34,350 nucleotides of DNA from a virus (taxonomy: Duplodnaviria; Caudoviricetes). Positions 1 through 34,350 of this stretch are shown here, piece after piece. The position numbers and the translations under genes were made by a program. How positions within the stretch are numbered: the first letter of the stretch is position 1; each line of letters opens with the position of its first letter. Location: IMG/VR virus record IMGVR_UViG_3300042399_001002, positions 1-34,350 of that record; one strand, given 5' to 3'. Below the pieces are notes generated by a model. The model was given only the letters and a program-made list of their open reading frames with translations. It searched no databases and was not told the origin of the DNA.

Positions 1-36
1 CAACAGCAGGGCAGGTGTATTTGCAATATTCTGTAC

Positions 37-324
37 TCACTTCAACTGCCCCAAAATTAAATCCTTCAAAGCATTTTCTGTGGCTCGGTGTGCATCTGAG
101 ACGTGACTAAGCATCTTGTGCAAACCCAGAATGTGGTTTAATTCTTCATCTGTGCCTATTTTCAAGATGGTTTCTTGACGATACCAACGACCTCCTTCAA
201 CACGAATCCAACCTTGCTTTTCATTTACCTCAGTGATGATAAAGATTCGATCCAGCATTAAATTGATGTCGTATTTAATTAAGCATTTCTTACCAATTAG
301 ATCTTTTAATTCTGTATGGATCAT
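37..324 (-). CDS. hypothetical phage protein (95 aa)
   Basis: ORF in a tightly overlapped (ATGA-type) minus-strand operon. Confidence 0.75.
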   Translation of the reverse strand: MIHTELKDLIGKKCLIKYDINLMLDRIFIITEVNEKQGWIRVEGGRWYRQETILKIGTDEELNHILGLHKMLSHVSDAHRATENALKDLILGQLK

Positions 325-596
325 TTCAATTCCTTTAATTCTTCCAGTGTGATTTCAAAACCTACAGGTTTATGTCTATATAAAACGTGTTGATACACCT
401 CAGAGTGCCTATAACACTGAATGTAATATAAATATCCAGATGGTAGTCTGATACCATTATTGTAGACATACCCAAGTCTTTCAAGGTGAGATTCTATCTC
501 CTCAATATTGTCACCATTACCTATTTTAATATACATAGTACGTGGTTTAAGTGGTCTGTCAAAACCGAGGAGTTTGTTGATTAGCTTTTTAATCAT
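321..596 (-). CDS. hypothetical phage protein (91 aa)
   Basis: 4-bp overlaps with both neighbours. Confidence 0.75.
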   Translation of the reverse strand: MIKKLINKLLGFDRPLKPRTMYIKIGNGDNIEEIESHLERLGYVYNNGIRLPSGYLYYIQCYRHSEVYQHVLYRHKPVGFEITLEELKELK

Positions 597-847
597 TTAC
601 AACTCTCCACATCCGCAACAGCCTGTAATAAACGCATTGGGTATTCAAAACAATTTTTGTGTGCCACTTCACGTGCTTGAGGTAGTCCACCGTGAGCTTC
701 CACCAACTCATAACTTTCAACAAGGTGTTTTAGTTCGTCCATAAACTGATAATCGAAAGCTGCTCCGTAAATTCCAATTGGTTTTTTTATTTGCTTACGT
801 GCTTCATTCAATCCAAACTTCTTCACAAACTCATTCGCTTTCATCAC
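593..847 (-). CDS. hypothetical phage protein (84 aa)
   Basis: Coupled ORF with GGAGG upstream; the MKANEFVKKFG...LKHLVES..LVE..GGL pattern recalls small Acinetobacter phage proteins (from memory). Confidence 0.75.
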   Translation of the reverse strand: MMKANEFVKKFGLNEARKQIKKPIGIYGAAFDYQFMDELKHLVESYELVEAHGGLPQAREVAHKNCFEYPMRLLQAVADVESCK

Positions 848-1071
848 ACCACCTCCACATCAGTAATACTTAGAGTGACCTTACAACCACGTTTATCCAT
901 GACTTCAATTTCTTTATTGCAGGCCAATTTAAACAATTGTTCTTCGGTGATGATGTAATCTCGCTGTAAACGAGCATGAACATCTGCTGATAACTCATCA
1001 TTGGTGACAAACAATGTCTCTTCGAAAGAGTATGTGTAGTCATCAGAACGTAAAATACAAACAGCTTTCAT
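844..1071 (-). CDS. hypothetical phage protein (75 aa)
   Basis: Coupled ORF, SD-like AAGGA/GGAG upstream. Confidence 0.7.
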   Translation of the reverse strand: MKAVCILRSDDYTYSFEETLFVTNDELSADVHARLQRDYIITEEQLFKLACNKEIEVMDKRGCKVTLSITDVEVV

Positions 1072-1337
1072 TCCTTAATCTCCAATTTTAACAATTCTCC
1101 TTTTAAGATACTCATTCTTTCTCTATCTAGAACATATTCCAAAGCTCCCTGTACAGTGTTGAATGATTCTAAAACCTGATTACCAATCCAAACGTCTGAT
1201 CTATTATATGCACCAAATTCACTCTCCTGAATCACTCGAACGTTGATGACGAATTCACCCTTAGCTAAGGTAAACGAGTATGCATTCAATTGTGTGAATG
1301 TGAAACCATTCATTGAAATATCCTGAGTCATTTTCAA
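1068..1337 (-). CDS. hypothetical phage protein (89 aa)
   Basis: First ORF of the operon; GAGG SD, TTG start. Confidence 0.7.
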   Translation of the reverse strand: MKMTQDISMNGFTFTQLNAYSFTLAKGEFVINVRVIQESEFGAYNRSDVWIGNQVLESFNTVQGALEYVLDRERMSILKGELLKLEIKE

Positions 1338-1356
1338 TCCTCTTTAAGTTACACTC

Positions 1357-1385
1357 AATATACCACCTCTAATTGAATTTGATAA
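1357..1385 (-). promoter_or_regulatory. sigma70-like promoter (extended -10 TGG-TATATT, weak -35)
   Basis: Reverse complement TTATCA-N17-TATATT with TG extension, just upstream of ORF 1068..1337. Confidence 0.45.
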
Positions 1386-1439
1386 ATAGGTATTACCGAT
1401 TAAAAATAGATATTGATCGATTTCTTGATTTAAAATCAC

Positions 1440-2082
1440 TAACATATTCTTCCAATAGATACATTCTATTAGTGACATTTTATACCAAATAATTATACTT
1501 CTACTATGGTATTTCACCATAGAAATATGGGTATATCTATTGTAAGGAATCGCTTTTTTTCACTAACGATAACAACAACTTACAAAACTTTTGTAAAGTA
1601 ATTTTTTACAAAACCACTTTTACTACTATGATGATGATTGGCATAATGTTACAAATTAGAAAAGTCCGATAATCGTGTAGCTTCACTACACTCTTCTTTA
1701 AAGAGAATGTCCTATTGGGTTAGACACATTCTATTGGGTATTAGATACATTCTATGTGGTAGTTCCTACCACAATAACACTGTTCTACTCAAGCTTCGCT
1801 TGATAATCAGCACACAAAATTGATTAATTTATTGTATTGTTTGTGTAACAAACATTGTTTTTCTTACTAAAAACTATAATTACAATAATTTACAATAACA
1901 ATTATAAATAATTCAATAACTTATAAAGATTATTATAATGATAATTATAATTGATAGTTGTTTTGATCAAAGATCAATAAAAATGATATATTGGGTATTA
2001 TATTTCTATGGTAGTTCCTACCATAATATACATTCTATGTTGGGTATAGAATATTCTATTGGGATGCTTGATTCTATTGGGC
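1440..2082. repeat. origin-like region A: dispersed ACATTCTAT(G)TGGG iterons, TTC/GAA-loop hairpins and an AT-rich core
   Basis: Motif copies near 1461, 1711, 1726, 1747, 2030, 2052, 2071; hairpins 1504-1522, 1755-1773, 1789-1803, 2007-2025; no ORF. Confidence 0.55.
1519..1613 (-). repeat. ~95-bp dispersed element, copy A (inverted relative to the copies at 22.7 and 23.0 kb)
   Basis: 1578-1608 is the exact 31-bp reverse complement of 22994-23024; flanks also align (ATTCCTTACAA, TACCCA). Confidence 0.9.
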
Positions 2083-2359
2083 TGGAGCTGTGTTGGGAGT
2101 AGAAAAGCTAAGGGGAGGAGGGGTGTGGATGGGGTAGGAATGTGGGTGGTTTTAGTAGAATGTTATTTGATTATTGTGATAGTAAGGTGAAAGAATAAGG
2201 TTGATAATTTAATAGTAAGTTAGCCATCACCCCAAAACATATGATAGTTTGAAATTCCACACAGAATTCAATTTAGATATTTGAGGGGTGGAGGATATTT
2301 TAACTTTTCTAAAACAAATGGCAAAAATAAAAAGGTCGGCAGGGGGTATTTTCCTACAG

Positions 2360-2557
2360 TCACTTCCTATATTGTGCTGAACAGATCTCCACTAAAACAT
2401 CATTTGTGTGCTGAATTTGTTTCAACTTTAACGATTGTTGATGGTTAATTTGATTAAGTTGATAGTTTTCACTCTTAATTGTCACTAATGCTGCTAAAGT
2501 TGCAAAAAGTGCAGTAATCAATACAATTATGATAGCAGTTGGAATAATCTTATCCAT
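2360..2557 (-). CDS. small membrane-anchored protein (65 aa)
   Basis: N-terminal hydrophobic helix then a Gln-rich segment; TGG-TATACT promoter-like element upstream at ~2593. Confidence 0.55.
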   Translation of the reverse strand: MDKIIPTAIIIVLITALFATLAALVTIKSENYQLNQINHQQSLKLKQIQHTNDVLVEICSAQYRK

Positions 2558-2795
2558 TGTCTACAACGTTCTCTAAATGATGATGATAACTTAGTATACC
2601 AGAATTTCTAGGGAATTTGCGATTATTTTTCTGAGGGCATCGTAAAAAATTTTAGAGGGGATTTGGGAATTTTTATTTTTTCACCAGTATATCACCCGAT
2701 TTCCCAACCATCTAACTTTCTAAAAGTAAGTGGGGGTCTACCCACCGTGACTGTGCAGTTCTAGTTTTCAGTTACATTGTCATGGCTTTTGTAAA

Positions 2796-3051
2796 TGACA
2801 CGCATTCTCATTTGTAATTGATACGCATTCTCATTTTCAAAGGTAGATGATAATCATTCTCACTATGATTAAAATTCTCATTTAAGAATAATTCTCATTT
2901 TGATTATGATTCTCAATTGTGAACAGTTCTCATTTAAGAACAATTCTCATTTGATAATAATTCTCATTTGATAATAATTATCAGGTGATATAAGTTATTA
3001 AAGAATAACCATTCTCATTTAGGAATGGGTGACAATTGATAACAATTATCA
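2796..3051. repeat. tandem array of 14 Fur-box-like 7-1-7 palindromes (TGATAAT-N-ATT(C/A)TCA), mostly 17-bp period
   Basis: Units start at 2796, 2819, 2848, 2866, 2883, 2901, 2918, 2935, 2952, 2969, (2986), 3003, (3020), 3037; 2969-2983 TGATAATAATTATCA is a perfect 7-1-7 Fur box. Confidence 0.85.
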
Positions 3052-3325
3052 TTTACCAAATTTCCCAACTATCTAAAAAACAGATAGAAAGGATAGTTTT
3101 GATAGAAATATATTAGTTGAAAAAGCTTGACTTTTAAACAAAAAAGAATTGTACAAAGATTTTAACAGACATAAGATAATATCTTTATATAAATCATATA
3201 GTTAGATGAAAAACACAATAAAAACTAACAAGATAGATTATCTATATAAGAAAAAATGATGATAATAATGATAAAAGGTATTGACAAGTGTATAAAATTA
3301 TATTATTTAAAGGAAAAGCATCAAA

Positions 3326-3340
3326 TGATAATCATTCTCA
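3326..3340. promoter_or_regulatory. Fur-box-like palindrome
   Basis: TGATAATCATTCTCA. Confidence 0.7.
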
Positions 3341-3398
3341 TTACCTAACAGTCGCCCACCCTCCGTGTTTGTCTCCCCAGTCTTGCCGTGCTGGTGTC

Positions 3399-3428
3399 AT
3401 TATAGCAAGATTTTTAGTTCATTGTCAA
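3399..3428 (-). promoter_or_regulatory. strong sigma70-like promoter facing the Fur-box array
   Basis: Reverse complement TTGACA-N18-TATAAT with TG extension (TGCTATAAT). Confidence 0.65.
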
Positions 3429-3528
3429 CACAATATCAGAAATTAATTTTCAATCGGATACCTGAATAAAACAGTATAAAATATGATCAATTATCTAACT
3501 CATTTAGATATACATAGTTTTAAATAGT

Positions 3529-3600
3529 TGTCAATAGCCTTAAAACGCTCCAGAATCGCGTATTTTGAACGATAGCCTTTTAAGCTACCTATGCATAGGC
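3529..3600. repeat. ~72-bp dispersed repeat, copy 1 (partner 6961-7033)
   Basis: Shared colinear blocks TGTCAATAG, GCTC, CGCGTATTT, TGCATAGGC. Confidence 0.7.
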
Positions 3601-3711
3601 TGCATGTCTAAAATGGCAACCATGAAAGTCAACCCCATATTTAAACTATTTTCATGAAGTTTTATTGAATCTTTCGATGATGAATTTTTACACCTGTTTT
3701 ATGCTATCAGA

Positions 3712-3726
3712 TGAGAATCATTCTCA
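3712..3726. promoter_or_regulatory. Fur-box-like perfect palindrome
   Basis: TGAGAAT-C-ATTCTCA. Confidence 0.7.
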
Positions 3727-3911
3727 AGTAGGTTCCAGACTTACAAAAATATAATTGACACTATAGCTATTATTGTGCTATTCACACGCGCGTTCTATCT
3801 ATATAAAAAGCATGTACAGTGTTTTGTACTGTTATTTGTGCAAATATCAATATATAAACTTATAAAAAACAGATACTTATGAAATAATCATAAAATAATT
3901 AAAAATAGGTA

Positions 3912-3939
3912 TTGTATTAAATAGTGAATAGTATAGAAT
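3912..3939 (+). promoter_or_regulatory. probable early promoter of the plus-strand island
   Basis: TTGTAT-N16-TAGAAT preceded by an A-rich UP-like tract. Confidence 0.5.
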
Positions 3940-4100
3940 GATTGACATAGGGAGGAGATAAGGCAGAAAGCCTAGCTTACAGTTAGATAGTGACGAGCTA
4001 CTAACATAATTCTTTAAAAACTTGGAAAGGATAGAATCCTTACTATATAGAATCCTAGTTGGTTCTATATGTTGAGTATTTTAACCAAATGGAAAAAGAC

Positions 4101-4289
4101 ATGAAAAAGCAAGTTTTAAAACATGAAAAAGCAGATGATCAATTTACATTGTCAATGTGTCGCGTTGTTCAATATGACAATGAAATAGATGCAGCTTTTA
4201 GAATGCACCTTTTAGATTTAAACGGTAATCGAATCGGCTCAATTTACATGATGCACGACGACGAAAAAGCATTTTACCCAATCAAGTGA
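4101..4289 (+). CDS. hypothetical early protein
   Basis: ORF track 4059..4289; ATG at 4101 with a purine-rich upstream tract is preferred. Confidence 0.65.
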   Translation: MKKQVLKHEKADDQFTLSMCRVVQYDNEIDAAFRMHLLDLNGNRIGSIYMMHDDEKAFYPIK

Positions 4290-4301
4290 GGATCTTAAAA
4301 A

Positions 4302-4493
4302 ATGAATTTCAAAACACATAAGCAATTGTTAAAAAGCCTTAAAGATAGACTAACCAATCAGCAAGGCTTTTATCGTCATTGTGCCAAGCTTGCGCTAGTT
4401 GGTGCATATTCTCAAAATGAATTAAGCGTTCAATTTGAAATATTAAAAGAGCTTGAAAAAGATCTTAATAACTTTTTACAACGTACCAAATAA
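4302..4493 (+). CDS. hypothetical early protein (63 aa)
   Basis: GAGGA SD, ATG start. Confidence 0.7.
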   Translation: MNFKTHKQLLKSLKDRLTNQQGFYRHCAKLALVGAYSQNELSVQFEILKELEKDLNNFLQRTK

Positions 4494-4499
4494 GGGAAA

Positions 4500-4775
4500 A
4501 TGACAATGAATACAAAGCATGAGATTCTGCAAAGTATGGTACAAGCTACCAAAGGCAAGTTTTTTACAATCGTGTTTATCAAGAAAGATAAAACAGATCG
4601 GAAAATGTTGTGCAGATTGGGAGTTAAAAAGCACTTGAAAGGCAATGGCCCATCTACCACCGCACACATTGACAATTATATGACTGTATATGATGTTGAA
4701 AGTAAAGGTTACAGAACGATCAATTTAGATACTGTAAAACATTTTAAATGCGGTCAATTTGAATATAAGGCTTAA
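4500..4775 (+). CDS. DUF2693/WYL_2-like SH3-fold phage protein
   Basis: GKFFTIVFIKKD..RKMLCRLGVKKHLKG...VYDVE.KGYRTIN pattern typical of this family. Confidence 0.65.
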   Translation: MTMNTKHEILQSMVQATKGKFFTIVFIKKDKTDRKMLCRLGVKKHLKGNGPSTTAHIDNYMTVYDVESKGYRTINLDTVKHFKCGQFEYKA

Positions 4776-4779
4776 GATT

Positions 4780-5220
4780 ATGAAATATAAAAGTTATAAA
4801 GGTCGAACCATTGATAAAAGCAAAAAAGTGATGATTTATAAAAATCTTCATAACGGCTTATTTTCAGTCAAGCAAAATGGCCTTGTCGTTGCCCATGTTG
4901 AAAGTTTTTGCATGGATACCGTTTCTTTTAAAGTGAGTGAGGCAGGCAGGCAGCGCGTTTTAAAAGAGAAAAAGAAAAATGTTCATGCTTATATTATCGG
5001 GAAAATATTCGATATTAATAAATTGAACGTTAAAACCGATTTCTTTGCTAGTATAGTAGCCAATCAATCAATTCGATATAATCCATATAAGTCAAATTGT
5101 TTTTATAGACAATATGAGGCTTGCCAATCGGGAATACCGAACAATGTTGAAATCCCTAACATGTACTTAATTGCCCATCATGAGCAAGGGATAGCATTTA
5201 GAATAGTTGAGGATCTTTAA
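4780..5220 (+). CDS. conserved phage early protein
   Basis: YKNLHNGLFSV...VSEAGRQRVLKEKKKNVHA motif common in phage hypotheticals; ATG 4780 preferred over TTG 4759. Confidence 0.75.
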   Translation: MKYKSYKGRTIDKSKKVMIYKNLHNGLFSVKQNGLVVAHVESFCMDTVSFKVSEAGRQRVLKEKKKNVHAYIIGKIFDINKLNVKTDFFASIVANQSIRYNPYKSNCFYRQYEACQSGIPNNVEIPNMYLIAHHEQGIAFRIVEDL

Positions 5221-5499
5221 ATGACTGTTAAACAATCTTATATACATATAGCCGTTAACCATAAAACGAAAATAGTTGAATATGTTAAGGTTACGGCATA
5301 TCACGACAAGGCAGCTTTTCAGGTACTTGACAAGGCATTGATTAAATTGGGCCATAATCATTTTACATTGGTTAGCTATCCCGTCGAATTGAAAAAGAGA
5401 CTCACAAAGCCTTTTGAATGTCTAGTGAGTTTTAAGCATAGTGATGATTTAAACACTAAGCACTTTTTAACTGAGTTTATAGCGGATCACAATTTATAA
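5221..5499 (+). CDS. hypothetical early protein (92 aa)
   Basis: GAGGA SD, abuts previous stop. Confidence 0.7.
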   Translation: MTVKQSYIHIAVNHKTKIVEYVKVTAYHDKAAFQVLDKALIKLGHNHFTLVSYPVELKKRLTKPFECLVSFKHSDDLNTKHFLTEFIADHNL

Positions 5500-5557
5500 A
5501 ATCTTTTATCTGATGGATTCTAAATGGATTCATCTAATAAACGATTTAAATGCATAT

Positions 5558-5573
5558 CGTTCCACGTGGAACA
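5558..5573. promoter_or_regulatory. parS-like centromere site (ParB-binding palindrome)
   Basis: CGTTCCACGTGGAACA, 15/16 to TGTTCCACGTGGAACA; intergenic. Confidence 0.75.
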
Positions 5574-5588
5574 TGAAAGGAAAAAGTT

Positions 5589-6317
5589 ATGAAAGTTACA
5601 TTGAATGATAAAGTTTTTGCATTAGTTGCTAAAATGCAAGCTGAAACAGATAGCAGCGTGAAGCTATCCAATACAAGCAAACTAGGCGTTAAATCATGGA
5701 GTCTACAGGCTTTAAATACTTGTCCCGCTTCAATTGGTGCTGATGGTGAATTAGTTGATGCATGTAAGGGATGTTATGCCACTGCCGGACATTATCGCTA
5801 TGCAACGGTACGCGCTCCACGTGAATTCAATAGACAAGCATGGGAGCAAGATAGTTTTGTAAGTGACTTTGTAAAGGCTTTAAATAAGGAAAGATTTTTC
5901 AGATGGTATGATTCCGGTGACATGTATAACATTAAACTAGCTGAAAAAATGCTTTTAATTATGCAAGCTACGCCACATGTTAACCATTGGCTACCGACTA
6001 GAATGTATAAATTCAAAAAGTTTCATTCTGTGATTGAACAAATGGCAGCCTTGCCAAATGTAGCGGTTAGATTGTCAAGCGATAGCATTGTAGGCGAATT
6101 GGTTAAAAGTAGCGTTTCAGATCTTAATTCTACCATTATCCCAGAGGATAAAATTGATTCATATAACGGCTTTATTTGTCAAGCGTTTTATCAGGATGGA
6201 AAATGTTTAGATTGTACGGCCTGCTATGATAAGACTGTAAAAACAGTTGCATATGTTGGGCATGGCTTGACAATGAAGAAAAAGCAAAAAAACTTAATTA
6301 ATGTTGTGAGTGTATAA
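5589..6317 (+). CDS. gp88-like Cys-rich protein, possibly Fe-S/radical-SAM-related (242 aa)
   Basis: TCP...ACKGCYA, FRWYDSGD, HWLPTR and C-terminal C..(x8)CLDCTAC motifs of the mycobacteriophage gp88-like family. Confidence 0.7.
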   Translation: MKVTLNDKVFALVAKMQAETDSSVKLSNTSKLGVKSWSLQALNTCPASIGADGELVDACKGCYATAGHYRYATVRAPREFNRQAWEQDSFVSDFVKALNKERFFRWYDSGDMYNIKLAEKMLLIMQATPHVNHWLPTRMYKFKKFHSVIEQMAALPNVAVRLSSDSIVGELVKSSVSDLNSTIIPEDKIDSYNGFICQAFYQDGKCLDCTACYDKTVKTVAYVGHGLTMKKKQKNLINVVSV

Positions 6318-6318
6318 C

Positions 6319-6525
6319 ATGGCTAACAGATTCTTTTTTGCCTTGGGTAATTCCCAAGGCTTACAAGGTACACAATACTATCAGGCTAGAGTTAAAAGCA
6401 TTGAACAATTGGAAAGACTTGTAAAACTTCATTATCCTAAAAACAAAGTATTTTTAAAAATGGAACGTGAAGGATCTAGCAGCTTGTATTGGATATTGGG
6501 AGATAAGAATGATTCTCATCTATAA
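6319..6525 (+). CDS. hypothetical early protein
   Basis: ORF track 6310..6525; ATG 6319 follows the previous stop. Confidence 0.6.
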   Translation: MANRFFFALGNSQGLQGTQYYQARVKSIEQLERLVKLHYPKNKVFLKMEREGSSSLYWILGDKNDSHL

Positions 6526-6727
6526 ATATCAGCGTCCCAACATGGATAAGGGCACTTGTCAAGCTCACTTTTTCAAGAATGGAAAGTATATTAGATCATC
6601 GGACATTCACCCATATTCTGATAATATGATCGAGTTTCTCACTAAGGGCCATAGCAAATTTGCTTTAGTCAATGTCATGAGTAAAACAGATTTAAGTTAT
6701 CAAGAATTCTCAAAAGTCAAGGCTTAA
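6509..6727 (+). CDS. hypothetical early protein
   Basis: GGGAG SD before ATG 6509; start overlaps a Fur-like box at 6504-6518. Confidence 0.65.
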   Translation: MILIYKYQRPNMDKGTCQAHFFKNGKYIRSSDIHPYSDNMIEFLTKGHSKFALVNVMSKTDLSYQEFSKVKA

Positions 6728-6729
6728 TT

Positions 6730-6906
6730 ATGAAAATGTTAAAAAATGATTATTATGTTGATGCGGATAGCATTCGAGTATTTGATAATGAGATTCATTA
6801 TCATTATTGTGAACGTCTTGTCATTGAGCCATTGCAGCAAGATGAACAAGGGCAATTTGTGGTGCTGAATAATATTAAACATTATGTAAATGATAAAACC
6901 GATTAA
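6730..6906 (+). CDS. hypothetical early protein (58 aa, below track cutoff)
   Basis: Hand translation MKMLKNDYYVDADSIRVFDNEIHYHY...NDKTD*; fills the operon gap. Confidence 0.6.
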   Translation: MKMLKNDYYVDADSIRVFDNEIHYHYCERLVIEPLQQDEQGQFVVLNNIKHYVNDKTD

Positions 6907-6960
6907 TATTGATAATTGATCGGATCTTTAAAAAGTAGCTAAAAAGCCTGTTTTCTTAAA

Positions 6961-7033
6961 TGTCAATAGGCTTTAAATGCTCATATAAGCGCGTATTTAA
7001 GCGTTTAAACTTATCAGGTACTAGTGCATAGGC
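6961..7033. repeat. ~72-bp dispersed repeat, copy 2 (partner 3529-3600)
   Basis: Colinear shared blocks with copy 1. Confidence 0.7.
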
Positions 7034-7053
7034 AAGGGTCGAATCGTTGAAAT

Positions 7054-7111
7054 TTGACATTGTTTTAGAAGTATGCTAGGCATTGAATAGCATAAATGAG
7101 AATAGTTATCA
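7054..7111 (+). promoter_or_regulatory. possible promoter with a downstream Fur-like box
   Basis: TTGACA 7054-7059, TGC-TAGGCA at 17-bp spacing (imperfect -10); TGAGAATAGTTATCA at 7097-7111. Confidence 0.5.
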
Positions 7112-7129
7112 AATAGCAGGTATTATCAA

Positions 7130-7345
7130 ATGAAAGATTTTAAAGTTAACGATAAAGTAATTGCAGTCAATCCACCGATCAACATGTCAATTGAGAATAA
7201 TTCTCATTATTTAATAGTTGAAATTGAAAACTTTAAATTTTATAACTTTGGATTAAATGGAATTCACTATAAGTTAAAATGCTTAAAAACTAATAGAATT
7301 CTAGGCTGGTTTAAGGGTACTTATTTGGAGGTTAAAAAATCATGA
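7130..7345 (+). CDS. hypothetical early protein (71 aa)
   Basis: AGGT SD; contains embedded Fur-like palindrome 7192-7206. Confidence 0.65.
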   Translation: MKDFKVNDKVIAVNPPINMSIENNSHYLIVEIENFKFYNFGLNGIHYKLKCLKTNRILGWFKGTYLEVKKS

Positions 7346-7524
7346 AAGTATTGTTTTTCCTATTTGTTGTAACAAGTGACAATCACGGTTTTGAAACAAT
7401 GTCAAGATATAACGATGTTGAATATGTAACAAAATCGCAATGTGAAAAAGCATTAAAAAAGTCAAAAGTCAAGAAAAATCAAGCTTTGTTTTGTGGTGAA
7501 GATTACTTATATTTTAAAAAGTGA
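7342..7524 (+). CDS. small possibly exported protein (60 aa)
   Basis: GGAGG SD; hydrophobic N-terminus, Cys pair. Confidence 0.65.
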   Translation: MKVLFFLFVVTSDNHGFETMSRYNDVEYVTKSQCEKALKKSKVKKNQALFCGEDYLYFKK

Positions 7525-7528
7525 GAAA

Positions 7529-7699
7529 ATGAAAATGAGCACATTTTTACTAGTTGTAACAATCGTGATAAATGGACAAATTGAACATAGAGTAATCTCA
7601 GAACATAGATCTTTATTTTCTTGCCATGTAGAAAAAGCACAACATAGCACTAACACGGCCATTAAATTTGAATGCATAAAAAAGGATAACAAAGCATGA
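7529..7699 (+). CDS. small possibly exported protein
   Basis: ORF track 7493..7699, ATG 7529 preferred; hydrophobic N-terminus, Cys pair. Confidence 0.6.
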   Translation: MKMSTFLLVVTIVINGQIEHRVISEHRSLFSCHVEKAQHSTNTAIKFECIKKDNKA

Positions 7700-7860
7700 A
7701 AAAGTTAACAATTCAACAAATTATAGACTTGTTTAACATGGGCCGAACAATAATCTTATTCAATTCTAGTGGCACTATATCATGCCATAAGAACAATATA
7801 ACAGAACGTCAATTGATAGAGTATATCAATAAAAATGATAAGAATGGCCGGATCTTATAA
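7696..7860 (+). CDS. hypothetical early protein (54 aa, below track cutoff)
   Basis: ATGA overlap, AAGGA SD; MKKLTIQQIIDLFNMGR...NGRIL*. Confidence 0.6.
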   Translation: MKKLTIQQIIDLFNMGRTIILFNSSGTISCHKNNITERQLIEYINKNDKNGRIL

Positions 7861-7870
7861 CGGCCTTTTT
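7846..7870 (+). terminator. intrinsic terminator ending the early island
   Basis: GGCCG-N10-CGGCC followed by TTTTT. Confidence 0.65.
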
Positions 7871-7883
7871 ATTTATCTATTAA

Positions 7884-8130
7884 TAGTAATGATTATCATT
7901 ATAATTATCATTTACATTCTTTGTCTTAATAATAACCTTTCTCATTTGATAGCGGTTATCATAATACCTATTTATATATTATGGTACGTGCCCCATTATA
8001 GTGCAATCTAATTATCCGATTATATATAGTTTTAATCATAACTTTTAGTTTGATGTTTCATAACTTGTTTTTATAAGTGCCCGATGTCTGATAGTCGGCT
8101 ATGTGTAAATGAAAATGCTAATGATTCTCA
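7884..8130. repeat. second cluster of Fur-box-like palindromes
   Basis: Units at 7884, 7896, 7930, 7947, 8116; 7885-7903 matches the 19-bp Fur consensus at 16/19. Confidence 0.7.
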
Positions 8131-8256
8131 TTTCGGCATAGGATATTTTGATTCCGAACCCCAGTCGAACATACCAAACCCCACACCATGTTGAACACTA
8201 CCACACATTTATCCCACTCCCCAGATTCATCACTTTCCCCATAATGATATTTCCAT

Positions 8257-8290
8257 AAAAAACACCCCTACCCCCGAAAGGATAGAAGTG
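8257..8290 (-). terminator. intrinsic terminator ending the minus-strand block
   Basis: Reverse complement CACTTCTATCCT-TTCG-GGGGTAGGGGTG-TTTTTT (12-bp stem with GU pairs, UUCG loop). Confidence 0.7.
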
Positions 8291-8357
8291 CATATGAAAA
8301 ATTATTTTTTAAGAAATTCTCAGCCATTAAAATTTCCTCAGAAGTCATGATGGTAAG

Positions 8358-8516
8358 TTATGATAGTAGGTAAATCACAAATATCATTGCTAAAATGTAA
8401 AATGAACACCACATAAAACGCTTGAAGAACACGACACCTTCTTCATTACCAACTAAACGTTCTGTTGCACTCTTCTTGCACCCACATTCACACTCACGAT
8501 GTTTATCATTAAACAT
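8358..8516 (-). CDS. small membrane protein (52 aa)
   Basis: GGAGG SD; MFNDKHRECECGC... with a C-terminal hydrophobic helix (hand translation). Confidence 0.6.
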   Translation of the reverse strand: MFNDKHRECECGCKKSATERLVGNEEGVVFFKRFMWCSFYILAMIFVIYLLS

Positions 8517-8562
8517 TTCAAACCTCCACCCTAATTAGTGCATTCTCAACCACTAAAACTCT

Positions 8563-8856
8563 TTACAGATTATCTTCAAAGTAATAACTTTCAACCATTT
8601 TAACTTTACGATAACATCTGGTAGCTTTAACTACAGAACCTGACGTGTGCCACACAATAACACCATCACTAATATAACTGGTTTTATATGTGAAGTAATC
8701 ACCATTATCGCTACCAATAATAAAGTTTGTTGTTCCTGATCGAACAAACTCATTGGTTTGATTTACTCTCACTACGTGATAACCATTCTCTTCCAACCAA
8801 TCTTGTGATGGGTATCCATAATCATCATCGATTTCAACCTGTATTGAATCCACCAT
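8563..8856 (-). CDS. hypothetical protein (97 aa)
   Basis: AGGAG SD. Confidence 0.7.
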   Translation of the reverse strand: MVDSIQVEIDDDYGYPSQDWLEENGYHVVRVNQTNEFVRSGTTNFIIGSDNGDYFTYKTSYISDGVIVWHTSGSVVKATRCYRKVKMVESYYFEDNL

Positions 8857-8866
8857 ATCTTCTCCT

Positions 8867-9028
8867 TTATTTATTCAACCACATCACCGTGATTACTAAC
8901 ATCGCCACAAGGACAACATTGAGTATGATCCTAAAACTACCTCGCAATAGATTATCTGTGTACTTTGTTGCACTGGTATCACTTAAACAATATGGATCAT
9001 AACCACAATTATCACATCGTTTTTTCAT
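8867..9028 (-). CDS. small membrane protein (53 aa)
   Basis: ATGA overlap; MKKRCDNCGYDPYC... with a C-terminal hydrophobic helix (hand translation). Confidence 0.6.
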   Translation of the reverse strand: MKKRCDNCGYDPYCLSDTSATKYTDNLLRGSFRIILNVVLVAMLVITVMWLNK

Positions 9029-9213
9029 TTAACTACATTCTCCGCAATAGCTTGACATAATAGGTAATAGTTATAAAACCCTAATGAGATGATAAAGATC
9101 ATGATAAAAATTGCACTACCAATAAGTGTATATTTTACTAACTTATCATCTCTTATAGAATATCCCTTCCTAGTCAAAGGAGGAGAGGGTGGAGGTGGAA
9201 TCTCCTCTCTCAT
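9025..9213 (-). CDS. small membrane protein, Pro-rich N-terminus (62 aa)
   Basis: PPPPSPP then a transmembrane-like helix; coupled overlaps. Confidence 0.65.
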   Translation of the reverse strand: MREEIPPPPSPPLTRKGYSIRDDKLVKYTLIGSAIFIMIFIISLGFYNYYLLCQAIAENVVK

Positions 9214-10148
9214 TTACGACACTCCACATCCTTTCTACTACGAATGATCATGATGTAATTCTCAATCTCATAGTCTTTATAGATTACATTCTCATGTACC
9301 AGTTTGCAGAAGTTCATGAAGCTGTTTGCATCTACAATTGGTGCTGCTGGTAGGTTGTTGTATTGCAGATTAAGGTCATCATATTCAACTTTCTTAAGCA
9401 GTATACCATCCACCCAATCACGTAACTCTTGATCATGTTTAGATCGCTTAATAGCATCTAACTTCATGAAATGTTGCCAGTGAGTCTTTTTAGGATCTTC
9501 ACACTTCACAACATCTTTATCTTTAATGAATTCCCACATCGCATCGTATTTGTATTTTTCATAAGACCAATCTTCAAACTTGTAAACAGTGTCACTACCA
9601 AAGATGTAATATTCACCATCATTCACTGAATGCCAACCATCTCGAAATCGAGTGTATTCACTACGAAATTGAAGACTCAATTTTTCCAAAACGAGTTGCT
9701 TGTTAGACTTCCGTAATTCTCCATTATTTATAAAGTCTTGTAACAACTCCCAAGCACTCAAATGGCTCAAATTCTCAGGTATTGAAATGAACATCTCAGG
9801 AACCGCAGCTAATTCACCGAAGGTGTGTTCAAACGTACATCTATTAGGTGTTAAATAAATGCGAGTATTACAACCCTCAATACGGAAGCTGCTATATCGA
9901 CCAAAACAATTAGATATCTTGTGAGTCAAACCCCTGTAAACAAGAACATCACCTTTCGATGTAGACTCTACATACAATGCTTGATATTTAGCAACAAGCT
10001 CAGTGATACCAGATTCACTTAAAGGAAGATATTTACGTTCTGGTTGAACAACCGTTTCTATTGGTTTAGAAGTAGTTTCAACAATCACATCTATAGGTCT
10101 TGGACGTGGTTCATTACAACCACCAAATAAATCATGCCACCAACCCAT
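9210..10148 (-). CDS. hypothetical protein (312 aa)
   Basis: Long ORF, GGAG SD; no recognised motif. Confidence 0.8.
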   Translation of the reverse strand: MGWWHDLFGGCNEPRPRPIDVIVETTSKPIETVVQPERKYLPLSESGITELVAKYQALYVESTSKGDVLVYRGLTHKISNCFGRYSSFRIEGCNTRIYLTPNRCTFEHTFGELAAVPEMFISIPENLSHLSAWELLQDFINNGELRKSNKQLVLEKLSLQFRSEYTRFRDGWHSVNDGEYYIFGSDTVYKFEDWSYEKYKYDAMWEFIKDKDVVKCEDPKKTHWQHFMKLDAIKRSKHDQELRDWVDGILLKKVEYDDLNLQYNNLPAAPIVDANSFMNFCKLVHENVIYKDYEIENYIMIIRSRKDVECRK

Positions 10149-10339
10149 TACTGCACTCCCATCCCACTTAAATACTGAAACTCTAAAGCAGCTTCATTAA
10201 AACAGAGTTCATTCCATTCGTTCTTTTCGAAGTCGTAGTCATATACTACTTGTGATGGAATTCCTCTCAGTGCTTCTTTGTTTTTCTCAAACCACTCTTT
10301 ACGATTTACCATTTTTATCACCTTTCCCCTTTTGATCAA
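10148..10339 (-). CDS. hypothetical protein (start probably ~10312)
   Basis: ORF track; AGGT SD before the internal ATG. Confidence 0.6.
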   Translation of the reverse strand: MIKRGKVIKMVNRKEWFEKNKEALRGIPSQVVYDYDFEKNEWNELCFNEAALEFQYLSGMGVQ

Positions 10340-10406
10340 CCCAGATTAAAATAGCAATAATCACTATTGCTGAAATTGCCATCACTACGAATTCCCAAAC
10401 TTCCAT
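10299..10406 (-). CDS. 35-aa membrane peptide
   Basis: GGAGG upstream; MEVWEFVVMAISAIVIIAILIWVDQKGKGDKNGKS*. Confidence 0.5.
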   Translation of the reverse strand: MEVWEFVVMAISAIVIIAILIWVDQKGKGDKNGKS

Positions 10407-10417
10407 CCTTGTACCTC

Positions 10418-10933
10418 CTAATTAAAAATCAATTCTAACTCACTTAAATCATACTCGTCAAGGTCTTTATCAAAGACAACGTAACTACCACCCATACGCT
10501 CTACACTTCTACCTAGCATCAATCCAGCATCATCATTGTCACATACAGCTATCAATTTCATATTGAAACTTAATAACATATCAGATAGATGTTTAGCATT
10601 ATTACCAAAGACACAGATTGCATTTAAACCAAGTCGATGTAGTGCTGATGCTTTAAATAAACCTTCGACAACGTACAGTGTGTCCTTGGAATAATCAATT
10701 GTCTCTAACCCCCAGAATGCTTTCTCACCCTTCATGGTGTATGTGTAATATTTAGCTTCATCATAAGGTATGTTTTTCTTGCTACCCAAAGGATTATATC
10801 GCTGATAACCTGTAAACTTACCATCAAGGTTATAGATGTGAACTGTGAGAAGATTATTTTCATCATCTACAGTTTGATTGAGGTAAAGAGCCGGATCATA
10901 ATTCCGACTCAAGAGGTGTTCTTTAAAGTTCAT
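10418..10933 (-). CDS. stand-alone TOPRIM-domain (primase-like) protein
   Basis: VVEGLFKA and VCDNDDAG TOPRIM motifs; ATG 10933 preferred. Confidence 0.8.
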   Translation of the reverse strand: MNFKEHLLSRNYDPALYLNQTVDDENNLLTVHIYNLDGKFTGYQRYNPLGSKKNIPYDEAKYYTYTMKGEKAFWGLETIDYSKDTLYVVEGLFKASALHRLGLNAICVFGNNAKHLSDMLLSFNMKLIAVCDNDDAGLMLGRSVERMGGSYVVFDKDLDEYDLSELELIFN

Positions 10934-11139
10934 TACAATCCCCACCAAGTTTGATAGTCAGCTTCTGTGAGTCGAGACTCCCCCTCATCCTGATCATGTT
11001 CGTACTTCATTAATTCTTTCGTGTGAGCGTCACATGCAAACTTATCAAACAGGTCATCGTTCCTAAATACAGCCTTAGTAGTTCTTGGTTCACAAAAACT
11101 ACAATATGGGCCAATTTGATTTGGTTTCAATCGTTTCAT
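10933..11139 (-). CDS. small Zn-finger-like protein (68 aa)
   Basis: CSFC...CDAH motif. Confidence 0.65.
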   Translation of the reverse strand: MKRLKPNQIGPYCSFCEPRTTKAVFRNDDLFDKFACDAHTKELMKYEHDQDEGESRLTEADYQTWWGL

Positions 11140-11522
11140 TGTTGATATAACTCAATCAATTTAGATCGAAGATATTCATAACACTTAGGAGCCTTCTCTT
11201 CCAGCATAGCCATACCTGTACCAATACCCATTGTAGGTAGTGCAATGTTCTTACCTGAATTGATTGCTAATCGAATCTGAGTGTCTACGTGAACAGTAAA
11301 CCAACCATAGTCACCATCATTTAGGTAACTACCATCACGCGCATATCGATCTCGTTTGGTGCAGATACCAATGGCATTTGGTAATCCTCGAATGACAGCT
11401 TGTGTCTTGTAAGGAACATAGCCGTTTTCAGCATCAGATAAGTTGTCACCGAATAGATAAACAAAATCTGTATCTAAAGCAACACTGGTTCTAGACCATT
11501 CATCAACAAGTTTAACTTCCAC
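11136..11522 (-). CDS. macro-domain-like phage protein (128 aa)
   Basis: YLFGDNL, QAVIRGLPNAIGICTK, LPTMGIGTGMA motifs; the Gly-rich GIGTG loop resembles macrodomains. Confidence 0.55.
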   Translation of the reverse strand: MEVKLVDEWSRTSVALDTDFVYLFGDNLSDAENGYVPYKTQAVIRGLPNAIGICTKRDRYARDGSYLNDGDYGWFTVHVDTQIRLAINSGKNIALPTMGIGTGMAMLEEKAPKCYEYLRSKLIELYQQ

Positions 11523-11676
11523 TACTTACTCCTTTTTCAAATTGACAATTTAGGAATTCTAGAAGATTTTTAAGAGATCTTTCGTATTCAACACCGTAAA
11601 GCTCACCACCAGAACATTCCATTTCATCGATTAACCACTTAATTTCCTCAATCGCTTCCTCTATCTTTGTGATCAT
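11512..11676 (-). CDS. hypothetical protein (54 aa)
   Basis: ATGA overlap; hand translation MITKIEEAIEEIKWL... Confidence 0.55.
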   Translation of the reverse strand: MITKIEEAIEEIKWLIDEMECSGGELYGVEYERSLKNLLEFLNCQFEKGVSSGS

Positions 11677-11915
11677 CCTAAATATAAACCTCTCATGTCC
11701 CTTTTATTAAACCTAACAAAATTTTGACCTTGATATGGTAGTTCATGATCATACCAACCATAAGCCCAGTATCCGACCATCTCCTTAGATTTTTCAGACC
11801 AAATTGAGATCTCAGAGGGCACATAGCTACCCCAAACCTCAACAGTGTCTTCAACCTTGGAGAATAGCGTCAAACCATACTTCTTTTTAAAAATACGCTT
11901 TTTCAAAGAACTCAA
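11673..11915 (-). CDS. hypothetical protein (80 aa)
   Basis: GGAG SD, TTG start. Confidence 0.65.
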   Translation of the reverse strand: MSSLKKRIFKKKYGLTLFSKVEDTVEVWGSYVPSEISIWSEKSKEMVGYWAYGWYDHELPYQGQNFVRFNKRDMRGLYLG

Positions 11916-12013
11916 TACGACTCTCCCTTCTTAGGCTTCTTATACTCATCACCAGTTTCCTGTTCAACCCAGTCAATGGTTTCCTTATCAGCTTCATCAC
12001 GTTTACAATTCAT
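11912..12013 (-). CDS. hypothetical peptide (33 aa)
   Basis: 4-bp overlaps on both sides, GGAG upstream. Confidence 0.45.
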   Translation of the reverse strand: MNCKRDEADKETIDWVEQETGDEYKKPKKGESY

Positions 12014-12315
12014 CGATTTCTCCAAATGCTATCAGGACTCTTCTTCAAAGTTTCAACAATAAACTTAGCAGTAGATCCAGTGAATAATCCAAACCCTAGT
12101 AGGTGAACATCACCATCTAAATCAACATACCCAACCACTTCTTCCATGTAGATGACCTGAGTAAAATCCAAATATGTGTGCTGAGATTGGAACAACCAAT
12201 TTAGTCCCTTATCTCTCAACATTCTTTCCATACCATCTTGAGCGATTATAGCACGATTCTTCCTATTGAGAAGAGTTTTTCCAACAATGATCAAACTCTT
12301 AATCAACTTAATCAT
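12010..12315 (-). CDS. hypothetical protein
   Basis: ORF track 12010..12366; GGAGG SD before ATG at ~12315. Confidence 0.7.
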   Translation of the reverse strand: MIKLIKSLIIVGKTLLNRKNRAIIAQDGMERMLRDKGLNWLFQSQHTYLDFTQVIYMEEVVGYVDLDGDVHLLGFGLFTGSTAKFIVETLKKSPDSIWRNR

Positions 12316-12520
12316 AATACCTCCCTGTGAGAACATGAATGTTAGCAATTTGTTTCTCAAACTCACGCTTTAGTGCTCCATCGTACAATACAGCAACTTG
12401 ATCATACAGGTAGTACAGACGAGCAGTGAAAGGTGTAAATGGAACCTTGTATTGCACAACTTGTGATATGTTAGCAAACCTCACAAGGAGGTCTAGATTT
12501 ACCCCATGCAAGATTGACAA
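12308..12520 (-). CDS. hypothetical protein (70 aa)
   Basis: GGAGG SD upstream, TTG start. Confidence 0.6.
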   Translation of the reverse strand: MSILHGVNLDLLVRFANISQVVQYKVPFTPFTARLYYLYDQVAVLYDGALKREFEKQIANIHVLTGRYYD

Positions 12521-12987
12521 TCGCTCACCTCCACTTCTGTAACCAGCAACATAGCAGCAAAGTTAAACAATGGAGTTAGAGTGGTTTCATTCGAATACAC
12601 ACGAATCTTATCCGCATTGTAGATACTTCCATTTGTAGAATGTACCAGAATTTCACCAAAATCTTTATCAAAAGTAATCGCTCTGATCCATTCACGGTTG
12701 TACTGACAACCACGCTTCAATTCCATACCGACAATCTTCTTAGATGTAACCTCAAGAACATCCATTCGGAATAGGTTTAAGAACTTTGGACAGTTTTTTA
12801 GACTCCAGCAAAGAGTGCCAAGTTTATGACTAAACGTGATTTCAAAATTACTAATCTTATCAGAACGTAATGATTGAACATCCACACCTTCTTGTCGAGT
12901 AATAATACCTTTTTGGTACATTAAAATGAGTTCGTATTCCTCAATACCTGTAAGAACCTTGAACATTTTATCTAACTTATCTACCAC
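12499..12987 (-). CDS. hypothetical protein (162 aa)
   Basis: AGGAG SD, GTG start. Confidence 0.75.
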   Translation of the reverse strand: MVDKLDKMFKVLTGIEEYELILMYQKGIITRQEGVDVQSLRSDKISNFEITFSHKLGTLCWSLKNCPKFLNLFRMDVLEVTSKKIVGMELKRGCQYNREWIRAITFDKDFGEILVHSTNGSIYNADKIRVYSNETTLTPLFNFAAMLLVTEVEVSDCQSCMG

Positions 12988-13032
12988 TTAATTCTCCTAA
13001 TTTAATTCAGAATAAGATGGGGGTTCACCCCA

Positions 13033-13287
13033 TCAATTTTCGGGTTTGACACCAGAACCATAATCGTCATGGTGTAATTCTTTTGTGATATTCCCACACT
13101 TAGCACACTTATATTCAGTGACTACAGCAGGTGAATCCAACTTAATAAAGAAGATTCTATACACTCTGTATTTTGCAAACTCATAATACCAGTGATTGCA
13201 AATTAATCTTTTAATCCAAACAGGCAGCACTAACATTGTATTTACCCTTCCCATAATACTCATTGACAAACTCTTGAGCAATTTCAC
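13033..13287 (-). CDS. hypothetical Zn-ribbon-like protein (true start likely downstream)
   Basis: CNH...CAKCG pattern. Confidence 0.55.
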   Translation of the reverse strand: MKLLKSLSMSIMGRVNTMLVLPVWIKRLICNHWYYEFAKYRVYRIFFIKLDSPAVVTEYKCAKCGNITKELHHDDYGSGVKPEN

Positions 13288-13549
13288 GTTTCATGGTTTT
13301 GATAAACACTCGATAACCATTTGCATCACGGAAATGCCACTTCCCAGTTGGGAGAATTCGACTCACCTCAGATGTGTGAACGTAGACTTCCCATTTCTTC
13401 CACTTCGTAATGCCACCGTTTGCAAGAACATTTAAATCAACACCATTCTCATCAACATTGTTTTTGCTAACTGGTTTCGCTTTCTGTGTACGTGCAGCAT
13501 GTTCACGTGCTCTTTCCATCGCATACTGCATAATAGCGTTCTTAGACAT
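13211..13549 (-). CDS. hypothetical protein (112 aa)
   Basis: AGGAG SD. Confidence 0.75.
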   Translation of the reverse strand: MSKNAIMQYAMERAREHAARTQKAKPVSKNNVDENGVDLNVLANGGITKWKKWEVYVHTSEVSRILPTGKWHFRDANGYRVFIKTMKREIAQEFVNEYYGKGKYNVSAACLD

Positions 13550-13686
13550 TACAACTCCTTACCAACTTCAATTAGAAAATAACGTTTGTTACTATTCATG
13601 CATTGTACCACCAGATCTTTACCTTTATCAAGTAAAAGTAGGTTAAAAGTTAACAATACTGAACAAATAATTACAGCACTTCTCAT
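13549..13686 (-). CDS. hypothetical peptide (45 aa)
   Basis: GGAGG SD; TAATG coupling to the next gene (hand translation). Confidence 0.45.
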   Translation of the reverse strand: MRSAVIICSVLLTFNLLLLDKGKDLVVQCMNSNKRYFLIEVGKEL

Positions 13687-13701
13687 CTTTCCTCCAGACG
13701 T

Positions 13702-13728
13702 AAAAAAAGGAGAGCTGTTAGGCTCTCC
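13702..13728 (-). terminator. intrinsic terminator
   Basis: Reverse complement GGAGAGC-loop-GCTCTCC-T7. Confidence 0.8.
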
Positions 13729-13734
13729 GTTGTA

Positions 13735-14487
13735 TTAGACACTAGCCTTTTTAGCCAGCTTACTACGTTTCCGCAGTTCTTGAGTAATAGCCTCACGTTC
13801 TGCTTTCAATACCTCATCAGGCACATCTTCAAAACTATCAGCTTCCAAACTCTCTTCTGCTTCAATCATTTTCTCTTGTAGTTGAACACCACGTAATTCA
13901 ATACGTTTAGCTAGACGCTCACTAACCTCATCATCGAACATGTAAATCTCTCGATTGTTTTTGATCACATCGTTAATTTCTTCTTCGGTTAGGAAGTCTT
14001 GATAACAAGATCGAACAAAGTTCTCATTGATCACTGAGTTTGCATTAGCACGTGTTTGATTCTCATAGGCTGCACCATAACCTGTACCACATTGAACAGG
14101 GTGAATCATCAACATAGTGTGCTTACCAATTTGATAACTCGCAGCACCTTCGGTTAAGAATAACGCTCCACCTGCTGAACAAGCCTGTCCAAGTAAAACC
14201 ATATGGAAACGTGCCTGAGTGGTAGATAATGCATTCTGCACAGCGATAAGTGAGAATAAATGACCACCACGACTACTGATATTAAAAGTGATATCGTCAT
14301 ACTCAGTAGCATTGTTCAGAAGTGCAATTACATTATCAAAAGAGTAAGCGTCACCAAATTCCTGAGTGATGTTTACAGTGTAGTGATTACCACCTTGAGG
14401 TGCCACTACGATTGATGGTGAGCGACTATCATCTTCATAATTGGAAGCTTTCTGTTTGTTTTCTGCATTTAAAAATTTAAAAGTCAA
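13735..14487 (-). CDS. ClpP-like serine protease
   Basis: ISSRGG, ACSAG (catalytic Ser) and LMIH (catalytic His) motifs. Confidence 0.8.
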   Translation of the reverse strand: MTFKFLNAENKQKASNYEDDSRSPSIVVAPQGGNHYTVNITQEFGDAYSFDNVIALLNNATEYDDITFNISSRGGHLFSLIAVQNALSTTQARFHMVLLGQACSAGGALFLTEGAASYQIGKHTMLMIHPVQCGTGYGAAYENQTRANANSVINENFVRSCYQDFLTEEEINDVIKNNREIYMFDDEVSERLAKRIELRGVQLQEKMIEAEESLEADSFEDVPDEVLKAEREAITQELRKRSKLAKKASV

Positions 14488-14499
14488 TATAACCTCCTG

Positions 14500-15270
14500 T
14501 TATGAATAAATTTCTGTAACACGTTTAGATAACGGACTACGTTTGTTATCAGTTGAAGTTAGTTCGATGTAGTTAAACAAAGGTTCAACTGAATATCGAC
14601 CACTATCATCAACATCTGTGATACGTCCTACAAAGTCTGAGAATCCATCTTTACGAGAGTTCACAGCATACGTTTGTGCTCTATCACCAAGCACAACAAG
14701 TTTAGCATTTTCACCCAGACGCTCCATTAACATCTTAAGTGTAGATGGTGACATGTTTTGAGTTTCATCAAGAATAACGATGCAGTTACTCAGTGTAGCA
14801 CCTTGGAGATAGTTAGGAATATCAAATCGAATGTTCCCATTCTTCTCATCACATTCCAACATACCCTTAGTCATGAAGTCTAAAAATACCCCACGCATCA
14901 CTTCAAAGTGTTTTTCCAACTTCTCATCTTTATCACCAGTTAGGAAACCAATAGCATCATCACCTGACTCAGTTGGGTTTTTAACAAAGATGATTGTCTT
15001 GTAGTCGTTGTTTTCTTTCAGAAGCTTAAGGGCTGTGCGAATTGCAACACTTGTCTTACCAACACCTGCCGATCCTTGGACGACTGTTGCATCATATTGA
15101 TAGATTGAATCTTCAATCTTTTGTTGATTCTCAGTTAATTGAAACTTATCTAAGTTGTAACCACCGCCAGCTTTTCGCTGATAAGAAGAATCACGTTGTT
15201 GGACTTCAACACCCATTTCGATAGCCAATTTACGCTTATCTCGTTGAGTTAGTCTACTACGTTTAGCCAT
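14500..15270 (-). CDS. phoH: PhoH-family ATPase
   Basis: GSAGVGKT, IGFLTG, LQGATL, ILDETQN, RLGE, GDRAQ motifs. Confidence 0.9.
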   Translation of the reverse strand: MAKRSRLTQRDKRKLAIEMGVEVQQRDSSYQRKAGGGYNLDKFQLTENQQKIEDSIYQYDATVVQGSAGVGKTSVAIRTALKLLKENNDYKTIIFVKNPTESGDDAIGFLTGDKDEKLEKHFEVMRGVFLDFMTKGMLECDEKNGNIRFDIPNYLQGATLSNCIVILDETQNMSPSTLKMLMERLGENAKLVVLGDRAQTYAVNSRKDGFSDFVGRITDVDDSGRYSVEPLFNYIELTSTDNKRSPLSKRVTEIYS

Positions 15271-15293
15271 GTCACCTCCAATGTAAAATTTAC

Positions 15294-15551
15294 TTATCCA
15301 TCAATGATTGCTAACACTTGATGTTCAGGTGTCATATACAATCCTTTGTCAGCATCCAATGGTGTACGCATCAGCTTAGGAACTACAATAGTGTCACCAG
15401 CTTTAACGTATTGAACCTGACTACCAACACTAACAACCTTACCAACAACAGAAGAGTTATTGGCATCGGTGCTAGTCGGAGTATAGATTCCACCTGCTGT
15501 TAAATTACTCTCAAAATATTCAAAAATGATATTTGATCCTACAGCTTTCAT
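15294..15551 (-). CDS. groES: GroES-like co-chaperonin
   Basis: MKAVG..., TAGGIY mobile loop, GKVVSVG, VKAGD, VLAII. Confidence 0.85.
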   Translation of the reverse strand: MKAVGSNIIFEYFESNLTAGGIYTPTSTDANNSSVVGKVVSVGSQVQYVKAGDTIVVPKLMRTPLDADKGLYMTPEHQVLAIIDG

Positions 15552-15574
15552 TCTATATCCTCCAAGGGAGCAGA

Positions 15575-15949
15575 TTACTCTGCTTCACCTTCATTTTCTT
15601 TAGTTTCTGCTTCTGCTGCTAACTTAGCTGCTTCTTCCTTTGCTAACTTAGCTTGTTGAGCCTTAGTTAGAGGTTTAGCTGGAGCTTCTTCCGGCTTCTC
15701 AGTAGTTGTCTGAGTTTCAGGTTGAGTTTCTGTTGCAGTAGGAGCTTCGGTTTCTTTTGCAGTTTCCACATTCTCAGTGTTAACTTTTTCTTCAACTTCC
15801 TTTTGAAGAGATACAGTAAATCGATTTGAGATACTACGACGAGCTACAGCACTCGGACTCACACGCCAGCCATCTTCAAAAGCCTTCTGGAGTTCGATTG
15901 TGAATTTGTGAAGGTTGTGTGCTAAAAGCGTCTTTGTAATTAAAGCCAT
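15575..15949 (-). CDS. hypothetical protein with acidic low-complexity tail (124 aa)
   Basis: GAGG SD; E/T/A-rich C-terminus. Confidence 0.8.
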   Translation of the reverse strand: MALITKTLLAHNLHKFTIELQKAFEDGWRVSPSAVARRSISNRFTVSLQKEVEEKVNTENVETAKETEAPTATETQPETQTTTEKPEEAPAKPLTKAQQAKLAKEEAAKLAAEAETKENEGEAE

Positions 15950-15990
15950 TGTTTCTAAATTACCTCTTTAGTTGATTAGTTAATTGTTTC

Positions 15991-16018
15991 AATATACCAC
16001 TGTTTTGTTGTTTGTCAA
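15991..16018 (-). promoter_or_regulatory. sigma70-like promoter
   Basis: Reverse complement TTGACA-N16-TATATT with TG extension. Confidence 0.7.
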
Positions 16019-16048
16019 TTATCAAACTGTTAAGTTTTGTAACCTGAG

Positions 16049-16717
16049 TTAGAGTTTAATAATAGCTAACTCACCACCAGTGAAAACCGATCCTGTGTCA
16101 ATAAATTTAACATTCCCAACATCTTTAACTTTCTCAACATAAGTGTGACCAATAAAAACCTGATCAATCTGAGCAACATTGATTTTATCCATTCTAACCA
16201 TCTCACGTGCCCATAGCACCCAATCTCTAGTACGATACTCACCAATTAGATCGTTTGTTTCCAGACAAGCCTTCACATGCTCCCAGTCCTCATAAGGTAG
16301 ATCAGCATGAACAAATCCATACTTCTTACCTCGATATGTCAATTCTATCATGTACGGTAGTTCTTTGAACACCTCAACAATAGCACGTTTAGTTTCATCG
16401 ATTTGCTGATAGAACCATTCCCCACCATTGTTTGTCATCTTGTGGTAGAACTCAACACGATAGTCAGAGAATCCCTTAATACAGAATTCCTCATGATTCC
16501 CTAATACTGTTTCAAACCAAGGTTCATCTGGTAGGAATGCACATTCGAGGCTGTTTTTACCTCTATCAACAAGATCTCCCACCCCAATCAATAAGTCCTG
16601 TCTTGGATCAAACTCCAATCGATTCAATTGACTGATCAACTTGTGATATTCACCATGAATATCCCCTACGGTATAAATATTACGATATTTATCACCATCG
16701 ATGTATTTTACTAACAT
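16049..16717 (-). CDS. Ser/Thr protein phosphatase (lambda NinI/PrpA-like metallophosphoesterase)
   Basis: GDIHG, GDLVDRG, LGNHE, VHA, GHT, IDTG motifs. Confidence 0.92.
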   Translation of the reverse strand: MLVKYIDGDKYRNIYTVGDIHGEYHKLISQLNRLEFDPRQDLLIGVGDLVDRGKNSLECAFLPDEPWFETVLGNHEEFCIKGFSDYRVEFYHKMTNNGGEWFYQQIDETKRAIVEVFKELPYMIELTYRGKKYGFVHADLPYEDWEHVKACLETNDLIGEYRTRDWVLWAREMVRMDKINVAQIDQVFIGHTYVEKVKDVGNVKFIDTGSVFTGGELAIIKL

Positions 16718-16726
16718 AAACCCTCC

Positions 16727-16909
16727 TTAACCTTCTAGAACTTCTAGGAAGTTTTTCAATATTATAACCACTTCATCTTTAGTGTAATCTTGAGTGTAAG
16801 ATTTCTCACCGTTGTATCCCTCAATCTCAAAGAAAAATAAATTCTCCTTTGTATCAAGTATTAATGACAAATCTTCCTCTTGGATTAATTTACAAAACAT
16901 CAAATTCAC
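16727..16909 (-). CDS. hypothetical protein (60 aa)
   Basis: GTGA overlap. Confidence 0.6.
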   Translation of the reverse strand: MNLMFCKLIQEEDLSLILDTKENLFFFEIEGYNGEKSYTQDYTKDEVVIILKNFLEVLEG

Positions 16910-17736
16910 CTATTTTTACTTCGTATTTCATTTCGAATCTCCATAATGATCTTACCTAAATGGTTTTCACCTTCACGTGTTTTGATATCCACACCCCAGA
17001 ATAAATCATTCCACCAATTACCTTCCTCAAGATGAGCATTATATGTATTGAGCAGCAATGCTTTATATTTTGGATCTTGATATTTCCAGTAATTCGCCCA
17101 TCTCATAATTTGAATCTTATTTTCTTCAAATTTAGGATTTGTCATTTGATTCACCTTGCTGAAATTCTTGGCTCGATATGGTGTCAGCTTAGAAATATAC
17201 TCACGAACTGTGGTGATTTTATAATTATCACCATACCAAATGTCATGCTCACCATACTTCATAGCCTGATAAAAATTCTCAGTTGAGGGATATATGATAC
17301 CTTTATGATCAATCTTAACCAAAGCCATATTACTCAACCATCGATGCTCTGGTGTGGTGAAAGTTAGAATGTCTCGACCATACCCTATCAACTCAGTAAT
17401 CAAACCATTCTGTTCAGCTATATCTAACATGTGTTTAGTACCTTTAGATTTACCATCCCAGAATGCAATCAAACCATCTGCTTGTTCAGCCATTTCAACA
17501 TTACGACGATAACCAGCAGCTTTACCCCATCGATCCCAATCAGCAGCTTTTTCAATCAATTGAAGATTGTGCTTCTCAGCAATCAATCGACCACACGTAT
17601 CAGCTCCACGTGCCTTGCCAGATATGATCGTGAATTGATCTAACGGTAGTCCACGATTCAGCACATACTGGAAAAATGCACTTTCAGCTAAGTGCACATC
17701 CTCAAAATCCCGACCACCTGCAATGATTACTTTCAC
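16906..17736 (-). CDS. SLOG (YspA/DUF2493-like) plus NADAR (YbiA-like) fusion protein
   Basis: N-terminal IIAGGRDF, SGKARGAD, AGYRRN, AFWDGKSKGT; C-terminal LSN, STENFYQAMK, LEEGNWWNDLFWG, GENHLGKIIMEIR. Confidence 0.85.
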   Translation of the reverse strand: MKVIIAGGRDFEDVHLAESAFFQYVLNRGLPLDQFTIISGKARGADTCGRLIAEKHNLQLIEKAADWDRWGKAAGYRRNVEMAEQADGLIAFWDGKSKGTKHMLDIAEQNGLITELIGYGRDILTFTTPEHRWLSNMALVKIDHKGIIYPSTENFYQAMKYGEHDIWYGDNYKITTVREYISKLTPYRAKNFSKVNQMTNPKFEENKIQIMRWANYWKYQDPKYKALLLNTYNAHLEEGNWWNDLFWGVDIKTREGENHLGKIIMEIRNEIRSKNR

Positions 17737-17915
17737 TTGTAAGTTACCTCATTCTCATCTTCACAAAAGCATAATCCATCCTGTAGACAAGCAGAACAGC
17801 GTTTCTTACAAGAATTATCTTTACGTGCGGATGCCTCCAATATAAAACACAAACCCATGACAATGAATAAGAATAGTAAACCAGCTAAAATATATGTGAC
17901 TACTTCAACAAACAT
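17733..17915 (-). CDS. small membrane protein, Cys-rich tail (60 aa)
   Basis: N-terminal transmembrane-like helix; GAGGA SD. Confidence 0.6.
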   Translation of the reverse strand: MFVEVVTYILAGLLFLFIVMGLCFILEASARKDNSCKKRCSACLQDGLCFCEDENEVTYK

Positions 17916-18094
17916 TAAATATCCTCTTCCAACACCAGAACCACAGACTGACCCTCAAGTCGATCATAACCATCAAGAACATCATTCAGAGCATCTTCGT
18001 CACCAATTGCTTCAAGATTCATCACTGTGTCCCAATCTGATAGTGGAACTAAATATCGGTTATCACCATCATTGTATTCCTTGTAAAACTTCAT
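17915..18094 (-). CDS. hypothetical acidic protein (59 aa)
   Basis: ATGA and TAATG coupling; MKFYKEYNDGDNRYL... (hand translation). Confidence 0.6.
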   Translation of the reverse strand: MKFYKEYNDGDNRYLVPLSDWDTVMNLEAIGDEDALNDVLDGYDRLEGQSVVLVLEEDI

Positions 18095-18495
18095 CCTTCA
18101 CCTCCTGTAAATGTTAAATATGAATAAAATGCACCATATCTCTTTTGACGATCATTTTCAGATGTCTTCCGAGTTCCCTTATTCCAACGCTCAATCTTTA
18201 GGAACCCAACACTCATTAAATGTTGTAGATCGCTATCCTTCGTATTCCAACACCAGCGTCGATTAACAGGCAGTTTGACATAACCACCATTTGGTGCTAG
18301 TTGCATAAACCACAAACGCATAAGTTTTCTACGTTCACTTGTACAGATTACACCTTCCAACAACTTTGTTAATCCGGCTCCATATGGCTCATGTTCATGA
18401 GGGACTGTTTGATGTCTCATTACATCACGAAGGACTTTCTTTCGATGTAGATCCTTCACATCTTCTCTAAATGTCATACTCACCCGTGACCTCAA
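18091..18495 (-). CDS. hypothetical basic protein
   Basis: ORF in a coupled operon. Confidence 0.7.
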   Translation of the reverse strand: MRSRVSMTFREDVKDLHRKKVLRDVMRHQTVPHEHEPYGAGLTKLLEGVICTSERRKLMRLWFMQLAPNGGYVKLPVNRRWCWNTKDSDLQHLMSVGFLKIERWNKGTRKTSENDRQKRYGAFYSYLTFTGGEG

Positions 18496-18884
18496 TTCAA
18501 AACATAAAAAACATCTCTTTTATAGACATATGAAAGTCTACTCAAGTTACCAAAATCACAACGCTTCCGTGTACTAAAGTAGGCAATTCCATCTAAATCA
18601 ATCTCAGCATCATAGATGTAAACTTTGAGAACCTGTACACCACACATGCCACTGTGAGTAGAATCAGGATCATATACTACAACATAAATACAACTATCAC
18701 CATTTTCAGCATAACCAGCTTGCTGAAACACTGTATATCCATTATCAGAAAGATGTTTTAAAACATCCTTAACGCTACCTTCATGATTGCACAGAATTAC
18801 ATCTCGTAAATAAGGAACATGTTTTCCATCATCCTGAATATTAGCAAGCTCACGTGTTAACTTTAAATCATCAATCAATCTCAT
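18492..18884 (-). CDS. hypothetical protein (130 aa)
   Basis: ORF in a coupled operon. Confidence 0.7.
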   Translation of the reverse strand: MRLIDDLKLTRELANIQDDGKHVPYLRDVILCNHEGSVKDVLKHLSDNGYTVFQQAGYAENGDSCIYVVVYDPDSTHSGMCGVQVLKVYIYDAEIDLDGIAYFSTRKRCDFGNLSRLSYVYKRDVFYVLN

Positions 18885-18890
18885 TTAAAC

Positions 18891-19166
18891 CTATCCTTTA
18901 CTATTAAAGAATCGACGTACAGCATATTGTCGAATGAAACTAATCACAGTGAGCCACAGGGTGATAATCAAATTATCCTCAACTCCCAATGGAATACTAT
19001 AGATCATACAAATCACTTGAGTGAAAATGGTTGACAATACAATACCGAGTATCACATTTGAACCACTCTCAACCAGTGAAGACAACTTAGATTGTTTCAA
19101 AGTATCTAACTCCAAATCATTACAATATTTGACAATATTACAGCACAAATTAATGTGCTGCAACAA
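18891..19166 (-). CDS. two-helix membrane protein (conserved phage family; true start likely downstream)
   Basis: QSKLSSLVES..NV..G...S.IRQYAVRRFFN pattern. Confidence 0.7.
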   Translation of the reverse strand: MLQHINLCCNIVKYCNDLELDTLKQSKLSSLVESGSNVILGIVLSTIFTQVICMIYSIPLGVEDNLIITLWLTVISFIRQYAVRRFFNSKG

Positions 19167-19178
19167 TTATGTGAATTA

Positions 19179-20045
19179 TTATAAATCCAACAAACTTCTA
19201 AATCCTTTAAATGCTGGAAACCTTGGTAGATCCTTCATTCCAACATCCATATATCGAATCTTAGCCAAAGTTCCTAAATAACGATCTTTATTATCCCAAA
19301 TCTCCTGACGTAATTCATCTGTAAACCCAGTACCACAACGAAAAGTTTTATCCTCCCACTTTAGAATTAAACTACCGAGTGTATTCTTCGGAACCATATT
19401 CTCCTTGTGACTACTTCTACTAGTTCTACCCAACTCATTTACTGTGGCTTCATTAGTGTTTTCATACTGCTCCTCAAACCCAATCACCTCAAACTCAGCA
19501 TCAACAAAGAACTTGAATTTCAACAACGATCCAGATTTCAATGTGCTGCGACCAAACTTATAAGGTGCTGTCGGATATCTGCCAATTAAACCCTCACCGC
19601 CTTTTAAACGCTCGGATTCCAACCACTCACGAAGATCCTCCAAATTATCAATTAAAACGGAACGAGCATCAATTAAGTTTGGATCACTCTCGAACAAATC
19701 AGACAACCCATTCACTCGACCTGCATAATCCAACTCAGGGTTCGAGAAAGAATCAAACACGTGAAATTTAACATCTTCTTCACCATCATCTGACATGACA
19801 GCAGATGTTGTTTTTCGGAACACATCTGGTGCATAAATATCACCAAGGATCAATTCACCATCTAGTCCATTGTATTCAGGTTTACCAAATAACTTTTGCA
19901 CATGAGCGTTAGGAATTGGTTTCAGACTACGTGATAACACAACACCATTCACCACCAGTGCTCGAATACCGTCATATTTAACACCAACCCATATAGGGTA
20001 GGTTACATCTTCAATTGCTGCTGCGATTGCCAACATAGGCTTCAT
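19179..20045 (-). CDS. ATP-dependent DNA ligase
   Basis: KYDGIR motif I, LDGEL, FHVFD, EGLI, LLKFK, PRFP. Confidence 0.93.
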   Translation of the reverse strand: MKPMLAIAAAIEDVTYPIWVGVKYDGIRALVVNGVVLSRSLKPIPNAHVQKLFGKPEYNGLDGELILGDIYAPDVFRKTTSAVMSDDGEEDVKFHVFDSFSNPELDYAGRVNGLSDLFESDPNLIDARSVLIDNLEDLREWLESERLKGGEGLIGRYPTAPYKFGRSTLKSGSLLKFKFFVDAEFEVIGFEEQYENTNEATVNELGRTSRSSHKENMVPKNTLGSLILKWEDKTFRCGTGFTDELRQEIWDNKDRYLGTLAKIRYMDVGMKDLPRFPAFKGFRSLLDL

Positions 20046-20073
20046 TAATTTATCCTCCTTTTATATGTAAAAA

Positions 20074-20499
20074 TTACGGTAAGAAATCCCATCTTCCTTC
20101 ACCAGATTCTAAATACTCATCATATTTCTCTTTGAGATCATAATAATCAACATATGAACCAAGATAGTGGTACGAGAAAGCAAGAAGCTCACGAACCTCT
20201 TCACAAGTACCAATCTTTTCACCATCCACATATAACACATCTTGATCAATCATGTAATCAAAGTATATCTGCGCCTCTTTCAAATCTGGAAATAGTCTTT
20301 TAATATGAGACTCCGAAGATACATCCCATTTATCTAATTCAACGTCTAACACAGCAGAATCAGTTAACAATCTAAGCTCCTCTTTATGCTGCATCCTCTC
20401 CATCTTATGTGAGGTCTGACGATCCACACACCACCCACCTTTCCGTTTACCCCAATATTCCCAACCTATTGGTTTCCCACCACGTACACTTCTGGACAC
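20074..20499 (-). CDS. hypothetical protein (141 aa)
   Basis: GGAGG SD; MSRS.RGGK..GWEYW.KR phage-type N-terminus. Confidence 0.7.
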   Translation of the reverse strand: MSRSVRGGKPIGWEYWGKRKGGWCVDRQTSHKMERMQHKEELRLLTDSAVLDVELDKWDVSSESHIKRLFPDLKEAQIYFDYMIDQDVLYVDGEKIGTCEEVRELLAFSYHYLGSYVDYYDLKEKYDEYLESGEGRWDFLP

Positions 20500-20500
20500 T

Positions 20501-20785
20501 TTAAACCTCCTGATTATATCTGTAGTTGCAAGAATTACATTTCATCTCCCAGCAACCACGCCTTACAAGCTTACGCTTCCCATCAATTTTCCTATATTCA
20601 CCCTTAGTCCAATATCCAGCACTCACTAAACCACGTTCACACTTCGGACATTTAGAATCCATAGGTCTAAATTTACTCAACCGACCAACCTCCTTAAAAA
20701 CGCCAAATGATATCTCAATACAGCATGTGCCACCAAAGTAGTTGTCATATAATCTGGTAAATTCAATGTCCGTAGTTACAACCAA
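20501..20785 (-). CDS. Zn-ribbon protein (start uncertain)
   Basis: CPKC...CNSC. Confidence 0.55.
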   Translation of the reverse strand: MVVTTDIEFTRLYDNYFGGTCCIEISFGVFKEVGRLSKFRPMDSKCPKCERGLVSAGYWTKGEYRKIDGKRKLVRRGCWEMKCNSCNYRYNQEV

Positions 20786-21062
20786 TCCAGAAATAATTAC
20801 CTGTCACTGGATTGTATACAAACTCATCATATTCACCACAACAACCACGATTCTTTATTGTTGTATATTCCTCAGATTTAAACTTATTTACATCACTCAC
20901 ACAAACCCGATAATTATCAGAACAATCTAAATCTTGAAACACACCAGATAATTTATTAGAAAGAAGCTTTTGATCATGAATGTTCATAACACCACTGCGC
21001 TCCAAAAACGACTTATACAAACCTAAATTGTGACTCATTTCACTCTCCTTCAAATTCATCAT
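20763..21062 (-). CDS. hypothetical protein (start probably ~21038)
   Basis: GCCG...GCNYGH motif; GGAG SD before the internal ATG. Confidence 0.65.
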   Translation of the reverse strand: MMNLKESEMSHNLGLYKSFLERSGVMNIHDQKLLSNKLSGVFQDLDCSDNYRVCVSDVNKFKSEEYTTIKNRGCCGEYDEFVYNPVTGNYFWIGCNYGH

Positions 21063-22317
21063 TTAACCATCGCATTAAGAGGTTATACATACGCTTATTC
21101 CCCATTACAACCACCATTGGTTCACCTTTGCGAATACACCCCCTCCAGAGCCACTGTACAAGCTCTGAGAGAGCGAATACGTTGTTGTCTATAGGGTAGC
21201 CGTAGTCTTGCAAATAAGAGGCTACATCGACCAATGGGAAGCGATTATAGCAATGTATTAAAACACGCTTGTGTGCATAATCATTTGTTGCTCTAGTGTG
21301 AACACTTAACCAGTTGGATTGTTTGATTCCTTCCCTGTTAACACTGTTCACATATCCCTTCGGATCAATCAGGAAACCTTTCGATTTACTGACACCTTTA
21401 GCACGTTCTTTTGGACAAGTCCACAATACTTCCGAACTATCGTTTGCATATCGACGTGCATTTCGCAACATGAAGTTATTCACATTCTTGATGCTTTCAG
21501 CAGTGAGTTCTTTGTGCCACCAGCGAGAAGTCATTGCATACTCTTCCAGTTTTCGGTCTGGTGGAATGATTGTCAGAAGATGCTTAAATGAACTTGGTTT
21601 CATCTGCTCCAGTGTCACATCTTCAAACTTAACCACCTCAAATCCCTTCAATGTTAAGAATCTATCCAATACACTACCATTGAACAAATATGTGATTACC
21701 ACAACACGCTTGGCACACTCTAGCAGCCTGATTGGAACCTGAGTGACCATCATTACCTTCTTAGCCTTCTCACTGTTTAAATCGAATCTAGTGAGATATA
21801 GAGACTTCTTATCACACAGGTTTTTACAATAGAAATATCGATGATCATTGCTGTTCACCAAGTCATCTTCTCGTAACCATGTGACACTTCCATCTGTTTC
21901 ATCAACACTAATATAACCTTGTTGAATCAACCACTTAATGTCTGCAAATGAATACTGGTCATAACTCTGAATGACATTGATTTCCTCATCCAGAATAACA
22001 GTGTATCCACGATCTTTAATTAGATCCATGCTGAATGTATCCATGCTCAGATAGAGCTTATGAGTACAGGCGATGTTCTTACCTTGCACCAATAAATCAT
22101 TCAAATGCTCAATCTTGGTTCCGTGTTCATCAATTGAAGGGGAGATAAATTCAACATTCTGTACCCCGTTGTGAATACGACCATCAACATCAACTTCTGA
22201 TAAATTAGGTGAAACATAAAAATATTTCTCATTTGGGTTTTGATCAATCCAACGTAGTGTCTCAGTTGTCTTCCCAGCACCCATAATACATTCTAAAACT
22301 TCAATTTTCTTAGTCAA
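21040..22317 (-). CDS. SF2-like helicase / putative origin-binding protein (425 aa)
   Basis: Walker A MGAGKT, TH motif, Walker B ILDEE, C-terminal QWLWRGCIR; adjacent to origin-like region B. Confidence 0.7.
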   Translation of the reverse strand: MTKKIEVLECIMGAGKTTETLRWIDQNPNEKYFYVSPNLSEVDVDGRIHNGVQNVEFISPSIDEHGTKIEHLNDLLVQGKNIACTHKLYLSMDTFSMDLIKDRGYTVILDEEINVIQSYDQYSFADIKWLIQQGYISVDETDGSVTWLREDDLVNSNDHRYFYCKNLCDKKSLYLTRFDLNSEKAKKVMMVTQVPIRLLECAKRVVVITYLFNGSVLDRFLTLKGFEVVKFEDVTLEQMKPSSFKHLLTIIPPDRKLEEYAMTSRWWHKELTAESIKNVNNFMLRNARRYANDSSEVLWTCPKERAKGVSKSKGFLIDPKGYVNSVNREGIKQSNWLSVHTRATNDYAHKRVLIHCYNRFPLVDVASYLQDYGYPIDNNVFALSELVQWLWRGCIRKGEPMVVVMGNKRMYNLLMRWLNDEFEGE

Positions 22318-22648
22318 AACTAGTACCTACAATCACATCATAAGCTTTCAACTTCTCAAGAATATAGTCACCATGACAAGCATGAGGCTTGCACCAGCAC
22401 ACCAAGAATAGTGAACCATCTTTTTTCCAACCTTGATACAACTTCTCAAACTCATTGTTGAAATTTACATCATTCAACATTTTATCATCGAACCAAACTT
22501 TATATTTTTCAATGGATTCTTCTCGCGTAGCCACCTTAAATTGAGCAATAGTTCCATCTAGATGACTAAATGGATTACCAAAAACAGATGGTCTACCAAT
22601 ATAAATTCCAGCACCTCTATGCCAGTGTTTATTTACAACTTTAATCAC
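22310..22648 (-). CDS. DUF4326-family protein
   Basis: YIGRPSVFGNPF and CWCKPHACHGD motifs. Confidence 0.85.
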   Translation of the reverse strand: MIKVVNKHWHRGAGIYIGRPSVFGNPFSHLDGTIAQFKVATREESIEKYKVWFDDKMLNDVNFNNEFEKLYQGWKKDGSLFLVCWCKPHACHGDYILEKLKAYDVIVGTSFD

Positions 22649-22697
22649 TTTCCAAACCTCCTAAATTAAGTAACTTTTAAAGTTGCACAAGTATAAC

Positions 22698-23087
22698 TTA
22701 TAAAAAATTACTTTACAAATATTTTTTAATCTATTGATTTAATTAAGGAAAAAATGACATTCCTTACAAAGTATCTACCCACTATTTTCAATAGAATTAG
22801 CACATCAAAATAGAACATAATTATAATGATTATTACTATAATCAATTATCATAATAGAATGTCCTATCTTAATAAGAATGTCCTTCTTTGATTAGAACGT
22901 TCTAATTTAATAATTATGATAATAGTAATTATAATAATAGTAACATTCTATCTAAATAAGATGTTCTCTTTTGAGTGCTGAAATTTAATTTTATAAAAAA
23001 TTACTTTACAAAAGTTTTGTAAGTCACTGTATCTATTGAGGAAAAAATACGATTCCTTACAAAAGAACTACCCACTATTTCTATAGA
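22698..23087. repeat. origin-like region B: two direct copies of the ~95-bp element around AGAATGT/ACATTCT iterons in an AT-rich core
   Basis: Copies at 22698-22796 and 22990-23087; AGAATGTCCTAT shared with 1704-1715; lies at the strand switch. Confidence 0.65.
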
Positions 23088-23137
23088 AAATTTAACTGTT
23101 AGTCCAAGTAGTTTACATAAATACAACAATGATTATA

Positions 23138-23165
23138 TTGACAAATACAGTTCTCATGGTGTAAT
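23138..23165 (+). promoter_or_regulatory. sigma70-like promoter
   Basis: TTGACAAAT...TGG-TGTAAT, 16-bp spacer. Confidence 0.6.
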
Positions 23166-23197
23166 GAGATTTATCTAAACAAGTAAAGGTGGATTGA

Positions 23198-23401
23198 ATG
23201 AGATGTAAAGCATGTGATGTAATGTTGGGAAAAACCAGTGATGGAACTTACTGTAGAAAATGCATAGTTGCAAGTGAAGATGTGGATATGTATAATGACT
23301 CAACATTTAGAGAAAACTACACAAAGCATAATCATGAATTAAGAGTACAAATGTTCCTAAGTGAATATGAGAAGAAAGAGTTGATTGAGATGAAAGATTA
23401 A
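23198..23401 (+). CDS. small Zn-finger-like protein (67 aa)
   Basis: MRCKACD...YCRKC. Confidence 0.7.
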   Translation: MRCKACDVMLGKTSDGTYCRKCIVASEDVDMYNDSTFRENYTKHNHELRVQMFLSEYEKKELIEMKD

Positions 23402-23431
23402 TCTCAGTTACAAACTGTTACAATTTAATGA

Positions 23432-23459
23432 TTGACAAATAGAGAATGTGTGGTATTCT
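23432..23459 (+). promoter_or_regulatory. promoter of the tRNA cluster
   Basis: TTGACAAAT...TGG-TATTCT, 16-bp spacer. Confidence 0.7.
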
Positions 23460-23569
23460 TTGTTACATAAGAAATACAAACTGTTTTATTACAGTAGACT
23501 TAATTAGATAAGTCTTTTTCTCCACCTGTTACTGATAATACCTCCTAACATTGGTAACAGGAATTTAAT

Positions 23570-23644
23570 GGTGACTTTAGTGTAATGGTTAGCACCTCTC
23601 CCTGTGAAGGAGCAAGTCAGGGTTCGAGTCCCGAAGTCACACCA
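23570..23644 (+). tRNA. tRNA-His (GTG)
   Basis: Cloverleaf, encoded G-1, TTCGAGT T-loop, CCA. Confidence 0.9.
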
Positions 23645-23649
23645 AATAC

Positions 23650-23726
23650 GGATCGTTAGCTCAATTGGTTAGAGCAAGACACTTTTAATGTCGAGGTTCG
23701 GGGTTCAAGTCCCTGACGATCCACCA
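23650..23726 (+). tRNA. tRNA-Lys (TTT)
   Basis: Cloverleaf, loop CTTTTAA, CCA. Confidence 0.93.
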
Positions 23727-23782
23727 AATTCTGTAGACCTTGCATTATTTAGGTCAAGAATAAACCCTCAATATAGAGGTTT

Positions 23783-23858
23783 GGGAAAGTAACTCAGTTG
23801 GTAGAGTGGTTACTTGAAGCGTAACAGGTCAGAGGTTCAAATCCTCTCTTTCCCACCA
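23783..23858 (+). tRNA. tRNA-Phe (GAA)
   Basis: Cloverleaf, loop TTGAAGC, CCA. Confidence 0.9.
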
Positions 23859-23860
23859 AT

Positions 23861-23934
23861 TGAAGATTAGTTAAAAAGTATAACAGTGAACTGATAATTC
23901 ACAGTCGATGGAGCGTTACCATCATCTTCAACCA
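23861..23934 (+). tRNA. tRNA-Ile (GAT), non-canonical D and T loops
   Basis: TGAAGAT/ATCTTCA acceptor, GTGAA-CTGATAA-TTCAC, T-loop AGCGTTA, CCA. Confidence 0.8.
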
Positions 23935-23936
23935 AC

Positions 23937-24012
23937 AGTTCCTTAGCTCAATTGGCAGAGCACCTCCCTTACATGGAGTAGGTTATTGGTTCGACTCCAA
24001 TAGGAACTACCA
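23937..24012 (+). tRNA. tRNA-Val (TAC)
   Basis: Cloverleaf, loop CTTACAT, CCA. Confidence 0.92.
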
Positions 24013-24064
24013 TATTCAATTAGATCACAAAATGAACACTTAGAAAAATATTTGAAAATAATAG

Positions 24065-24092
24065 TTGACAAATAGAAATTCCGTGTTATCTT
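24065..24092 (+). promoter_or_regulatory. internal promoter of the tRNA cluster
   Basis: TTGACAAAT...TGT-TATCTT, 16-bp spacer. Confidence 0.7.
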
Positions 24093-24113
24093 AATGATCT
24101 AGAAACAAACAAT

Positions 24114-24188
24114 GCTCTATTCGTCTAATGGCTAGGATTTCTCCCTTTCAAGGAGAAGAAGAGGGATCGAAACCCTCATAGAGTACCA
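24114..24188 (+). tRNA. tRNA-Glu (TTC)
   Basis: Cloverleaf, loop CTTTCAA, T-loop ATCGAAA, CCA. Confidence 0.9.
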
Positions 24189-24197
24189 AATTATAAT

Positions 24198-24273
24198 AGC
24201 GAGAAGTGATATTGGGTTCACAGCAAGGCTCATAACCTTGAAGATGTCGGTTCGATTCCGATTCTCGCTACCA
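24198..24273 (+). tRNA. tRNA-Met (CAT), subtype uncertain
   Basis: Cloverleaf, CAAGG-CTCATAA-CCTTG, CCA. Confidence 0.85.
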
Positions 24274-24286
24274 AGATTATTTTTGA

Positions 24287-24362
24287 TTACCATAATCTAA
24301 AGGCTCGAAGAGACGGTCTGCAACATCGTTCTTACTGGGTTGAAGTCCCAGATGGTAATCCA
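24287..24362 (+). tRNA. tRNA-Cys (GCA)
   Basis: TTACCAT/ATGGTAA acceptor, U73, loop CTGCAAC, T-loop TTGAAGT, CCA. Confidence 0.8.
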
Positions 24363-24462
24363 AAGTGATTTATTAAATAAGAATACGAGTAAGGGTGAAA
24401 AGAGCCACTGGTTGCAAACATGCTTGATCTGATCCAAAAGTATTCTTAGTTAATAAATTAAT

Positions 24463-24536
24463 GCGTGATTGGTATAATGGTATTATGTCTGGCTTCCACC
24501 CAGAAGACCACAGTTCGATTCTGTGATCCCGCACCA
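24463..24536 (+). tRNA. tRNA-Gly (TCC)
   Basis: Cloverleaf, loop CTTCCAC, CCA. Confidence 0.9.
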
Positions 24537-24553
24537 GTTTTTAAAAAGTTTAT

Positions 24554-24629
24554 TCCCATGTAGCTCAATTGGTTGAGCAGCAGACTGTTAATCTGTTGGT
24601 TGTTGGTTCGAGTCCAGCCTTGGGAGCCA
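24554..24629 (+). tRNA. tRNA-Asn (GTT)
   Basis: Cloverleaf, loop CTGTTAA, GCCA. Confidence 0.92.
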
Positions 24630-24634
24630 TTTAT

Positions 24635-24729
24635 GTAAGTAGGGTAGCTGTTGGGTGGCTACATCGGGCTGTAACCCCGACCCCTGATTAATGATCACAT
24701 CGTTGGTTCGATTCCAACTACTTACACCA
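24635..24729 (+). tRNA. tRNA-Tyr (GTA)
   Basis: Cloverleaf with long variable region, loop CTGTAAC, ACCA. Confidence 0.85.
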
Positions 24730-24850
24730 TTTTCAGCTTCATCTCTGAATGACTGATGGAAAGACATCTATGAGCATGATTGAATGTGTGAAGGATACAA
24801 GGGTTGCTCCTTCCTTGTATGGTGGACGATACCTAACCACCCAAGATTAT

Positions 24851-24939
24851 AGAGAGTAAACTGTACAGGTGTACGGAACACCCTGCTAAGGTGATTGATC
24901 GTGAAAACGGTTTAGTTTCGATTACTATGCTCTCTGCCA
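24851..24939 (+). tRNA. tRNA-Ser (GCT)
   Basis: Long variable arm, loop CTGCTAA, GCCA. Confidence 0.85.
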
Positions 24940-25029
24940 TGTACCCTTTGTGGACTTGAAGATTTCTTCGTGGTATCGCTACCTTAGAAGGCATCGCAGT
25001 TAGGCTTCTGTTTAAAAAGTCACTTATAT

Positions 25030-25122
25030 GGATTGTAGGGCGAAGCGGTTCGCAACTGGTCTTGAAAACCAGCCCATTGGGTTAGTAGCTCGGTGATGGT
25101 TCGACTCCATTACTTTCCTCCA
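25030..25122 (+). tRNA. tRNA-Ser (TGA)
   Basis: Long variable arm, loop CTTGAAA, CCA; two U-U mismatches in the acceptor stem. Confidence 0.8.
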
Positions 25123-25199
25123 AATTTTAGAATTAACCCTTCTTCCCTACTTCGGTAGTTCTAGTCGGGTAATAGGTAGCATATAACCTATAGATAAAC

Positions 25200-25882
25200 T
25201 GCAAAACAGTATAAAGTTGAGACTGATAATTTCAGCGTAATAAACCCAAGAGGTTTGTTATCAAGTATGCAAGCAAGTTATCAATTGAGTCCAGAGCTAA
25301 TCGGTGAGGATGAGGTTGGGAATGTAATGTTCCTGAGTCGAGAGACAATAAGAGAACTTGTAGGTTTAGAGTGAAGACGATTATCAAGTCGTAACGCTTT
25401 ACACCAGTGTTAAAGATGCATCTAATAGACAACAGGTGGTGCTGAGTCTGGCAGGTTGATACTACCAATTTCAACAATGTATTCTTGAAACATAGTGCAC
25501 GATAAAGCACAGTGACCAGTACAGTATTGATGAGTTCAAAAGATTTGTTATCTGTAGTGAAACCACTGGTTATATCAATAACAATACACTTCGATTTAAG
25601 GTAATTAAGTTCAAAAGTGTTTCACACATTAAAGTGAAAGGTGCTTACATAGTAATGGGTTGTCCATTGCACATATGACCCGAAAGGTTGTGTGTAATTT
25701 TATGAAATGATTGTGTCTGGTAGGCATACTAGCGTAGTTTGAGTAATAAGAGAGTAGCTTTGATGTCTAAGATTGGTTGACTATATTAACCAGCACTGAT
25801 CATTACAACTTAAAGGGTTGTGGATAAGGAAGGAATAAATAATCTTCTAAAGATGGTCGCAATAACGTATAATCTCAGCGTT
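25200..25882 (+). ncRNA. large structured ncRNA, GOLLD-like (5' boundary approximate)
   Basis: ~770-nt tRNA-free gap with no plus-strand ORF in the track, many hairpins with GU pairs, and a 3' end GTGGATAA...AATAA...AAAGA...ACGTATAATCTCAGCGT recalled as GOLLD-type. Confidence 0.6.
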
Positions 25883-25896
25883 GTTAATTTTTAAAT

Positions 25897-25972
25897 CAGT
25901 GTGTGACTGGAAAGGTTTCAGTCTTCGTTTGGAACGAAGAATATGTAGGTTCGAGTCCTACCACACTGACCA
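25897..25972 (+). tRNA. tRNA-Pro (TGG)
   Basis: Cloverleaf, loop TTTGGAA, C1-G72, ACCA. Confidence 0.9.
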
Positions 25973-26112
25973 AATTTATAAATTAAATGTATCAACCAAC
26001 CCAGATTAAAAGGTAGTTGCAGGATACAGAGGTTTTTTTAATGAGATCGAGACTCAGGGAGGGGTAATACCCTGCTATCAACACCTTGGTATATTTAATT
26101 TATGAAGTTTAT

Positions 26113-26188
26113 AGCCTGTTAGCTCAATCGGGAGAGCGTTGCACTGTCACTGCAAAGGTAGCGAGATCGAAACTCGTACAGGCTGCCA
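26113..26188 (+). tRNA. tRNA-Asp (GTC)
   Basis: Cloverleaf, loop CTGTCAC, GCCA. Confidence 0.92.
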
Positions 26189-26384
26189 AATGTTCACAAC
26201 CTAGTATGATGTGAATGATAGTCTTAGCGGATCGTCAGACGTACATTGCGGATATGGTTAAGCTTAAGGCTTCCTTGTGAAAGTAGTGATCTGGTCTAGA
26301 ACGGATTGCGATTATGTGTGACAGCTATTAGCTCACCGTTGAAAGAATACGGACAAGTCGGCTCAACTGTAAAACACACTTAAT

Positions 26385-26462
26385 GCTCAGATGAAGGAAA
26401 TTGGTAAACCTTTCTGTCTTAGAAACAGAAGCCTGTGAGTTCGAGTCTCACTCTGAGTACCA
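26385..26462 (+). tRNA. tRNA-Leu (TAG), short variable loop
   Basis: Cloverleaf, loop CTTAGAA, ACCA. Confidence 0.88.
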
Positions 26463-26468
26463 ATTTAT

Positions 26469-26545
26469 GCGCCTATAGTTCAATTGGATAGAGCATCTGC
26501 CTTCTAAGCAGAGAGTTTCAGGTTCGAGTCCTGATGGGCGCACCA
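26469..26545 (+). tRNA. tRNA-Arg (TCT)
   Basis: Cloverleaf, loop CTTCTAA, CCA. Confidence 0.93.
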
Positions 26546-26659
26546 AGATTTTAAAATAGAGTAAACATAGCAGATTTAGTATGTGGTAGGAAAACGATGA
26601 GATACCTCACACCACAGTAAAGGTTCTTCTTCCGTTGTTTATTCTCTTTTATGATTATT

Positions 26660-26734
26660 GCTGGATTAATATAAAGGCTATTATGCTTGTTTTGTAATCA
26701 AGTTATGGCGGTTCGAGTCCGTCATTCAGCACCA
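26660..26734 (+). tRNA. tRNA-Thr (TGT)
   Basis: Cloverleaf, loop TTTGTAA, ACCA. Confidence 0.9.
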
Positions 26735-26813
26735 AATGATGTCGTAGTGATTCGACGTTAAACTCACTACAATTACCCCGTGTCGTGGTGATGGACATTA
26801 AACATCACCCAAT

Positions 26814-26888
26814 AAGTTGATGTTGTAACGGTAACATGCTGGCCTCCAAAGCCATGCGTTCTGGGTTCGAATCCTAGTCGGCTTGCCA
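26814..26888 (+). tRNA. tRNA-Trp (CCA)
   Basis: Cloverleaf, loop CTCCAAA, GCCA. Confidence 0.88.
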
Positions 26889-26952
26889 AGTTTAAAAAGT
26901 TTATTGCACCTTACGGAAGTGATCAAATAACCTTCTGGAGCTGCAATTTAAT

Positions 26953-27027
26953 TGTCGTGTGGTGTAAAGGTTAGCACTTTGGAATTTGACTCCAACAGTT
27001 ACCGTTCGAATCGGTACATGACTGCCA
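26953..27027 (+). tRNA. tRNA-Gln (TTG)
   Basis: Cloverleaf, loop ATTTGAC, GCCA. Confidence 0.9.
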
Positions 27028-27034
27028 TTTTAAT

Positions 27035-27113
27035 AGTCCTGTAACTCATAGTTGGTTAGAGTACCATGCTCATAACGTGGAGGATTAGGGTTCGACTCCC
27101 TAGAGGACTACCA
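27035..27113 (+). tRNA. tRNA-CAT (Met or lysidine-modified Ile2)
   Basis: Cloverleaf, loop CTCATAA, ACCA. Confidence 0.85.
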
Positions 27114-27128
27114 ATTTATTTTTATTAT

Positions 27129-27166
27129 GACCCCTATCATTCAACAGAATCGCTTAGGGGTTTTTT
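27129..27166 (+). terminator. terminator ending the tRNA cluster
   Basis: GACCCCTA...TAGGGGTT followed by a T-run. Confidence 0.65.
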
Positions 27167-27195
27167 ACGTCTTGAAGAAAACTCATGGAGGAAAT

Positions 27196-27462
27196 ATGGC
27201 GGTTAAGATTCTTAAATTTGGTGCTACATGGTGCAATGCCTGTAATCAAGCAGACAAATATTTAGATCGTACAAGTGGTGATCGTGAACTAGAAGTTCAG
27301 AAGATCGATGTCGATGCTAGTGAAGAACTGGCAGTTAAATATAACATTCGAAGCATTCCTACATTCGTTGCTGTTAAACCTAACGGTGATATTGTTGGAA
27401 CCATTGTTGGTTTCGATAGTAAGAAATTAGAAGAGTTCTTCGAAAACGTTAAACGTAAATAA
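27196..27462 (+). CDS. thioredoxin
   Basis: FGATWCNAC active site, KIDVD, IRSIPT; GGAGG SD before ATG 27196. Confidence 0.9.
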   Translation: MAVKILKFGATWCNACNQADKYLDRTSGDRELEVQKIDVDASEELAVKYNIRSIPTFVAVKPNGDIVGTIVGFDSKKLEEFFENVKRK

Positions 27463-27474
27463 GAGGATTTAATT

Positions 27475-28227
27475 TTGAAATACGGTGATAGAGGCCCATT
27501 AGTGGTCAAACTGCAACAAGCGTTGCAAGCACATAAACTACTACCTCAAAACACTGGCAAAGTTAAACACGATGATGGAATCTTCGGGAGAGGAACAGAA
27601 AATGCTGTTAAAGCCTTCCAGAAGATTATCGGTGTAGATCAAACAGGGATTGTTGGAAACTACTTTGCACAAAAGATTGGAATTAATATCAACCCCATGA
27701 AAACCATTGTTCTGACAGCAGGTCACAACAACAAGGATTCAGGTGCCGTATCTAAAGATCAAAAGTGGACAGAAGCTAAGATTGTTACAGACTTGAGAAA
27801 TCGAGTTAAGACTATTCTTGAAGCTTATGGGTACACAGTCATTACAGACGGTAAAGGGGAAGAGAATTTAAGTCTATCTAAAGCAGTTGCATTGATCCCA
27901 ATGGGAGAAGTAGCTATTGAGCTTCATCTCAATGCAGCAGTATCTGAACAAGCCAATGGTATTGAAGCGTTAGCTAAATCTAACCTTAAATCAAAATGCC
28001 AGACGCTTTGTAAATCGATCTCCGATGATATGAAGTATAAGATCAGAGGTGCAGATGGTGGATGGAAATCTACTGATTCTGGGCAACATAGTCGGTTAGC
28101 CTTCTGTGAAGCTGGTGGAATTATCTTGGAAGTTTTCTTCATTTCGAATAAAGCTGAGTTAGATAGTTACATTAACAATCCTGATCGAGTAGCTAAAGCA
28201 ATCGCTGACGCAATCAAAAAACTCTAA
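27475..28227 (+). CDS. modular endolysin: peptidoglycan-binding domain plus N-acetylmuramoyl-L-alanine amidase (Amidase_3)
   Basis: DGIFGRGTENAVKAFQ...TGIVG; AGH, ELHLNA, ILEVFFISN. Confidence 0.9.
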   Translation: MKYGDRGPLVVKLQQALQAHKLLPQNTGKVKHDDGIFGRGTENAVKAFQKIIGVDQTGIVGNYFAQKIGININPMKTIVLTAGHNNKDSGAVSKDQKWTEAKIVTDLRNRVKTILEAYGYTVITDGKGEENLSLSKAVALIPMGEVAIELHLNAAVSEQANGIEALAKSNLKSKCQTLCKSISDDMKYKIRGADGGWKSTDSGQHSRLAFCEAGGIILEVFFISNKAELDSYINNPDRVAKAIADAIKKL

Positions 28228-28351
28228 GGTATTCAGGTCGTTTGAGTGTAATGCCCGACCTTGAAATCGTTTAGCCTTGTACGAAAACAAGGCAACCTTA
28301 TTATAATTATGTTATCATGTGAGATTATTCTGTTAATAGAGGTAATCAAAT

Positions 28352-28729
28352 ATGAGTGACTTATTGTTACTACTTTCGTTGGTTGTTTTCCATGAAGAAC
28401 GTGGACAACCAAAACAATGTCAATATGCAGCTTTGGAAGTTGTTTACAATCGATCAGAACATCCTGATTTTCCAAGCAATCCTAAAGCGGTTATTCGACA
28501 ACCATCTCAGTTCTCTTGGACAAGAAACCTATCTAACCTTAAAAAGCCTACCTATGAATTAGATACATGGTCGGAATCAGTTAGAGTTGCTAAAGATTTC
28601 TTATCCAATCGAACAAACTATACTAAAGGTGCTATCTACTTCAATGCTCGACATATGGGAGTTAGATATAAGACACCGGACAATAAAGGCAAACCATTAT
28701 TAACTTGTGGTAAGCATGTTTATTTTTAA
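28352..28729 (+). CDS. SleB-like cell wall hydrolase (Hydrolase_2)
   Basis: HEERGQ, VVYNR, FP, QFSW, GAIYF, GKHVYF. Confidence 0.88.
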   Translation: MSDLLLLLSLVVFHEERGQPKQCQYAALEVVYNRSEHPDFPSNPKAVIRQPSQFSWTRNLSNLKKPTYELDTWSESVRVAKDFLSNRTNYTKGAIYFNARHMGVRYKTPDNKGKPLLTCGKHVYF

Positions 28730-28746
28730 CAACAAGGAAGATAGAT

Positions 28747-29103
28747 ATGTCCATCAACGATTTACCGTCTTACAAAAGGAATAAGAGAGTTAATAGTCTT
28801 GACACACTTATCAGTAAGACGAATACCCACGTTGTTGAGGCTCTAGATAAAATTGTAGAAATTATGAATGATTCCGAAGCTAAGACTTCGGATGTTCTAA
28901 ATGCGAGTGCTAAATACATTCAGTTCTACATTATGTTTAGAGACAAGCAACAAGATTGGGAAGATAGAGAATTGAAACGAGAGTTGCTAAAACTCAATAT
29001 CAAACAAAAGAAAAACCCTACCTCAGATAATTCAAAACCAGAAGATACTAACATTTTTAGTATTGATTACAACGGTGAGAATGACGAATTCCTTGCAAGT
29101 TAA
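28747..29103 (+). CDS. putative terminase small subunit
   Basis: Helical 118-aa ORF directly upstream of terL; assignment is positional. Confidence 0.5.
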   Translation: MSINDLPSYKRNKRVNSLDTLISKTNTHVVEALDKIVEIMNDSEAKTSDVLNASAKYIQFYIMFRDKQQDWEDRELKRELLKLNIKQKKNPTSDNSKPEDTNIFSIDYNGENDEFLAS

Positions 29104-29114
29104 GGAGTTCATAA

Positions 29115-30578
29115 ATGAGTAGGATAGCATTAAAACCGTCAAGTCCTAGACAAGAAGAATTCTTAAAATCCAATGCCTATATTACCGTTTACGGTGGTAG
29201 CGCAGGTAGTGGTAAAACTTATCAAGGATTGATGAGGTTTTTAAGATACACAAATGATCCAGACTTTGTAGGTTATGTAATTCGTAAAAACGCCACCGAC
29301 TTGAAAAAGACAGGTGGTGCTTTCAAAACCGCATTAAAGATGTTCAAGCCATTCGGCATAACTCATACAAAACAACCAATGGTTATCACCTTCCCTTCTG
29401 GTGCCACAATCGAATTCATCGGTTTGGATGGTGAAGAAGGCATGGACAAGATCCAAGGTCTTGAAATCTCTGCCTGTATGATTGACGAAGCAACACATAT
29501 TGAAGAAGAAGCCTTCTGGTGGACACTTTCACGACTTCGTACAAACGCCAAGATGGAACCAAACATTTGGTTAACCTGTAACCCTGATCCAGACAGTTTC
29601 GTATTTAACTTTGTTGAACCATACATCTACCCTAAAGGTACGGTGGTTAATAATGAGTTAGTTGAAGGACGTGTTGATCCAGCCAAGAATGGTCAGATTC
29701 TATACTTCATGCGAATCGATGAAAAGATCGTATTCAGAGAGTCAATTGAGGCTTTCTATAAAGAATTCCCAGAAGATGTAAATCCAGAATCAGAAGACCA
29801 ACCTGAAACATTTAAGTTTATTGGTGCTACGTGCCACGATAACCCAGAGATGTTGAAAAAGAACCCTAAGTATGTCGGAACGTTAAGACGTTTACCACGT
29901 ATTGAACGTGAAAGACTTTACTATGGAAACTGGTTAGCTCGACAAGAGGAAGGTGGTTACTTCAAGAAAGCTTGGGTAGAACCATTGTTAACCTCTGTTC
30001 AAGGATTTGAGTTTACGAGATTCATCAGGTGTTGGGACTTAGCAGCATCGTTGGAATCAGAAGCAACACCAAACCCCGACTACACAGCAGGTGTCCTTAT
30101 TGGAAAAACTAAGTGTGGTAAATACATCATCTTAGATGTTGTTAGGGATCGTAAACGTTCAGGTGAAAACATTAATTGGATTGGTCAGATTGCAAGAGAA
30201 GATATGGCTCGTTACGGTGAAAGATCGTACAGCTTTTACCTTCCACAAGATCCAGCAGCAGCAGGTATTACAGCTCGAATCTTCCATGTTGAGAAATTCA
30301 ACGAGATGGGATTAGGTGCCAAGTTTATCAAGGTGGGGACATCAAGAAGTAAACTTAAACGTTTTGAGCCTTTTAGTGCCAGTGCGGAAGTTGGATTGGT
30401 TTATGTAATGAAAGCCGATTGGAACGATATGTATTTTTCAGAAATGGAAGCCTTTGACGGTGTTTCAAAGTCAAGACATGACGATATGGTGGATGCGACA
30501 TCGGACGCATTTAATGAATTGGCAACAACTAAAGAACTTCCTAAGTTTGATGGTAAGTTATTAAGATTAGTGAGGTAA
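29115..30578 (+). CDS. terL: terminase large subunit
   Basis: YGGSAGSGKT, IDEATH, TCNPD, RCWDLA, HDDMVDA. Confidence 0.95.
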   Translation: MSRIALKPSSPRQEEFLKSNAYITVYGGSAGSGKTYQGLMRFLRYTNDPDFVGYVIRKNATDLKKTGGAFKTALKMFKPFGITHTKQPMVITFPSGATIEFIGLDGEEGMDKIQGLEISACMIDEATHIEEEAFWWTLSRLRTNAKMEPNIWLTCNPDPDSFVFNFVEPYIYPKGTVVNNELVEGRVDPAKNGQILYFMRIDEKIVFRESIEAFYKEFPEDVNPESEDQPETFKFIGATCHDNPEMLKKNPKYVGTLRRLPRIERERLYYGNWLARQEEGGYFKKAWVEPLLTSVQGFEFTRFIRCWDLAASLESEATPNPDYTAGVLIGKTKCGKYIILDVVRDRKRSGENINWIGQIAREDMARYGERSYSFYLPQDPAAAGITARIFHVEKFNEMGLGAKFIKVGTSRSKLKRFEPFSASAEVGLVYVMKADWNDMYFSEMEAFDGVSKSRHDDMVDATSDAFNELATTKELPKFDGKLLRLVR

Positions 30579-30581
30579 TTA

Positions 30582-32021
30582 GTGGCTAAAAAAGAAGAAA
30601 TTGTAGCAGCAGCAGATAAGATCAGAATCCCTAGAGAGATTGGTAGTGTTGGTAATTATAAACCAAAAGCTATGCTCTATTCTGATATCTCAAGAGATCT
30701 TGACTTTCCTAAGTCAATTGAAACGTTTAGAGATATGACAGATGATGTAACTATTGCATCTGCCATTGCTGCTGTACAGGTTGTGAGTTCACGTATTCCT
30801 ATTTATGTTGAAGCTTACGATCAAAGCGATGAACACAAGGAACGTAAAGCTTTCCTAGAAAGTTGTCTAGAGGATATGGAACACAGTTTCCAAGATGCCA
30901 TTAAACAGATGATGACTTTTAGAACTTATGGTTTCTCTATTGCTGAAAAAGTTTACAGATTCAGAAGAAGAAAGAAAGGCAGTAAGCATGATGATAATAA
31001 AATTGGTATCAAGAAACTAGCCTTCCGACCACAGCATACAATCACAGAGTTTAGAATGTCCGATGATAATCGAGACTTCCTTGGTGTTGTACAAGGTGAA
31101 TTTAGTCATGGTTATGGTTCAAGAGAACGAAGAATTCCAATGAATCAAAATGGTGATGAAACATTCATCCCTAAGAGTCGTATGCTTCTGTTTGTTACAG
31201 ATAACACAACTGGTCTTCCTTATGGTCGTTCACCGTTGGTTGGATGTTATCAGACATGGAGAGATTTGCAAAAAGTTCAAGATCTTGAATATGTAGCAAT
31301 GAGTAAAAACTTAAACGGTTTACCTCTTGCAACACTACCAGCTAGATTCCTAACAGCAGATGCTGATGAGGATGAAGTTGATACTCGTATGTCGATTATC
31401 GATGGTATTAGTAAAGTTGGTATTGGTGAGCAATCCTCATTCGTACTGCCTTCTGATCGAGATCAAGATGGAAACCCTCTATTTGACCTAAAGCTTTTAC
31501 AAGCATCATCTTCAAACGTGACTTCAATCTCAGCAATTGTTTCAAGACTCAAAAAAGATATGAAGGAATTATTCTTCAATGACTTGGGTGATGAAGGAAC
31601 TGGTTCATTGTTGAACATGTTAGTTGAGAGTTGTATTAAAGAAATCTTTGAAGTTTTAAACCGAGATCTAATCCCAGAGTTATGGGAACTGAATGGTTGG
31701 GATATTACAAAAACTCCAAAGCTTAAATACGGATCTCTGAAAGAAGTCAACATGGCAGACTTTGCTAAAGCTATCCAGCAGTTATCAGCTACCAAGAACA
31801 TCGCTAAAACTCCAGACAACCTAAACATGATTGCTGAAATTATGGGTCTTCCATATCGTTTCGCAAGTGATGCCACTGAGGAAGAGATTGATAAGATCCT
31901 TCGAGTGGAAGAGAAAGATGAAAGTCGTTCTGGTGATGGTTATGAAAAAGGAAGTGGTAATGGAACATCCGACAAGGTTAGTGAAAAAGATAATTCTGCA
32001 AACAACCTATCCAATAAATAA
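30582..32021 (+). CDS. portal protein
   Basis: Follows terL; YGFSIAEKVY, PYGRSPL, LNRDLIPELWELNG. Confidence 0.9.
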   Translation: MAKKEEIVAAADKIRIPREIGSVGNYKPKAMLYSDISRDLDFPKSIETFRDMTDDVTIASAIAAVQVVSSRIPIYVEAYDQSDEHKERKAFLESCLEDMEHSFQDAIKQMMTFRTYGFSIAEKVYRFRRRKKGSKHDDNKIGIKKLAFRPQHTITEFRMSDDNRDFLGVVQGEFSHGYGSRERRIPMNQNGDETFIPKSRMLLFVTDNTTGLPYGRSPLVGCYQTWRDLQKVQDLEYVAMSKNLNGLPLATLPARFLTADADEDEVDTRMSIIDGISKVGIGEQSSFVLPSDRDQDGNPLFDLKLLQASSSNVTSISAIVSRLKKDMKELFFNDLGDEGTGSLLNMLVESCIKEIFEVLNRDLIPELWELNGWDITKTPKLKYGSLKEVNMADFAKAIQQLSATKNIAKTPDNLNMIAEIMGLPYRFASDATEEEIDKILRVEEKDESRSGDGYEKGSGNGTSDKVSEKDNSANNLSNK

Positions 32022-32033
32022 GGAGAATGATTC

Positions 32034-33428
32034 TTGTCAAGAGAGTTAATCAACCTACGAAAAAGAGTCTTCAATAAACCTCAGATGATTATGAGTGAAG
32101 ACTTCCAGACTATCGTAGAGTACATGATCAATCCAGAGAAAACAGGATTCAAAGCGAGTCCTGTAGTTCCTGAGATGAAACGTTCAGATTTTGAACGTGA
32201 TGAAGAATATAGAAAATACAGACTTGAACAGTTAGATATTGATCCAGAAACAATGCAAGGATACATCCCAATTGAAGGAACCTTGGTGAATCGGGCAGGT
32301 CAAGTTCAAGCATGTGTTGAATTAACATCGTATGAAGCAATCAAAGCGAAAATGCAAGCACAGATCAACGAAGGTGTCAAGCAGATCGTTATGGTTATCG
32401 ATTCAGGCGGTGGTGAAGCTTATGGTTGTTTTGCAACAGCCGACAAACTTCGAAAGATGGCAGATGACAATGATGTAAAACTCATTGCTTTCGTAGATGG
32501 TTATGCATGTTCAGCAGCTTACGCTCTGGCATCAGCAGCACATGAAATTGTTGCCAACCCTCAAGCCACAGTCGGAAGTGTTGGAGTTGTAGTACAGCTT
32601 ATGAATAACACAGAAGCTTTAAAGAAAGCAGGTTATTCAAGAACGTTCGTTTACGCTGGTGATAATAAAGTTCCATTTGATGCAGATGGTGAATTTGATA
32701 AGAAATTTATTTCTGACATTCAAGCATCGATCAATAAAACTTACAAGCGTTTCGTTAATCTTGTTGCCAATAATCGTGGTATCCAAGAAGCAGATGTTGT
32801 AAAGACGCAAGCCTCAGTATATGACGCTGATGAAGCAGTTGGTATTGGGTTTGTTGATAAGTTAATGGAAACGGATGAGTTCTTTGACGAATACTTCCCT
32901 TCTTTACGACAAACATCAAACCAATCTACTCAAATGAAAACAGAGGAAAATATGACAGTTGAAGAACTACAAAAACTAAAGGAAGAGGCTGCTAATACAG
33001 TTCTATTGAATGCTGAAACAGAAGCAGTTGTATCTCTTGCAGAGCTTACAGATCTTCGTGAAAAAGCTACTCAGTTTGAAACTACTCAAGCATTAGCTAC
33101 AGATCTACAGACCAAACTTGACGCTGCTCTAAAACGCACTCAGGAACTGGAAGATGAAATTGTTGAAGCTCAGGCTGATGCAGTGATCGCTACTCGTCAA
33201 GCAAAACTTGAAGAAGTGTTAGGTACTGAAAATGAACAAGTTGCTTCAATTCTATCTGCTACAGCAGCTCTTGATGATGCAGCATTCGGATTAGTTCTAG
33301 CTGGTTACGAAACATCTTTCGCCAAGAAAGAAGCAACGTTTACTGAACAAGGTAAGGCTCCAGAAGCTGAACAAAAACGCATGACTCTTGAAGATAAAAT
33401 CAAAGCCAAGTTGACTGCAACTAAATAA
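32034..33428 (+). CDS. prohead protease (S49) with C-terminal scaffold-like coiled coil
   Basis: IDSGGG, ACSAAYALAS, VGSVGV; helical A/E-rich tail. Confidence 0.9.
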   Translation: MSRELINLRKRVFNKPQMIMSEDFQTIVEYMINPEKTGFKASPVVPEMKRSDFERDEEYRKYRLEQLDIDPETMQGYIPIEGTLVNRAGQVQACVELTSYEAIKAKMQAQINEGVKQIVMVIDSGGGEAYGCFATADKLRKMADDNDVKLIAFVDGYACSAAYALASAAHEIVANPQATVGSVGVVVQLMNNTEALKKAGYSRTFVYAGDNKVPFDADGEFDKKFISDIQASINKTYKRFVNLVANNRGIQEADVVKTQASVYDADEAVGIGFVDKLMETDEFFDEYFPSLRQTSNQSTQMKTEENMTVEELQKLKEEAANTVLLNAETEAVVSLAELTDLREKATQFETTQALATDLQTKLDAALKRTQELEDEIVEAQADAVIATRQAKLEEVLGTENEQVASILSATAALDDAAFGLVLAGYETSFAKKEATFTEQGKAPEAEQKRMTLEDKIKAKLTATK

Positions 33429-33458
33429 TCAAAACCCCATAAGGAAATTAAATAAATT

Positions 33459-33938
33459 ATGAAATACGATCTTAATCAAAAACACCGTGTTGTTGTTCCG
33501 TCAGACGTTTTTGCTGCTGAACCTAGCAACGCAGCAGGTTGGGCGCGTTCAACAGTAAAACTAGCATTCACAGCAGGTCAAACTGCACGTGTTGGTTCTG
33601 TTATCGAATACGATCCAATCACTATGGAAGCTACACTTTCAGCTACAGGTGCTCCAGTTACCGAAGGTAATAAAATCGGTGTCTTCTTTGGACGTGATGT
33701 TCTAGTTGATCCTACTCACTTCGAACGTCTAGTTGCATCTCAAGCAATTGATGGTGATGAAGTTGATGTTGTAATCATGGCACGTGGTGACGGTTCAGGT
33801 CAGATTAGCCCAAGTTTCCTAGACTTCGCTGGTACTGACTACTACACACTAACTGCTGATCAACAAGCTGCTTTCCGAGCACTAGTAGAACAAGAACTTC
33901 GCTTCAAGTTCATCAAACAGCAAAAACGCATTGCCTAA
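33459..33938 (+). CDS. head decoration protein (putative)
   Basis: Position between protease and capsid gene; 159 aa, ARG motif. Confidence 0.65.
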   Translation: MKYDLNQKHRVVVPSDVFAAEPSNAAGWARSTVKLAFTAGQTARVGSVIEYDPITMEATLSATGAPVTEGNKIGVFFGRDVLVDPTHFERLVASQAIDGDEVDVVIMARGDGSGQISPSFLDFAGTDYYTLTADQQAAFRALVEQELRFKFIKQQKRIA

Positions 33939-33976
33939 TAGCAAATTTAACTAATAGAAAAAGGAATTAATAAACA

Positions 33977-34350
33977 ATGGCTAAACTTATTGTAAACCCT
34001 ATTGATCGTACTAAGTTGATCGATACTGGTTCAACCCTTGAAGTTCTAACTCCTGAGTTTGGACGTATTGACAACTCTGGTCTTTTCGACAAAGAAGGGA
34101 TTGCATCACGCCACCACTTGTTCGAAGTTGAGCCAGAAGGTCAAGACGCGATGACTGGTCTTGGTTCGATGACTGAGCGTGAACGTTGGAAACTAACTCA
34201 TGGTACAAACGAACAGTACGCATTGGGTTCAGTTTACTTCGGTCTTACTGACGCTGTTCAGTATGATGACATTGCAAACATCATCACAGACTGGAAAAAC
34301 TTCGATGAAGACAAACTGGTTGACGTAATTGCCAAGAAACAACGTAGCCT
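33977..34350 (+). CDS. major capsid protein, 5' part (runs off the window)
   Basis: AAGGA SD, ATG 33977, open to the end: MAKLIVNPIDRTKLIDTG...FGRIDNSGLF; canonical position. Confidence 0.8.
   Translation, partial: MAKLIVNPIDRTKLIDTGSTLEVLTPEFGRIDNSGLFDKEGIASRHHLFEVEPEGQDAMTGLGSMTERERWKLTHGTNEQYALGSVYFGLTDAVQYDDIANIITDWKNFDEDKLVDVIAKKQRS

Follow-up and report, generated by a model that had tools for sequence, protein, structure and literature searches.

Host Fur operators take the form of 19-bp 9-1-9 or 15-bp 7-1-7 sites, and the clusters that they form in E. coli hold up to 14 predicted sites, overlap at offsets of 3 or 6 bp, reach a length of about 140 bp and lie over promoters in 83% of cases (accessible part of PMC2189734). 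Two of the strong E. coli clusters are placed before nohA and nohB (same part of PMC2189734).

No published description of Fur arrays in phage terminal repeats was found in a search that missed most subscription journals and supplements. The genes nohA and nohB are prophage terminase-subunit genes. Multicopy Fur boxes on plasmids titrate Fur, which is the basis of the laboratory assay FURTA, and our searches yielded no natural phage example of FURTA-like titration. FURTA is mentioned in the accessible part of PMC3055841, and the portion of PMC11672702 open to us gives no Fur copy number. Palindromes also occur in the injection-stop region of phage T5, where the authors propose DnaA boxes (10.1101/866236, as far as its accessible text goes). 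The word "iron" is absent from that T5 paper, and "Fur" is absent from PMC10644984 and 10.64898/2026.04.02.716235.

The locus described here lies in one virus record of 34,350 bp (the window, by which we mean the whole stretch of DNA analysed), which is about 36% complete and encodes 18 tRNAs, a terminase, a portal and a head protease. Judged by sequence comparison, the window is part of a myovirus genome, and its closest isolate is the Acinetobacter johnsonii phage vB_AciJM_313 (AciJM_313; 72.9% identity over the structural block, 79.3% in the terminase), and because this is the nearest isolate we infer an Acinetobacter host and a lytic lifestyle. The 18 tRNA genes occupy 23570-27113, with gaps of about 1.2 kb (24730-25896). 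An element of about 95 bp is present in three copies that are 77-84% alike (1519-1613 on the minus strand, 22698-22796 and 22989-23088 on the plus strand); it is conserved in the sister phages, stands before gene or tRNA blocks and is a candidate phage promoter or origin element. Around the Fur-box array itself, 1521-4058 is largely free of genes, and a block of small plus-strand genes follows downstream:

2796..3051, no strand assigned: Fur-box array; 14 phased 15-bp units, 12 of them credible predicted 7-1-7 Fur operators
4059..7860, plus strand: small early-type gene block, pointing away from the array

The block includes WYL_2 at 4500, an L5 gp82-like gene at 4783 and GP88/DUF7227 at 5589, while nine of its 13 genes have no Pfam match and one has a weak match below the cut-off. 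The IMG/VR relatives of GP88 (the best 80 of 587) are all at most 59% identical. Rfam searches of 1300-4200 gave only one chance snoRNA match below the cut-off, and plasmid BLAST gave short, chance-level matches only.

All 14 unit starts listed in an earlier, sequence-only reading of this DNA were recovered at their coordinates, and so was the 17-bp phase that it described: start-to-start spacings are 23 and 29 bp for the first two steps and then, from 2848 on, 18, 17, 18 and eight times 17 bp, a period of 17-18 bp. Unit 2969, which it had called perfect, agrees exactly with the 7-1-7 consensus. Sites were scored with a symmetric 19-bp matrix, with a flat background, made independently of the phage from 17 E. 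coli Fur sites that have footprint or gel-shift evidence (positions as in Table 4, in the accessible part of PMC2189734). These training sites score 17.0-28.2 bits when each is left out in turn, and all bit scores given here refer to this E. coli matrix, the phage's own host being inferred only. The units at 2796, 2819, 2848, 2866 and 2883 score 11.5, 15.3, 22.1, 16.2 and 20.5 bits; those at 2901, 2918, 2935, 2952 and 2969 score 17.2, 15.5, 17.8, 24.9 and 15.1 bits; and those at 2986, 3003, 3020 and 3037 score 6.3, 19.0, -4.1 and 25.8 bits. Eleven of the 14 units therefore reach at least 15 bits, and seven reach at least 17 bits, the range of the host sites. Of the 14 Fur-box-like palindromes first claimed, 12 are credible, since 2986 and 3020 fall far down the scale with 6.3 and -4.1 bits; these two are not boxes but spacers that keep the phase. 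The array is not a product of chance: 2790-3056 holds 12 sites of at least 10 bits, whereas 1000 dinucleotide shuffles gave 0.4 such sites on average and never more than 4.

The dyad symmetry of the units, said earlier to be kept, is partial. It holds for the right half-sites (91 of 98 letters match and 11 of 14 are perfect), but the left half-sites are degenerate, with 77 of 98 letters matching and 3 of 14 perfect, where composition would lead one to expect about 2.5 matches in 7. The claim that these are not slippage repeats was half wrong. TRF also reports the array as a tandem repeat (period 17, 6.5 copies, 77% matches), and related strains differ by whole units; the units do vary, as that claim had held, and their mean likeness is only 66%, yet the phase is held. 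At 10.5 bp per turn, a 17-bp step rotates neighbouring sites by 223 degrees, compared with 206 degrees for the classical 6-bp offset, a geometry that would let neighbouring Fur dimers sit on opposite faces of the DNA and would permit close packing. Folding of the array DNA into a hairpin was considered and rejected (z -3.4, with an ensemble frequency of 0 and a centroid of +6.9 kcal/mol); the z value follows from the palindromes and is therefore no evidence for a hairpin role.

The proposed identity of the units as Fur boxes is supported by E. coli host sites as well as by the matrix scores, as far as predicted sites can be judged. When one mismatch is allowed, the array consensus matches 13 positions in E. 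coli K-12 and the reversed control matches one, a search that is not fully independent because the array consensus is close to the textbook box. Twelve of the 13 matches are strong Fur clusters of PMC2189734 Table 4, and 10 have been footprinted or gel-shifted, according to the accessible part of that source. The remaining match (L122 record, NC_000913.3 189582-189598) is absent from the published strong-cluster table, in the form open to us. The predicted A. baumannii boxes (PMC3055841 Table 1, accessible part) have the same core and T-rich flanks, in a comparison made by eye only. As had been noted earlier, no Fur-like gene is in view: PF01475 is found in none of three records (the window, a 99%-complete sister and AciJM_313), so that by this search, which is limited to the Fur fold, the phage has no cognate Fur-family protein. 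The binder of the predicted operators is thus, with high probability, the host's own Fur. Zur and PerR were set aside as binders on the basis of their consensus and distribution.

Immediately before the array lies a short sequence that allows the same spot to be found in other phages:

2756..2779, no strand assigned: 24-bp anchor just before the array; invariant, identical in three sister phages

The sisters that share the anchor are AciJM_313, an IMG/VR genome (L095) and a metagenome contig (L094), and each of the three has one perfect Fur box that starts within about 35 bp of it. These boxes score 24.9 bits in AciJM_313, where the box is at 6970, 24.9 in L095 and 25.5 in L094, the last with different letters and at a different offset. 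Farther out, AM24, Bestia, D'Alembert, B9 and Aci01-1 have 0-1 near-perfect site each and no cluster, and the element is therefore dispensable in the wider group. In all four other sequencing runs, among the matches listed, the arrays of close strains are shorter by 69 or 51 bp and stay in register: X11 lacks 69 bp, equal to four units, and the net loss in X8, X12 and X16 is 51 bp, equal to three units. Every strain seen among those matches retains at least 10 units in register. Another contig of X8 continues without a break over 2794-2973. Six substitutions among the strain differences listed shift the scores by -3.1 to +2.3 bits. The ancestral state that these comparisons point to is one box behind the 24-bp anchor, which would have been amplified in the lineage of the window phage.

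The array and the early genes appear to belong to a terminal repeat:

2226..8192, no strand assigned: likely long terminal repeat of about 5,967 bp, holding early genes; left end tentative

The right end is well supported. The records of AciJM_313 and B9 both end 43 bases after the same 12-letter motif, and this shared motif places the right end here at 8192. On the left, sister homology sets in abruptly at 2226, where a motif resembles the opening bases of the B9 repeat, and the left end is tentatively placed there. With ends at 2226 and 8192 the repeat measures about 5,967 bp, and the array would sit about 570-825 bp inside its left end. The terminal redundancy of related records is 6,437 bp in AciJM_313, 4,915 in B9, 5,719 in D'Alembert and 1,184 in Aci01-1, and AM24 and Bestia have none. 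The deposited AciJM_313 repeat (6,437 bp) breaks off within the first early gene and fails to reach the AciJM_313 box by about 530 bp, so that this deposit, read literally, would put the array just outside the repeat; both readings of the left end put the array at the repeat's edge. In that record (PX050566.1; L001, L002) the deposited repeat ends 210 bp inside CDS_165 and, judged by the end motif, is perhaps about 1.1 kb short. Contig depths are mixed, with X1 and X3 implying 5.7 and 4.7 kb doubled and X11 giving a ratio of 1.16 against about 1.65 expected (a hand estimate); as depth is also not a copy number, we do not count them as evidence for the repeat. A G-rich tract lies just outside the likely left end (2060-2160) and a C-rich tract around the right end (8160-8290), and the same motif of 8-9 letters recurs near both likely ends (2293 and 8140).

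The array is accompanied by further boxes, and by promoters, in the same block:

3326..3340, no strand assigned: single Fur-type box, 28.8 bits, the window maximum
3399..3428, minus strand: sigma-70 promoter, perfect consensus with extended -10, 12/12 match
3712..3726, no strand assigned: single Fur-type box, 16.3 bits, perfect core
6504..7206, no strand assigned: Fur-type boxes inside early ORFs, starting at 6504, 6789 and 7192 (17.7, 25.2 and 25.3 bits)
7054..7111, plus strand: promoter-like element (7054-7082, by eye) with Fur-type box (7097-7111, 22.2 bits)
7884..8130, no strand assigned: right-edge boxes at 7884/7890 (6-bp offset pair), 7930/7947 (17-bp pair) and 8116

Nine sites of at least 17 bits, overlooked in the sequence-only reading, lie between 3326 and 8130, and box 8116 ends 62 bp before the likely right end of the repeat. 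In all, 16 of the 17 window sites of at least 17 bits fall in 2848-8130, within the early block of about 6 kb.

The layout of a Fur-repressed promoter, with a box overlapping or directly following the promoter, is absent for the array and present, by eye, for box 7097. Beneath the array there is no strong promoter, only matches of 9-10 of 12 positions at background level (44 found versus 41.3 in shuffles). The box at 7097-7111 stands between its promoter-like element and a start codon at 7130, and the layout is kept in AciJM_313, where the box is at 3232, four core letters have changed and the score is 21.4 bits. In other words, this promoter-proximal box is conserved by score and not by sequence. 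Two tiny genes follow the boxed promoter (7342-7699), with a hydrophobic N-terminus and two cysteines and with no family found; the idea that gene 7342 encodes a receptor-blocking protein was dropped (no Pfam match, Atlas scores at most 0.86). The minus-strand promoter at 3399..3428 is the sole 12-of-12 match among 44 candidates in 1400-8500, and it is directed toward the likely genome end, with box 3326 and the array in its path. Between it and the 24-bp anchor there is no minus-strand ORF of at least 40 aa, RNA folding of the minus strand over 3250-3400 gives no structure (z +1.56), and the promoter was not found in the sisters by eye.

A search with the array detected Fur-type clusters in phi92-like phages, Phapecoctavirus, T5-like phages, ICP1 and jumbo Klebsiella phages. 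The two terminal repeats of SPC35 contain all 12 of its near-perfect sites, and five of six near-perfect boxes are at 8572-9065, near the inner edge of the first-step-transfer repeat. Of the nine near-perfect sites of Muenster, four fall 792-1092 bp into its annotated repeat. Five sites of phi92 make up an array at the edge of the early block, on its promoter side, and boxes occur within 300 bp of the genome ends. Across IMG/VR, two perfect boxes stand 16-29 bp apart at 43 loci in 28 sequence groups, and the spacings of the array (17, 23 and 29) account for 17 of the 33 spacings counted at group level (with a crude uniform null, p ~5e-5); spacings of 24 and 26 are also common among these pairs, and a three-unit 17-bp pattern has no match in IMG/VR. 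Box pairs at 17 bp are found in 19 viral contigs, within 300 bp of the contig end in 15 and beside a terminase gene in three, and the 15 are probably one related group. These fifteen (L100-L107, L109, L111, L112, L114-L116 and L118) are small phage contigs, mostly of 16-18 kb, of which L100 is phi29-like by Pfam. In other phages, Fur-type boxes that follow the 17-bp phase adjoin terminase genes at L110:4739-5032, L113:1939-2045 and L117:5000-5031, and those of L110 also lie next to a GP88 gene like the one at window position 5589.

Arrays with a 17-bp period occur in bacteria as well. At seven intergenic loci of two Bacteroidales genomes (G002 and G003; L096-L099 and L119-L121) there are rows of about 6-15 Fur-type boxes, one upstream of an operon with Fur-family, ferritin-like and AhpC genes, one downstream of FeFe-hydrogenase genes and five beside unrelated genes; they are possible chromosomal decoys for Fur or PerR. 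The pattern is in 0 of 200 other genomes of the same phylum. With only one of seven loci upstream of an iron operon, the view that such host arrays mark iron promoters was rejected, and we keep these loci only as a sign that the 17-bp phase recurs.

We hypothesize, tentatively and at somewhat less than an even chance, that the array is a Fur-coated end segment that acts in cis near the left end of the likely terminal repeat. The sisters have one site at the same spot, so Fur would be expected to coat the stretch and act locally and not to be soaked up; the fixed position, the single box of the sisters and the confinement to the repeat all argue for a local role, and the clusters of SPC35, phi92 and Muenster likewise stand at edges of repeats or early blocks. 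Under this hypothesis, iron-loaded host Fur would bind the row of operators near the genome end, and the bound row would form a roadblock separating that end from the early promoters, one of them the perfect promoter at 3428, whose transcription would cross the array. Single boxes such as 7097 would repress early promoters, and the earliest steps of infection would thereby be tuned to host iron. A Fur filament on phage DNA, which the sequence-only reading had mentioned as a minor alternative, appears to fit better than its main proposal, in which replicated phage DNA acts in trans as a sponge that titrates Fe-Fur and derepresses host iron uptake. An E. coli cell contains 5,000-10,000 Fur monomers, and with 11-20 sites per genome and 100-200 copies the phage would offer 1,100-8,000 dimer sites, on the order of that pool; virion DNA would carry twice the dose because of the terminal repeat, and amplification from one box fits a dose effect. 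However, by arithmetic there are at most about 40 dimer sites per genome at entry, against thousands of Fur molecules per cell, so a sponge is feasible only after replication. Together with the three sisters, whose single box at a fixed position is not something that a sponge needs, and the five distant relatives that have no cluster, this makes titration in trans an unlikely explanation and not the best reading of the array; T5-like phages, moreover, keep their clusters although the host DNA is rapidly degraded (10.64898/2026.04.02.716235, in its accessible part).

Position at the likely end of the genome could also mean a role in DNA entry, with Fur on the first or last part of the repeat ratcheting the DNA in or marking a pause, as in the injection-stop region of T5. 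The SPC35 boxes near the inner edge of the first-step-transfer repeat would suit such a device, and the edge array and end boxes of phi92 resemble 2796-3051 and 8116 here, but T5-type A1, A2 and dmp were found neither in the window (about 36% complete) nor in all of AciJM_313 nor in the fetched sister stretches (tblastn, E<=0.01), and we regard an entry role as quite unlikely. One functional box might instead have been expanded by slippage into a minisatellite whose extra copies are nearly neutral, which would account for the TRF repeat, for the copy-number differences among strains, for the sufficiency of one box in the sisters and for the scattered intergenic arrays of Bacteroidales, six of seven of which are not upstream of an iron operon. 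Such drift is hard to reconcile with units that are only 66% alike on average yet in phase, with strains that keep at least 10 units in register among the matches listed, and with nine more strong sites in the same block; it is in our estimate decidedly improbable. The better preservation of right than of left half-sites, in an AT-rich non-coding setting by the likely genome end where GC skew changes sign near 2,000, would fit directional iterons for a phage replication or packaging protein that resemble Fur boxes by descent. Yet only one palindrome stands at this place in the sisters, phages from other groups carry the motif too, the three records have no Fur-family gene and the skew follows gene strand, which together leave iterons very improbable.

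A broader proposal, which is doubtful at present, is that several groups of virulent phages dock host Fur as a packed filament by the genome end, on a lattice of 17, 23 and 29 bp, as an iron switch on entry or first transcription, and that the stop-region palindromes of T5 have the same explanation. If the filament reading is true, the window phage captures the construction of the element, which has one box in the sisters and 10-14 in the strains. If a host metal-sensing repressor does act on the end of a virulent phage's genome, the phage would have a novel means of reading the nutrient state of the host without encoding a sensor, and iron-dependent early infection, if true, bears on phage performance in iron-poor settings. 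Host Fur would also be a testable factor for the unexplained T5 palindromes, and the natural series of one box in the cultured AciJM_313, 10-11 in close strains and 14 here permits a dose test.

How, then, does the array compare with what has been described? It shares the site type of the E. coli clusters, with scores in the range of footprinted sites (accessible part of PMC2189734). Unlike those clusters, again on the accessible part of that source, it consists of 12 non-overlapping sites at 17-29 bp over 256 bp of gene-free DNA with no strong promoter. The A. baumannii boxes each stand alone at a promoter in front of iron-uptake genes, and they are predictions drawn from expression data, not footprints (accessible part of PMC3055841). 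With FURTA it has in common that there would be many boxes per cell once the phage genome replicates. Like the T5 stop region, as far as the accessible text of 10.1101/866236 describes it, it lies in a non-coding, repeat-rich stretch at the edge of a likely long terminal repeat, and the stop-type region of the T5-like SPC35 holds near-perfect Fur-type boxes; in contrast to T5, no homologue of A1, A2 or dmp was found in the window and the sister sequences searched, and the 17-bp phase here is tighter. Fur operators and their clusters are well described; the phage array is real, and its units are very likely host Fur operators.
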